Assembly (NCBI GenBank): GCA_018263585.1
Contig: JAANWZ010000044.1
Location: forward strand, 702-56,955
DNA from: Calditrichota bacterium
GTDB lineage: Bacteria > Electryoneota > Electryoneia > Electryoneales > Electryoneaceae
Direction of reading: 5' to 3'
DNA: 56,254 nt
A model generated the notes under the pieces. The model was not told the DNA's origin, ran no database searches, and saw only the letters and a list, made by a program, of their open reading frames with translations. How positions within the stretch are numbered: position 1 is the first letter of the stretch; every line of letters begins with the position of its first letter. The position numbers and the translations under genes are program-made. Positions 1-56,254 of the stretch are shown piece after piece.

Positions 1-562
1 CGGACTGTCGATGGCCTCGATCGCGAGCAACAACGGGCTCGCGATCAAGGCGGCCCGTTACCGGCGCGGGGTGCAGGCGGTGCTTTATTACAACCCGGAC
101 GCGCGCGCGGTCACGTTGCAGGCCGGGATGCGCAAGGACGGCTCCCCGCTGCTCAACCTCGAACGTGTCGCGAAACGGCTGCGCGCGGCGGAAATCGTGC
201 GCCGGAAAGGCAACGGCGCGAAGCTGCCGGGCGACCTCGGCCGCGTCGGCATGTTCCAGGGCTGGTTCCTGCACCCGTCGAAACGCCTGATCAACCGCGG
301 TTCGCCGAAGGCGCCGGACGTCGAACCGTCCGCGCTCGAATGGCCGGAGATCATCGAGCTCGTGCGCGGCGACCTCCGCCCCGACGACAGGATGCCCGAC
401 TGGTTCTGCCCGGACGACCGCTGCCTGATGGAGAAGTGCACCTTCTTCCCGCTGATGCTGCTCAACTGCAGGCTGCACCGCGAGCGCAAGCAGACAAATC
501 CGAAACCCGGCACGCTCGGGGACCTGTTCCCCGACGAACTGAGAAAACGACCCGGAAACTAG
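1..562 (+). CDS. Hypothetical protein, 5'-truncated by the window edge
   Basis: Frame is open back to the window start with GC3-rich codons and stop TAG at 560-562. No family recognised. Confidence 0.7.
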   Translation, partial: GLSMASIASNNGLAIKAARYRRGVQAVLYYNPDARAVTLQAGMRKDGSPLLNLERVAKRLRAAEIVRRKGNGAKLPGDLGRVGMFQGWFLHPSKRLINRGSPKAPDVEPSALEWPEIIELVRGDLRPDDRMPDWFCPDDRCLMEKCTFFPLMLLNCRLHRERKQTNPKPGTLGDLFPDELRKRPGN

Positions 563-652
563 GGACAGACCCCTGTTTTGCGTGAAGTCGAGCACAAACA
601 CGCAAGTTTGTTCCGCAAATCACGCAAAATAGGGGTCTGTCCCTAGTTTCCG
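553..652. repeat. Long inverted repeat (33-bp arms, 34-bp loop), REP-doublet-like, core GGGACAGACCCC/GGGGTCTGTCCC
   Basis: 553-585 cggaaactagggacagacccctgttttgcgtga pairs with 620-652 tcacgcaaaataggggtctgtccctagtttccg, with one mismatch. Confidence 0.9.
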
Positions 653-668
653 CGCCGCCCGCCCACCG

Positions 669-698
669 TTGTCCCGCGGGACCGCAGCGGGCTATACT
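669..698 (+). promoter_or_regulatory. Putative sigma70-type promoter
   Basis: TTGTCC-18 nt-TATACT, ending 33 nt upstream of ATG 732. Confidence 0.45.
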
Positions 699-731
699 CT
701 CTCAGCCCGTCTCGCAAGCGCTGGTTCCGCC

Positions 732-1646
732 ATGGCCCTCACACGACCGCGACGACCGCTTTTCCCGCTGATCATCTCCGCCGTCATCCTCCCCGGCGCG
801 CTGGCCGCGCAGATGATCGAGCTGGATCCACTCCCCGAGTTGCGCGGAACGCCGCCGTCGCCAGAGGTCGGACGCGTGATCGCCGTCGACTTCCACCCCG
901 AGGGCGGCGTCGTCCTTCTCGAAAACGCGAACCTGCGCCTGCTCCAGTACGACCGCGCCGGGAGGTTTGTCACCGAGGCCGGCGGATTCGGGTTCGAACA
1001 GGGCGGCCTCCGCGGCGCGAAGGACATCACCGCCGCCGGGTTCGAGATCTGGATCGCCGACCCGTTCGCCGGGTTCATCGCGCGCTATGACGCGTGGCTC
1101 GCGCCGCTCGACCCGTGGACCGGGGCGAGACAACGCGGCTCGGAAGTTCCGTTCGAACGTCCTGTGTCGGTGGCGCGCGCGGGCAGCGGTGACGTCGTCG
1201 TGCTCGAATCCGACCGCGCGGAGGCGCTCCTGATCGACCCGCAGGGCCGGCTCGTCGAACGGATCGGCGCGTTCGGCGAACTGCCCGAGGGGTTTATCGA
1301 ACCGCGCCGGGTCGAGATCTCCCGCTCCGGGACAATCGCGGTCGCCGACCCCGGACGCGGCGCGGTGCACCTGTTCGACCGGTTCGGGTCCCCGCGCGGG
1401 CACAGGCCGTGGACCGGCGGCGGCGAAGGCCCGACCTCCATCGCGTGGATGGGCGATTCGCTCTGGGTCGGCGGAGCCGGGCGGGTCGTGCTCCTGGACG
1501 AACGCGGGCGGACGGTGCTTTCGCTCGCGCGCGACAGCGCCGGCGGGCCTGTCCGCGATCTCGCGTGCGACGGCTCCCGGCTCGCGGTCGCCGCCGGATC
1601 GACCGTGCGCCGGTTCCGCATCGTCCGCCTCCCCGGCCAGGAGTGA
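732..1646 (+). CDS. Secreted NHL-repeat / beta-propeller protein
   Basis: N-terminal signal peptide and NHL-like repeats (FERPVSVA..SGDVVVLES; FIEPRRVEI..SGTIAVADPG..VHLFD). Confidence 0.75.
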   Translation: MALTRPRRPLFPLIISAVILPGALAAQMIELDPLPELRGTPPSPEVGRVIAVDFHPEGGVVLLENANLRLLQYDRAGRFVTEAGGFGFEQGGLRGAKDITAAGFEIWIADPFAGFIARYDAWLAPLDPWTGARQRGSEVPFERPVSVARAGSGDVVVLESDRAEALLIDPQGRLVERIGAFGELPEGFIEPRRVEISRSGTIAVADPGRGAVHLFDRFGSPRGHRPWTGGGEGPTSIAWMGDSLWVGGAGRVVLLDERGRTVLSLARDSAGGPVRDLACDGSRLAVAAGSTVRRFRIVRLPGQE

Positions 1647-4600
1647 CCGTGGCCGGACGCGGGGAGAGGAGACAGGCCGTGCTGCGCGGACAACGGGCCG
1701 GTGCGATCGCCGGACTGTCGCTCGCGATGATGCTCATTCCGTTCTCGCACGCGGCTGAAGGAGGTCCGGCTCCGATTCCGGGCTGGAGCGAAAACACGAC
1801 CCTCAGCTTACCCGGACCTTCTTCACTTCACCCGGCAAACGAACGCCGGGCTGCGTTCAGAATGACGCGGAATGGCGCCCTTTTCGACGAGAAACCGCCC
1901 GCCGCCGGCAGCGAGCCGCCGGCAGCCGAACCCGGCGTGTTTTCCGGCACTGTGCCGGTTGACAGCACCGGCCGCGCGCGGCTGCCGCACCGGGCGATCG
2001 ACCCGGCGACGTTCGTCGCGGTCAACTCCGCCGGCGACACGCTGTCCGCGGGCGACTACACGCTCGACGCGACCCGGGGCGTACTGCATCTGCCGGCCGG
2101 GCCGGACACGCTGCACGTGCGCTACCGGTATCTGCCCGGCGCGGAGCCGGACACGGTGCAGTTTCAGCGTCCGCTCCCGATCGCGGTCGTCGATTCGCTG
2201 CTCGCCGGCCGTGATGTTGTCTCGCTGCCGGAGCGCGAGCCGTTCGAACCGCCCGCCCGCGGGTTCGCGTCGAGCCTGCGCCGGAGCGGGCACATCACCC
2301 GCGGAGTGCGCGTCGGCACCGGCCGCGATGTCAGCCTCGAATCCGGCCTCCGTCTTTCGCTCGAGGGTCGGCTCGCGCATGACGTCGAGGTGAACGCACT
2401 GCTCGACGACCGCAACCTGCCGGTCGCGCCGGAGGGGACGAGCCGCCGTCTCGACGAGATCGACCAGGTGTACGTCGAGATCCGCACCGGCCGCGGCGAG
2501 GGCCGGTTCGGCGATTACCGGCTGCAGACCGGCGCGGGCCGATACGGCACGTTCGACCGCCGGCTCGAGGGCGGGCGCGTCTCCTGGGACGGGCCGGACC
2601 TACAGGGTACAGCCGCCGGCGCGGTCACGCGCGCCGTGTTTCACACGAACCGGTTCCGCGGCGCCGATGGCGTGCAGGGCCCGTACCGGCTCACCGGCCG
2701 TGACGGCGAGCGCGACTTCCTCGTGATCGGCGGCAGCGAGAAGGTGTGGGTGGACGGCGTGCTCCGCCAGCGCGGGGCGGCCGCCGACTACACGATCGAC
2801 TACTCTCGCGGCGAGATCACGTTCACCCCGTCGTTTCCGATCAGCTCCGAGTCGCGCATCGAGGTCGATTTCGAATACTCGCCGGAGGCGTATCCGCGCA
2901 ACCTGTACGCGGGCGAGGCGTCGTGGCGGCACCCGTCCGACCGGTTCCGCGCGTCCGTCGTCGTCACGCAGGAGGGGGATGACCCGGACCGGCCGTTCGG
3001 GTTCGAGATGACGCCTGCGATCGAGAATGAGCTCGCGAACGCGGGCGACCGCGAAGGCCGCGTGCTCGTCTCCGGAGCGGAGCAGGTCGAGCCCGACGAA
3101 GCCGACTACACGCGCGCGGACACGACGTGGGTGGACGGCGAAACCTACGAGATCTTCGTATTCGTCGAGCCGGACGAGCACGGCGGCCCGCGCGGCGACT
3201 GGCGCGTGCCGTTCAGCGAGCTCGGCGCCGGCGAGGGCGACTACACGCGCGAATACGACCCGCTGTTCGGCCTCTATCGCTACGAATGGGTCGGCCCCGG
3301 GCAGGGCGCGTACGTCGCGAAGCGGACGCTTCCGCTGCCGGAGCGCCGCCGTCACGCAGCAGTCTCGTTCGTCGCCGGCGAACACGACAACGTCACCCTG
3401 CACGCCGACCTCGGAGTCTCCGAGGTGGACGCGAACGTGCTCTCCGCACGTGGCGACCGCGACAACCTCGGCGTCGCGCAGCAGTACCGGCTCGAGATCA
3501 CACCGTTCGGCGAAACCGACTCCCGCGCGCCGTTGCGGCTGTCCGGATCCTATCGCAACGAGCCCGGCCGCTACCGGCCCGCGACGCGCACGAAGCAGGT
3601 CGAGTTCGACCGCCGCTGGGGGCTCGATACCGCCTACGCCGCGTTCGACGAGCAGGAGGCCGAACTTCGTCTCGACGCGCGGCCGCTATCCGGGCTCAAC
3701 GTTGCAGGAGGCGGCGGATACCTCGAACGAGGAGACAGACGCAACCTGCGCTACGACGCGGGCGCGTCGTACACAGGTGATCGGTTCGCCGCCGATGCGT
3801 TCGCCGAACACGTCCGCAACCGTGACGGCGCGTCCGCTGCGGAGAGCGACTGGACACGCGCGCGAGCGCAGGCGTCGGGGCGGATCGCCGGCCTGTTCGC
3901 CCCCGGAATCGATGGCGAGTGGGAACTGCGCGACGCGATCTCCGGCGACAGTTCGTTCACCGGCCACCGCTACCAGCGCGCCCGCGCGAAGCTCGGCCTG
4001 GTCCGCTGGCGCGCGCACTCCGGAGAGCTCTACTACGAGCGCCGCCGCCGTGACACGCAAACCGCGTCCGCCCGCTACGACGAGCTCTACCGCCAGCAGG
4101 GATACGGTCTGCGCTGGGATGTGCGCCCGGCGGCCGCCGCGTGGCGGACACGCGTCGAATTGAGCCATTCCGACAAGCGGTTCTCGCTCGCCGACAGCGC
4201 CGATCTGACCACCGACCTCGCGTCGATCTCCGCCGGCTACGCCCCGCTCGCCGGCGCGTTCACCGCGGAGGGAAACTACCAGCTCAGCCGCACGATCACA
4301 CGCCCGAGCGCGCTGATCGCGTACACCGTGCCCGCGGGCGAGGGCGACTACATCCGCGTGGACGGTGAATACGTGTATGATCCCGAGATCGGCGACATCA
4401 TCCTCCGCCCGGAACCGACCGGGGACGCGCTCCCGACCACCGACCTCTCCGCCGCGCTCAACCTCGACTGGTCGCCACACCGACTCCCCGGCGGACGCGG
4501 GCGCCGGGAAGGCTTCGGCTGGGAGGACGTTTCGCTGGTCACGCAGCTCGAGGCGCACGAGGTGACACGCTGGCCGAACCCGTCCGACATCTACCTGCTC

Positions 4601-5269
4601 GACCTCGCCTCGTTTCAAACCGACTCGACTGTGGAGGGAGAGCTCAGCCTCGTCCAGGACATCTACCTGTTCCGTTCGTCGCGCAACGGCAACCTGCGCC
4701 TGCGCTACCTCGCGGAGAAGCGGCTGAGCAACCTGTACCTGACCGGCGCGGAACGGTACGGGCGTGACGTGTGGAACCTGCGCGCGCGCACCCCGCTCGG
4801 GCCCGACAACGATCTTGAGCTCGAAACCGAATACGAGCGGCTCGTGAAACGCCTCTCACGGCAGGGGCGGACGGAGTGGTTCCGGATGCTGCGCGCGCGC
4901 GGGGAGGTCGGCTGGAACGCGACGCGCGCGTGGCGGTTCACGTTCGAGCTCGGCGGGCTGCTCGACCATGACATCCGCGCCGGGGAAAACGTGACCGGGC
5001 TGTCGCTGGCGCCTGGGGTGATCTTCGCCGCGCGTGACCGCGGGCGCGTGAGCGCGGATTTCGAGGCGCTCTGGGTCGAGACGAACCTCGCGCGCGTCCC
5101 GTTCGAGCTCGCGAACGGCCGCCCGAAAGGCCGCAACGGGCGGGGCAACCTGCGCGCGGAGTACCGGATCGGCGAACACCTCACCGCGCGCGCGACGTGG
5201 TCCGTCCGCCTCGACGAGGGCCGGGAACCGATCCACGTCGCCCGCGTCGAAATGAGCGCGTTCTTCTGA
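1643..5269 (+). CDS. Very large putative outer-membrane beta-barrel protein
   Basis: GTG start overlaps the upstream TGA (GTGA). Signal-peptide-like segment, alternating beta-strand pattern, motifs SGHITRGVRVG and DYTIDYSRGEITF, C-terminal Phe (SAFF). Confidence 0.8.
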   Translation: MTVAGRGERRQAVLRGQRAGAIAGLSLAMMLIPFSHAAEGGPAPIPGWSENTTLSLPGPSSLHPANERRAAFRMTRNGALFDEKPPAAGSEPPAAEPGVFSGTVPVDSTGRARLPHRAIDPATFVAVNSAGDTLSAGDYTLDATRGVLHLPAGPDTLHVRYRYLPGAEPDTVQFQRPLPIAVVDSLLAGRDVVSLPEREPFEPPARGFASSLRRSGHITRGVRVGTGRDVSLESGLRLSLEGRLAHDVEVNALLDDRNLPVAPEGTSRRLDEIDQVYVEIRTGRGEGRFGDYRLQTGAGRYGTFDRRLEGGRVSWDGPDLQGTAAGAVTRAVFHTNRFRGADGVQGPYRLTGRDGERDFLVIGGSEKVWVDGVLRQRGAAADYTIDYSRGEITFTPSFPISSESRIEVDFEYSPEAYPRNLYAGEASWRHPSDRFRASVVVTQEGDDPDRPFGFEMTPAIENELANAGDREGRVLVSGAEQVEPDEADYTRADTTWVDGETYEIFVFVEPDEHGGPRGDWRVPFSELGAGEGDYTREYDPLFGLYRYEWVGPGQGAYVAKRTLPLPERRRHAAVSFVAGEHDNVTLHADLGVSEVDANVLSARGDRDNLGVAQQYRLEITPFGETDSRAPLRLSGSYRNEPGRYRPATRTKQVEFDRRWGLDTAYAAFDEQEAELRLDARPLSGLNVAGGGGYLERGDRRNLRYDAGASYTGDRFAADAFAEHVRNRDGASAAESDWTRARAQASGRIAGLFAPGIDGEWELRDAISGDSSFTGHRYQRARAKLGLVRWRAHSGELYYERRRRDTQTASARYDELYRQQGYGLRWDVRPAAAAWRTRVELSHSDKRFSLADSADLTTDLASISAGYAPLAGAFTAEGNYQLSRTITRPSALIAYTVPAGEGDYIRVDGEYVYDPEIGDIILRPEPTGDALPTTDLSAALNLDWSPHRLPGGRGRREGFGWEDVSLVTQLEAHEVTRWPNPSDIYLLDLASFQTDSTVEGELSLVQDIYLFRSSRNGNLRLRYLAEKRLSNLYLTGAERYGRDVWNLRARTPLGPDNDLELETEYERLVKRLSRQGRTEWFRMLRARGEVGWNATRAWRFTFELGGLLDHDIRAGENVTGLSLAPGVIFAARDRGRVSADFEALWVETNLARVPFELANGRPKGRNGRGNLRAEYRIGEHLTARATWSVRLDEGREPIHVARVEMSAFF
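1746..1868 (+). repeat. Family-A palindromic repeat lying in frame within the CDS
   Basis: Aligns along its length with intergenic copy ~33119-33238 (gcggNtgaaggaggtccg...aaacacNacc...ttaccNggaccttcttcacttc...cgttcagaatgac). Confidence 0.85.
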
Positions 5270-5343
5270 GTAACCGCAGCGTGCGCTTTCGAGTGGAAGA
5301 GCGGGGAGAGACCCGCCCTTCGCGTCAGTCGGCGCGCCTCGCA

Positions 5344-5675
5344 GTGTCATCCTGAACCCGCAGCGCCGGTCTGTTTCAGCGCGCCCCGCAGTGTCATCCT
5401 GAACCGCGCCGCCGTTTGTTCTTGTTGAAGCGGCGCGAGTGAAGGATCTACCGGCAAGAACGTCCCGGAGGTGGTATTGATATGACCGTTGGGCGGAGTA
5501 TCCGGTAGATCCTTCACCCTTCGCGCCAAACAGACGCCGCTTCGGGTTCAGGATGACACAATCCGCCTTTTTTGGTCGAGATCCTCCACCCTTCGCGCCG
5601 AAACGGACCGGCGCTTCGGGTTCCGGATGACACAGGTGGGGCGCCAAACTGATCGCGCTTCGGGTTCATGATGAC
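5344..5675. repeat. Array of family-A repeat arms (GTCATCCTGAAC-hairpin-GTGAAGGATCT and reverse complement)
   Basis: Two left arms gtgtcatcctgaac and three right arms cttcgggttc(a/c)(g/t)gatgac, with central inverted repeat gaaggatctaccgg/ccggtagatccttc. Confidence 0.85.
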
Positions 5676-5706
5676 GCGGACGGCGCGCTGCTCTTCTGTG
5701 TTGCCC

Positions 5707-5775
5707 GTGCGGGCTTGCCCGCGCAGCTGAACCGACTCTGAGTGGAGCCCGGCCTGCAAGCAGGCGCGGGGCATA
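5707..5775. repeat. REP-like hairpins (GTGCGGGCTTGCCCGCG and family G GCCCGGCCTGC-NN-GCAGGCRCGGGGCATA)
   Basis: Family G recurs at ~30421, ~36781 (reverse) and ~50559. The GCTTGC hairpin recurs at ~14267, ~19236 and ~21586. Confidence 0.75.
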
Positions 5776-6024
5776 GGAAGCTTGTCCCACCGTGCGCGGA
5801 ATACGGTCTCAAGCCGCAAGCCTCAGGTTCGCCCCCACACGGAACATGGCGGGCGCCCCGTTCCACTCCCACCGATCACGTCTCTCACCCGCTTTTGCTC
5901 GCGCGCGCGGGCCGTTATCTTTGTTCCACGATTCACATGATGGCGAAGACCCCGCCCGTCGCAGCCGCGATTTCACCGGCTGCAACCCTGGTTCCGGCGG
6001 AACGATCACCCGGGAGGGCTGCCT

Positions 6025-7080
6025 GTGAGCAGGCGGATTCTCGTGCTCAATCCGGGCACGACATCGACGAAAGTCGCGGTGTTCGAGGAGACGCGCGAGC
6101 TGTGGCGCGACACGATCGAGCACGACAGCGCGACGCTGCACGGGTTCGATTCAGTCGCCGTTCAGCTCGACTACCGTCACCGGCTGATCCAGGCGGCGAT
6201 CCCGGCCGATCGGCGCGAGTGGACGGCCGTGGTCGGACGCGGCGGCCTGCTCCGCCCGGTCGAGGGCGGCACGTATGCGGTCAACGAGACGATGCTCACC
6301 GATGTGATCGAGGCCCGGCACGGCGAGCACGCGTCCAACCTCGGCCCGTTGCTCGCCGACCGGTTCGCGCGCGAGGTCGGCGTCGAGGCGTACGTCGTCG
6401 ATCCGGTGACCACGGACGAGTTCGGCCCGCTCCCGCGGATCAGCGGCGTGCCCGGCATCGAACGCAAGTGCCGCGCGCACGCGCTCAACATCAAGGCCGT
6501 CGCCCGGCGGGTGGCGGCGGAACTCGCGATTCCGTTCGCACGGTCGCGGTTTGTCGTCGCCCACCTCGGCGGCGGGGTCTCGATCGCCGCGCTCGCGGGC
6601 GGGCGGATCGAGGACGTCAACGACGCCCTGCTCGGGATGGGCCCGTTCAGCCCGGAACGCGCCGGCGCGCTCCCGCTCCGGGGAGTGCTCGATCTTGTCC
6701 GCGACAAAGGACTCGACGAGACGAAGGCTATCTTCAGCAGGCGGAGCGGGTTCGCCGGCTACTTCGGCACCGCCGACCTGCGCGAGGTCGAGGCGATGAT
6801 CGACGCCGGCAACGAGCTCGCCGCGCTCGTGTTCGAGGCGATGCTCTATCAGGTCGCGAAGGAGATCGGCGCGTGCGCGGCCGTGCTCGCGGGCGACCTG
6901 CACGGCGTGATCCTCACCGGCGGGCTCGCTCATTCGCAGCGGCTGTGCGAGCATCTCAGGCCGCGAATCGACTGGCTGCCCGGCGGCGTCCACACCCACC
7001 CCGGCGAACAGGAAATGCGCGCGCTCGCGGAAGGCGCGCTCCGTGTGCTCGAGGGCGAGGAGACTGCAAAGAGCTATTGA
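6025..7080 (+). CDS. buk: Butyrate kinase (acetokinase family)
   Basis: Motifs ILVLNPGTTSTK, GRGGLL, HASNLG, HALNIKAV, HLGGGVS, GPFSPERAG, ILTGG, PGEQEM. Confidence 0.95.
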   Translation: MSRRILVLNPGTTSTKVAVFEETRELWRDTIEHDSATLHGFDSVAVQLDYRHRLIQAAIPADRREWTAVVGRGGLLRPVEGGTYAVNETMLTDVIEARHGEHASNLGPLLADRFAREVGVEAYVVDPVTTDEFGPLPRISGVPGIERKCRAHALNIKAVARRVAAELAIPFARSRFVVAHLGGGVSIAALAGGRIEDVNDALLGMGPFSPERAGALPLRGVLDLVRDKGLDETKAIFSRRSGFAGYFGTADLREVEAMIDAGNELAALVFEAMLYQVAKEIGACAAVLAGDLHGVILTGGLAHSQRLCEHLRPRIDWLPGGVHTHPGEQEMRALAEGALRVLEGEETAKSY

Positions 7081-7105
7081 ATTGCCGGTCGGTAGAAGGA
7101 GATTC

Positions 7106-7256
7106 ACGCAAACCTGATTCTCGTACGTACCACGTAGGGGTGTGAGGTGAATAGCGTGCGGCTTCAGCCGCACGGGAAGGGAAATAGACGCAAACCCGAT
7201 TATCGCGGCACCCCGTAGGGGTGTGAGGTGAATAGCGTGCGGCTTCAGCCGCACGG
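7106..7256 (+). repeat. Two REP units left of the transposase
   Basis: Two copies of cgtaggggtgtgaggtgaatagcgtgcggcttcagccgcacgg, each with a GTAG motif and the perfect hairpin CGTGCGGCT-TC-AGCCGCACG. Confidence 0.9.
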
Positions 7257-7322
7257 ACCAGATCCAGCACAGCTTTGCGCGTCCTGTAGGGACGCCGCAT
7301 CCTCGAAACCCGAGAGGCGTCA

Positions 7323-7769
7323 ATGAAATCGTATAGGCAAACACTGGTTCACATCGTGTTCGCGACACGTCACCGTCAACCGGTTTTATCGAAAGAAAAC
7401 CGCGAACGGCTGTACCGTTATATCTGGGGCATTTGCAGACAGAAAGAATGCCGTCTCCACCGCATTGGCGGATACGACGAACACGTCCACATTCTTATCA
7501 GTCTTCATCCTTCAATATCTCTCGCTAACTTCGTGCAATTGATCAAGGGGCGTTCCTCGCATTGGATAACCGACGAATCCGTATTTCCCGGGTTTGTTCG
7601 GTGGCAGCGAGGTTACTCCGCGTTCAATGTGTGTTATAAAGAGCGTTCCAGGGTAGTCGAATATATTAAGAACCAGGAAGAGCATCATCATTCTGTCTCG
7701 TTTTTGGAAGAATACAGGGATCTGTTGGAGGACGCGGGCTTTGAGATGGACGAACGTTACCTTCCGTAG
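7323..7769 (+). mobile_element. tnpA: IS200/IS605-superfamily Y1 HUH transposase, REP-associated (RAYT-like)
   Basis: HIVFATRHR, HUH motif EHVHIL, KGRSS, WQRGY, catalytic-Tyr helix YIKNQEEHH. No tnpB. Visibly more AT-rich than its flanks and bracketed by REPs. Confidence 0.92.
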
Positions 7770-7773
7770 CGCC

Positions 7774-7961
7774 GCCCCTACAGGGCGGGGGATCGATGGT
7801 TATTCCGATTCGTGTGGCTGAAGCCACACGCTATCTATCTAAAGCCCGTACGGGGCTGGCGAAGATATACGCAAACCTGATTCTCGTACCCGCCCCGTAG
7901 TGGTGTGCGGTTAATCGCGTGTGGCTTCAGCCGCACGGGAAGGGAAATAGACGCAAACCCG
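7774..7961. repeat. REP units right of the transposase (one inverted, one direct)
   Basis: Inverted unit cgtgtggctgaagccacacgctat...gcccgtacggggc. Segment 7869-7961 is a direct repeat of 7106-7198 (9 mismatches in 93 nt by hand count). Confidence 0.9.
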
Positions 7962-7990
7962 TTATTGTACTTCGCGGAAGGAAAATGTGA

Positions 7991-9829
7991 ATGGATCAAA
8001 CCCGTAGATACGGCGACGGCGCGAAATCGAACAAACTCCTCCAGTTCGGCAACGAGGCGATCGCGCACGGCGCGCGCGAGGCGGGCTGCTACTTCGCCGC
8101 CGCCTATCCCGGCACGCCTTCCACCGAGATCCTCGAGATCTTCCGCACCTTCCCCGGCATCTTCGCGAAGTGGTCGCCGAACGAGAAGGTCGCGGTCGAG
8201 GTCGGGATCGGTTCGTCGCTCACCGGCACGCGCACGATGGTGACGATGAAACACGTCGGCGTGAACGTCGCGATGGACCCGCTGATGACGTTCACCTACA
8301 CCGGTGTCGTCGGCGGGTTCGTGCTCGTCGCAGCGGACGACCCGGCGATGCACTCGTCCCAGAACGAGCAGGACAGCCGCGTGCTCGCGAAGTTCATGAA
8401 GGCGCCCGTGTTCGACCCCGCGACCAGCCAGCAGGCGCACGATTTCACGAAACTCGCGTTCGACGTCTCCGAGCGGTTCAACACGCCGGTGATGGTGCGG
8501 GAAACGACCCGGATCGCGCACGCGAAAGGGCTCGTCGAACTCGGGGAATGGGCCGAGCCGGTGCGCGGCGAGCGGATGAAGCGCGACATCGAGCGGTTCG
8601 TGATGATGCCCAATTTCGCGCGCCCGCGCCATCCGTTCGTGGAAGAACGCTCGCTGAAGCTGCTCGATTTTTCCAACGAGTGGGAGGGCAACCGTCTCGA
8701 GCTGAATGACCGCCGAATCGGGTTCATCACTGCCGGCGTCGCCACGAACTACATCGAGGAGCTGATGCCGGACGCGTCCTACCTCAGGGTCGGGCTCGCG
8801 TGGCCGTTCCCGGTGGAAAAGGCGCGCGCGCTCGTGGAGCACTGCGACCGCGTGCTCGTCGTCGAGGAGCTCGAACCGTTCATGGAGGAGGAGGCGAAGA
8901 TCGCCGGGCTCCCGGTCGAGGGCAAGGCGTACTTCCCGCGCGTCGGCGAGTTCGACCTCGACGCCGTCGCCGCCGGGTTGAAGAAGGCCGGCCTGCTTGA
9001 TGAGACGTTCGCGATGCCGGAACCGGCGGAAGTTGTTGCGCGCCCGCCGGTTCTCTGCGCCGGCTGCCCGCACCGCGGCATCTACATGGCGCTGCGCAAG
9101 ATCAACGCGGACGTCTATGGCGACATCGGCTGCTACACGCTCGCCGCGCTCCCGCCGCTCGAAACGATGCACACCTGCTTCTGCATGGGCGCCTCGATCG
9201 GGAACGCGATCGGCGCGAAGCTGACGGAAACGAAGCCCCGCCACCCGACAGTCGCAGTGATCGGCGACTCCACATTCTACCACGGCGGCATCACCGGCCT
9301 GCTCGACGTGGTCACGAGCCGGGCGAACATCACGGTCGTGATCGTGGACAACAGCATCACCGCGATGACGGGTGGGCAGCATCACCCGGGCACCGACCGC
9401 GACCTGATGGGCAACGAGGCGAAGCATGTCCCGATCGAGCAGGTGGTGAAAGGTCTCGGTGTGGAAAAACTGATCGTGCTCGACACCTATGACTACCAGA
9501 ACGCGGTCGATCAACTGAGGTCGGCGGTGCGGTTCGAGGGGCCGGCGGTAGTGATCGCACGACGGCCGTGCGCGCTGTTCCCGACCAAGATCAAGCCGGA
9601 GCCGTACGCCGTCATCGAGCACGCGTGCACCGGCTGCGGCAACTGCTTCCGCATCGGCTGCCCCGCGATTTTCGATTCCGGAAAGAAGACGGAACGCGGG
9701 CTCGCGATCGCGACGATCGATGCGGACGCCTGCACCGGCTGCACGCTCTGCGAACAGGTGTGCAAGGACGATGCGATCTTCCCGCTCGCCGAATTGAACA
9801 AGAAGCGGGAGCAGGAGGTGCAGGTATGA
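7991..9829 (+). CDS. iorA: Indolepyruvate:ferredoxin oxidoreductase alpha subunit
   Basis: GNEAIA, YPGTPSTEI, NEKVAVE, MKHVGVNVA, SSQNEQDSR, RPPVLCAGCPHR, GDIGCY, GDSTF, TAMTGGQ, and a C-terminal 2x[4Fe-4S] domain. Confidence 0.95.
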   Translation: MDQTRRYGDGAKSNKLLQFGNEAIAHGAREAGCYFAAAYPGTPSTEILEIFRTFPGIFAKWSPNEKVAVEVGIGSSLTGTRTMVTMKHVGVNVAMDPLMTFTYTGVVGGFVLVAADDPAMHSSQNEQDSRVLAKFMKAPVFDPATSQQAHDFTKLAFDVSERFNTPVMVRETTRIAHAKGLVELGEWAEPVRGERMKRDIERFVMMPNFARPRHPFVEERSLKLLDFSNEWEGNRLELNDRRIGFITAGVATNYIEELMPDASYLRVGLAWPFPVEKARALVEHCDRVLVVEELEPFMEEEAKIAGLPVEGKAYFPRVGEFDLDAVAAGLKKAGLLDETFAMPEPAEVVARPPVLCAGCPHRGIYMALRKINADVYGDIGCYTLAALPPLETMHTCFCMGASIGNAIGAKLTETKPRHPTVAVIGDSTFYHGGITGLLDVVTSRANITVVIVDNSITAMTGGQHHPGTDRDLMGNEAKHVPIEQVVKGLGVEKLIVLDTYDYQNAVDQLRSAVRFEGPAVVIARRPCALFPTKIKPEPYAVIEHACTGCGNCFRIGCPAIFDSGKKTERGLAIATIDADACTGCTLCEQVCKDDAIFPLAELNKKREQEVQV

Positions 9830-10440
9830 GCGAAGTCGTCAACGTGCTCATCGTCGGCGTCGGCGGCCAGGGGGTCGTGCTCGCCTCGAACATCCTCTGC
9901 GAGGTCGCGGTGCGCGCCGGGCTGGACGTGAAGAAATCCGAGATCCACGGGATGAGCCAGCGCGGCGGGGTCGTCACCAGCCACGTCCGCTTCGGCGAAC
10001 GCGTGCTCAGCCCGCTGATCATGCACGGCCGCGCCGATGTCGTGCTCGGGTTCGAAGCGGCGGAGGCGCTCCGGTTCGCGCACGAAGTCCGCGACGGCGG
10101 CCTGCTCCTCTCCTCGACGCAGAAGATCCCGCCGCCGACCGGACCGGTGAAGAAGAAACAGAAGCGCCCGCGCTACCCGCAAACCCCGCTCTCCGACGCG
10201 AAACAGGTCTGCCGCGGGCGCGTCGTTCCCGTCGAAGCCGACCGGATCGCCGCCGAACTCGGCAACCCGCGGCTCACGAACACGATCCTGCTCGGCGCGC
10301 TCTCCACCGGGCTCGCGATCGACGACGCACTCTGGACCGACACGATCCGGCAGATGGTGCCGTCGAAGACGGTCGAGCTCAACCTCGCCGCGTTCGCGCG
10401 CGGAAAAGAGGTCGCGCTCAGCGAGCGCCAGCCCGCGTGA
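9826..10440 (+). CDS. iorB: Indolepyruvate:ferredoxin oxidoreductase beta subunit
   Basis: GVGGQGVVLAS and EIHGMSQRGGVVTSHVRFG. ATGA overlap with iorA and a GGAGG RBS. Confidence 0.95.
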   Translation: MSEVVNVLIVGVGGQGVVLASNILCEVAVRAGLDVKKSEIHGMSQRGGVVTSHVRFGERVLSPLIMHGRADVVLGFEAAEALRFAHEVRDGGLLLSSTQKIPPPTGPVKKKQKRPRYPQTPLSDAKQVCRGRVVPVEADRIAAELGNPRLTNTILLGALSTGLAIDDALWTDTIRQMVPSKTVELNLAAFARGKEVALSERQPA

Positions 10441-10489
10441 TCCGGCGGTCGCACGTTGCGGGCTGCGGGCGGCGGGCACACACAACCCT

Positions 10490-10577
10490 TGCCCTTGACT
10501 TTAGTCAAGGATAATCAAGAGTTTGGTCCACAACCGATGCCCTTGACTTTAGTCAAGGATAGTCAGGAGGTTGGTCC
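10490..10577. repeat. Family-B palindrome CCTTGACT-WW-AGTCAAGG, tandem pair with 48-bp period
   Basis: Cores at 10493-10510 and 10541-10558. Further copies at 27285-27302, 43309-43326 and 56191-56208. Confidence 0.9.
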
Positions 10578-10890
10578 GGGAGCGCTTGCGAAGATCCGGT
10601 TATGCAGTTAGCTCAGCCACGTGTATGGACCGGACTCTGAAGCACATTCGCGCAGCAGAGGCGTCATTCTGAACCCGGCTTCACGCGTCTGTCTGCGTGA
10701 AGACGGGTGAAGAAGGTCCAGCCTATCCGAGGGTTATGTCACGAGTTTCATTGTATCGTCCACCCTTGTCGAACCTGGACCTTCTTCCCTCAGCCCGACA
10801 AACGGACGTCGGGCTTCGGTCAGAATGACCCCTTTGCCACCCGCGATATTGGTCCCGGCTGAGCCAAAGGGATAACCGGGTGCGACCGAG
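10578..10890 (-). mobile_element. 292-bp non-autonomous element, copy 1 (degenerate ends)
   Basis: Inner segment 10592-10883 is the reverse complement of the copies at 20711, 30071 and 52032. GA at 10590-91 and 10884-85. Confidence 0.85.
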
Positions 10891-10892
10891 CC

Positions 10893-11050
10893 GGGTGGGC
10901 CGGGCTCGCCCCGGGTTTCACGCTACGCCATGTGCCCCTGTGACTGCGTGCAGCGATGTCGCAGGGTTCATTCACCGGTGGATGAGCCGCGGTGACCTTC
11001 GGTCCCCGCGGGCATGCAGTTGTCACGTACGATGTGATCAGCCGCGCGGG
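10893..11050. repeat. Mosaic REP cluster (families C-like, E, D)
   Basis: ggtgggccgggctcgccccggg; gtgcccctgtgac...gatgtcgcaggg; agccgcggtgac...tccccgcgggcatg. Confidence 0.75.
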
Positions 11051-11210
11051 CGACACTGATTGAGCCCGCACAGGCGGCACTAATCGCCCCCGTACAGGCC
11101 GTGCCGAGTTGGCGGGTTGCTACAGTCAGAATTCGTGAACCCGCCGGGAGAGTAGTATTTTTGTACATGGGGCGTTATACTCCGGAGAGGCGACCGAGGC
11201 GATAAGATCG

Positions 11211-12143
11211 ATGTCGATCACAGGCCTCCACCTGCTGCTCTCCTACCAGTGCACGAACGAGTGCGACCACTGCTTCGTGTATTCGTCCCCGTCCGCGCGC
11301 GGGACGATGAGCCTGCGCTTCGCCCGGAACGCGATCCACCAGGCGCAGGACGTGAAGGGGATGGAGGAGATCTGGTTCGAGGGCGGGGAGCCGTTCCTTC
11401 TCTACCCGGTGCTGATGAACGCGGCCTGGTACGCGGCGATGGTCGGGTTCCGGATCGGGATTGTCACGAACGGCTATTTCGCGACGACGGTCGAGGACGC
11501 GATGGAGTGGCTGCGACCGCTCGTCGAGTTGCCCGAGATCGCGTTGTCCGTCAGCGAGGACGTGTACCACGGCAGCGACGAGGGTGACAACCCTGCCGCC
11601 CGCACCCGCGAGGCCGCCCGCCGGCTCGGCATCGAGGCGGATGCGGTCTCGATCGAACAGCCGTGCGGAGTGGTGATCGAGCACGAGAAGGGGGAGCCGA
11701 TCCTCGGCGGCGGGGTGCGGTTCCGCGGGCGCGCGGCGGACAGGCTCGCGGATGACCCGTCGTTGCCGCGGAAGCCGTGGCACGAGTTCACCGAATGCCC
11801 GGACGAGGACTGGGACCGTGTCGGCCGGCTCCACCTCGACGGCTACGGCAACGTGTTCGCCTGCCAGGGAGTCGTGATCGGAAACCTGGACGCGCGCACG
11901 CTGCGCGAGATCGTGCGCGAATACGAGCCCGACACGCACCCGATCATCGGCCCGCTCAAGCGCGGCGGCCCCGCCGAGCTCGTACGTCACTACGACCTGC
12001 CGCTGAAGGGCGAATACCTCGACGCGTGCCAGTTGTGCTTCCTCGCACGCCGGGCGCTGCGGGAAAGACGTCCGGACCTGCTCGCCCCGCCGGTGGTTTA
12101 TGGAGAAGACCCCGGCGACGCCTCACAGGGTGAACAGGACTGA
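11211..12143 (+). CDS. Radical SAM protein
   Basis: CxxxCxxC (CTNECDHC), FEGGEPFL, VTNG, and a C-terminal Cys region (GNVFACQG..IGN; DACQLC). Confidence 0.9.
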   Translation: MSITGLHLLLSYQCTNECDHCFVYSSPSARGTMSLRFARNAIHQAQDVKGMEEIWFEGGEPFLLYPVLMNAAWYAAMVGFRIGIVTNGYFATTVEDAMEWLRPLVELPEIALSVSEDVYHGSDEGDNPAARTREAARRLGIEADAVSIEQPCGVVIEHEKGEPILGGGVRFRGRAADRLADDPSLPRKPWHEFTECPDEDWDRVGRLHLDGYGNVFACQGVVIGNLDARTLREIVREYEPDTHPIIGPLKRGGPAELVRHYDLPLKGEYLDACQLCFLARRALRERRPDLLAPPVVYGEDPGDASQGEQD

Positions 12144-13652
12144 CGCGCGCAGCGTCAGCCCGGTCGCCTTCACCGTCGCCTCGTACCCGTCGTCCCCGTC
12201 ATCCTCCGCGAGCACCGTCTGCGCGGGATACCACGCATATCCGGCCCTGATCTGCACCGCGAGATCGGGCGTGATCAGCGTCTCGAGGCCGGTGGCGAAC
12301 GTGAACCCGTGCACCGCTTCCGTGTGCGTGTCCCCGTTCTCGTCCTCGATGCCCGGGAAGCTGACCGCGAGGATCCCGTAGCGCGCGGATGCGAGCAGCG
12401 CGAACCGGCGGAACCACAGCTTCTTCATCACGCCGATGTTGCCGCCGAACGTGAGCGTGTGCGGCACAGCGAGCAGCCCGCCTTCCGCGACCGTGTACAG
12501 CTCGGAGACGCCGGTGAGTGCGGCGACATTGTACTCCGCGCCCGCGGCGAGCCATAACCGCGACGCGCTCCCGTCGTCCGGCAGCTCGACGTCCTCGTCA
12601 TGCTCGCCGGGGATCAGCCGGGGATGTCGCCGGAACGCGTCGAACCCGCTCGTCTCGACCGGGATCGCCCCGAGCACCGGCATCAGGTTGAACCCGAACC
12701 GGGCATCTTCGATCACCTGGTCGGAGTAAGTGACATCCCAGCCGCCGATCAGCACCTGCACCTCGGATCGCTCGTCGCCGACCGCGCGCACCTTGCCGAA
12801 CGCGAGCATCCGTGACCCGGCCGCGGTCGGGTCGCTCGCCGACCACACCTTGTAGCGGCGGTCGAGCTGCACGCCGAGGTCCGCGCCGCGGTTGAACGTG
12901 AACCGGTTCACCCCGGGCTTCGTCACGATCGCCTTGATCGAAAACTCGTCCATCGCGCGCACGTTCGTGCGCAACTGCTCGATCACGCCGTCCGCGCGGT
13001 CCTCGAACTGGTCGCGGATCTGCCTGTGCGTCGGCTTGTGATGTTTGCCGTGCGAAGTTGTGAACACATCGAGGTCGGGGATCGCGCCGAGCAGCGCCCC
13101 GATTGCACTCGTGGACCCGTGCACCTTGCCCACCCGCTCGCCGTCGTGCGTGCGGAAGATCTCGAGCTCCACCTCGATCTCCCACGTGTTGTCCTCGAAC
13201 AGACACCGTGTCATTCGCGGCACGAACGCGTAGCCGTTCTCCACGATCTGCTTCAGATCGGCGAGTGTGATCGGCGCCTCGCCGTAGCGCCCGCCGGTTT
13301 CGACCCGCTTCTGCTTGATCTCCTGCGCGTGCGCGAGCAGGTAGTCGTTCGCGTTCGCGAGGAAGTCGCCGAGGTCGGACTCGGCGGGCATCTCGTAGAA
13401 CGCGAAGCGCGGGAAGTTGAACACGAGTTCGCGCAGCAACCGGTGCTCGAAGTAGCCGCGGTCGGCGCGGGTCATCTGGCTCGTCGATGACCCGTACTGG
13501 ACCGGGAACACGAACAACTGCTTCTTCACCGACTGCTTGAGCGCGGCGCCGGCCGGTTCACCGGCCGACGTGTCCGCCGGCTCCCCGGCCGGCAGGGAAG
13601 AGGCCGCCGTCAACACGGCGGCGAACACGATCACGAGCAAACGGGAGTTCAT
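12123..13652 (-). CDS. Exported hypothetical protein with probable C-terminal outer-membrane beta-barrel
   Basis: Signal peptide MNSRLLVIVFAAVLTAASS, middle motif NRGADLGVQLDRRYKV, alternating beta strands at the C-terminus. Confidence 0.75.
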   Translation of the reverse strand: MNSRLLVIVFAAVLTAASSLPAGEPADTSAGEPAGAALKQSVKKQLFVFPVQYGSSTSQMTRADRGYFEHRLLRELVFNFPRFAFYEMPAESDLGDFLANANDYLLAHAQEIKQKRVETGGRYGEAPITLADLKQIVENGYAFVPRMTRCLFEDNTWEIEVELEIFRTHDGERVGKVHGSTSAIGALLGAIPDLDVFTTSHGKHHKPTHRQIRDQFEDRADGVIEQLRTNVRAMDEFSIKAIVTKPGVNRFTFNRGADLGVQLDRRYKVWSASDPTAAGSRMLAFGKVRAVGDERSEVQVLIGGWDVTYSDQVIEDARFGFNLMPVLGAIPVETSGFDAFRRHPRLIPGEHDEDVELPDDGSASRLWLAAGAEYNVAALTGVSELYTVAEGGLLAVPHTLTFGGNIGVMKKLWFRRFALLASARYGILAVSFPGIEDENGDTHTEAVHGFTFATGLETLITPDLAVQIRAGYAWYPAQTVLAEDDGDDGYEATVKATGLTLRASVLFTL

Positions 13653-13694
13653 CGCGTCCCGGTCGGTTGCGTTCACCTGTCGCGGCAAATCTAA

Positions 13695-13710
13695 TGCAAT
13701 CGGCGGGCCG
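13695..13710 (-). promoter_or_regulatory. Putative sigma54 (-24/-12) promoter
   Basis: Minus strand CGGCCCG-CCGA-TTGCA versus consensus TGGCACG-N4-TTGCW, about 43 nt upstream of ATG 13652. Confidence 0.4.
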
Positions 13711-13967
13711 GTCACGGAGCCCGCGAGCACGAGTCCCGGCGACCGGCGGGCGCACGACTCTCCGCGCCCGATAGAACGATCCCGCGCGCCCGGTTCAGAA
13801 AAAGCTAAAGCAGGCGTGCAATCTGCCGATAGGGAGGACGGAGGGGGGAACCGCGCCGGCAGCGCGCGCGATCCCCCGTGACCCGGCGGCGCCCGCCGGT
13901 TCGATTGCATAGCGCGCTCCGGTACGGCGCGCACGCCCGCGACCGGACAGCTTCGACGGAGGCCTTG

Positions 13968-14183
13968 ATGAAACGACGGAGAGGGCGGCCCGGCAGACGC
14001 AACCTGCCCCGTCCGCTGAACCGGGCGGGTTCGTTGCCGGTCAACATGGTACCACCGATGGACGATTCCCGCCTGATCAACGAGCGCGAACTGATACGCG
14101 CGCCGGGCCTTGGCCCCGCGGAAGTCCGCGTGACCGCGCCCGTTCCGACACGACGCGCGACCCGGCCGGCGGGCTCTCGGTGA
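13968..14183 (+). CDS. Possible small Arg/Pro-rich protein (71 aa)
   Basis: GGAGG RBS just before ATG 13968, in an otherwise empty gap. No recognisable homology. Confidence 0.3.
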   Translation: MKRRRGRPGRRNLPRPLNRAGSLPVNMVPPMDDSRLINERELIRAPGLGPAEVRVTAPVPTRRATRPAGSR

Positions 14184-14209
14184 ACTGACAGGCGGAATGA
14201 ACTGGCACG

Positions 14210-14385
14210 TGCGCACATGCCCGCGGGGACGGCCCGAAGGGCGTCACCGCGGCTGAACCGACGGTGTGGGCTTGCCTGCGCAGTCACGTTCCGCGCTTGA
14301 CAAGCAAGCGCGGGCACGAGGACGCACGTGAGACCCGAGGCTGAAGCCCGCCGCACAGAGACGCGCTGTCACAGGGGCACGTGAA
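14210..14385. repeat. Mosaic REP cluster (families D, GCTTGC hairpin, H, C, E)
   Basis: catgcccgcggggacgg...tcaccgcggctga; gtgggcttgcctgcg; agcaagcgcgggcacgag; gagacccgaggctgaagccc; ctgtcacaggggcac. Confidence 0.8.
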
Positions 14386-14445
14386 AGACCAACTACCGGA
14401 TCACGATCCTCCGGACCAGTCACCGCCGGATCACGCGCCCCCGGA

Positions 14446-15246
14446 TCACTCGCCGCCTCCGACATAAACCCGCAGTCCCCCTTCCAGCGACGCTCCGCCG
14501 ATCAGGAACTCACCGTCCCACGCGTAGAAATTCGCGTTGTACGGCACCCACGCGTAGTTGAGGCTGACGAACCACTCCATGCTCCGCTGCTCTTTGCTCG
14601 CGAGCTGGAGGCCGGTGCCGACGACGACTCCGAATCCGGAGCCGGTCTCCTCGTAGGTCTCAAACTCACGTATCGTTCGCCCGCCGTTGTCCTCTTCGAA
14701 TTCGAACCGGAATTCGAGCCGGGAACGGAACCGCACGTACTCGAAGCCGGCGGTGAAATACCACAGCGGGAGCGGCTCGAACGGCGTCCAGTCGAGCGCG
14801 AGACGGGTGCTCGACTGCCGCCATTCCGTGGACTGCTTCTGCAGGTACTGCCCTGTGGTGTCGTTCGGGTCGGGGTATCCCTGCAGCTCCGCCGCCTTCG
14901 GCAGTCCCCAGAACAGGTCGAGGTGGGTGAGGAAGTGGAAGTTGTGCCGGTAGCCGATCACGAGTTTCGCGCCGGGCATCTGCGTGTTCTCCCAGCCGAG
15001 ACCGAGCCGCTCCTCCGCCGTGTCCCGCCGGTTTGTCACAAGTCCGTAGGCGTTGCGCCGCTCGACGCTGAACCTCATCCGCCCGTCACTCGTGATCACA
15101 TCCCCGCTGCCGTTCAGCTCGAACATGCTGATCCCGCCGCCGATGAACCAGCCCTCCGGTTGTGAGCGCTGGGCGGCGGATGTTGTCGGCGCGGCGACAA
15201 CCCCGGCGAGCAGTACACCGGCGATCAGGAGGAGACGTCGGTTCAT
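14446..15246 (-). CDS. Outer-membrane beta-barrel-like protein
   Basis: Signal peptide MNRRLLLIAGVLLAG, GWFIGGG first strand, terminal strand LEGGLRVYV. Confidence 0.75.
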   Translation of the reverse strand: MNRRLLLIAGVLLAGVVAAPTTSAAQRSQPEGWFIGGGISMFELNGSGDVITSDGRMRFSVERRNAYGLVTNRRDTAEERLGLGWENTQMPGAKLVIGYRHNFHFLTHLDLFWGLPKAAELQGYPDPNDTTGQYLQKQSTEWRQSSTRLALDWTPFEPLPLWYFTAGFEYVRFRSRLEFRFEFEEDNGGRTIREFETYEETGSGFGVVVGTGLQLASKEQRSMEWFVSLNYAWVPYNANFYAWDGEFLIGGASLEGGLRVYVGGGE

Positions 15247-15275
15247 GGTGTTTCCCGTCACGATGCGGTTGCGGC

Positions 15276-16058
<783 letters not shown>

Positions 16059-16202
16059 TGTTCGCAGTTCGGCTCTGTTGGTTGACCTCTGCTGCGGGCC
16101 GGGAACATCCGGGCGCGGACTCCGTGAACCTGTCGGACGGCCGCCGCTTGACCTCTGTTTACGCCGTGCTTACGTTGACCGGGACGCAAACGGGACGCTG
16201 CG

Positions 16203-16556
16203 ATGGCGACGAAGAAGAAACGGTACAAGTCGAAGGATCCGAAGCCGGACTGGGTTCGCGCCAACGACTACAAGCGGATCCGCGGCGGGAGCTACATCGT
16301 CCGGCGGAACGAACACGGCGCCGCAACGTACGTTGTCGGCAAAGCGACCCGCAAGCTTTCCACCCCCGTCGAGGTGGAGTACGCGCTCAAGCAGGGGCAG
16401 ATGGTCGCGGTCTGGGCGGGCAAGTACTTCCGGTACGTGCGTGTCACCCCGGATGTCGGGCGCGAAATCCTCGATTTGATCTGGGAGCAGGAGGAGCGGC
16501 GCGGCGTCGAGCGACCCGAAATGAGCGACTACGACAAGGAGTCGTTCGACATCTGA
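16203..16556 (+). CDS. Hypothetical protein (117 aa, basic N-terminus, acidic C-terminus)
   Basis: Strong GC3 codon bias and followed by a terminator-like hairpin. Confidence 0.7.
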   Translation: MATKKKRYKSKDPKPDWVRANDYKRIRGGSYIVRRNEHGAATYVVGKATRKLSTPVEVEYALKQGQMVAVWAGKYFRYVRVTPDVGREILDLIWEQEERRGVERPEMSDYDKESFDI

Positions 16557-16580
16557 GTGGAACAGACGGTTTCCCATCCG

Positions 16581-16605
16581 CCGCCGGGAGGATTCCGGCG
16601 GTTTT
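16581..16605 (+). terminator. Putative intrinsic terminator
   Basis: ccgccgg-gaggatt-ccggcgg followed by tttt. Confidence 0.55.
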
Positions 16606-16644
16606 CTGCTTGCGGCTCAGATTCCGACAGCGGGACCGACAGAA

Positions 16645-18120
16645 ATGACCTCGCCCCCGACCGCGCTCTCGATCCTGACGAGCCTCCAGGCGTCGCCGGA
16701 AGCCGTCGTGCGCTCGCTGATGTCGCTGCGCCGCACGGACGTGCCGATCCTCTACCTGCACGGCGCCGGCGACGAGCCGCCGCGCGGGCCGGATGTGACC
16801 GCGGTCGAAACCGAGGCGACCACGCTCGGCGGGATGATCGAACTCGCCCGTCACGCCGAACCCGCCGGCCTCTATATCTGGATCCCGCCGGGCGTGGAGG
16901 TCGATGCCGATGGGCTCGCGCCGTTTCTCGACACACACCGCGCCGACCCCGACGCGTCGCTGATCGTATCCGACTACCGCACGGACGGCCGCACCGTCGC
17001 GATCCATCCGTTGACCGACGATCTCACCGAGCGCGAGGATTTCGGCGCGGTGTGGGCGATTCCGGGCCGGTTCCTCGAGCGGATCGGCGGCGCAGACCCG
17101 TCGCTCCGCTTCGCCACCTTCTACGACCTGCGGCTGAAGCTGATGGAACACGGGCATCTCGCCCGCATCGACCGTCCGACGCACACCGTGCAGCCTGTGC
17201 AACGCGACGAGACCGCCCGCGCCGACCTGCTCTTCTACCCCGGCGGCGGAGCGTACGGCGGGTTCAGCTACCTGTTCCTCGACGAGGCGGAAGAGCGGGA
17301 GATCGAGCAGGTGTTCGAACGCTGCCTGAAACGGCGCGGCGCGTTCCTCGAACCGCGTGGAAACGACGCGCCCCGCTCCCCGCTCGCCGGCGGCGACCCG
17401 ATCGCGACCGTAGTCATCCCCGTGCACAACCGCGCCCGCCTGCTCCCGCGTGCGCTCGACTCCGTGCTCGCGAACACACTCAGCGAGTTCGAGGTGATCG
17501 TCGTCGATAACGCGTCCCGGGACGAGAGTCGCGCGGTCGCGGAAGCGTACGCGGAGAAGGACCCGCGCATTCGCGTGCTCGCGAGCGATGTGAACCTGAT
17601 CGCGCGCGCGTTGAACATGGGCGTGCGCGCGGCGCGGGGCCGGTACATCGCGCAGCTCGACAGCGACGACGAGTACGTGCCGCACACGCTGCGCGCGATC
17701 GTAGATCACCTCGAGGCGAACCCGCCGTGCGCGCTCGCGATCAGCTACTACGAATTGATGGACGAAGCCGGGCGCACGCTCGACGAGTTCGGCGTGATCA
17801 AGCACCTCGAGTACAATCTGAACAACATCCTCCGCGTCGATGGCGCCGGCGCGCTCCGCTGCTGGAGCCGGGCCGTAATCGAGGAAATGGGCGGGTTCAA
17901 CGAAACCGACTTTCCCAACTACGGCGAAGACTACGATCTCGTGCTCAGAGTCTCCGAGAAGTACCGCGTGGATCGTGTGCAGAAGGTCCTCTATCGCTAC
18001 CGCCGCCATCCCGGCAATACGGACGCGCTGCGTGAACCGTACGACAAGATCCGGGCGAAGACGTTCGCCCGCACGCGCGCAATCGCACGTCGCCGGAAAC
18101 TGAACAGCGTCGCGGTTTGA
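16645..18120 (+). CDS. Glycosyltransferase family 2 protein (degenerate N-terminal domain plus C-terminal GT2 domain)
   Basis: VVIPVHNR, VVDNASRD, ARGRYIAQLDSDD (DxD) and GEDYDL. Confidence 0.9.
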   Translation: MTSPPTALSILTSLQASPEAVVRSLMSLRRTDVPILYLHGAGDEPPRGPDVTAVETEATTLGGMIELARHAEPAGLYIWIPPGVEVDADGLAPFLDTHRADPDASLIVSDYRTDGRTVAIHPLTDDLTEREDFGAVWAIPGRFLERIGGADPSLRFATFYDLRLKLMEHGHLARIDRPTHTVQPVQRDETARADLLFYPGGGAYGGFSYLFLDEAEEREIEQVFERCLKRRGAFLEPRGNDAPRSPLAGGDPIATVVIPVHNRARLLPRALDSVLANTLSEFEVIVVDNASRDESRAVAEAYAEKDPRIRVLASDVNLIARALNMGVRAARGRYIAQLDSDDEYVPHTLRAIVDHLEANPPCALAISYYELMDEAGRTLDEFGVIKHLEYNLNNILRVDGAGALRCWSRAVIEEMGGFNETDFPNYGEDYDLVLRVSEKYRVDRVQKVLYRYRRHPGNTDALREPYDKIRAKTFARTRAIARRRKLNSVAV

Positions 18121-19088
18121 TGGCCCGCCCCGCGTACATCCTCGGGGTCGATGCCGGCGCGACCCGGTCACGGTTTCTGCTCGCGAGGTTTGACAGCGAA
18201 GAGGTCGGCCGCGAGCAGGGCCCGGCGTTCAACCTGCGCCAGTCCGCGCCCCGGGAGTTGCGCGCGCTCGTCGATCGCTACGCCCGCGAACTGCTCGCCG
18301 CGGCCGAAGTTGACAGCATCAACCTGCGCGCGATCGCGATCGGCGCCGCCGGCGCCGGCACAACAGGCGAGCGCGATCAGATCCGCGAGCTCGTCCAGTC
18401 ACGCTATCCCCATTCGCACGTGTACGTGCACCACGACGCGTTCATCGCGCATCACGGCGCGCTCGGCGGCGGGACGGGCGTGATCGTGATCGCCGGCACC
18501 GGCTCGATCGCGTACGGGCGCAGCGACGACGGCCGCGAAGCGCGCGCCGGCGGCTGGGGCTGGCTGCTCGGCGACGAGGGCGGCGGCTGGTGGATCGGAC
18601 GCGAACTGATCCGCGCGGCGCTCGCTGCATGGGAAGGCTCCGGGCCGGACACCTCGCTTGCCGAATTGCTGTGCGACAGGTTCGATTTGGACGACGCGTA
18701 CGCGGTCATCCCGCGCCTCTACGGCGGCGAGCTGGAACGAAGACAGTTCACCGCGCTCGCGCAGCCCGCGGCCGAACACGCCCGCGCCGGCGACGAGGTC
18801 GCGGTCACGCTGTTCACGAGAGCGGGCCGTGAACTCGGCGCGCTCGCCGTCCGCGCCGCGCGCAAACTCGAGATCCCGCCCGGCGCGTTGACCGTCGCGA
18901 TGCTCGGCGGAGTCGCGGAAGGCGCCGCCGACCTGCTCGAGCCGGGCGTGCGCGAGGCGCTGGACGAGTTCGCGCTGCGTGACCCCGGCCCGGAAACGCG
19001 ACCCCGGCTCGTGCAACCCGAGGCGGACGCCGTCACCGGCGCGGTGAACTGGGCGCGCGACCGTTTGCTCAAGCGGTCGTTCGCGTGA
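18120..19088 (+). CDS. BadF/BadG/BcrA/BcrD-type ATPase, probable N-acetylglucosamine kinase
   Basis: GVDAGATRS, IAGTGSIAYG, RAGGWGWLLGDEGGG. TGATG coupling with the GT2 gene. Confidence 0.88.
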   Translation: MARPAYILGVDAGATRSRFLLARFDSEEVGREQGPAFNLRQSAPRELRALVDRYARELLAAAEVDSINLRAIAIGAAGAGTTGERDQIRELVQSRYPHSHVYVHHDAFIAHHGALGGGTGVIVIAGTGSIAYGRSDDGREARAGGWGWLLGDEGGGWWIGRELIRAALAAWEGSGPDTSLAELLCDRFDLDDAYAVIPRLYGGELERRQFTALAQPAAEHARAGDEVAVTLFTRAGRELGALAVRAARKLEIPPGALTVAMLGGVAEGAADLLEPGVREALDEFALRDPGPETRPRLVQPEADAVTGAVNWARDRLLKRSFA

Positions 19089-19094
19089 GCTTCC

Positions 19095-19375
19095 AGCTCG
19101 TGCCCGCGTTTGCTTGCAATCGCGGACCTGATCTCGTGCCCGCGTTTGCTTGCAAAACGCGGCTCGGAGACGTGCCCCTGTGACAGGCCGGCGAAGCCGG
19201 GATGTCGCAGGGCTCATCGACCGGAGGATCAGCCGCGCGGGCAAGCCCGCACGGGCAGGACGGGTTGTTTGTACATCACCGGTTGATCAGCCGCTGTGAC
19301 GGCCTGCGGCCCGTCCCCGCGGGCATGAGGCGGCCACGCAAGGCCCGGTCCCGCACTTGCAAGCAAGCGCGCAGG
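19095..19375. repeat. Mosaic REP cluster (H x2 tandem, E, GCTTGC hairpin, D, H-like)
   Basis: ctcgtgcccgcgtttgcttgcaa at 19097 and 19133; gtgcccctgtgacag...gatgtcgcaggg; atcagccgctgtgacgg...ccccgcgggcatg. Confidence 0.8.
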
Positions 19376-19431
19376 CTGTTGACAAAGTGCGGGTGGGCCG
19401 GCAGCGACCAATCCGAGACGGAACACACGCT

Positions 19432-20589
19432 ATGAAACTCGCGAACAGAATCCAGCACATCCCACCGTACCTGTTCGCCGGTCTCGAACGGAAGGCCGCG
19501 GATTTGCGCGCGCGCGGCGTCGATCTGATCGACCTCGGGATCGCCGACCCCGACCTGCCGCCGGTGACCGCGTTGAAGCGTGCGGTCGCGCGTCATCTCG
19601 ACGACCCGGACGCGCACCGCTACCCGACGAGCCGCGGCGATCCGGAGGTGAGGGACGCGATCGCGCGCTGGTTTCACGGCCGGTTCGATGTATCGCTCGA
19701 CCCGGAGACCGAGATCTGCGTCACGATCGGCGCGAAGGAGGGACTCGCGAATCTCGCGCGCGCGTTCGCAGAACCGGGCACGGTCGTCGCGGCCACCGAA
19801 CCGGGCTATCCGGTCTATGCGAACGCGGGCGCGATCCTCAACGGCGCGGAGTTTCGTCCGCTCCCGCTCACCCCGGCGCGCGAGTTCCTCCCCGACCTCG
19901 AGCGGGCCGCCGGCGCACGCCTGCTCTACCTCAACTTTCCGAACAACCCGACCGGTGCGGTTGCGCCGGAGCCGTTCTACGAGGACGTCGCCGTGTTCGC
20001 GGACGCGCACCCGGACACGCTCGTCGTGATGGATGCGGCGTACGCGGAGCTCAGTTTCGCCCCGCCCCGGCCGCCGTCCGCCCTGCGCTTCACCCGCCGC
20101 GCGCTCGAGTTCCACAGCCTCTCGAAGATGATGAACGTGACCGGCTACCGGATCGGGTTCGCCGCCGGCAACGCGGATGCGATCGCCGCGCTCGTGAACG
20201 TGAAAACCCAGCTGGACAGCGGCGCGCCGGTGTTCATCCAGCGCGCGATGGCGGACGCGCTCGCGCTCTACGACGGCCCGGAACCGCCGGAGCAGGCGCG
20301 GCGTTCGCACCTCGAATACGGGCGCCGCAAGCGGGCGCTCGAAGACGGGCTCGTGCACGCGCCCGGTGTGCGCGACGTCTATCCGAGTCCGGCGACGTTT
20401 TTCGTGTGGGCGAGCGTGGACGACGACGTCGGGTTTGTCGAACGGGCGCTGGAGCGGGGTGTGATCCTCACGCCGGGGCGCGGGTTCGGGGAAACGGGCG
20501 CGGGGTTCGTGCGCGCGGCCGTGACCACATCCCGCGAACGGATCGAACGCGCGCTCGCACGGCTCGCCGGCGGCCCGGGTGGCGGATGA
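19432..20589 (+). CDS. PLP-dependent class I/II aminotransferase (LL-diaminopimelate aminotransferase-like)
   Basis: IPPYLFA, DLGIADPD, GAKEG, NFPNNPTG, DAAYAEL, EFHSLSK..NVTGYRIGFA. Confidence 0.88.
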   Translation: MKLANRIQHIPPYLFAGLERKAADLRARGVDLIDLGIADPDLPPVTALKRAVARHLDDPDAHRYPTSRGDPEVRDAIARWFHGRFDVSLDPETEICVTIGAKEGLANLARAFAEPGTVVAATEPGYPVYANAGAILNGAEFRPLPLTPAREFLPDLERAAGARLLYLNFPNNPTGAVAPEPFYEDVAVFADAHPDTLVVMDAAYAELSFAPPRPPSALRFTRRALEFHSLSKMMNVTGYRIGFAAGNADAIAALVNVKTQLDSGAPVFIQRAMADALALYDGPEPPEQARRSHLEYGRRKRALEDGLVHAPGVRDVYPSPATFFVWASVDDDVGFVERALERGVILTPGRGFGETGAGFVRAAVTTSRERIERALARLAGGPGGG

Positions 20590-20696
20590 GCCAATCGGTG
20601 ATTGCGAGCGGGTCGGATCCGCGGTGACGCCGTTCGGGACGTCCCCGCGGGCATGTGTCGGGGTGTGCCTGCAACCCGTGGGACGGATGGAACCAC

Positions 20697-21015
20697 GGGG
20701 ACGCTTGCTCGCATCCGGTTATCCCTTTGGCTCAACCGGGAGCAATATCGCGGGAGGCAAGCGTGTCATTCTGACCGAAGCCCGACGTCCGTTTGTCGGG
20801 CGAAAGGAAGAAGGTCCAGGTCCGATAAGAGTGAAGGATACCGTGAAACTCGAGATATGACCCTTGGATAACTTGGACCTTCTTCACCCGCCTTCACGCG
20901 GACAGACGCGTGGAGCCGGGTTCAGGATGACGCCTCTGCCGCCCGGATGTGCTTCAGAGTCCAGTCCAGGCACATGGCTGCGCGAATGGCATAACCGGAT
21001 GCTCGCAAGCGTCCC
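20697..21015 (+). mobile_element. 292-bp element, copy 2, inside palindromic target (core TC duplicated)
   Basis: GGGGACGCTTGC-TC-[GCATCCGGTTAT...ATAACCGGATGC, 20711-21002]-TC-GCAAGCGTCCC. Confidence 0.9.
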
Positions 21016-21033
21016 GCAAGCCCCAACCTCCTG

Positions 21034-21444
21034 TCATCCGGTCGAATCCCGCCCGCGGTCACTCCGCTCGACGCCGGAGCGTGTTCCCAACCGCCGCGGC
21101 GTGCGGTCATCGAGCGCGAACACCCCGATCACCGCGAGCAGGAACAGGATCGTGCTCGCGGTCAGCATCTTCCGCACGTCGACGTACGGGAGCCGGCGCT
21201 GCTCGTCGGTGAACTCCGTGCCACGATCGTACTCGCCCATCGCGAGCGGGACGATTCTGATCGGCACGTGTTCCACCGCGACCGAATCAGTTACGAGCGA
21301 GTCCGGGAGCGAATCGGGCGGCGCGAACACCGTGTGGAAGCCGGCGAAGCCGCCATCCAGGTAGCGCCACGGAGGGGTGAGCGCGAGCAGTGCGAACAGG
21401 GCGAGTGTCGCGACGATCACGATCACCTGCTTGCGGTTGAACAT
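21034..21444 (-). CDS. Hypothetical membrane protein (two hydrophobic segments)
   Basis: N-terminal TM followed by TPPW and a C-terminal TM. GGAG RBS upstream. Confidence 0.7.
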   Translation of the reverse strand: MFNRKQVIVIVATLALFALLALTPPWRYLDGGFAGFHTVFAPPDSLPDSLVTDSVAVEHVPIRIVPLAMGEYDRGTEFTDEQRRLPYVDVRKMLTASTILFLLAVIGVFALDDRTPRRLGTRSGVERSDRGRDSTG

Positions 21445-21509
21445 GGCCGTTGTCTCCCCCGGGGACGCAAACGCGCGGGCAAGCTACGAAGAAGCGGGCG
21501 CATTCACCA

Positions 21510-21710
21510 GCGTGCCCGCGCTTGCTCGCCAGGCGCGACCCACTTCCTCGTGCCCGCGCTTGCTCGCCAAGCGCGGAACGAGACCGCGAGAGCAAGCCCG
21601 CACCGTCTGATCAGCCGCGGTGACGGCTGCGCCGTCCCCGCGGGCATATTCCGGGAGGGATGGCCCGGGACTTCGAGGGTGGCCAGCGGCTTCAGCCTCG
21701 GGTCTCGTGT
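21510..21710. repeat. Mosaic REP cluster (H x2, GCTTGC hairpin, D, C)
   Basis: cgtgcccgcgcttgctcgcca x2; gagcaagcccgcac; atcagccgcggtgacgg..ccccgcgggcat; ggcttcagcctcgggtctc. Confidence 0.8.
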
Positions 21711-21764
21711 CGCCGCGAGTAGGAAGGTGGACGGTCCGCAGCCTGCGGACTAACAGCCGCCCGC

Positions 21765-21971
21765 TCACGTGAACCCGGTGCGCGGCGGCGGGGGCGGCGC
21801 GGATGAGAGGCCGCTCCGGGAAGAGGATCCGTTCCACGCGACGCCCGCGCCTATCTGGCGCTGCGCGGTTTCGCCGCATGCGGGGCACTGCTTCGGGCTG
21901 TCGTCGCTGATCGAGTGGAACAGGTCGAATCGGCGCCCGCATTTCGGGCACACGTAGGAGTAGGTCGGCAT
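21765..21971 (-). CDS. FmdB-family zinc-ribbon protein
   Basis: MPTYSYVCPKCG..F...CPACG signature. Confidence 0.85.
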   Translation of the reverse strand: MPTYSYVCPKCGRRFDLFHSISDDSPKQCPACGETAQRQIGAGVAWNGSSSRSGLSSAPPPPPRTGFT

Positions 21972-22278
21972 CGTCGTTGACTCGTCGCCCTGTTGGTTCG
22001 ATCCGGCCCCGTGCCGGTGCGCTCTCATCTCCTGCGATGCGCGAGCGCGCGGATCGGTGCGCGCGCACTGCGCGCGCTGTCTCTCGTGTCTCTCGCAAGC
22101 ATCCGGGGGTGTCGCTCGGACGGGCGACGGTGAGCGCGTACCGGTTCGCGGAGCGTGAACGCCGCCGGTCCTCCCGTGTCCGTTGTTTCATGGTGGGTTG
22201 GGTTCTACTTTCACGGTTGCGATCATGTGCGCCGGCCCGGCCGCCGGCGCGGGTGTTTCTTCCAACGCGGGGAGTTGA

Positions 22279-25200
22279 GTGCACCTTAGCGGTCTCGAAA
22301 TCCACGGGTTCAAGTCCTTCCCTGACAAGACGAAGCTGACGTTCTCTCCCGGAGTGATGGCGATTGTCGGGCCGAACGGCTGCGGCAAGACGAACATCGT
22401 CGACGCCGTGCGCTGGGTGCTCGGCGAGCAGCGCGCGAGCGTGCTCCGCAGCGAGAAGATGGAGCATGTGATCTTCTCCGGCTCGCTGCGCGAGAAGCCG
22501 GCCGCGCGCGCGGATGTGACGATCATCCTCGAGAACGACAACGGCGTGCTCCCGGCCGAATACGGCGAACTCGCGATCACGCGCCGGCTCACCCGTGACG
22601 GCGACTCCGAGTACCTGATCAACCGCCGCCCGAGCCGGCTCAAGGACATCCGCAACCTGTTCGCGGACACCGGCCTCGGCCCGGAGAGTTACAGCATCAT
22701 CGAATTGAAGATGGTGGAGACGATCCTCTCCGCGCGCACCGAGGAGCGCCGCCGTCTGTTCGAGGAAGCGGCGGGGGTGACCGGGTACAAGGCGCGACTA
22801 AGGGTGACACGCCAGCGTCTCGCCGACACGCGCTCCGACCTCGTCCGTCTCGCCGACCTGCTCGGGGAGGTGACAACCCGCCGCAACTCGTTGCGCCGCC
22901 AGGTAAACAAGGCGCGCCGATTCCGGCACCTGAACGAGGCGCTGCGCGTGCTCGACATCGGCGCCGCGGCGCGTGAGCTGGGCGAGCTGCGTGCGAAGAT
23001 CGCGCCGCTCGACGAAGCGGTCGAACGTGACCGCGAACGCCGGGAAACGCTCGCCCGTGACCTCGCGAAAGAGGAGGCCGCGCTGCACAAGCTGCGCGGG
23101 CGGCTCGGCGCGCTCGAAGAGGCCGTGGAGACACTTGCCACGGAGAAACAGCAGGCGGACGAGCGGCTCGTCGCCGCCCGCCGTGAGATCGACGTGCTCG
23201 AGGAGAGAATCCGTTCCACCGGCAGGCGCGGCGAAGAACGCGACCGCGAGGAACAGGAGCTGACCGGGAAGATCGCGGAAGTGGAGGACCACCTCCGGGA
23301 GCTCGCGGAAAGCGAGGAACGCGCCGGCGACCGGGACAGCGAGATCCGCGAGCGGCTGGAAGGGATGCGCGAGTCGTGGGACGACCTCCAGGCGCGCCTG
23401 CACTCCCACACGCAGCGCCGTGACAACGCCGAGCGCGAGAAGGTGAAGGCCGAGCGCGCGCAGGCGCAGTTGGACAGCTCGCTCGCGCGCGCGAACGAGC
23501 GGCTCGCGTCGATCGAAGCGGAGCTCGCGGACGGCGACCGCCGCGACCGGCTCCCACCGGCCCCGGATTCACCGGACGGCGCGCGCGATGCGGTCGCCAC
23601 CCTGCGCGCCGCTGTCGAACAGGCGGACGAGACGGCCCGCGAGGCGCGCGCCGCGGAGGAGAGCGCACGCGACGAGCACAACGAGGTCGAACGGAACGCC
23701 GTCGGCCTCGGCCGTGACCTGAACAGCGCACGCGAACGCGTCGAGTTCCTCGAACGGATCGTGCGTTCGGGCAGGGGCCGGTCGGAGGCGGTGCAGTCAG
23801 TGCTCACCGCCGGGATCGAGGCGGTTCACGGTCGGCTCGGCGACGCGGTCGTCGTCAGCGATGACGCGGCCCGGACCGCCGTCGCCGCCGCGCTCGAGCA
23901 TCTGACCGATGCGATCGTGCTCGAGACCGAAGGTGTCGAACAGGCGGTGAAGCTGCTCGAGGGAGATGACACGGGGCGCGCGACGCTGCTTCCGTTCACC
24001 CGGCGCGCGCCGGAGTCGCAGCCACCGTTCGCAAATGAGACAGGAGTGCTCGCCCGGCTTTCGGAGATGATCTCCGCGAAGGGACAAGCGGGCGAGGCCG
24101 CGCGCGCGTTTCTCGCCCGTTACCGGCTCGTCGAGGATCTGCCGGCGCTGCTCGCACACGCGCCGGCGGCGATCGAGGCGCACTGCGGGATCGTCACCCG
24201 CGACGGCTGTGTTCTCCACCCCGACGGCTCGCTGTCCGCGGGGCGCGCGAAGGTCGATGACCTCGGCGCGGGCGGACTGCTCGAGGATGCGGTCCGGCTG
24301 CGTGACGACCTCGCCCGCGCGCACGAGGCGGTCGAAAAGGAGCGCGCCGCGACGGCTGATTCGCTGAAACAGGCGGTGCAGGCGCGCGAGCGCGCAGAGG
24401 AACGCCGCAACGAACTGGCCCGCCAGTTGCGCCGGGCGGATGAAAAGCTGCTCATCGTGGAACAGGAATGGCGTGATTACCTCGCGGTGAAACGTCGCCG
24501 CGAGGAAGAGCGCGAGCGTCTCGCCGGCGAACGCGACCAGCTGAAGGCGGAGATCGAGCGGAACGAGCGCGAACTGGCGGACGCGGCGAAGGCGCTGAAA
24601 CGCGCGGACGAGCAGTACGGCGAGATCCGCGAACAGGGCGCCGACCTCCGCCGCGAGAGCGAAGCGATGCGCAGCGCCCGCGACCAGGTTCGCGAGAAGC
24701 AGGTCGAGGTTTCGTCCGCGCTCGAACGGGTGCGCGGGGAAATCGGCCGCCGGCGGGCGTTGAAACAGGAATACGAGCACCGTCTCGCGCAACTGCGCGG
24801 CGAACGTGACCGCGCCGGGGAAGCGCTCGAGGATGCGTCCGCGCGACTGCGCCACGTTCGCGGAGAACTGGCGGTGCACGAGAAGGAGGCGGCCGCGCAG
24901 GGCGAGGCGCTCGCGAACAAACGCGCCGGGTACGAGAAGCTGCAGCGTGAGCGCGGTGAACGCGAAGGTGAACTGGGACAGTGGCGGGAGGAACTGACCA
25001 GACTCGCCGACCGTGTTCATACAAAGGAGATGGAGCGCAAAGATCTCGTGCACCGGATGAGCTCGGTGCGCGAGCGCATCCTCGACTCGTACGAGATCGA
25101 CGTGCTCGAAACGAGCCAGGAGGAGCTGCCGCTCGCGGTCGAGGACGACAACCCGTACATCGGGCGCCCGCTCGGCGAGTTGCGCGAAATCGTGCGCGAG

Positions 25201-25818
25201 TTCGGGCCGGTGAACCAGATGGCGCTCGAAGAGTTCGAGGTCGTTGACCGGCGCTGGAAGCAGCTCAGCGAGCAGCACGAGGATCTCGAACGCGCGGTCG
25301 AGACGCTCGAGGACACGATCCGCGAGATCAACGGCATCGCGCGCAAGCGGTTTCTCGAGACGTTCAGCCGCGTCGAAGGGCACTTCGTCGGCCTGTTCAG
25401 CCGCCTGTTCGGCGGTGGCGAGGCGGCGCTTTCACTCGCGGAAGGTGACCCGCTCGAGGCGGGGATCCACATCTACGCGAGTCCGCGCGGCAAAAAGCTC
25501 TCGAGCATCGACCTGCTCTCCGGCGGGGAGAAGGCGATGACCGCGATCGCGCTCCTGTTCGCGCTCTACCTCGAGCGCCCGTCGCCGTTCTGTTTCCTGG
25601 ACGAGGTGGACGCTCCGCTCGATGATGTGAACGTGATTCGATTCAACCGGCTGCTGCGCGAATTCACCGACCGGACGCAGTTTCTCGTCGTCACGCACAA
25701 CAAGCTGACGATGGAGCGCGCCGACCGGCTCTACGGCGTCACGATGGAGGAGGAAGGGATTTCGAAGCTGGTCGCGGTGGAAATCGGCAGCGCCGAGCGA
25801 GAAGGAGTGGAAGCATGA
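22279..25818 (+). CDS. smc: Chromosome segregation protein SMC
   Basis: GFKSF, Walker A GPNGCGKTN, coiled coils with hinge GRATLLP, FGPVN, LSGGEK, Walker B/D-loop FLDEVDAPLD. Confidence 0.97.
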   Translation: MHLSGLEIHGFKSFPDKTKLTFSPGVMAIVGPNGCGKTNIVDAVRWVLGEQRASVLRSEKMEHVIFSGSLREKPAARADVTIILENDNGVLPAEYGELAITRRLTRDGDSEYLINRRPSRLKDIRNLFADTGLGPESYSIIELKMVETILSARTEERRRLFEEAAGVTGYKARLRVTRQRLADTRSDLVRLADLLGEVTTRRNSLRRQVNKARRFRHLNEALRVLDIGAAARELGELRAKIAPLDEAVERDRERRETLARDLAKEEAALHKLRGRLGALEEAVETLATEKQQADERLVAARREIDVLEERIRSTGRRGEERDREEQELTGKIAEVEDHLRELAESEERAGDRDSEIRERLEGMRESWDDLQARLHSHTQRRDNAEREKVKAERAQAQLDSSLARANERLASIEAELADGDRRDRLPPAPDSPDGARDAVATLRAAVEQADETAREARAAEESARDEHNEVERNAVGLGRDLNSARERVEFLERIVRSGRGRSEAVQSVLTAGIEAVHGRLGDAVVVSDDAARTAVAAALEHLTDAIVLETEGVEQAVKLLEGDDTGRATLLPFTRRAPESQPPFANETGVLARLSEMISAKGQAGEAARAFLARYRLVEDLPALLAHAPAAIEAHCGIVTRDGCVLHPDGSLSAGRAKVDDLGAGGLLEDAVRLRDDLARAHEAVEKERAATADSLKQAVQARERAEERRNELARQLRRADEKLLIVEQEWRDYLAVKRRREEERERLAGERDQLKAEIERNERELADAAKALKRADEQYGEIREQGADLRRESEAMRSARDQVREKQVEVSSALERVRGEIGRRRALKQEYEHRLAQLRGERDRAGEALEDASARLRHVRGELAVHEKEAAAQGEALANKRAGYEKLQRERGEREGELGQWREELTRLADRVHTKEMERKDLVHRMSSVRERILDSYEIDVLETSQEELPLAVEDDNPYIGRPLGELREIVREFGPVNQMALEEFEVVDRRWKQLSEQHEDLERAVETLEDTIREINGIARKRFLETFSRVEGHFVGLFSRLFGGGEAALSLAEGDPLEAGIHIYASPRGKKLSSIDLLSGGEKAMTAIALLFALYLERPSPFCFLDEVDAPLDDVNVIRFNRLLREFTDRTQFLVVTHNKLTMERADRLYGVTMEEEGISKLVAVEIGSAEREGVEA

Positions 25819-27230
25819 CTCGGGCGACAGGTCGCAGCATGATCACAGCCGCCGTCCTGCTCATCTTCGCCTGCCTGTTCGCGCCGTCCCCGCGCGCGCG
25901 GGGAATCAGCGGAAACGGGGACTACAAGCGGAGCGAGGTGAAGTTCTTCACCGTGGATCACTCCGTGTTCCGGTACGACGAGCGTCACCTGCAACTGGAG
26001 GCGTACGCGCTCATCGACCGGGAATACCTGGAGACGGAAACGCACGACGGCGGCGTGCGCGCCCGCTACGAGATCACGTTCCAGATCCTCGAGGACGACA
26101 GCCTGCTGATCGGCGACTCGTGGGTGCGCAGCGACTGGTCGCGCGCCGATTCGCTCCGGGTCGCCGGCCAGAAAATCCCCGAACTGGTCCGGTACATGAT
26201 CCGCCCGGGTGAGTATCGAGTCGCGGTCAGGATCGTCGATCTGATCGGAGGCAGCTACTTCATCGAGAACTACCCGATCACGGTCGAGCAGATCGGGTAT
26301 GACGGCATCGCGATCTCGGACATTCTGCTCGCCTCCCGCATCGAGAAAGCCGAGGGTAATGTCGCGGAGTTCGATCACAACGGGCTGCTCGTGCTCCCGA
26401 ACGCGGAACGGATGTTCGGTTCGAACAACCCGCAGGTCTATTACTACGCGGAGATCTACAATCTGACCGAATCCGACACGGCCCACTACCTGGTCGATCG
26501 GGCGATTCTCGATGACCGCGGAGCCGTGATCCGGCGGTTCGAACGGCGCGAACACCCCGTTCCCGCCGCCGACGTCGTCGAAGTCGATGCCTTCTCCGCC
26601 GCGACCCTGCGCACCGGCGCGTACACGCTCCGCATCGCCGTCACCGACGCCGCCAGTGGCGACACCGACGCCGCCGACCGCCGCTTCTGGGTGTTCCGCC
26701 AGGGCGAGGATGTGCAGTACGCGCAGCGCATCGACCCCGGATTCGACGTCGATGCGATCCCGGATTCATCGATCGACCTCGAGCTGCACGCGATCCGCTA
26801 CCTGCTCAGCAACCGGATTCGCAAGGCGACCGGCGAGCTGAAGACGCCGAGTGCGAAACGGGCCTTCCTCTCACGGTTCTGGGCCGCCAATGACCCCGAC
26901 ACGAGCACCGCGATCAACGAGTTCCGCGACGAGTACCTGCGCCGGCTGAAACTGGCGAACGACCGCTACGGCACGCTGCAGCGCGAGGGGTGGAAGACAG
27001 ACCGCGGGCGCGTGCTCCTGATGCACGGCGAGCCCAACTACATCGACGATCACCCGTTCGACCCGACGACCAACGGCGCGTGGCAGGTGTGGGAGTACGA
27101 CCAGGTCGAGGGCGGCGTGATCTTCGTGTTCGTCGATCGCAACAACCTCGGCGAGTACGTGCAGGTCCACTCGACGAAGAAGGGCGAGGTGAACAACCCC
27201 GACTGGCGGCGGATCGAGTTCTCGCGGTGA
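25815..27230 (+). CDS. GWxTD domain-containing exported protein
   Basis: FWAANDP...N...EY..R...AN..Y....EGWKTDRGRV...HGEP, a signal peptide, and an ATGA overlap with smc. Confidence 0.9.
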   Translation: MTRATGRSMITAAVLLIFACLFAPSPRARGISGNGDYKRSEVKFFTVDHSVFRYDERHLQLEAYALIDREYLETETHDGGVRARYEITFQILEDDSLLIGDSWVRSDWSRADSLRVAGQKIPELVRYMIRPGEYRVAVRIVDLIGGSYFIENYPITVEQIGYDGIAISDILLASRIEKAEGNVAEFDHNGLLVLPNAERMFGSNNPQVYYYAEIYNLTESDTAHYLVDRAILDDRGAVIRRFERREHPVPAADVVEVDAFSAATLRTGAYTLRIAVTDAASGDTDAADRRFWVFRQGEDVQYAQRIDPGFDVDAIPDSSIDLELHAIRYLLSNRIRKATGELKTPSAKRAFLSRFWAANDPDTSTAINEFRDEYLRRLKLANDRYGTLQREGWKTDRGRVLLMHGEPNYIDDHPFDPTTNGAWQVWEYDQVEGGVIFVFVDRNNLGEYVQVHSTKKGEVNNPDWRRIEFSR

Positions 27231-27237
27231 TCGGCGG

Positions 27238-27440
27238 CGGGTGGCCCGGGGCTTCAGCCTCGGGACTCATCCACTTACCCTTGCCCTTGACTTTAGTCAA
27301 GGATAATCAAACGGTTGTCTGGCGAGGTTCGATCACCCGTTGTATGAGCCGCGGTTGCGAGCAACCGCGGGCCTGTAGCAGTGTCATCCTGAACAAGCGC
27401 GGCATTTGTGTGCCGCGCGCAGTGAAGGATCTCGAGAACT
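27238..27440. repeat. Mosaic REP cluster (C, B, F, family-A left arm)
   Basis: ggtggcccggggcttcagcctcggg; ccttgactttagtcaagg; agccgcggttgcgagcaaccgcggg; gtcatcctgaacaagcgcggca..tgccgcgcgcagtgaaggatct. Confidence 0.85.
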
Positions 27441-27499
27441 GACGGGGTATGAAGATGGGTCTGTGGATGAGGTTTCAACCCCGGTGGATGGGGTTTCGA

Positions 27500-27714
27500 C
27501 CCCGGCAGGGGTCGCAGGTGGATAGCCCCGGGCGTGAGCCCGGGGAGCCGCGCAGCGCCAACAATCGGAACCCCGATGGGATGATACATGATTGTTATTA
27601 TTGAAGATAACTGTCGCCCCTGTGGGGTTGACGGAAAACGTATCGGGGAGACGCGGGCGGCTCCCATCCCGGGGCTTACGCCCCGCGCTATGCGGATGTC
27701 GCCGCTTCGCGGCT
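27500..27714. mobile_element. REP-doublet / empty IS200-type element lacking a transposase
   Basis: Left end ccccggcagggg..atagccccgggcgtgagcccgggg and right end gcccctgtgggg..cccggggcttacgccccgcgctat..gccgcttcgcggc mirror the ends around tnpA. AT-rich centre. Confidence 0.65.
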
Positions 27715-27726
27715 GAAGGGGACGAC

Positions 27727-28497
27727 ATGCCCGAAATCGAAGTCCGCAACCTGAGCAAGGTGTTCGCGGACCGCAAGCGCGGTCGGATCCGCGCCGTGGA
27801 CAACATCTCGTTCGACGTGAACCGCGGCGAGATCTTCGGCCTGCTCGGGACGAACGGGGCGGGGAAGACGACGACGCTGCGCATGCTCGCGACGATCCTC
27901 ACCCCGTCGGCCGGGACAGCGGTCGTCGCCGGGCACGATGTCGTGCATGAACCGGCGGCAGTGCGCGCGAAGATCGGCTACCTCACCGGCGACACGAACC
28001 TGTACACCCGGCTCACCCCGCGCGAGATGCTCCGTTACTACGGCAGCCTGTTCAGCCTCGGGCGCGACGAACTGCGCAGCGCGATCAACCAGGTGAGCGA
28101 ACGATTCGGGCTGCACGAGTTCATCGACACGAAGATCGGCAAGCTCTCGACCGGCCAGCGGCAGCGTGTGAGTATCGCACGCGCGGTGCTGCAGCGGCCG
28201 GAGCTGATGATCTTCGACGAGCCGACCGCCGGGCTCGACCCGGTCGGCGCGCGCCACATCGTCGAGTTCATCCGCGAAAACCGCCGCGGCGGGCAGACGC
28301 TCCTGTTCTCGACCCACTACCTGCGCGAGGCGGAGAAACTGTGCGACCGGCTCGCGGTGATGCACGAGGGCACGATCCGCGCGAGCGGCACGCTCGCCGA
28401 GATCCTCGCGCAAACCGGCGCGGGTGACATCGAGCAGGCGTTCTTCGCGCTCGCCGGAGTTGAGGCATCCGCCGCGCCGGCCGCTCAGTCCGCGTGA
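27727..28497 (+). CDS. ABC transporter ATP-binding protein (NatA-like)
   Basis: GLLGTNGAGKTT, signature LSTGQRQRV, IFDEPTAGLD, H-loop STH. Confidence 0.92.
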   Translation: MPEIEVRNLSKVFADRKRGRIRAVDNISFDVNRGEIFGLLGTNGAGKTTTLRMLATILTPSAGTAVVAGHDVVHEPAAVRAKIGYLTGDTNLYTRLTPREMLRYYGSLFSLGRDELRSAINQVSERFGLHEFIDTKIGKLSTGQRQRVSIARAVLQRPELMIFDEPTAGLDPVGARHIVEFIRENRRGGQTLLFSTHYLREAEKLCDRLAVMHEGTIRASGTLAEILAQTGAGDIEQAFFALAGVEASAAPAAQSA

Positions 28498-28973
28498 CCG
28501 TTCCGCTTCAGCTTCTTCCGCTCGCGCTTCTCCCGGAAAAACTCAGCCAGCAGCGCGGCGGACTGTTCTTCGAGCAAGCCGCCGCTCACCGGGAACCGGT
28601 GGTTGAGCCGCGGGTCGTCGTGGAGACGGTACAGCGATTCTATCGCGCCCGCCTTCGGGTCGCGCGCGGCATAGACAAGCCGGCCGATGCGCGCGAGCAC
28701 GAGCGCGCCGGCGCACATCGGGCACGGCTCGAGCGTGACGTACATCGTCGCGTCAGTCAGGTACCGCTCCCCGAGCGCGTTCGCCGCTGCGCCGATCGCC
28801 TCCATTTCCGCGTGCGCGGTCGGATCCTGCAGCGCGATCGTGCGGTTGCGGCCCTTTCCGAGCAGATCGCCGTCCCTCACGATCACCGCGCCGATCGGAG
28901 TCTCGCCCGCGCTCGCGGCCTCCTCCGCGAGACGCAGCGCCATTTCCATGTAGATTCGAGCGAGGTCGATCAT
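28485..28973 (-). CDS. tadA: tRNA adenosine(34) deaminase
   Basis: ETPIGAVIV, DPTAHAE, YVTLEPCPMCAGA, DPKAGA, LNH. An alternative GTG start lies at 29009. Confidence 0.93.
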   Translation of the reverse strand: MIDLARIYMEMALRLAEEAASAGETPIGAVIVRDGDLLGKGRNRTIALQDPTAHAEMEAIGAAANALGERYLTDATMYVTLEPCPMCAGALVLARIGRLVYAARDPKAGAIESLYRLHDDPRLNHRFPVSGGLLEEQSAALLAEFFREKRERKKLKRNGHAD

Positions 28974-29035
28974 CGTGTTACGGCCGTTCGTTCCGGGTTT
29001 TTCGTCCACGCAAGGTAGCGGACTGTGGAGGAGAG

Positions 29036-29920
29036 ATGCGAGCAGTCGGATTCGCTGTCACGTTCGTTCTCTGCGCCACCCTCGTCATTCCGGCGGTTGC
29101 GGGGGAGGCGATCGGGGTCGATATCAAGCCGGAGAAAGATCCGTTCGACGACCGGGACGAGCCGTGGCGGTGGACGTTCGCCCCGGCCGGTGAAGTCTGG
29201 GTCTGGCAGCACACGCGCACCGACCCGCTCGTCACCTGGGACTTCGGCGCGACCCTGCTCGCCCAGTTCGGGCGCGGCAACGGGCACGCGGTCTGGTTCG
29301 GGGGAGCGTACCGTGAAGCTGCCGGGTTCGACGAGGGCGCGACGATCACCCCGTTCAACCCCCGCCACATCGACAGCGCCCAGTTCCTCACGTGGCGGTA
29401 CCAGCTCGCCCGGCGCAGCACCCTGTTCACCCACTGGGAACGCTGGTGCTACCACGAGATCGACGTGTACAACCGGTCGGCGGTGTTTTTCACCCACGCC
29501 GGGTTCGGCTACGGCACGCTCTCGCCCGCGGAGGCATGGGGGCAGGGGCCGCGGCGCGCGCAGCTCGAGGAGAGACCGGTGCTCGACTACTACCTGCTCG
29601 CGGGGCCGATGATCCACGGCGGCCCGGTCGAAATCATGGGCAACTGGCCGCGCTGGCAGGGGCAGGCGGACGCGTGGTCCGCGCTCGCGGCGCCGGTCGT
29701 CGGCGTGATCGTCGTCGAGCTCCGGGTGAAATGGTCGCTGCTCCTGCTGCGCGAGAGCGAAGATGCCCGCTGGCGGCATCGGGGCGACATCCGGCTCAGC
29801 GTGATGGGCCAGCGCGACTCCGGCAACATCTACCTCGCGTTCGGCTACCGCGTCCGTGACGACTACCCATACCGCCGCAACCCCGAGGCGCCGTATATCG
29901 CGTTCGGTTACCGGATCTGA
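29036..29920 (+). CDS. Exported hypothetical protein, probable beta-barrel
   Basis: GGAG RBS, signal peptide, aromatic-rich alternating strands, RWCYHEID motif, terminal strand YIAFGYRI. Confidence 0.75.
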   Translation: MRAVGFAVTFVLCATLVIPAVAGEAIGVDIKPEKDPFDDRDEPWRWTFAPAGEVWVWQHTRTDPLVTWDFGATLLAQFGRGNGHAVWFGGAYREAAGFDEGATITPFNPRHIDSAQFLTWRYQLARRSTLFTHWERWCYHEIDVYNRSAVFFTHAGFGYGTLSPAEAWGQGPRRAQLEERPVLDYYLLAGPMIHGGPVEIMGNWPRWQGQADAWSALAAPVVGVIVVELRVKWSLLLLRESEDARWRHRGDIRLSVMGQRDSGNIYLAFGYRVRDDYPYRRNPEAPYIAFGYRI

Positions 29921-30056
29921 CCGGCCGGATGCAGCCGCACGGGCGACACACACGCCCGGTGGTCAGCGAGGGCGGAGTGGCTGCGCTATGCGCTATGCCC
30001 ATGCCTGCTTGGCAGGCATGGATGCAAGGGCGAGCATTACGCGGCCTTCCTCGCTC

Positions 30057-30399
30057 GGGGACGCTTGCGAGCAGCCGGTTGTCCCATTGGCTCAGCCGGG
30101 AGTAGTATCGCGGGCGGCAAAGGAGTCAGTCTGACCGAAGCCCGACGTCCGTTTGTCGGGCGAAGTGAAGTTTATCCTGAACGAAGTGAAGGGAAGGTCC
30201 AGGTTCGACAAGCGTGGAGGATACAATGAAACTGGTGATATAGCCCTTGGATAAGCTGGACCTTCTTCACCCGCCTTCACGCAGACAGACGCGTGAAGGC
30301 GGGTTCAGAATGACGCCTCTGCCGCGCGGATGTGCTTCAGAACCCGGTCCATGCACGTGGCTGAGCTAACGGCATAACCGAATGCGAGCAAGCGTCCCC
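30057..30399 (+). mobile_element. 292-bp element, copy 3 (315 bp with a 23-bp nested insert), core GA duplicated
   Basis: GGGGACGCTTGC-GA-[30071-30385]-GA-GCAAGCGTCCCC, with the insert at 30171-30193. Confidence 0.9.
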
Positions 30400-30466
30400 T
30401 GCTTGCGCAGGGCGAGCGGATCCCGGCCTGCGAGCAGGCACGGGGCATATCCGCGGGAACCGGGGG

Positions 30467-32665
30467 TCAGCGCCTCCTTCCGCCGCCACGGGGTCCGCGG
30501 CCGCCGCCGCCGCCACCACGACGGGGCGGTCCGCCGCCGTTGCCGCGACCGCCGCCGCCGCGACGGTCACGTTCGACGTAACCCTCCGGCTTCGGCAGCA
30601 GCGCCTTGCGCGACAGGTCGAGCTTACCCTCAGGCGTCTTGCTCACCAGCTTGACACGCACTTCGTCGCCGACATTGAGCACGTCGGTGACCTTGTCCAC
30701 CCGGTGCCATTCGAGCTCGCTGACATGCACGAGCCCTTCCTTGCCCGGGTAGATCTCGACAAACGCACCGAAGTCCACGACCTTGACGACCCGGCCGTCG
30801 AACTCCTCGCCGATCTCAGGTTCACGCGTCATGTTGCGGATGATTGTCTGCACTTCCCTGACCGCGTCCGCGCTCGTCGAGGAGATGCTGACAAGGCCGT
30901 CGTCGTCGATTTCGACGCTGACGCCGTACTCGGTCTGGAGCTGGCGGATCATCTTCCCGCCGGGGCCGATCACGCTGCCGATGTACTCCGGCTCGATCAT
31001 CATGTTGGCGATCGTCGGCGCGTACTCGGAGATCTGTTCGCGCGGCATCGAGATCGCGGTGTCCATCACGTCGAGAATCGCGTTGCGGCCGTCCTTCGCC
31101 TGCGCGAGCGCCTTCGCCATCACGTCCTTCGACAGGCCGGCGACCTTGATGTCCATCTGGAACGCGGTGATCCCGTCACGCGTGCCCGCGACCTTGAAGT
31201 CCATGTCGCCGAGCGCGTCCTCGTCGCCGAGGATGTCGCTGAGGATCACGAACTCGTCTCCTTCCTTGATCAGGCCCATCGCGATCCCGGCGACCGCCTT
31301 GCTCACCGGCACGCCGCAGTCCATCAGCGCGAGCGAGCCCGCGCACACCGACGCCATCGACGACGACCCGTTCGACTCGAGCACTTCGCTGACGACGCGG
31401 ACGGTGTAGGGGAACTCATCCCAGTCGGGGAGCACGGCCTTGAGCGCGCGCTCCGCGAGATGGCCGTGCCCCTGCTCGCGCCGGCTCGGGCCCATCATCC
31501 GCTTCACCTCCCCGGTGCAGAACGGCGGGAAGTTGTAGTGAAGCATGAACGTCTTCCAGTATTCGCCTTCGAGCGAATCGATCTTCTGCTCGTCCATCTT
31601 CGTGCCGAGCGTGCACGATCCGAGCGCCTGGGTCTGGCCGCGGGTGAACAGAGCGGAACCATGCGCGCGCGGGAGCACCTTGACCTCGACGCTGAGCGGG
31701 CGGATGTCGGTCGGCGAACGGCCGTCGATCCGCTGCTTCCGCTCGATCACCTGACCGCGCATCGCGTCCTTCACAAGATCCTCGAGCGCCCACCCGATCT
31801 GCTTCTCCTGCTCGGGGAACTGTTCCGCGAGTTGTTCGCGGATCTCCTCCTTGATCTCCTTCTGGCGCGCCTTGCGCTGCTGCTTGTCGGAAATCGAGAC
31901 CAGTTCGCCGACACGGTCACCGGCGGCTTTCTTCACCGCCTCCGCGACCTCCTCCGTGGTGATGAACGGTTCCCACTCGCGCTCCGGTTTGCCGAGCTCG
32001 CGCTTGAACTCGTTCTGGAACTCGATCAGCCGCCGGATCTGCTCGTGCGCGAAGTCGAGCGCCTCGAGGAACAGCTCCTCGCTGACCTCCTTCGCCTCTC
32101 CTTCGACCATCACGACCGCCTGTTCGGTGCCCGCGACGAGCAGGTTGAGCTCACACTCCTCCGTCTCCGAAATCGTCGGGTTGATCACGAACTCGCCGTC
32201 GAGACGGCCGACGCGGACACTCGCGACCGGTGTCTCGAACGGGATGTCGGAGACGAGCAGCGCGATCGACGCGCCCATCTGGCCGAGAACGTCGCCCTCG
32301 TTCTCCTGGTCGTGCGAATAGACGTTGAGCAGGACCTGTGTCTCGTGATAGTACCCCTTCGCGAACAGCGGCCGGAGCGGACGGTCGATCATCCGCGCGA
32401 TCAGGGTTTCCTTGTCATGCGGGCGCGCTTCACGTTTGAAGAACCCGCCCGGCACCTTGCCGCCGGCGTACTTGCGCTCGCGGTAGTCCACGGTGAGCGG
32501 AAAAAAGTCGGTGTTGTCACTCCGCTCCTTCCTCGATACGGCTGTCGCGAGTACGATCGTGTCGCCGTACTGCACCCAGGCGGCGCCGTCGGCCTGCTGC
32601 GCGACTTTGCCGACCTCGACTGTGAGGGTTCGTCCCCCCAGCTCCATCTCTCGTTTGAAACTCAT
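30467..32665 (-). CDS. pnp: Polyribonucleotide nucleotidyltransferase (PNPase)
   Basis: [49 protein letters not shown] and S1 domains. Confidence 0.98.
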
Positions 32666-32713
32666 GCTTCCTCCGTGCACCGGATACCCGTCCGATGTTT
32701 GATTGACGGGATG

Positions 32714-32983
32714 TTACCGGCGGATTCCAAGTTCCTTGATCAGCGTACGATAGCGTTCAACGTCCCTCTCCCGCAGGTAGCGAAGCAGTCGCTGGCGCTT
32801 GCCGACGATCTGCAACAGACCGCGCCGGCTGTGATGATCCTTCTCGTGGTTGCGAAAGTGTTCGGTCAGATCACGGATGCGCTCGGTCATGAGCGCCACC
32901 TGCACCTCCGTGCGGCCGGTGTCGTGCTCGTCACGACCGAATTTGCGGATGATCTCCTCCCGTCTCTCCTTTGTCAGCGGCAT
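32714..32983 (-). CDS. rpsO: 30S ribosomal protein S15
   Basis: [29 protein letters not shown] pattern. Confidence 0.98.
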
Positions 32984-33085
32984 TGCGCTCTCTCCTTCGA
33001 TCTCTATCTGTCTGTTGTTGCTCTTCTGTGTAAAGAGGCTCCGGAATAATGTGTCTCGTGCAAAGACTCGGCCCAGGGCGAGCGT

Positions 33086-33238
33086 GTCATCCTGAACCCG
33101 CGTGCGGCGTCAGTGTGCCGCATGCGGGTGAAGGAGGTCCGAGTCCGACCCCGGTGGACCATGGAAACACAACCGTCTGTTTACCTGGACCTTCTTCACT
33201 TCGCCCGACGAACAGACATCGGGCTCGTTCAGAATGAC
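33086..33238. repeat. Complete family-A repeat (both arms)
   Basis: gtcatcctgaac-cccgcgtgcggc..gccgcatgcggg-tgaaggaggtcc...ggaccttcttcac-ttcgcccga..tcgggct-cgttcagaatgac. Confidence 0.85.
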
Positions 33239-33317
33239 GTCGTCCCCGCGGCGCGCTGCTGCGCAATAGCCGCAGCCCGCAGCCCGCCCCCGCAGTCCGA
33301 AGTCCGCAGCCCCCACA

Positions 33318-34244
33318 TCACGCCCTCGCCAACACCTGGCGCGCGCGCTCGCTGTCATCATCCATCTGCGCGATCAGCTGTTCAGCGCTGTCGAATGCTT
33401 CCTGGCCGCGGAGGAAATCGACCCATTCGACGACGATCACCTGGCCGTGCAGCTCGCGATCGACATCGAAGATGTGCACCTCGACGGACAGTTCGAGGCG
33501 CGGGCCGAACGTCTCCTTGTGTCCGACGGAGGCGACGCCGTCGTACCAGCGCCCGTCCCCCAGCTTCACGCGCACCGCGTACACGCCCTCGGCGGGGATG
33601 AGCTGGTCCGGATCGACGAGGCGCAGGTTCGCTGTCGGGTAGCCGAGCTCTCGGCCGCGGCCTTCGCCGGTTGTCACGGTCGCCGGTGTCCGGTAGCGTC
33701 CGCCGAGGTAACGGTTCGCATCGCGCATCCGTCCCCCTTCGATCGCGAGCCGGATGCGCGTACTGCTCACCGCCGCCTCGTCCTCCTCGTGCGCCTCGAC
33801 GATCACGAGCTCGTAGCCGTACACCGGCGCGCGCTCGCGCATGAAGTCGAGGTTGCCCTCGCGGTTTCGGCCGAACGAGTGGTTGAACCCGACGACGAGC
33901 CGCGCGAGGCCGATTGTCCCGACGAGGATGTCGCGGAGAAATGTCTCCGCCGGCAGCTGCGCGATCTCGCGCGAGAACGGGATCACGATCACGCGCTCGA
34001 TGCCCATCCGTTCCAGCTTGCGCAGTTTCTCCCCGGTCGGCGTGAGCAGCTTGAGCCGTTCCTGGCCGGGCGAGAGCACGTGCCGCGGGTGCGGGTCGAA
34101 CGTGACCACGGTCGGGCGCCGTCCGCTGACGACCTCGGCGAGCAGGTGATGGTGGCCGAGGTGGACGCCGTCGAACGTGCCGATCGTGACCGACGCCTCG
34201 TCGCGGCGCGGGATCTGCTGCGTGCCGTACTGATAGACCTCCAT
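33318..34244 (-). CDS. ribF: Bifunctional riboflavin kinase / FAD synthetase
   Basis: IGTFDGVHLGH, TFDPHP, VSSTRIR, GRELGYPTAN, EVHIFD. Confidence 0.97.
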   Translation of the reverse strand: MEVYQYGTQQIPRRDEASVTIGTFDGVHLGHHHLLAEVVSGRRPTVVTFDPHPRHVLSPGQERLKLLTPTGEKLRKLERMGIERVIVIPFSREIAQLPAETFLRDILVGTIGLARLVVGFNHSFGRNREGNLDFMRERAPVYGYELVIVEAHEEDEAAVSSTRIRLAIEGGRMRDANRYLGGRYRTPATVTTGEGRGRELGYPTANLRLVDPDQLIPAEGVYAVRVKLGDGRWYDGVASVGHKETFGPRLELSVEVHIFDVDRELHGQVIVVEWVDFLRGQEAFDSAEQLIAQMDDDSERARQVLARA

Positions 34245-34304
34245 CGGCTCCCTGCTCGTTGCCCGTCCGGCTGTTGTCAGCAGATTCCGTGACCGGCGGC
34301 GGCG

Positions 34305-34361
34305 GGTGGCCCGGGGCTTGCCCCGGGTCTCATACACCATCGGTCATCCTGAACAAGCGCG
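34305..34361. repeat. C-like REP plus family-A arm overlapping the truB stop
   Basis: ggtggcccggggcttgccccgggtctcat, then gtcatcctgaacaagcgcg (34343-34361) identical to 27383-27401. Confidence 0.75.
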
Positions 34362-35057
34362 CCATGTGTTCTCGAGTTCCGCGAGTGGAACCGCCGCATC
34401 GATCGTGTATTCGCCCGCCTGTGTCCGTCTCAGCGCGCTCAGCGCGGCGGGCGCGCCGAGTTCTGTGCCGATGTCGCGGACGAGGCCGCGCACGTAGAAC
34501 CCGCCGGCGACGGTGACCGCGAACTTGCACTCACGCGCGGCGGCGTCGTACGCCATCAATTCGGCCGCCTCGATTTCCGCCCGCCTCGGCTCGCGCGGCA
34601 GCCACCAGCCGCGGCGGGCGACCCTGTACAACGGCTGGCCCCGCAGTTTCAGCGCCGACACGAGCGGCGGCGTCTGCTCCGGCCGGGATGTGACCGCGGC
34701 GAACGCGTCCCGCAGCCGGCGCTCGCCGAACTCGGGAACCTCGACCTCGACCAGCCGATCAGCGTCCGTGTCGTGCGTCGGCGAGCAGATTCCGAACCGG
34801 ACCGTCGCCTCGTATGTCTTGTTCCCGGCGAGTCCCTCGCTGAGCCGTTTCGTCGCCTCGCGCCCGACGCCGACGACGAGCAGCCCGGTCGCGATCGGGT
34901 CGAGCGTGCCGGCGTGGCCGGCCTTACGCACCCCCGTGACCCGGCGGACATGATCGACGGCGCGCCGGGATGTGATCCCCGCCGGCTTGTCAATCAGCAC
35001 CCAGGCGGCGCCGGGGGCGAGCGGCACGATCCCCCGTGCGCGCACAAAATCAGGCAC
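34344..35057 (-). CDS. truB: tRNA pseudouridine(55) synthase
   Basis: IDKPAGITS, KAGHAGTLDPIATGLL, PPLVSALK..G..LY, GFYVRGL..DIG, LRRT. GTG start overlaps the nrnA stop. Confidence 0.95.
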   Translation of the reverse strand: MPDFVRARGIVPLAPGAAWVLIDKPAGITSRRAVDHVRRVTGVRKAGHAGTLDPIATGLLVVGVGREATKRLSEGLAGNKTYEATVRFGICSPTHDTDADRLVEVEVPEFGERRLRDAFAAVTSRPEQTPPLVSALKLRGQPLYRVARRGWWLPREPRRAEIEAAELMAYDAAARECKFAVTVAGGFYVRGLVRDIGTELGAPAALSALRRTQAGEYTIDAAVPLAELENTWRACSG

Positions 35058-36030
35058 CGCTCGACTCCGCGGCGAGCGCCTCGTGCACCGCTTCGACGCA
35101 GAGGTCGCGGATTCGTTCGCGGGCGTGGCGCGTGTCCCCGTCCAGTTGCCCGCCGGCGGCGAGACGGTGCCCTCCTCCGCTGATCCGGCTCGCGAGCCGG
35201 GACACGTCAACGCGCCCGGCGCTGCGCAGCGAGACCTTGAACGCGCCGTTGTGCAGCGGGCGCAGCAGCGCGGCGACCTCGACGCTGTCGATGTCGAGCA
35301 GGTGGTTCACGAACCCCTCGTGATCGACGCCGATCTCATCCGGCTCCATGTGCGAGACCGCGACGCGGGCGCCATCATGGAGCTCCATCCGCGTGAGCAC
35401 GCGGCCGAGTGCGCGCACGACCCGTTCGTCCGTGCGGTGATACACTTCGCGCGCGACGAGCTCGTATTCGGCGCCGTGTTCGATCAGCTCCGCCGCCGCG
35501 CGCAACGCCGCCGGCGTCGTCCCGTTGAACGCGAACCGGCCGGTGTCCGTGTAGATCCCGGTGTACAGCGCGGTCGCGACGTCCGGCGTCGGCTCGAGCT
35601 CGAAATCGCGGTAGAGCACGAGCATCATCTCGGCGGTCGCCGCCGCGTCCGTGTCCACCCAGCACGCGTCGCCCGTACCCGGGTTGGTCACGTGATGGTC
35701 GATGTTGATCGAGGTCATCGACGGTTCGACGAGCGCGGCCGCGTTGCCGATCCTGTCCGGCGTGCTCACATCGACGGTGAGCACGGCGTCGTACGGCGCG
35801 AGTTTCTTCGCCGGTTTCGCCGTGTACAACCCGTCGAGCCCGGGGAGGAACCGGTAGCGCGGCGGCACCGGGTCGGGCAGCACCGGCACGGCGTACTTCC
35901 CCAGCCCGGAGCGGAGCAGATGCCCGGCCGCGAGCAGCGTGCCGACAGCATCGCCGTCCGGATTCTGATGAGTCGTCACGAGGAAGCGCTGATGCGCATT
36001 CAACGCGCGGACCACGTCAATCAGCGCCAC
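35050..36030 (-). CDS. nrnA: DHH-family phosphoesterase (oligoribonuclease/pAp phosphatase NrnA-like)
   Basis: HQNPDGDAVG, NIDHH, DTGRF, KVSLRS, GGGHRLAAG. GAGGAG RBS before GTG 36030. Confidence 0.9.
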   Translation of the reverse strand: MALIDVVRALNAHQRFLVTTHQNPDGDAVGTLLAAGHLLRSGLGKYAVPVLPDPVPPRYRFLPGLDGLYTAKPAKKLAPYDAVLTVDVSTPDRIGNAAALVEPSMTSINIDHHVTNPGTGDACWVDTDAAATAEMMLVLYRDFELEPTPDVATALYTGIYTDTGRFAFNGTTPAALRAAAELIEHGAEYELVAREVYHRTDERVVRALGRVLTRMELHDGARVAVSHMEPDEIGVDHEGFVNHLLDIDSVEVAALLRPLHNGAFKVSLRSAGRVDVSRLASRISGGGHRLAAGGQLDGDTRHARERIRDLCVEAVHEALAAESSGA

Positions 36031-36406
36031 GGGGCTCCTCGGGGTGGGAGGATGAGGAGTTGTCAAGCTGGTTCAACAACTGCTCGATCCGGTCAGCACG
36101 CTCCATGGTGTCATCCCAGACAAAGCGGAATTCGGGGATCTTGCGGATGCGCAGCGCGGACGCCGCCTGCCCGCGCAGCCGCCTGCCCTGTTTCACGATC
36201 TGTTTGAACACGGCCTCGTTGTCGTCGGCGCCATGCACGGAGGTGAAGATCGCGGCGACTGAGAGATCATCGCTCACCCGCACCTCGGGCACGGACACGA
36301 TCACGCCGGGAAACGTCGCCTGCACGTGATCGCGCAGCCGCTCCGACACGACCTTCTGGATCTCGACGCCCACACGGCGGGCGCGTTTGCTCTTCGGAAA
36401 CTTCAT
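36017..36406 (-). CDS. rbfA: Ribosome-binding factor A
   Basis: RARRV..EIQ, VRVSDDLSVA, RKIPEFRFVWD, RIEQLL, and operon position. Confidence 0.93.
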   Translation of the reverse strand: MKFPKSKRARRVGVEIQKVVSERLRDHVQATFPGVIVSVPEVRVSDDLSVAAIFTSVHGADDNEAVFKQIVKQGRRLRGQAASALRIRKIPEFRFVWDDTMERADRIEQLLNQLDNSSSSHPEEPRGAD

Positions 36407-36690
36407 AGCCACTGGAACTGGCGGCCGAGGATGTTCAACTCCGGGTGAGACTCGAAGATCTCCTCGACGTCGCGCAGCCGTTTCTCCGCAACAGACCGTT
36501 CCGCCGCGATCGTGACCACCGCCATGTGACTGCGGCCGGCGCGGTCCTGGAAATCGACCTCCGCGATCGCGACGTTCATTTTGCGCGCGCATTTGTCGCG
36601 AATCGACCGCAGCACGCGGCGCTTGTCCTTCAGCGTGCGCGCGCCGGGGATGAGGAACTCGGCCTCGTACAGCCCGATCGCAGCGTTCAT
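36403..36690 (-). CDS. DUF503 (YlxP-like) protein
   Basis: TLKDKRRVLRS and NVAIAEVDFQD, in the typical position between infB and rbfA. Confidence 0.9.
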   Translation of the reverse strand: MNAAIGLYEAEFLIPGARTLKDKRRVLRSIRDKCARKMNVAIAEVDFQDRAGRSHMAVVTIAAERSVAEKRLRDVEEIFESHPELNILGRQFQWL

Positions 36691-36780
36691 GCCCGCTCGT
36701 TGTTCAAGCCCGTACTCATGTCTTCGCTTCCGCGGCATCTCTTAGAGTAACGAGTTCCGAGTAACGAGTGTCGAGACGGC

Positions 36781-37087
36781 CTGTGCCCCGCGCCCGCTTG
36801 CAGGCCGGGCTGCATTCGCTGTGAATACACCGTCTGGTCAGCCGCGGTTGCGAGCAACCGCGGGCCTGTTTGGATTAGACCGCACGGCCGGTACTGTTCC
36901 GTGGGATCAGCCGCGCTGACCGCTGCGCCGTCCCCGCGGGCATTGTCCGGCGCACTCCGGGGACGCTTGCCAGCAAGCGTCCCCTTCCCATTCCACCCCT
37001 GTCGAACCTGGACCTTTCCTTCACTGCGTTCAGGATAAACTTCACTTCGCCCGGCAAACCGCCGCCGGGCTGCGTTGAGAATGACGC
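36781..37087. repeat. Mosaic REP cluster (G, F, D, empty target palindrome, family-A right arm with 23-bp insert)
   Basis: Empty target GGGGACGCTTGC-CA-GCAAGCGTCCCC at 36959-36984 and insert at 37017-37039. Confidence 0.85.
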
Positions 37088-37119
37088 GGTGTCCGCCTGT
37101 CCGCATGTAGTTTGTTCCA

Positions 37120-39816
37120 CTATTCGCCGGTGCCGACTTCGATCTCGCGCTCGACCTCGACGATCCGGTAGCACTGCAGCGTGTCGCCGAGCTTGATATC
37201 GTTGTAGTTGGCGATCTTGATCCCGCACTCGTAGCCCTGCGCGACGTGCTTCACGTCATCCTTGAACCGCTTGAGCGTATCGATCTTGCCCTGGTAGAGC
37301 TCGGTGCCGTCGCGCAGCAGCCGCACCTTGTCGTCGCGGCCGATCTTCCCCTCGGTGACATAGCAGCCGGCGATCGTGCCGATCCGGCTGATCTTGAACG
37401 TGTTGCGCACTTCCGCGTAGCCGGTGACCTCCTCGGCGGTCTCCGCCTTGTGCATCCCGATGATGATGCCCTTCACGTCCTCGATCAGCTCGTAGATGAC
37501 GCGATACGTGTCGACGGTGACTTCGTGCAACTGCGCCATCTCGCGGGCTTTCTGGGTCGGGTGCACGTTGAACCCGATGATCATCGCGTTCGACGCGCTC
37601 GCGAGCAGGATGTCGGACTCGGACATCGGGCCGACGCCGCGGTGGATGATCTTGACCTCGACCTCCTCCGTGGTCAGCCGCATCAGGCTGTCGGCGATCG
37701 CCTCCACCGAGCCGTCCACGTCGCCCTTGATGATCAGGTTAAGCTCTGCCTTTTCCTGGCCCTCGACGAACGTGAGCAGCCTGTCCCGACCGGAGACGCC
37801 CTCGCGCATCCGCATCTCCTGCTCACGGAGCTGCTGCTGGCGTTTTGTCGCGATCTCGCGCGCCTCGCGTTCGTCCTTGAACACGATCAACTGGTCGCCG
37901 ACGTGCGGCGCGCCTTCGAAGCCTGTGATCAGGGCAGGCTGGCCGGGCAGCACCTGCTCGCGCTTCCGGCCGCGCTCGTCGAACATCGCGCGCACGCGAC
38001 CGAAATACGGCCCGGTGACGAACACATCGCCGATCCGCAGCGTCCCCTTCTGCACGAGCACCGTGCACACCGTGCCGCGCCCCTTCTCGAGCCGCGATTC
38101 GATCACGTAGCCGCGGGCGGTCGTCTCGCGCGGCGCTTTCAGCTCGAGCATCTCCGCCGCGATCAGGATATTGTCGAGCAGTTCGTCGATGTTCTCGCCC
38201 TGCTTCGCGGACACTTCGGACGCCTGCACATCGCCGCCCCAATCCTCGACGAGCACGCCGTGGTCGGCGAGCTGCTGGCGCACCTTTTCCGCGTTCGCGC
38301 CCGGCTTGTCCATCTTGTTGATCGCGACGACGATCGGCACTTCCGCCGCCTTCGCGTGATCGATCGCCTCGATCGTCTGCGGCATCACCTGGTCGTCCGC
38401 GGCGACGACGAGCACGACGATGTCGGTCACCTGCGCGCCGCGCGCGCGCATCGCGGTGAACGCCTCGTGGCCCGGCGTGTCGAGGAACGTGATCTTCTGC
38501 TCGTTGTGGTCGATCTCGTACGCGCCGATGTGCTGCGTGATCCCGCCGGCCTCGCCCTCCGCGACGCGTGTGTGGCGGATGTGGTCGAGCAGCGTCGTCT
38601 TCCCGTGATCGACGTGCCCCATCACCGTGACCACCGGCGGGCGCGGGAGCAGCTCGCCCTCGTCCTCGTCCTCCTCCTCGGACTCGGCGATCATCTCCTG
38701 TTGCTGCATGTCATCGACGAATTCGACGTGATAGCCGTGCTCCTCCGCGAGCAACTGGATCGTGTCGCGCTCGAGGCGCTGGTTGATCGTGACGCGCAGG
38801 CCGAGCATCAGGCACTCCTTGATCAGCTCGCTGACCTGCACATCCATCAGGTTCGCCAATTCCTGCGTCGAGATGAACTCGGTGATCCGGAGCAGGTTCT
38901 GGTCCTCATCGACGATCCCGACTTCCGGGCGCACCTTGCGCTTGCGTTTCTTCCTGCCGCCGCCGGACTCCATCGCGGCGAGCGTCTGCCTGAGCTGCGC
39001 CTCCACCTCGGCGGCGTCCGGCTTCTTTTTCTTTTCCTTCTTGCGGCGGCGTTTCTTCGGCGCGGCAGCGTCGCCGGCGGTGACATGACCGCCGCCGGTC
39101 CGCTTCTCTGCCACATCACGGGTGGGCTTGCGGCGGCGCTTGCGCCGCGTACGGCGCTCCTCCTCGTCCTCCGCGACTTTCGGCTTCTTCTCCCGCTTCG
39201 GTTTGATCGGGACGTCCGCGTCCTGCGGCGGAGCGGGCGGGGGTGTGAGCGAGAGGATGTCCTCGTTGCTCACGCCGCCGCGCACGGAAGGTGTTGAACG
39301 ATCCGCCGGCTTCTTCGCCCGCCTCCGTTCGCCCGCATCCGCCTCTTCGTCGGCACGGCTTCCGTCCGCACCAGGACGGACGGGCGGGGCCTTTTCCTCC
39401 CCGGCTCGTTCGCGCTCGGCCGCCCGGCTGTCCTCGTCACCCGCTTCCGGCTCCTGCTCCACGGACGCGCGCCTGAACTCGCCCGGATCGTGACGGCGCA
39501 CGGAGGGTGTCTCCCGGGTCTTCGCACCCGAGGAACTGGTCTCGAGGATCTTCTGGAGCTCCGCCTCGCGCGCCTTCTGCGCCTCTTCCGCCTTACGCTG
39601 CGACTCTTCGTGCGCGGCCTCTTCCTGGAGCTCGTGCCAGCGATCCGGGTCAAACTTCTGCAGCAACAGCCCGTACATGTCATCATCCACGGGCGTCATC
39701 TGCTTCTTGGTCACCTCGAACCCGTTCGCCTTCAGCTCCTCGATCAGGGTATCCGTCGCGAGCTTCAGCTCCTTGGCGACCTGAAACAGCTTCCTCTTTT
39801 TCGCGCCTGCAGCCAA
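37120..39816 (-). CDS. infB: Translation initiation factor IF-2
   Basis: [47 protein letters not shown] start at 39816 follows GGAG; an alternative lies at 39852. Confidence 0.97.
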
Positions 39817-39987
39817 ACTGGTACTCCGTGTGCTTGCAGAAGACGAAGACAACTCGTGCGCCGTCCGGTTGCTCCCGCCGGCAATCGTCCCGCTGTTCGG
39901 GCTACAACGTGTTCTCCCGCACCGCCCGCCGTCAACCGCGACCGACTCCGTGTGCCGCGCTCGAGACAGGCGAGTTTACCGCGGCTC

Positions 39988-41217
39988 TCATTCTTCGAAA
40001 TACGTTTCCAGCACTTCGAGCAGTGAGCGCGCCTGTTCCTCGTCCATCCCGTCGAGCTGAATCAGCCCTTCGACCCCGGCGTCCATCACCTCGTCGGCGG
40101 TGTTCAACCCGGCCGCCGACAGCAGCGCGAGCGTCTCCGGCGTCAACTCCTCGACCTCGCTGAGCGGGAGCTCCTCGATGTAGTACTCCGACTCCTTGAT
40201 CGGATCGATCTGGTGGCCTGTGATTTCGCTCGCGAGCCGGATGTTCTGCCCGCGCCGGCCGATCGCCATCGACATCTGGTCGTCCGGCACGACAACAGTC
40301 ACCTGCGGCGCCGTCTCGTGGAACAGGATCTCGAGCGGAATCACCGGTTGCAGGCTGCGCCGCACCATCAGCTCGCGGTCGGACGTGTACTCGATGATGT
40401 CGATCTTCTCGTTGTTCAACTCGCGCACGATCGCCTGGATGCGCACGCCTTTCATCCCGACACAGGCGCCGACCGGATCGACGCGCGGGTCGTTCGACGT
40501 GACCGCGATCTTCGTGCGGTCGCCGGCCTCGCGCGCGATCTTCCTGATCTCGACGATCCCGTCGTAGATCTCCGGCACCTCGAGCTCGAACAGCCGGCGC
40601 ACGAACAGCTCGCTGCGCCGGGAGACGATGATCTGCGGCTCGCGGCTCGTCTCGCGCACCTCGAGGATAATCGCCTTGATCGACTGACCACGCCGCCAGC
40701 GTTCGCTGTAGATCTGCTCCGGCTGCGGCATGATCACTTCCGTCTTGTCCACGTTGATCCGGATCTCGCGCCGGTTCGCCTGGTGCACGTCGCCGATCAC
40801 GATCTCCCCGATCCGGCCGCTGAACTCATCGTACAGGTTCTGCTTCTCGATCTCCTTGATCTTCTGGATCAGGTTCTGCTTCGTCGAGAGCACGAGCCGG
40901 CGGCCGAACGAGTTGTAGTCGATCACCTCGACGAACTCGTCGCCGACCTCGATGTCCGGGTCGGTTTCCCGCGCCTTGCTCAGCTTGATCTCAAGCGCCT
41001 CTTCCTCCACCTCGCCGTCCGGCACGACCTCCTTCTCCGCGTAGATCTCGATGTCACCCTTTTCCAGGTTGAAGATCACGGAGAAGTTTTCGCTCGTGCC
41101 GTACCGTTTCTCGATCGCCTTGAGGAACACCGACTCGATGATCTCCTGGAACGTATCCCGGTCGATGTTCTTCTCGCGGATGATCTGCGAGATGGCGTCA
41201 ACGACTTCCTGGTTCAT
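39988..41217 (-). CDS. nusA: Transcription termination/antitermination factor NusA
   Basis: FGR, LFELEVPEI, REAGDRTKIAV, DPVGACVGMKGVRI, AIGRRGQNIRLA. Confidence 0.98.
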   Translation of the reverse strand: MNQEVVDAISQIIREKNIDRDTFQEIIESVFLKAIEKRYGTSENFSVIFNLEKGDIEIYAEKEVVPDGEVEEEALEIKLSKARETDPDIEVGDEFVEVIDYNSFGRRLVLSTKQNLIQKIKEIEKQNLYDEFSGRIGEIVIGDVHQANRREIRINVDKTEVIMPQPEQIYSERWRRGQSIKAIILEVRETSREPQIIVSRRSELFVRRLFELEVPEIYDGIVEIRKIAREAGDRTKIAVTSNDPRVDPVGACVGMKGVRIQAIVRELNNEKIDIIEYTSDRELMVRRSLQPVIPLEILFHETAPQVTVVVPDDQMSMAIGRRGQNIRLASEITGHQIDPIKESEYYIEELPLSEVEELTPETLALLSAAGLNTADEVMDAGVEGLIQLDGMDEEQARSLLEVLETYFEE

Positions 41218-41230
41218 CTCTTCCGTTCCT

Positions 41231-41737
41231 TCACCACGGGAGCTTGACCCGCGCGCGCCGGACCCGTTCGATCGGCACGACGCGGCCGTTGTCGAACGTG
41301 AGCCGCCCGCCGCTCACGTCCGTGAGTTCTGCGTCGAACGACTCCGGCTGCTCCGCGGTCGCGCGTCCCCGCTGTTTCTCCTCGCCGGTCGCGGGCTGCT
41401 GTTCGCCGGCGCCCTGTTCCGGGGCGACTTCGACCACCAGCCTGCGGCCGATGTTCTTCGCATACTCCCACTCGTACACGAGCGGATGGCGCACGCCGGG
41501 CGATGTCACATCCAGTGAATACCTGCGCGGGACGTGCTCGTCCATGTCGAGCACGTCCTCGAACCGGCGGGAGAGTGCGCTGATCTCATCGACTCCGATC
41601 GGCCGGTGACGGTGGTCGATCACGACGACAAACGCGGCCCGGGCCTTTCCACTCATGAGCTTGACGTCGAGAAGTTCCAGTTCGCTCCCGGCCAGCACCG
41701 GCCGCAGCAGCGACTCGACCTTCTCCACGGTCAACAT
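41231..41737 (-). CDS. rimP: Ribosome maturation factor RimP
   Basis: YSLDVTSPGVRHPL, first gene of the nusA-infB operon, GGAG RBS. Confidence 0.92.
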   Translation of the reverse strand: MLTVEKVESLLRPVLAGSELELLDVKLMSGKARAAFVVVIDHRHRPIGVDEISALSRRFEDVLDMDEHVPRRYSLDVTSPGVRHPLVYEWEYAKNIGRRLVVEVAPEQGAGEQQPATGEEKQRGRATAEQPESFDAELTDVSGGRLTFDNGRVVPIERVRRARVKLPW

Positions 41738-41753
41738 CTCCGCACCTCCACGC

Positions 41754-41781
41754 AAACAAAAGAGTGGGCTCTCGCCCACTC
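41754..41781 (-). promoter_or_regulatory. rimP leader hairpin / attenuator-type terminator
   Basis: Minus strand GAGTGGGC-GAGA-GCCCACTC-TTTTGTTT: a GNRA-loop hairpin plus U tract directly upstream of rimP, the known position of the rimP leader. Confidence 0.75.
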
Positions 41782-41796
41782 CTAGTCAGACGAATC

Positions 41797-41825
41797 AATA
41801 TACCTCACAAACCGGGCCGGTTCAA
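41797..41825 (-). promoter_or_regulatory. Sigma70 promoter of the rimP-nusA-infB operon
   Basis: Minus strand TTGAAC-17 nt-TATATT. Confidence 0.65.
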
Positions 41826-42520
41826 GGCATACCCAACCGGTCCGCCTCGACCTGCAAGCGAGCCATCTCCTCCTCGGCGCGCGTGCGCTGGTCGCCGAAC
41901 TCCTGCTCGTCGAGCACTGTCTGGAACGCGTCGCGCGCCTCTTCCGGCTGATCAGCGAGCCGCCACGCGCGTCCCTCCGCGAGCAGCGCGTACAGGCGGT
42001 AATGCGACGCGTCCTCCCGGTTCGCGAGCGTTTCGTACGTCTCGGCCGCCTCGTCGAACCGGCCCGCGTTCTCGTACGCCGTCGCGAGCCCGCCGTGCGC
42101 GCCCGCCGCGAGCATGTACGCGCTGTCGTATTCGCGGATGAACCGCTGGAACAGCTCGATCGCGCGCGCGGTCGAGTCCTGGTTCAACGACATCTCCGCC
42201 GCGGTGAACAGCGCCTCCATCGCGCCGGAAGTGCCCTCGTAGTCGTCCGCGACACGCATCAGCGGCGGGACCACGTCCTCCGCCTGCGTGTCCTGGATCT
42301 GCTTCTGCGCCTCCGCGAACGCCTGCCGGGACTCGATTTGCGCCTCGTCGCGCATGTTCCGCAACAGCACGCCCGCGACCACGACCACGATCACCACGAT
42401 CACCGCGATCGCGAGCTTGTTCCCGTGCTCGCTCAACCACAGTTGCGTCTCCGCGATCGCGTTCATCAGCGGATCTTCACGCAACTCCTTCTTTTTCACT
42501 CGTTTCTGTTTTCTCGCCAT
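41822..42520 (-). CDS. Membrane-anchored tetratricopeptide-repeat protein (YfgM-like)
   Basis: Basic N-terminus with ELREDP, a single TM, then TPR-like helices. Confidence 0.85.
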   Translation of the reverse strand: MARKQKRVKKKELREDPLMNAIAETQLWLSEHGNKLAIAVIVVIVVVVAGVLLRNMRDEAQIESRQAFAEAQKQIQDTQAEDVVPPLMRVADDYEGTSGAMEALFTAAEMSLNQDSTARAIELFQRFIREYDSAYMLAAGAHGGLATAYENAGRFDEAAETYETLANREDASHYRLYALLAEGRAWRLADQPEEARDAFQTVLDEQEFGDQRTRAEEEMARLQVEADRLGMP

Positions 42521-42751
42521 CTCCCACCGCTCGCGTGTTCAATGCATCTCATCGTCGCCGCCGACGAGCCGTTGAATGTAAGGCGCTCCCCCCGGCGGCA
42601 CAAACCCGGCCGCTGCGAACGAACTCCGGCGTTCCGGGCGCCGCAGTTGCGCGTGCATGTTCGCGGACCCCACATTCACGCGTTGTTCGAATCGGAAGTT
42701 CCTGCAACGTGGCTCTTGACCCGTGTGTAGAGACGAGGTTAGCTTCTCCGC

Positions 42752-43156
42752 ATGATGAGAATGAAACCGATCTCCCTGATCGCGCTCGCGGTGCTGCTCG
42801 CGGTGCCGGTGGCGTACGCCGCCGTGCAGTATCGCTCATTCACGCTCGAGGCGCCGCACGGCCAGGTGATCATCGAGTGGATCACCGAGCAGGAGTCCGG
42901 CTGCACCTCGTTCGCCGTCGAACGGAGCACGGACGGCGTCGAGTTCTTCGAGATCGCGACGTTCACCCCGCACGGAGCCGGCGAACCGTACCGCTACATC
43001 GACTCCGACGTGTTCAAGCAGACGAACCGCACGTTCCGCTACCGGATCCGCGGCGACATCGGCGAGCAGCACGTGTATTCGCAGACGAAGAGCATCTCGA
43101 TCTCGATCAACACCGTGCAACAGACGTGGGGCTCGCTGAAAGCGCTGTTCCGGTAG
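42752..43156 (+). CDS. Small secreted Fn3/Ig-like protein with C-terminal TWGSLKALFR motif
   Basis: Signal peptide and the pattern SF..V.IEW.T.QE....F.VERSTDG..F..Y.YID...YRI. The start may be ATG 42761. Confidence 0.85.
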   Translation: MMRMKPISLIALAVLLAVPVAYAAVQYRSFTLEAPHGQVIIEWITEQESGCTSFAVERSTDGVEFFEIATFTPHGAGEPYRYIDSDVFKQTNRTFRYRIRGDIGEQHVYSQTKSISISINTVQQTWGSLKALFR

Positions 43157-43192
43157 TCGTCGCGACGGGTTTGTCAGTTCGACCATTTTCCC

Positions 43193-43216
43193 CGCCGGTT
43201 CGCCCGGCGTTTTTTT
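43193..43216 (+). terminator. Intrinsic terminator
   Basis: cgccgg-ttcgc-ccggcg followed by T7. Confidence 0.75.
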
Positions 43217-43298
43217 GTGCGGCTCTGCGTGCTCGTGCCGGTCCCGGGCGCGTTCCGTGCCCATCTCACGGCCCGGGCCTCCCGCTCGTCGTGTAACC

Positions 43299-43474
43299 TC
43301 TTGATTATCCTTGACTAAAGTCAAGGGCAGGGGTATGAACGGCTCATCCACCGGTCGAATTAACCCTGCGACATCCCGCATTCGCTGCGCTACGGCTGGC
43401 TGTCACAGGGGCACGGGCGAGATGAGACCCGAGGCTGAAGCCCCGGGCCACCAGCCGGCGACCCCGGGCTACTT
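43299..43474. repeat. Mosaic REP cluster (B, E, C)
   Basis: ttatccttgactaaagtcaagggc; ccctgcgacatc...ctgtcacaggggcac; gagacccgaggctgaagccccgggccac. Confidence 0.85.
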
Positions 43475-43574
43475 CTGGCCCCCCAGCTCGCCCGATCTGT
43501 CCCGGCCTGTTGATCCGCGCGCATTTTTTCGTAGATTTGTCTCTTGCAGTGATCGACGAGGGCGGGGCACGGCT

Positions 43575-44660
43575 GTGCCGGACACGCTGATTTCACGCCG
43601 GAAGAGCGAACACCTGCGGGTTGTCGCCGAGCAGGATGTGACGCACAGCGGGAGCACGTTGCTCGAGGACGTGCGTCTGTTTCACGAGGCGCTGCCCGAG
43701 CTCGATTACGACGAACTCCGTCTTTCGACCCCGTTCTTCGGCAGGACGTTGCGGCTGCCGTTCATGATCACGAGCATGACCGGCGGCGCGGAGTACGCGG
43801 ACCGTCTCAACCACGGGCTCGCGCGTGTCGCTGAGCGGACCGGGATCGCGTTCGCGGTCGGTTCGCAACGTGTGATGTTGAACCACCCGGAGCTCGCTGC
43901 GCAGTTCGTGGTCCGCGAGCAGATCCCGACCGGCGTGCTGCTCGGCAACATCGGCGCGGTGCAGTTGATCGAGACGCCTGTCGATACGGTCGCCGGGCTC
44001 GCGAACGCGATCGACGCGGACGGGATCTGCGTGCACCTGAACCCCGCGCAGGAGCTGGTCCAGCTCGCGGGCGACCGCACATTCCGCGGTCTGATCGACG
44101 GGATTTCGCGCTTGCACGAGCGGATGGACGGGCGCGTGCTTGTCAAGGAGACCGGCGGCGGGCTGTCTCCGCAGGCGCTGGAACGTCTGCGCGCGATCGG
44201 CGTGAAGGTTGTGGACGTCGCCGGTGCGGGCGGCACGTCGTGGACGAAGGTCGAGAGCCACCGTGAGGCGAACCGGCAGTTGCAGCGCTCGGGGCGCGTG
44301 TTCGCGGAGTGGGGCGTGCCGACGGCGTTCAGCGTGTATGCGGCGCGCGAGGTTCTCGGTCGCGACGCGACGGTTGTCGCCTCCGGGGGAATCCGATCCG
44401 GTCTCGACGCGGCGCGCGCGATCGCGCTCGGCGCGGACATCGCCGGGTTTGCCCACCCCGTTCTGCTCTCGTTCCTCGACGGCGGCGAGGATTCCGCCGT
44501 ACAATTCATCGAAACTCTGGCCCACGAGTTGAAGATGGCGATGCTGCTCACCGGAACCGCCGACGTTTCGGCGCTGAAGCGGGCGCCGCGCGTGATCGAA
44601 GGTCGCCTCAGGCGCCTGATCGACGCACACCCGTGGCACGTGGAGAAGGATCGTGGTTGA
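43575..44660 (+). CDS. fni: Type 2 (FMN-dependent) isopentenyl-diphosphate isomerase
   Basis: RRKSEHL, HEALPE, SMTGG, VGSQR, NIGAVQ, HLNPAQE, VKETG, GAGGTSW, ASGGIRSG. GTG start at 43575. Confidence 0.95.
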   Translation: MPDTLISRRKSEHLRVVAEQDVTHSGSTLLEDVRLFHEALPELDYDELRLSTPFFGRTLRLPFMITSMTGGAEYADRLNHGLARVAERTGIAFAVGSQRVMLNHPELAAQFVVREQIPTGVLLGNIGAVQLIETPVDTVAGLANAIDADGICVHLNPAQELVQLAGDRTFRGLIDGISRLHERMDGRVLVKETGGGLSPQALERLRAIGVKVVDVAGAGGTSWTKVESHREANRQLQRSGRVFAEWGVPTAFSVYAAREVLGRDATVVASGGIRSGLDAARAIALGADIAGFAHPVLLSFLDGGEDSAVQFIETLAHELKMAMLLTGTADVSALKRAPRVIEGRLRRLIDAHPWHVEKDRG

Positions 44661-47001
44661 CAACAGTGAGCTGTTTCGCGGCGGCCGCAACGGGATCACC
44701 CGCCCGGCGGCACCGTCACGGCCGGTCGCGCAGAAGCAGGAATCCGTATCGTCGCGCATTCCCGGGTTCTACCGTCTCCCGGTGGAGCGCCGGCTCGCGT
44801 TTCTCCAGCGCAGTTTCGGGCTGAGTGACAAGCAGATCGGTGCGCTGCGCGAGGGCCGCACGCTGCGCATCGAGCACGCGGTGAACATGGTGGAGAACGC
44901 GATCGGCGTGCATGGGATGCCGCTCGGGGTCGCGCTCAACTTCCTCGTCGATCGCCGCGACTACCTCGTGCCGATGGCGATCGAGGAGGCGTCGATCATC
45001 GCGGCCGCGTCGAAGGCGGCGCTCACGATCCGCAAGGGCGGCGGGTTCACCACCGAGGTCGATGACCCGGTGATGATCGGGCAGGTGCAGGTGCTCGAGC
45101 TCGCCGACGCGGACGCGGCGCGGGAAAAGGTGCTGCGCGAAAAGCATGCGATCCTGCGGCAGGCGAACCTCGTGAGCCCGAAGATGGTCGCGCGCGGCGG
45201 CGGTGCGATCGATATCGAGGCGCGCGTCGTGGACGGCGGCGGCGACACCGGCCGGATGCTGATCGTGCACCTGCTCATCGACGTACGCGAGGCGATGGGC
45301 GCGAACCATGTGAACACGTCGTGCGAAGCGGTCGGGCCGCTGATCGAGCGGATCAGTGGCGGCCGGGTTCACCTGCGCATTCTCTCGAACTTCGCCGACC
45401 GCCGGCTCGCGCGCGCAACGTTTTCGCTGCCGTTTGCACAGCTCGCGTCCGACGGATTCACCGGGGAGGATGTCGCGCGGCGGATGGTTGACGCGTACCG
45501 GATGGCGTGGGCGGACGCGTACCGCGCGACGACTCACAACAAGGGGATCTTCAACGGGATCGGGGCGGCGGCGATGGCGCTCGGGCAGGACTGGCGGGCG
45601 ATCGACGCCGGCGGGCACGCGTGGGCTGCGCGCGACGGCCACTACCGCAGCCTCACCCGTTACTGGATCGAGGACGGCGCGCTGCACGGTTCGATCGAAC
45701 TGCCGATGCAGGTCGGCGCGGTCGGCGGCGCGCTCAACAGCCACCCCGGCGTGCGCCTGCTCCGTGAAGTCGCCGGCGTTTCCAGCGCGCGCGAAATCGC
45801 CGGCCTGTTCGCCGCCGTCGGACTCGCGCAGAACTTCGCAGCGTGCAACGCGCTGAGCACGGTCGGGATCCAGGAGGGGCACATGGCGCTGCACGCGCGT
45901 TCTGTCGCGATCAGCGTCGGCGTCCCGCCCGACAAGGTCGAGCAGGTCGCGCAGGAGATGATCGGCCGCGGGCAGGTGAAGGTGGCCGTCGCAGAGGAGA
46001 TCTTCAACCGTATCCTCCAGCACGAGCGCGAGATGGACACGGAATCGCAGGACGGGTTGCCGATCGACGCGTGGGCGCCGGGCAAGGTCGTGCTGTTCGG
46101 GGAGCACGCGACGGTTTACAACTACCCGGGGATCACGTGCGCGATCAACGTCGGGCTCCGGATCCGTGTCACCCGCGACGCGGACGGCCCGCGCTTCGTG
46201 AGCCCGCGGTTCAACCAGCCGTTCGGCGCGCCGGAGTCGGACCGCGACATCCGCATGTTCACGCGCGCCGTCGATCAGGCGCTCGACATCTACGCGCTCC
46301 AGCGCGACCCGATCGCGGTCGAGATCGATTCCGACCTCGTGCCGGGGATGGGGCTCGGATCGTCGGCGGCGTTCTCGGCGGCGCTCTGTTCCGCGTTGCG
46401 CACGTACCGCGACGGGAGCGGCGAGATCAGCCTCGCGCGCGACCTGTTCGACGACGTGCAGCGTCTCGAGAGCATCTTCCACGGCCACCCGAGCGGGATG
46501 GACGCGGCGACGGTGATCTCCGACGGCGTGCTCTGGTTCCGCAAGGGACCGCCGCGCGAAATCGTGCCGATCCACATGCCGCACCCGATGTACGGCCTGA
46601 TCTGCTTCGTCTCGCCGGGCGCGCGCACGATCGACATGGTGCGCAACGTGACGCAGAGCCGTGACCTCAACCCGAAACGCGTGGACAGCCTGCTCGAACA
46701 GATCGGCGAGCTGACGAGCGACGCGGGGATCGCGCTCGGCACCGGCGACAACCGCGAGGTCGGCCGGCTCATGCTGCGCAACCACGAGCTGCTCGCGCGC
46801 CTCGGTGTGTCCACGCGCGAGCTCGACAACGCGATCGAATTTCTGATGGAACGCGGCGTGCTCGGCGCGAAACTGACCGGCAGCGGCGGCGGCGGAGCCG
46901 TGATCGCGATCGTCCGCCCCGAGGACCAGGATACGCTCGTGCACGAGCTCGCCGACCGGTTCGCGCGCGTGTATCCGTTCACCGTGAGGTCGAGGGAATG
47001 A
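44653..47001 (+). CDS. Fusion of class II HMG-CoA reductase (N-terminal) and mevalonate kinase (C-terminal)
   Basis: HMGR motifs ENAIG, PMAIEE.S, EAMGAN, RILSN, THNKGIFNG, GIQEGHM.LH. GHMP kinase motifs APGKVVLFGEH, PGMGLGSSAA, HGHPSGMD, KLTGSGGGG. One uninterrupted frame. Confidence 0.93.
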   Translation: MVDNSELFRGGRNGITRPAAPSRPVAQKQESVSSRIPGFYRLPVERRLAFLQRSFGLSDKQIGALREGRTLRIEHAVNMVENAIGVHGMPLGVALNFLVDRRDYLVPMAIEEASIIAAASKAALTIRKGGGFTTEVDDPVMIGQVQVLELADADAAREKVLREKHAILRQANLVSPKMVARGGGAIDIEARVVDGGGDTGRMLIVHLLIDVREAMGANHVNTSCEAVGPLIERISGGRVHLRILSNFADRRLARATFSLPFAQLASDGFTGEDVARRMVDAYRMAWADAYRATTHNKGIFNGIGAAAMALGQDWRAIDAGGHAWAARDGHYRSLTRYWIEDGALHGSIELPMQVGAVGGALNSHPGVRLLREVAGVSSAREIAGLFAAVGLAQNFAACNALSTVGIQEGHMALHARSVAISVGVPPDKVEQVAQEMIGRGQVKVAVAEEIFNRILQHEREMDTESQDGLPIDAWAPGKVVLFGEHATVYNYPGITCAINVGLRIRVTRDADGPRFVSPRFNQPFGAPESDRDIRMFTRAVDQALDIYALQRDPIAVEIDSDLVPGMGLGSSAAFSAALCSALRTYRDGSGEISLARDLFDDVQRLESIFHGHPSGMDAATVISDGVLWFRKGPPREIVPIHMPHPMYGLICFVSPGARTIDMVRNVTQSRDLNPKRVDSLLEQIGELTSDAGIALGTGDNREVGRLMLRNHELLARLGVSTRELDNAIEFLMERGVLGAKLTGSGGGGAVIAIVRPEDQDTLVHELADRFARVYPFTVRSRE

Positions 47002-47981
47002 CGCGGCGGGTGACAGCGCGCGCGTGCGCGAACATCGCCCTCGTCAAGTACTGGGGCAAACGCGATGAGCGCCGCAACACGCCGGCGACGCCCTCGATCT
47101 CGCTCGCCCTCTCCGGCCTCACGACAACGACCACGGTCGAACGGTTCGGTGACGATCCGAGCGAGATGCCCGATCACGTTGAACTGAACGGCGATGCGGC
47201 CCGGGGTGATTCCGGCGCGCGTGTCGCCGGATATATCTCGCTGTGGCGCGACCTCGGCCTGATCGACGGCGCGTACGCCGTCTATTCGCAGAACGATTTT
47301 CCGACCGGGACCGGGCTCGCCTCGAGCTCGTCCGGATTCGCCGCGCTCGCCGCCGCGCTCGCCGAGTTCAGCGAGCAGAAGTTGAACGCGGTCAATCTGT
47401 CGCGGCTCGCGCGCCGGGGCAGCGGGTCGGCGGCGCGTTCGATCGCCGGCGGAATCGCCGCGCTCCCTTCCACCTCCGACCCCGCCGCGCGACGGCTCGT
47501 CGAACCGAACGACGTGCCGTGGGGGATGGTCGTCGCGATCGTGGAAACCGCCCCGAAAACCGTCGGCTCAACCGAGGGGATGAACCTGAGCCGCTCGACG
47601 AGTCCGTATTACGGGAGCTGGGTGACGATCGCGAAACACGACTACCGCGCGATGCTGTCCGCGATCCGCGACCGCGACCTCGTTCGTACCGGTGAGCTCG
47701 CCGAGTCGAACTGTTACGCGATGCAGGCGTGCATGCTCACCACCCACCCGCCGCTGTTGTACTGGAACGAAGTGACGACCCGCCTGATGCGCCGGGTGCT
47801 CGCGTGGCGACGGGAAGGGGTGCGTGTGTACGCGACCGCCGACGCCGGCCCGCATGTCTGTTTCCTCGCGGACCGCGCCGATCTGGACGCGCTCGCCGGG
47901 AAAGCCGCCTCGGTCGAGGGCGTCACCGATGTCAACGTCAGCCTGCCCGGAGCGCCCGCCGAAGTCGTGTCGAAGGAATGA
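46998..47981 (+). CDS. mvaD: Diphosphomevalonate decarboxylase
   Basis: ANIALVKYWGK, NDFPTGTGLASSSSG, ARRGSGSAARS, STEGM, TADAGPHV. ATGA overlap. Confidence 0.95.
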   Translation: MTRRVTARACANIALVKYWGKRDERRNTPATPSISLALSGLTTTTTVERFGDDPSEMPDHVELNGDAARGDSGARVAGYISLWRDLGLIDGAYAVYSQNDFPTGTGLASSSSGFAALAAALAEFSEQKLNAVNLSRLARRGSGSAARSIAGGIAALPSTSDPAARRLVEPNDVPWGMVVAIVETAPKTVGSTEGMNLSRSTSPYYGSWVTIAKHDYRAMLSAIRDRDLVRTGELAESNCYAMQACMLTTHPPLLYWNEVTTRLMRRVLAWRREGVRVYATADAGPHVCFLADRADLDALAGKAASVEGVTDVNVSLPGAPAEVVSKE

Positions 47982-48904
47982 ACTCCGTGCGCATCCCGGG
48001 CAAAGTGATGCTCTCCGGCGAGTACATCGTGCTGTTCGGCGGAAGCGCCGTGCTCGTGCCCGCCCCCCGCACCCTCACCGTGTCCGAAGCCGCCACGCCG
48101 ACTCCCGACACGGTCAACCCTGTGGTTCGTGAGGCGCTCGCGGAACCGATCGCGGAGATCGTGGAAGCGGAGAAGGAACTGCCTGACCTGCACGTGGCCG
48201 TCGATCGCGGCGAATTCTACGCGACCACGCCGGCGGGTTCAGCGGCGAAGCTCGGACTCGGCGGGTCCGCGGCGGAAGCGGTCGGCGTCGTCTCCCTGCG
48301 GCTGATACGGGCCGGAATCGATCCGATCGAGAACCCCCGGCTCGTGTTCGACGTCGCCGACCGCGCCCACCGCCGCGCGCAGGGAGGGGTGGGCAGCGGC
48401 GCCGATGTCGCCGCGTGCGCGTACCGGCGGCCGATCCGGTTCAGGCGATCCAACGACGAGGTTGAGATCGAGCCGATCGCAAGGCCCGCACACTCTGACA
48501 TTCCGCAGCTCGCGCTCGCGTGGACCGGGGTCCCGGCCGACACGCGCCGGTTGGTAAAGCCGTTCCTCGAATGGGCCGCCACGGGCAAGCACGCCGCGAT
48601 CCGGTTGGGCAACCTCGACCTCACGGCCGGCCTGCTGGCCACGGCCTGGTTTGCGGCCGGCAGGCGCCTGCTCAACACCTTGCTCGACGAGTTCGACAAG
48701 GCGCTCGCCGAGTTGATGCAATCGGCCGAGCTTGACTGGCGGCTGCCGGTTCATGATGAGCTCGCGGCCTGGGCGCGCGCTCACGGCGGCCGGGCAAAAC
48801 CGGCCGGCGCCGGCGGCGGCGACCTCGCGCTGCTCGTCGGCCCACTCCCGCTCGCCGAACGGCCTGAGCTGATCATACCGCTCACTCCATTTGACATTGA
48901 CTGA
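47978..48904 (+). CDS. Phosphomevalonate kinase (GHMP family)
   Basis: PGKVMLSGEY, KLGLGGSAA, H..AQG..GSGADVA, KPAGAGGGD. ATGA overlap with mvaD. Confidence 0.88.
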   Translation: MNSVRIPGKVMLSGEYIVLFGGSAVLVPAPRTLTVSEAATPTPDTVNPVVREALAEPIAEIVEAEKELPDLHVAVDRGEFYATTPAGSAAKLGLGGSAAEAVGVVSLRLIRAGIDPIENPRLVFDVADRAHRRAQGGVGSGADVAACAYRRPIRFRRSNDEVEIEPIARPAHSDIPQLALAWTGVPADTRRLVKPFLEWAATGKHAAIRLGNLDLTAGLLATAWFAAGRRLLNTLLDEFDKALAELMQSAELDWRLPVHDELAAWARAHGGRAKPAGAGGGDLALLVGPLPLAERPELIIPLTPFDID

Positions 48905-48973
48905 TTCAGAGGTCAGCTTGCCGCATCTGCGCGGGAGGGAAACTGACTTGCTCACGGGAACGGTTGGACTCGC

Positions 48974-49108
48974 ACATGCCCGCGGGAACGGCCTCCTTTG
49001 TACATGCCCGCGGGGACGGCCGGAACGGCGTCACCGCGGTTCAACCAATCCTCGCGCAACCGCGGGGCTGTTCAGCCGCGGTGATCCTTGCGGATCCCCG
49101 CGGGCATT
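48974..49108. repeat. Family-D REP cluster (inverted pair plus partial copy)
   Basis: catgcccgcggg..., catgcccgcggggacgg..tcaccgcgg, and cagccgcggtga..ccccgcgggcat. Confidence 0.75.
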
Positions 49109-49201
49109 TTCACCTGAGGCCCACGGTGTAAGGGACCTGGCTGGCGAATCGCAGCGGGAATCAGATACGCGACAACGTGAACGACGTGGAGGAGACTGTT
49201 G

Positions 49202-49780
49202 ATGAATGCGAGACTGACAGTTGTATTGTTCGTCGCGGCCGCGCTGCTGGTCGGCTGCGGCGGCGGTGAACAGGCCGAGGAAATGGCGCAGGAGACCGGC
49301 GAAAGTGTGGAGCAGGCCGCCGGCGAACAGCAGGCCGCCGGCGAACAGCAGGCCGCCGGCGAACAGCAGGCCGCCGGCGAACAGCAGGCCGGGGAGATGT
49401 CGGACGAGATGGCGATGCCGGATCTCGAGGAGATGATGTTCGCGCAGGGCCCGCAGGGGATGAAATACGCGGTGCTGCAGGAGGGCGACGGCCCGGAGAT
49501 CGACAACGGTGACCTGGCGAAAGTCCACTACACGGGCTGGTTCGAGAGCAGCGGCAACCTGTTCGAAAGTTCGCGCAAGCGGGACAAGCCGTTCGAGTTC
49601 ACAGTCGGCTCCGGCCAGGTGATCAAGGGCTGGGATCTCGGAGTCGCGGAGATGCGCGTCGGCGAGCGCCGCCTGATCGTGCTCCCGCCGGAACTCGCGT
49701 ACGGCGAGCGCGGCTATCCCGGCGGCATCCCGCCGAACAGCACGCTCGTGTTCGATGTGGAAGTGCTCGGCAAGGAGTAG
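49202..49780 (+). CDS. FKBP-type peptidyl-prolyl isomerase, lipoprotein
   Basis: Lipobox LLVGC, then VHYTGW, FESS, GQVIKGWD, LAYGERG, IPPNSTLVFDVEVL. Confidence 0.95.
   Translation: MNARLTVVLFVAAALLVGCGGGEQAEEMAQETGESVEQAAGEQQAAGEQQAAGEQQAAGEQQAGEMSDEMAMPDLEEMMFAQGPQGMKYAVLQEGDGPEIDNGDLAKVHYTGWFESSGNLFESSRKRDKPFEFTVGSGQVIKGWDLGVAEMRVGERRLIVLPPELAYGERGYPGGIPPNSTLVFDVEVLGKE
49311..49391 (+). repeat. Perfect 18-bp tandem repeat x4.5 encoding (QQAAGE)n linker
   Basis: agcaggccgccggcgaac repeated at 49311, 49329, 49347 and 49365, plus a half copy. Confidence 0.95.
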
Positions 49781-49826
49781 GCGGGCGGCAGAGAGACGCC
49801 GCGCACGTTCAGGGTGACATTCACTG

Positions 49827-49952
49827 CAGGCCCGCGGTTGCACGCAACCGCGGCTCATCCACCAGTGGGTGCACGGCCGGGAAGGGGACGCTTGCTGGCA
49901 AGCGTCCCCGGAATGCCGCGGGTCACCCCGGGGTCGGCGACCCCGGGCTACT
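49827..49952. repeat. Mosaic REP cluster (F, empty target palindrome, C-like)
   Basis: gcccgcggttgc-ac-gcaaccgcggct, and GGGGACGCTTGC-TG-GCAAGCGTCCCC at 49884-49909. Confidence 0.85.
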
Positions 49953-49983
49953 TGTTCAGCGTCGTGATCCGGGCCCGGCGCCG

Positions 49984-50536
49984 TCAGCGAGATCTACGGG
50001 TGGAGCCGGCGGCGGCGCGGCGATGTCCTTCGATGACCAGGGCTGCTGCGTCATCGCGTCCGAGCCGGCGGAACCGTGCCTCGAGGCGCCCGGCCGTGCG
50101 CGATTCCTCCGCTCAGGTGCGCGCTCGCGAACGTGTGATAGAGCTCGCTGACGGGCGCGGGTGCGAGCTCCTCGAGCGCCCGCAGCGCGCGCATGTCACG
50201 ATCCACCTGCCCCTCCGCGATAGATCCACGCCGATCCGCATACCGGTCGAACAACGGCAGCAGCACATCCCACGCGCGGTGCGGGGCGAGACGGTATTCG
50301 GTGTCGCTCCGTCCCGGCCTGATCTTCGACGACTTGTGCAGCCGCTCCCAGTTCAACGCGCGTTTCAGCGGATCGTGCGGATGTTCGCTGAGCCGGGTCC
50401 ACCAGCTGCGCGTGTGTGCGGGCAAATCGAGTGCGAGGAAAACGCCGATCCGCGCGATCGTCTCATCGCAGCGCGCCGGGTCGAGCAAATCCTCCATCCG
50501 CAGCACGAGCGTGTTCGGCGACGTGCGCGCGAGCAT
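49984..50536 (-). pseudogene. 5'-truncated gene remnant, possibly sulfotransferase-like
   Basis: Coding-like GC3 bias. LVLRMEDLL..P...IARI..FL resembles the lrYEDL motif. Upstream is occupied by REPs, and there is a possible frameshift near 50110. Confidence 0.4.
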
Positions 50537-50558
50537 CAGCGAGGTCCGGCGGGCAAGA

Positions 50559-50632
50559 GCCCGGCCTGCGAGCAGGCACGGGGCATAGTTGACTGAGAGG
50601 ATGTGAGACCCGAGGCTGAAGCCCCGGGCCAC
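50559..50632. repeat. REP cluster (G, C)
   Basis: gcccggcctgcgagcaggcacggggcata; gagacccgaggctgaagccccgggccac. Confidence 0.85.
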
Positions 50633-50655
50633 ACGACGCAACACAGAGCCCGCTG

Positions 50656-51135
50656 CTACCCCCACACGGGTGGGTCGCGGCGGGCGGAGTCGGGCAGGGT
50701 GCGGGCGAGCGTGATCGTGAGCGCGCCGTCGCGCGTGAACTCGCCGGAGACGTCATCGAGGCGCTGATTCGCGATCGCAAGCCCGGGCAGGTCGAGCGCG
50801 CGCGCGGTCGCCCCGTGCGGGCGGAACGAGCCGGTCGCAACCCCCTCCGGGACCTCGCTCAGGCTGCAGCGGACGCGGAACTCGATGCTGTCGCCGTACA
50901 CGGTCATATCGAGGCGGAAGCTGCGGTCCGGGTCGGTGTCGAGCAGGTCGCGGATCACATCGGCGCACACGGAGAGCACCGCGACCTGGATCCGTTCGGT
51001 CTCAAACGGCCCGAGCCGGAGCCGGCGGCAGGTGGAGTCGATCTTCTCCTCGATGATGCCGAGGAACGCCGGGTCGGCGGCGTACTCGACCGCCCAGCGC
51101 AGGGAGAACAGGTTGCGGCGTTGTCTCGCGGTCAT
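50656..51135 (-). CDS. RsbW/SpoIIAB-like (HATPase_c) protein with degenerate ATP-binding boxes
   Basis: Size and pattern ERIQVAVLSVCADVIRD..IEFRV..PGLAI...LDDV....GALTITL match the anti-sigma factor layout. Confidence 0.6.
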   Translation of the reverse strand: MTARQRRNLFSLRWAVEYAADPAFLGIIEEKIDSTCRRLRLGPFETERIQVAVLSVCADVIRDLLDTDPDRSFRLDMTVYGDSIEFRVRCSLSEVPEGVATGSFRPHGATARALDLPGLAIANQRLDDVSGEFTRDGALTITLARTLPDSARRDPPVWG

Positions 51136-51142
51136 CGTTGAG

Positions 51143-51802
51143 TCAGGAGAACCCGTTGAATCCGAACGACTTGAGGAAGTCGGGCTGCAGGTACGGGTTG
51201 ATCCGTTTTTCGACGCCGATCGTGGTCGCGGGGCCGTGGCCGGGGTACACGCGCGTGTCGTCGGGCAGCGGGAGCAGTTTCTCGCGGATGCCGTCGATCA
51301 ACGCGCGGCCGTCCCCGCCCGGGAAGTCCCAGCGCCCGATGCTGCCGGCGAACAGGGTGTCGCCGGCGAACACGTGGCCGCCGTCGTGGAGGAAGACGAC
51401 GTGGCCGGGCGTGTGGCCGGGGATGTGGATCACGCGCAGTTTCAGCGCCCCGAACGCGACCGTGTCGCCGTCCTCGATGAGCCGGTCGGGTGCGCCGACG
51501 GAGAGCGGGACGGCGAAGTGCAGCCCGAGATTGAGCTCGGGGTCGGTGAGCATCGGCGCGTCCGCCGGGTGACAGATGACGGGCGCGTCCGGGTAGCGCT
51601 CGCGCATCTCCGCGACGGCGCCGATGTGGTCGCCGTGACCGTGCGTGAGCAGAATCGCGGCCGGTTCGCAGCGCCATTGTTCGAGCCCGGCGACGAACCG
51701 CTCCGGCTCGGCGCCGGGGTCGATCACGACCGCGTGGTCCCCGTCGCGCACGAGGTAGCCGTTCGTCTCGAGATCGCCGACACTGAGCGTGACGATATCC
51801 AT
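51143..51802 (-). CDS. MBL-fold metallo-hydrolase (glyoxalase II / YcbL-like)
   Basis: TNGYL, IDPG, THGHGDHIG, PGHTPGH, GDTLF.GSIGR.DFPGG, YPGHGP.TTIG.E...NPYL. Confidence 0.93.
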   Translation of the reverse strand: MDIVTLSVGDLETNGYLVRDGDHAVVIDPGAEPERFVAGLEQWRCEPAAILLTHGHGDHIGAVAEMRERYPDAPVICHPADAPMLTDPELNLGLHFAVPLSVGAPDRLIEDGDTVAFGALKLRVIHIPGHTPGHVVFLHDGGHVFAGDTLFAGSIGRWDFPGGDGRALIDGIREKLLPLPDDTRVYPGHGPATTIGVEKRINPYLQPDFLKSFGFNGFS

Positions 51803-51925
51803 GCAGCCCTCATCCCTCGCGGGTGTTACGAAAAACACCGGCCGCGCGTTCCGCAACCGATGTTCCGCTCCTGATTCGCGCGCCGGTCGGATCAACCGCG
51901 CGGGCGGCAAAGAACAGCTTCTGCC

Positions 51926-52012
51926 GAGCCGCGGTGACGGCCTTCGGCGCGTCCCCGCGGGCATGGCAAGCAATGTGCCCCTGTGACAGCGCGCAGCGAT
52001 GTCGCAGGGCTC
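51926..52012. repeat. REP cluster (D, E)
   Basis: agccgcggtgacgg..tccccgcgggcatg; gtgcccctgtgacag..gatgtcgcaggg. Confidence 0.8.
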
Positions 52013-52017
52013 GCTGC

Positions 52018-52337
52018 GGGGACGCTTGCGAGCATCCGGTCATCCCCTTGGCTCAGCCGGGACAAGTATCGCGGGTGGCAAAGGAGTCATTCTGACCGAA
52101 GCCCGACGTCCGTTTGTCGGGCGAAGGGAAGAAGGTCCGAGTTCAACAAGGGTAGAGGGTATAATGAAACTCGAAAAACAGCCATTTGGTAAGCTGGACC
52201 TTCTTCACCCGCCTTCACGCAGACAGACGCGTGAAGCCGGGTTCAGAATGACTCCTCTGCCTCCCGAATGCGCTTCAGAATCCGGTCCATGCACGTGGCT
52301 GAGCGAACGGCATAACCGAATGCGAGCAAGCGTCCCC
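52018..52337 (+). mobile_element. 292-bp element, copy 4, inside palindromic target (core GA duplicated)
   Basis: GGGGACGCTTGC-GA-[52032-52323]-GA-GCAAGCGTCCCC. Confidence 0.92.
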
Positions 52338-52430
52338 CTTCGCGGCAACCGTTCGGGCTATGTGCGCACCGCAGCCGGGCCGCACGGGCGGTACTGATTC
52401 GGCGACCGACGACAATCCATCGGCCGGATT

Positions 52431-54053
52431 TCAGGCCACGCGCATGAACTGCTCGATGAACTCGTCGGGGCGGGACGGCGTGCCGGTCGCGTTCATCATC
52501 AGCTCGTTGGATTCCCAGAGCGCGCCGTGCTTGAACACGTGCTCTTCCAGCCACTGCCCGATGCGTTCATCGTCCATCCAGAGCACGGGCTGTTCGAGCG
52601 CGAGCTGACGGATCATCGCGAGCGCGAGCTGGCTCGCGTGCCAGTCGGCGATGATCGAGTTCTGCACGGTGACCGGGCGGAGCATGATGTCGGGCTGGAC
52701 GGCCCAGTCGGCGAGCTCCTTGCGCCCCGCGGGCCGTCGCAGGAGCTGGAACCGTTCGACGAGATCCCACCACCGGTTCTGCTGATTCTGCTCCGGGTCA
52801 CGGTAGAGGCCGCGCTCGAAGTGGACCTGGACGAGCTTCCAGCGGCCGGTGATCACCATCTGCATCCGCAGTTCGCTGAGGATGAGGCGGTCGAGGCCGC
52901 GGATCTGGCTGCCCCTGAGCGCGAACATGTTGATCAACCACTCGAAGTCGGTGGCGCGCCGCGCGAAGAACCGGCCGACAGCTTCGAGCAGGGACGGGTG
53001 CGCGGGGCGGCGCAGGGTGTGCGGGAGGTCGCGGTCGATCCGGCTCGTGTACGCCGCCTTCCCGAACGCGGCGAGGATCTCTTCGGCGGACTCCTTGTTC
53101 GGCGCGGGCGAGAGCACGATCCGCATGTCGCCGCTGCGGTCGATGTCGGCGAACTCCTGCTTCGGGTACAAACTCGCCTGTGAGATCGCATCGTCCGGGA
53201 GCGCGCCCGCGAGCGGGAGTCCGATCCGCTCGAAGTAGCCCGGCGCCCAGTCCATCGGGTCACGCTCGGCGTAGAGCGCATCGACATTCGTCTCGAACAC
53301 GGCGGGCACTTTCGCGAAGTACGGGTCGGAGCAGTACCACGGCTCGAGGTCGATCGCGTCCACGTCGAACTTGTCGGAGAGGAGGCGGTCGAGCTGGGCC
53401 TTCATCCGGCGGAACGGATCTTCGGTCTCGGTGGCGAAGCTGCTGAGCGCGCTGAACAGGCGGGTCTCGTTGATCTCCCTCAGCTCCATGTGCATCCGGT
53501 AGTAGTCGGGAAACCCGATTGCGCGGGATGCGACGTTGCGCGCCTTCGCGAGATCGACGATGTCCTGGGCGATCTCCGGACCGATCGTCTTGCTCGCCTC
53601 CCACGCGCGGCGGCGGGCATCGATGTCATCGCTCTTGGACATGATCCGGTGCACTTCCGCGACCGTGGACCGCTGCCCGTCGATCTCGGGACGGAACCGG
53701 CGCACCTTCGCCTCGAGCTGCTTCTCCTTGATCACGAGCGCCTCGCGGATGTCGGACGGGAACAGGTGCGGCGCGATCTCCTGGCGGAGCAGGGACGCCC
53801 AGCGGCGGAGCTCGATGTCCTGCACGGCGGCGTCCGCGAGCCGCTCGCTCAACTGTTCAAACAGTTCCTTGTCGGCCAGCTCGTTTCGGTAGGCGATCTC
53901 CGCATCCCTGCTCCTGTCGATGGAATCGTCGTCCGGGCTGACCATCGCCCGCCAGTTGCTGAGTTCGCGGCTGGTTCGCGCGGGGGCAAACCGCTCGTCC
54001 GCCGCTTCGAGAGTGTCACGAAGTGCGCGTTCCACATCGGAATAGCCGGCCAC
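52431..54053 (-). CDS. M3/M2-like metallopeptidase homologue lacking HExxH (putative pseudopeptidase)
   Basis: RRRAWEASK, ARN..SR.IGF.DYY, LEPW..SDP.F, DIDR.GD.RI, LP..LR..AH...EA, FER.LY.DP, WW.LV...Q. The HELGH position reads AAFGK. GAGGAG RBS before GTG 54053. Confidence 0.8.
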   Translation of the reverse strand: MAGYSDVERALRDTLEAADERFAPARTSRELSNWRAMVSPDDDSIDRSRDAEIAYRNELADKELFEQLSERLADAAVQDIELRRWASLLRQEIAPHLFPSDIREALVIKEKQLEAKVRRFRPEIDGQRSTVAEVHRIMSKSDDIDARRRAWEASKTIGPEIAQDIVDLAKARNVASRAIGFPDYYRMHMELREINETRLFSALSSFATETEDPFRRMKAQLDRLLSDKFDVDAIDLEPWYCSDPYFAKVPAVFETNVDALYAERDPMDWAPGYFERIGLPLAGALPDDAISQASLYPKQEFADIDRSGDMRIVLSPAPNKESAEEILAAFGKAAYTSRIDRDLPHTLRRPAHPSLLEAVGRFFARRATDFEWLINMFALRGSQIRGLDRLILSELRMQMVITGRWKLVQVHFERGLYRDPEQNQQNRWWDLVERFQLLRRPAGRKELADWAVQPDIMLRPVTVQNSIIADWHASQLALAMIRQLALEQPVLWMDDERIGQWLEEHVFKHGALWESNELMMNATGTPSRPDEFIEQFMRVA

Positions 54054-54247
54054 CGGTTGTCTCCTCGCTGGGCAGGGTTCGGAGAGCGGTCCGCCGGGCG
54101 GCGGGACCGCGGTCGTGTGCATCGCTGATTGTACAGCCCGGGAAGGTACGAATCCCCGGTGAACAGCGCAAACAGCGGCAGGTGCAAGCGTCGCGGGACG
54201 GTGACGGTCGATTCGCGCGCCGGCCGTCGATTGCTTACCTTCGCCGC

Positions 54248-54982
54248 ATGGCGCAACTGGAAGTGTACCGGATCGATCCGGCGGCGGTCGATGTCGCGCG
54301 CGGCGAGGCGACGCTGAGCGGGGACGAGGCGCACCACCTGCTGCGCGTGCGGCGGGGCCAACCGGGCGAGCGGGTGATGTTGATCGATGGGTACGGGACC
54401 GCATGGAGCGCGCAGTTGGTTGCCGCCGAGCGCGCGAGCGCCCGGTTGCGCCTGGTTTCCCGGCACGAGCGCTGGCGCGAACCGCCAGTGCGTGTGCACC
54501 TTGGCATCGGCCTGTTGAAGGCTGATCGTGTGCTCGACGCGATCGACCAGTGCGTGCAGGCCGGGGTCGCGGAGATAACGCCGTTCGCGAGTGAGTGTGC
54601 GGTCGCCGGCTGGCGTGAGAACCGTGCTCGCCGCGCCGAACGCCGCGCGCTGGAAGCGGCGAAACAGTGCGCGCGCGGGAGTGTACCACCCGTACACGCG
54701 CCACAACCGATCGCGGACTGGTGCATCCAACGGGAAGCAGGCGCACGCAAACTCGTGGCCGACACGGACGGGGACGCGTTCCCGGACATCGCCCCGGGTG
54801 AACGGGTCGCGGTCGCGGTCGGGCCGGAAGGCGGGTTCAGCGAGCGTGAGATCGAGTTCATGTTCGCGCACGGGTTTCGCCGCGTCAGCCTCGGCCCGCG
54901 GCGGTGCCGCAGCGAGACGGCGGCCGTGCTCGCCGTCGCCGCAATCACCGGCCGCGTCGAACAACCGCCGGCCGTGTCGTGA
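54248..54982 (+). CDS. rsmE: 16S rRNA (uracil-1498-N3)-methyltransferase
   Basis: HHLLRVRR, EAAKQCAR..VP, VGPEGGFS..E, SLGPRRCRSETAA. Confidence 0.93.
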   Translation: MAQLEVYRIDPAAVDVARGEATLSGDEAHHLLRVRRGQPGERVMLIDGYGTAWSAQLVAAERASARLRLVSRHERWREPPVRVHLGIGLLKADRVLDAIDQCVQAGVAEITPFASECAVAGWRENRARRAERRALEAAKQCARGSVPPVHAPQPIADWCIQREAGARKLVADTDGDAFPDIAPGERVAVAVGPEGGFSEREIEFMFAHGFRRVSLGPRRCRSETAAVLAVAAITGRVEQPPAVS

Positions 54983-55066
54983 GAACGCGGGCGGACGAAC
55001 ATCAGACCGGAACAGACGACAGATCAGAGGTGAGCAACGATACGACGGAGAACTGAAAGGTCGATC

Positions 55067-56044
55067 ATGTCTGGAAACAACCACTTCGATGTCATCATCC
55101 TCGGCAGCGGACCGGCCGGATACACGGCGGCGATCTACGCGGCGCGGGCGCATCTGGACGTGCTCGTGCTCGAGGGCCTGAACTCCGGCGGGCAGTTGAT
55201 GATCACCACCGATGTCGAGAATTACCCCGGTTTCCCGGACGGGATCACCGGTCCGGAAATGATGGATCAGTTTCGCAGGCAGGCGGAGCGGTTCGGCGCC
55301 GAGCTCGTGCCGATGGACGCGGTGAAGGCGGACGTGCTGAACGGGTCTCCGTTCAAGGTGTCGACGGACGAGCAGGAATACAGCGGCGACGCACTGATCA
55401 TCGCCACCGGCGCGACCGCGAAGTACCTCGGCCTCGAGAGCGAGGATGAACTGAAGGGGTTCGGCGTGTCCGCGTGCGCGACGTGCGACGGGTTCTTCTT
55501 CACGGACAAGGAAGTCGCGGTCGTCGGCGGCGGCGACACCGCAATGGAGGAAGCGACCTACCTCACCCGCCACTGCACGAAGGTGCACATCATCCACCGC
55601 CGGGACGAGCTTCGCGCGAGCAAGATCATGCAGAAGCGCGCGCTGAAGCATGAGAAAATCCAGGTGCACTGGAACAAGGTCGTGATCCACGTGCTCGGCA
55701 GCAAACAGGAAGGCGTGACCGGGCTGAAGCTGAAGGACACGGAGACCGGCGAGATCAGCGAGTTGAAGGTGCAGGGGATGTTCGTCGCGATCGGGCACAA
55801 GCCGAACACCGACCTGTTCCGGGGCGTGCTCGAGATGGACGAGGCCGGGTACATCAAGGCCGATCCGGGCTCGACGCGGACGAACGTGGAAGGCGTGTTC
55901 GCCGCCGGCGATGTGCGCGACAATGTGTACCGGCAGGCTGTCACCGCGGCGGGCACCGGCTGCATGGCCGCGATCGACGCGGAACGGTGGCTGGAAGCGG
56001 AGAAAGCGAAGAAGGAGGAACAGGCCGCCGAAGCGAGCGCGTGA
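55067..56044 (+). CDS. trxB: Thioredoxin-disulfide reductase
   Basis: GSGPAGYTAAIY, GGQL, ENYPGF, GVSACATCDG, VGGGDTAMEEA, HRRD, FAAGDV..YRQAVT. Confidence 0.98.
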   Translation: MSGNNHFDVIILGSGPAGYTAAIYAARAHLDVLVLEGLNSGGQLMITTDVENYPGFPDGITGPEMMDQFRRQAERFGAELVPMDAVKADVLNGSPFKVSTDEQEYSGDALIIATGATAKYLGLESEDELKGFGVSACATCDGFFFTDKEVAVVGGGDTAMEEATYLTRHCTKVHIIHRRDELRASKIMQKRALKHEKIQVHWNKVVIHVLGSKQEGVTGLKLKDTETGEISELKVQGMFVAIGHKPNTDLFRGVLEMDEAGYIKADPGSTRTNVEGVFAAGDVRDNVYRQAVTAAGTGCMAAIDAERWLEAEKAKKEEQAAEASA

Positions 56045-56080
56045 CAATCCACACGGTCTCCCCGGGACACACGCCGTCGC

Positions 56081-56250
56081 CATGCCCGCGGGGACGGGCC
56101 GCAGGCCGTCACCGCGGCTGATACAACGGAGCATGAGACCCGAGGCTGAAGCCCCGGGCCACCCATTCTCTTGACTTACCTTGTGATTATCCTTGACTAA
56201 AGTCAAGGGCAAGTCTGTACAGGCCCGCGGTTGCTCGCAACCGCGGCTGA
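56081..56250. repeat. Mosaic REP cluster (D, C, B, F)
   Basis: catgcccgcggggacgg..tcaccgcggctgat; gagacccgaggctgaagccccgggccac; ccttgactaaagtcaagg; gcccgcggttgctcgcaaccgcggct. Confidence 0.88.
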
Positions 56251-56254
56251 TACA

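Follow-up and report, generated by a model that had tools for sequence, protein, structure and literature searches.

A probable IS1595-type MITE with a hot spot at REP palindrome centres and an 8-bp target-site duplication

REPINs are not known to carry terminal inverted repeats (TIRs) or a target duplication, and REP/REPIN systems are typified by a cognate RAYT that has copies of its own repeat on either side. The repeated 286-bp element described here resembles them in its cargo, where two inverted hairpin units can fold as one long hairpin, but it differs in having TIRs and a duplication, and its two cargo hairpins differ in their stems. Within the IS1595 group, direct repeats of 8 bp are given for ISApl4 and of 7-9 bp for IS1016 elements in PMC12561309, and Table 4 of PMC3852290 includes an IS1595-related archaeal MITE whose inverted repeat is of 25 bp and whose direct repeat is of 8 bp. 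The element is like IS1595 insertion sequences (ISs) and MITEs, such as ISApl4 and the ISHwa6-related 165-bp MITE of Haloquadratum walsbyi, in its 8-bp duplication, TIRs of ~24 bp and small multi-copy form, and it has its type of TIR in common with IS1595-family ISs of sister genera. It departs from these systems in three respects: ISApl4 favours A/T-rich 8-mers (PMC12561309) whereas the element favours T-N6-A and has its hot spot at a GC-rich palindrome inside REPs, TTGCNNGCAA; its interior is unrelated to that of the IS; and the assembly contains no cognate transposase.

REP targeting was reported in five IS families by Tobes and Pareja (PMC1525189), and a DDE element with REPs as its target is thus not without precedent. 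The REP-targeting ISs, namely IS1397 and ISKpn1 of IS3, IS621, ISPpu9 and ISPpu10 of IS110 and members of IS4, IS5 and IS256, likewise insert within REP palindromes, but IS1595 lies outside the five families of PMC1525189. The element is, moreover, a MITE and not an autonomous IS, and REPs are only a hot spot for it, with 15 of 45 copies lying elsewhere. The bridge-RNA (seekRNA) recombinases of IS110/IS1111 (PMC11208160, PMC11187229) are alike in their taste for REPs and in a short sequence that is the same at both junctions; in contrast to them, the element has an 8-bp repeat, TIRs and varying targets, and no DEDD gene was found in the assembly.

Boundaries, copies and the 8-bp target-site duplication

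The window, that is, the whole stretch of 56,254 nucleotides that was analysed, holds four copies of the element, which a repeat finder confirmed at the coordinates of an earlier, sequence-only reading and whose alignment has a mean column identity of 84%. That reading had described inverted ends, half-sites GGGGACGCTTGC/GCAAGCGTCCCC split by the copies (degenerate at copy 1), lengths by its own boundaries of 292 bp in three copies and 315 bp in one, and a central dinucleotide, NN, that reads TC, TC, GA and GA in the four copies, and all of these were borne out. NN is the same on both sides of each copy as had been claimed; it forms, however, only the central part of a direct repeat of 8 bp (TGCGAGCA on both sides at copy 4). 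As this direct repeat occupies 52027-52034 and 52321-52328, the boundaries 52032-52323 had to be corrected and the element proper of copy 4 is 52035-52320 (286 bp; Table 1). The element proper measures 286 bp, which an insert of 23 bp extends to 309 bp in a variant, and runs TCCGGTTAT...ATAACCGRA, its end pattern being also given as TCCGGTTAT...ATAACCGGA. The TIRs are of ~24 bp, TCCGGTTATCCCTTTGGCTCAGCC, and are visible at both ends of copies 2 and 4 and family-wide. The window copies are intergenic, with copy 3 immediately past the pnp stop codon; no ORF of at least 150 aa spans copies 1, 3 or 4, and a 166-aa frame (20864-21364) overlaps the right portion of copy 2.

Table 1. Positions in the window of the MITE copies, their parts and REP-A palindromes
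Feature	Position	Strand	Details
MITE copy 4, element proper	52035..52320	+	286 bp, TCCGGTCAT...ATAACCGAA; full-length nhmmer match
Left target-site duplication, copy 4	52027..52034	.	8 bp, TGCGAGCA, identical to 52321-52328
Right target-site duplication, copy 4	52321..52328	.	8 bp, TGCGAGCA
Outer left portion of split REP-A palindrome	52018..52026	.	GGGGACGCT
Outer right portion of split REP-A palindrome	52329..52337	.	AGCGTCCCC
Left TIR, copy 4	52035..52058	+	24 nt; 18-20/24 identical to IS1595-family IS ends (G015, G002)
Right TIR, copy 4	52297..52320	-	24 nt; 19-20/24 identical to G015 and G002a IS ends
Cargo core	52086..52252	+	GTCATTCTGA...TCAGAATGAC; two inverted tag-plus-hairpin units flanking a long central stem
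MITE copy 2	20714..20999	+	286 bp; duplication TGCTCGCA at 20706-20713 and 21000-21007; within REP-A palindrome
MITE copy 3	30074..30382	+	309 bp, 23-bp-insert variant; duplication TGCGAGCA at 30066-30073 and 30383-30390; within REP-A palindrome
MITE copy 1	10595..10880	-	286 bp; decayed duplication CGGTCGCA / TCTTCGCA, 3 mismatches; half-sites degenerate
Intact (unfilled) REP-A palindrome	36959..36984	.	NN = CA
Intact (unfilled) REP-A palindrome	49884..49909	.	NN = TG

A genome-wide search with a table of flanks, which had been named earlier as a check, was run on the host genome (G000, an assembly of 2.85 Mb that is 91.85% complete) and yielded 54 full-length copies. These are among 207 non-redundant matches to the element found with nhmmer, and its repetition far exceeds chance. 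Fifty-three of the 54 copies were aligned, one at a contig edge being left out, and their pairwise identity (median 0.81, maximum 0.99) spreads such that both old and recent bursts are indicated; copy pairs up to 98.6% identical occupy different loci. For the duplication counts, 7 of the 53 were dropped as no right-end motif was found in them, which leaves 46. Agreement between the two flanks of a copy is 0.60-0.82 at every position of the 8-bp register (0-7), as against 0.24 and 0.29 immediately before the register and 0.20 and 0.20 immediately beyond it (45 copies), and a perfect 8/8 duplication is found in 15 of 46 copies where shuffled pairing gives 1.69 per 46. At least one high-mismatch row, C165, reflects a one-base boundary shift of the motif finder, because its right 8-mer, moved by one base, equals its left 8-mer. 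Among the copies without a REP-like flank (n = 15) the duplication has at most one mismatch in 8 and at most two in 12, and the duplications at non-REP sites are mutually unrelated, for example TACCGGCG, TTTCGATT, TACAATGA and TTCTTGAA. The target duplication is exactly 8 bp, fixed in length, and not 2 bp; it is left by a staggered cut of 8 bp at insertion.

REP palindrome centres as a hot spot

From the insertion sites a clear consensus of the target emerges, T-N6-A, which lends itself to testing and has TTGCNNGCAA as its optimum. In the copies with at most one mismatch (n = 21), T stands at position 0 in 21/21 and A at position 7 in 18/21, and just outside these T is found at -1 in 16/21 and A at +8 in 16/21. 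The earlier suggestion that REP-like palindromes are favoured as targets is upheld, as the left duplication is TGCNNGCA in 16 of 45 copies while TTGCNNGCAA accounts for only 443 of the 67,601 T-N6-A sites in the genome. Two families of REP palindromes have TTGCNNGCAA at their centre, and it is because the optimum target coincides with the REP centre that many copies seem to split a palindrome and to carry the same NN on each side. A non-palindromic NN common to both sides of a palindrome cut in two resembles an att core and is here the middle of an 8-bp duplication; transposons that insert into palindromes will invite the same misreading elsewhere. At copy 4 the left flank, one duplication and the right flank together rebuild GGGGACGCTTGCGAGCAAGCGTCCCC, and the rebuilt insertion targets equal intact REP-A palindromes, of which the genome has 164.

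The palindromic half-sites are not obligatory. With the loose thresholds for REP classes (at most 3 mismatches in 11-12 nt), under which some labels of 'one half' are probably due to chance, a REP-like half-site is absent on both sides in 15 of 45 copies, a finding that the sequence-only reading had itself named as contrary to its proposal. The REP centre is therefore a hot spot and not an obligate target. A transposase complex of two-fold symmetry may be what favours the palindromic TTGC/GCAA target.

The organism occurs in 8 DNA sequencing runs from 2 studies, with no RNA run listed, and the contigs of 4 runs (2 studies) were compared with positions 49800-54000 of the window. A contig leads from 52308 into the right unique flank in all four runs, and the site of copy 4 is hence filled in both studies. 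No contig passes over the element, nor does any link one of its ends to the other; this absence of bridging contigs means little, because the contigs break in repeats.

Likeness of the ends to IS1595 and the probable source of mobility

Relatives from three other genera of the same family as the host (G015, G002 and G005) were analysed for the TIR type of the element. With at most 3 mismatches, the TIR pattern has 50 matches in G015 against 1 for the reversed-pattern control, and in two cases a pair of them encloses an element of 997 bp; the 322-aa ORF of these elements matches DDE_Tnp_IS1595 (2.9e-32) and Zn_ribbon_IS1595 (1e-16) of Pfam and NF033547 of NCBIfam (5.2e-62). Homologues of this transposase in G002 (59-63% identity) are bounded by the same type of TIR, and homologous fragments with that TIR type are present in G005 (51-69% identity). 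The TIRs in the window are identical to the IS ends of G015 and G002a at 18-20 of 24 positions. MITEs of G015 with such ends have a perfect 8-bp duplication at 3 of 8 loci and one with a single mismatch at 1, and the 8-mer next to the G002 IS ends that lie at contig ends begins with T in 7/7; at the four full-length ISs with both flanks (2 in G015, 2 in G002) there is no clean 8-bp duplication. As the likeness to the IS is confined to the terminal ~25-30 nt and the interior differs, descent from the IS by internal deletion is unsupported. Short transposase-tail matches in G002, considered as deletion-derived MITEs, proved to be IS ends at contig ends.

The repeat thus belongs to an ordinary class of mobile elements, its taste in targets being unusual, and it is probably an IS1595-type MITE with a hot spot at REP centres. 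Full-text word searches of one literature library returned no report of such a MITE, and with it IS1595-type elements would be added to the IS families that are known to have hot spots at REP centres. The earlier view of a non-coding, non-autonomous unit that needs mobilisation in trans is supported. A DDE transposase of the IS1595 clade would bind both TIRs and move the MITE in trans, and this enzyme would be either absent from, or unassembled in, the 92%-complete genome; multi-copy ISs are often missing from assemblies. Longer copies in which the same ends enclose a transposase, also named earlier as something to look for, are represented by IS1595-family ISs of ~1 kb in the relatives but by none in the host assembly.

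Searches of the host assembly (91.85% complete) for an IS1595 transposase gave none by Pfam PF12762, a best E of 0.39 by tblastn of the G015 transposase and nothing at E <= 1 by tblastn of two G002 transposases. When an autonomous copy was sought there through the TIR with at most 5 substitutions, 2 orphan sites appeared outside the known copies, neither beside a transposase; the 12-nt end motif with at most 1 substitution gave 9 orphan sites, among which C69:28361 precedes a 130-aa ORF, with no transposase-sized ORF near. Pfam scans of the assembly were negative for IS256, IS66, IS1595, DDE_Tnp_1, rve, IS110 DEDD, IS6, IS1 and DDE_3 and positive only for ISL3 (one fragment) and Y1_Tnp (3 genes). 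When the whole element was compared with 40 relatives by BLAST, no full copy appeared and 4 genomes had only partial matches, of 27-57 nt, and the exact TIR pattern had 0 and 0 matches in wider genome and metagenome contigs, from which the window's own genome was possibly left out.

Other explanations are much less probable than an IS1595-type MITE. It is very unlikely that the copies are kept for a structured RNA or a protein-binding DNA/RNA module that serves the host as a terminator, an sRNA or a binding site, mobility being secondary. The very stable fold-back (MFE of -138 to -158 kcal/mol in 10 copies as compared to about -100 +/- 5 for mononucleotide shuffles), the intergenic position of the copies, with copy 3 directly behind pnp, and a cargo unit of conserved tag and loop and variable stems that is spread across the phylum would all suit such a role. 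However, pairing cells on the whole fold-back (103 pairs) reach 88.2% against 88.0% in shuffles and double-change cells 46 against 35 +/- 5 (maximum 47), and neither the RNAalifold structure nor the full fold-back had a claimable excess of covariation over shuffles. The copies have also decayed to 64-81% identity, like neutral DNA, and no Rfam family matches: at gathering thresholds nothing was returned for the entire window, and in E-value mode positions 51950-52400 gave chance-level microRNA/sRNA rows only (best E 0.18, microRNA models). The structured RNA product proposed from sequence alone accordingly finds no support, there being no covariation beyond column composition and no Rfam match.

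Mobilisation of the MITE by the ISL3-family element of the genome, the sole trace of a DDE transposase in the assembly, is quite improbable too. ISL3 elements make 8-bp duplications, a C-terminal fragment of an ISL3 transposase lies at the end of contig C63 and a second, matching ISL3 IS end where contig C47 begins. Table 4 of PMC3852290 includes an ISL3-related MITE whose direct repeat is of 7 bp. The ISL3 end reads GGCTCCTCACAAGAATG..., however, unlike the MITE TIR, which matches IS1595-type ends at 18-20/24 positions.

Site-specific recombination (IS110/IS621-like or att x att) through a circle and with a 2-bp core at the REP palindrome centre, as the sequence-only reading had proposed from the shared NN of all four window copies, and to which the frequency of REP palindromes as targets and the REP targeting known for IS110-family elements (PMC1525189, PMC11208160) would lend weight, is extremely improbable and is largely refuted by the 8-bp register: the direct repeat is exactly 8 bp and not 2 bp, the element bears 24-bp TIRs of a type that encloses IS1595 transposases in relatives, no REP-like half-site is present at 15/45 copies, the targets are diverse 8-mers and as such incompatible with one fixed guide, both orientations of the element relative to the non-palindromic NN (TC, GA) occur, and the DEDD_Tnp_IS110 domain (PF01548) has no match in the incomplete host assembly. 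The second palindrome expected from joining the two ends is merely TIR, duplication and TIR in succession.

A hairpin cargo common to several MITE shells

Inside the IS1595-type MITE, the internal ~170 bp would be cargo of local origin, composed of a phylum-wide hairpin unit in two copies inverted to each other, and probably not derived from the IS. The unit is of ~50 nt, consists of the tag GTCATYCTGAAC and a hairpin, and occurs ~1,068 times in the 2.85-Mb genome. The loop of the hairpin keeps the form (G)TC[ACT]GTT(T) and its stem varies freely, with 276 distinct 5' stems, and 74 of the 79 genomes sampled from the phylum have the tag in excess. A pair of inverted units makes up a core with a four-way junction, which recurs in other MITE shells of the host genome and fills at least three shells in all, namely the 8-bp T-N6-A type described here, a TA-flanked type and another 8-bp type, whose ends and duplications differ; the clustering of the arms flanking the core is messy and was used qualitatively only. 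The cargo may be a more interesting object than its shell. A tentative explanation, which we hold to be possible and rather doubtful, is that the unit serves as a structure-specific site for some HUH/RAYT-like or other protein and has been captured repeatedly by unrelated transposons, or that the unit itself seeds new MITEs. No RAYT was found beside the cargo unit or REP-A in the genome, its three Y1_Tnp (RAYT-like) genes being flanked by other REP types, one of them by REP-B arrays. REPs, MITEs and hairpin units are nested here, with a MITE in a REP, a REP in a MITE and one cargo across several shells, and such nesting makes this small genome useful for studying the origins of MITEs.

Copies of the element, their duplication and their targets

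The four copies of the non-coding mobile element (MITE) proposed in the window by the sequence-only reading are real and sit where that reading placed them; the repeat finder linked the corresponding blocks. The mean column identity in their alignment was 84%, and a 23-bp insert was present in copy 3. The inverted ends, the split half-sites GGGGACGCTTGC / GCAAGCGTCCCC (degenerate at copy 1) and the pairs TC, TC, GA and GA at the 2-bp centre of the split palindrome (NN) were also as described. No ORF of at least 150 aa spanned copies 1, 3 or 4, a 166-aa frame (20864-21364) overlapped copy 2 in its right portion, and the element had no match in Rfam. Copy 3 sits just past the pnp stop codon.

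A profile of these copies was compared with the window's own genome (G000; 2.85-Mb assembly, 165 contigs, 66% GC, 91.85% complete), yielding 300 raw and 207 non-redundant matches, 54 of them full length; 53 were taken with flanks and one at a contig edge was left out. For 46 of the 53, motif matching located both ends. Among these, 19 measured 283-286 bp, 20 measured 306-311 bp and seven had other sizes, so the form carrying the additional 23 bp is as common as the short form. Pairwise identity of the 53 copies had a median of 0.81 (minimum 0.64, maximum 0.99), and several pairs from separate loci were 96-99% identical (contigs C110/C145 98.6%, C142/C146 97.4%); the family is old, yet with fairly recent movement.

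An att-like 2-bp core had been proposed, but the direct repeat is 8 bp, and the supposed 'GC-NN-GCA' is the inside of TGCTCGCA or TGCGAGCA, the direct repeats at the window copies. Outside the palindrome, copies are flanked by direct repeats longer than 2 bp, such as TACCGGCG, TGCACAGA, TTCTTGAA, TTTCGATT, TACAATGA, TAACCGAA and TGCATACA. Scored position by position in 45 copies, left/right flank agreement was 0.60-0.82 at each of eight positions, falling to 0.24 and 0.29 just before this register and to 0.20 and 0.20 just after it. A perfect 8/8 repeat was present in 15 of 46 copies and a single mismatch in six more, against 1.69 perfect matches per 46 on shuffled left-right pairing. The identity of NN on both sides reflects a staggered 8-bp cut and not a 2-bp crossover. 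The 'GCA...TGC' earlier assigned to the element is part of the duplication instead, and the limits of copy 4 proper are drawn accordingly in the table. Insertion into a pre-existing palindrome was upheld, because NN is non-palindromic, yet direct rather than inverted across the element.

Targets were rebuilt for the 21 copies with no more than one mismatch in the duplication. All 21 carried T at position 0 and 18 carried A at position 7, with T at -1 and A at +8 in 16 each, and G/C preferences add up to the consensus decamer TTGCNNGCAA. This decamer is the centre of two palindromic repeat families, REP-A (GGGGACGCTTGCNNGCAAGCGTCCCC) and REP-B (CCCGCGGTTGCNNGCAACCGCGGG), represented in G000 by 164 and 253 intact palindromes respectively (at most three mismatches each). 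REP-B is a genuine REP/RAYT system, as its arrays lie on both sides of a RAYT-like gene of contig C160 (three upstream, two downstream). REP-like halves lay on both sides in 13 of 45 classifiable copies (10 REP-A, 3 REP-B), on one side only in 17 by loose criteria and on neither side in 15; in the latter the duplication had at most one mismatch in 8 and at most two in 12. As the left duplication is TGCNNGCA in 16 of 45 copies while TTGCNNGCAA makes up 443 of the 67,601 T-N6-A sites genome-wide, REP centres are a strong hot spot and not a requirement. Passages of PMC1525189 describe DDE ISs of five other families that target REPs. Both orientations relative to NN were seen (TC and GA), and TC/GA was present at 6/6 filled REP-A sites with identical NN compared with 69/164 intact ones (Fisher p = 0.0066, small numbers).

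REP-A was also located inside the centre of a MITE copy at two loci (C153:15256, C102:5397), and four half copies break off at REP-A (C41:6885, C152:15481, C68:317, C95:2967). These placements signify that REPs and MITEs invade each other and that, once the MITEs had inserted, REP-A in turn moved or recombined. Besides the Y1_Tnp gene of the window, two more are encoded in G000, on C14 and C160. Another REP family (...CCGCGGTGACGG...CCGTCCCCGCGGGCATG) is represented by about 209 motif matches in G000, and one member lies directly upstream of copy 4.

Transposase and elements with the same ends in relatives

An 8-bp duplication along with terminal inverted repeats (TIRs) of about 24 bp points to a DDE transposase. 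Domain scans of the G000 assembly found none for IS256, IS66, IS1595, IS4/IS5 (DDE_Tnp_1), rve, IS110 DEDD, IS6, IS1 or DDE_3. The IS110-like mechanism suggested earlier finds neither its DEDD domain in G000 nor a matching duplication, which is 8 bp. The sole DDE trace was an ISL3 C-terminal transposase fragment at a contig end (C63:7539-7769); the ends of this IS lie at two contig ends (the other C47:~114), with the transposase assembled over the last ~54 profile positions only. The ISL3 end (GGCTCCTCACAAGAATG...) is unlike the MITE TIR, and this candidate is held unlikely. The exact TIR pattern had no match in public genome and metagenome collections.

Weak BLAST matches to the TIR region were obtained in G015, which belongs to the same family but to another genus. 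A mismatch-tolerant TIR search gave 50 matches there, where the reversed control gave 1; among further relatives, G014 had 3 matches and G013 and G010 had none. Two pairs of TIR matches bound 997-bp elements in G015, whose 322-aa ORF encodes a transposase of the IS1595 family (Pfam DDE_Tnp_IS1595 2.9e-32 and Zn_ribbon_IS1595 1e-16; NCBIfam NF033547, 5.2e-62), the two copies being 96% identical in protein. Compared with 15 other family genomes, this transposase had matches in three (G015 itself and two other genera, G002 and G005), with 19 in G002 at 59-63% identity and fragments in G005. The IS ends in these relatives share this type, reading TCCGGTTATGCCCTTAGCTCAGC or TGTGGTTATCCAGTTAACTCAGC. 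Window copies 2 and 4 have TIRs identical to the G015 and G002a IS ends at 18-20 of 24 positions and to the G002b ends at 14-17 of 24, the likeness of MITE and IS being confined to the ends.

MITEs with these ends occur in G015 as well (~205-350 bp, different interior); among eight loci, three had a perfect 8-bp duplication (TCATCCCG, TACAAGCA, TAGCAGCA) and one had a single mismatch, and one end lies in a REP-like centre (TGCGAGCA adjoining AGCACGGGCC). The 8-mer adjacent to the G002 IS ends located at contig ends starts with T in 7/7, echoing the T at position 0 of the G000 targets. A clean 8-bp duplication was not found at the four IS copies that are full length and have both flanks (two each in G015 and G002); these lie in A/T-rich flanks and, unlike the same-ended MITEs, have no recognisable duplication. 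Parts of PMC12561309 describe 8-bp direct repeats for an IS1595-family IS (7-9 bp for IS1016 elements) and the formation of a circular intermediate. The ~24-bp TIRs and 8-bp duplication of the G000 MITE resemble the 25-bp inverted repeat and 8-bp direct repeat of an archaeal IS1595-related MITE in Table 4 of PMC3852290.

Most probably the element is a MITE of IS1595 type that duplicates 8 bp and prefers T-N6-A / TTGCNNGCAA targets. Of the earlier interpretation, the mobile, non-autonomous and REP-liking unit is retained and the att-like core and IS110-like mechanism are set aside. Neither Pfam nor tblastn with three proteins from relatives detected an IS1595 transposase in the 91.85%-complete G000 assembly; it may be encoded in the missing ~8% or on an unbinned replicon, or may have been lost. 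Contigs from four metagenome runs (two studies), a poor test, contained copy 4 in the filled state only, with neither an empty site nor an end-to-end joint.

Fold-back and shared core

The element is a near-perfect fold-back (consensus MFE -163.5 kcal/mol), ten copies having MFEs of -138 to -158 kcal/mol, with mononucleotide shuffles at about -100 +/- 5. Over 103 fold-back pairs in 53 copies, pairs were formed in 88.2% of cells compared with 88.0% with shuffled partners, and double changes numbered 46 against 35 +/- 5 (maximum 47) in shuffles. There is thus no covariation signal beyond the palindromic origin, which lends no support to the structured-RNA role once considered, though the element may have one.

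Model positions ~50-222 are common to many shorter repeats, the shared core extending from GTCATYCTGA to TCAGRATGAC with a predicted four-way junction (closing stem, left hairpin, long central stem, right hairpin). G000 contains 287 paired cores, each of two inverted units. The basic unit, of which G000 has about 1,068, is a tag (GTCATYCTGAAC) plus hairpin; a hairpin of at least 5 bp follows 869 of the 1,068 tags, with loops mostly (G)TC[ACT]GTT(T) and variable 5' stems (276 distinct). The exact 12-mer has 789 occurrences in G000, where its reversed control has 0; of 79 genomes sampled from the phylum, 74 contain it, some with up to ~200 matches (reversed control 0-1). The same core is carried by two other MITE shells, F2 (TIR GTGGAACAAACCACATGGAACGA, TA flanks; 13 paired copies, 6 TA/TA) and F3 (TIR AGACTGTTGA..., 8-bp direct repeats; 6 paired copies). 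This phylum-wide cargo, carried by MITE shells that are unrelated to each other, most deserves further study.

Coordinates of the features (window positions unless a contig, C, or a relative's locus, L, is named)
Feature	Coordinates	Strand	Remark
Element-related repeat blocks	10583-10891 (reverse), 20696-21011, 30071-30399, 52017-52337		linked by repeat finder
MITE copy 4, element proper (286 bp)	52035-52320		flanked by TGCGAGCA at 52027-52034 and 52321-52328
Metallo-beta-lactamase-fold gene	51143-51973	minus	start on one side of copy 4
Peptidase-like gene	52431-54746	minus	stop on other side of copy 4
Intact REP-A palindromes	36959-36984; 49884-49909		
CCGCGGTGACGG/CCGTCCCCGCGGGCATG REP family	14199-14259, 19279-19333, 20610-20661, 21603-21654, 36899-36950, 48986-49046, 51929-51971, 56064-56129		
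Y1_Tnp (IS200-like/RAYT-like) gene	7338-7676	plus	Pfam 2.2e-25; other REP-type repeats on either side (7100-7256, 7811-7961)
Full-length IS1595-type copies	L016 528-1524, L028 245-1241; L132 1487-2475, L134 227-1210		G015; G002
Tag-plus-hairpin units	52086-52252; also 1792-1870, 33165-33225, 37040-37089		
F2 examples	C75:33730-34001, C59:2160-2431		
F3 examples	C62:9289-9479, C71:2065-2278		
Repeated block of ~40 nt	10481-10576, 27273-27320, 43295-43335, 56173-56213		with palindrome CCCTTGACTTTAGTCAAGG
18-bp tandem repeat	49280-49412		GCCGCCGGCGAACAGCAG-like, about 5-6 units
Near-perfect inverted repeat	548-657		52-nt arms separated by 6 nt

Among the other repeats of the window, two tandem copies of the CCCTTGACTTTAGTCAAGG block adjoin copy 1, and the 18-bp tandem repeat overlaps long ORFs on both strands. 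Sequence similar to the inverted repeat with 52-nt arms flanks the MITE copy at C137:2884.
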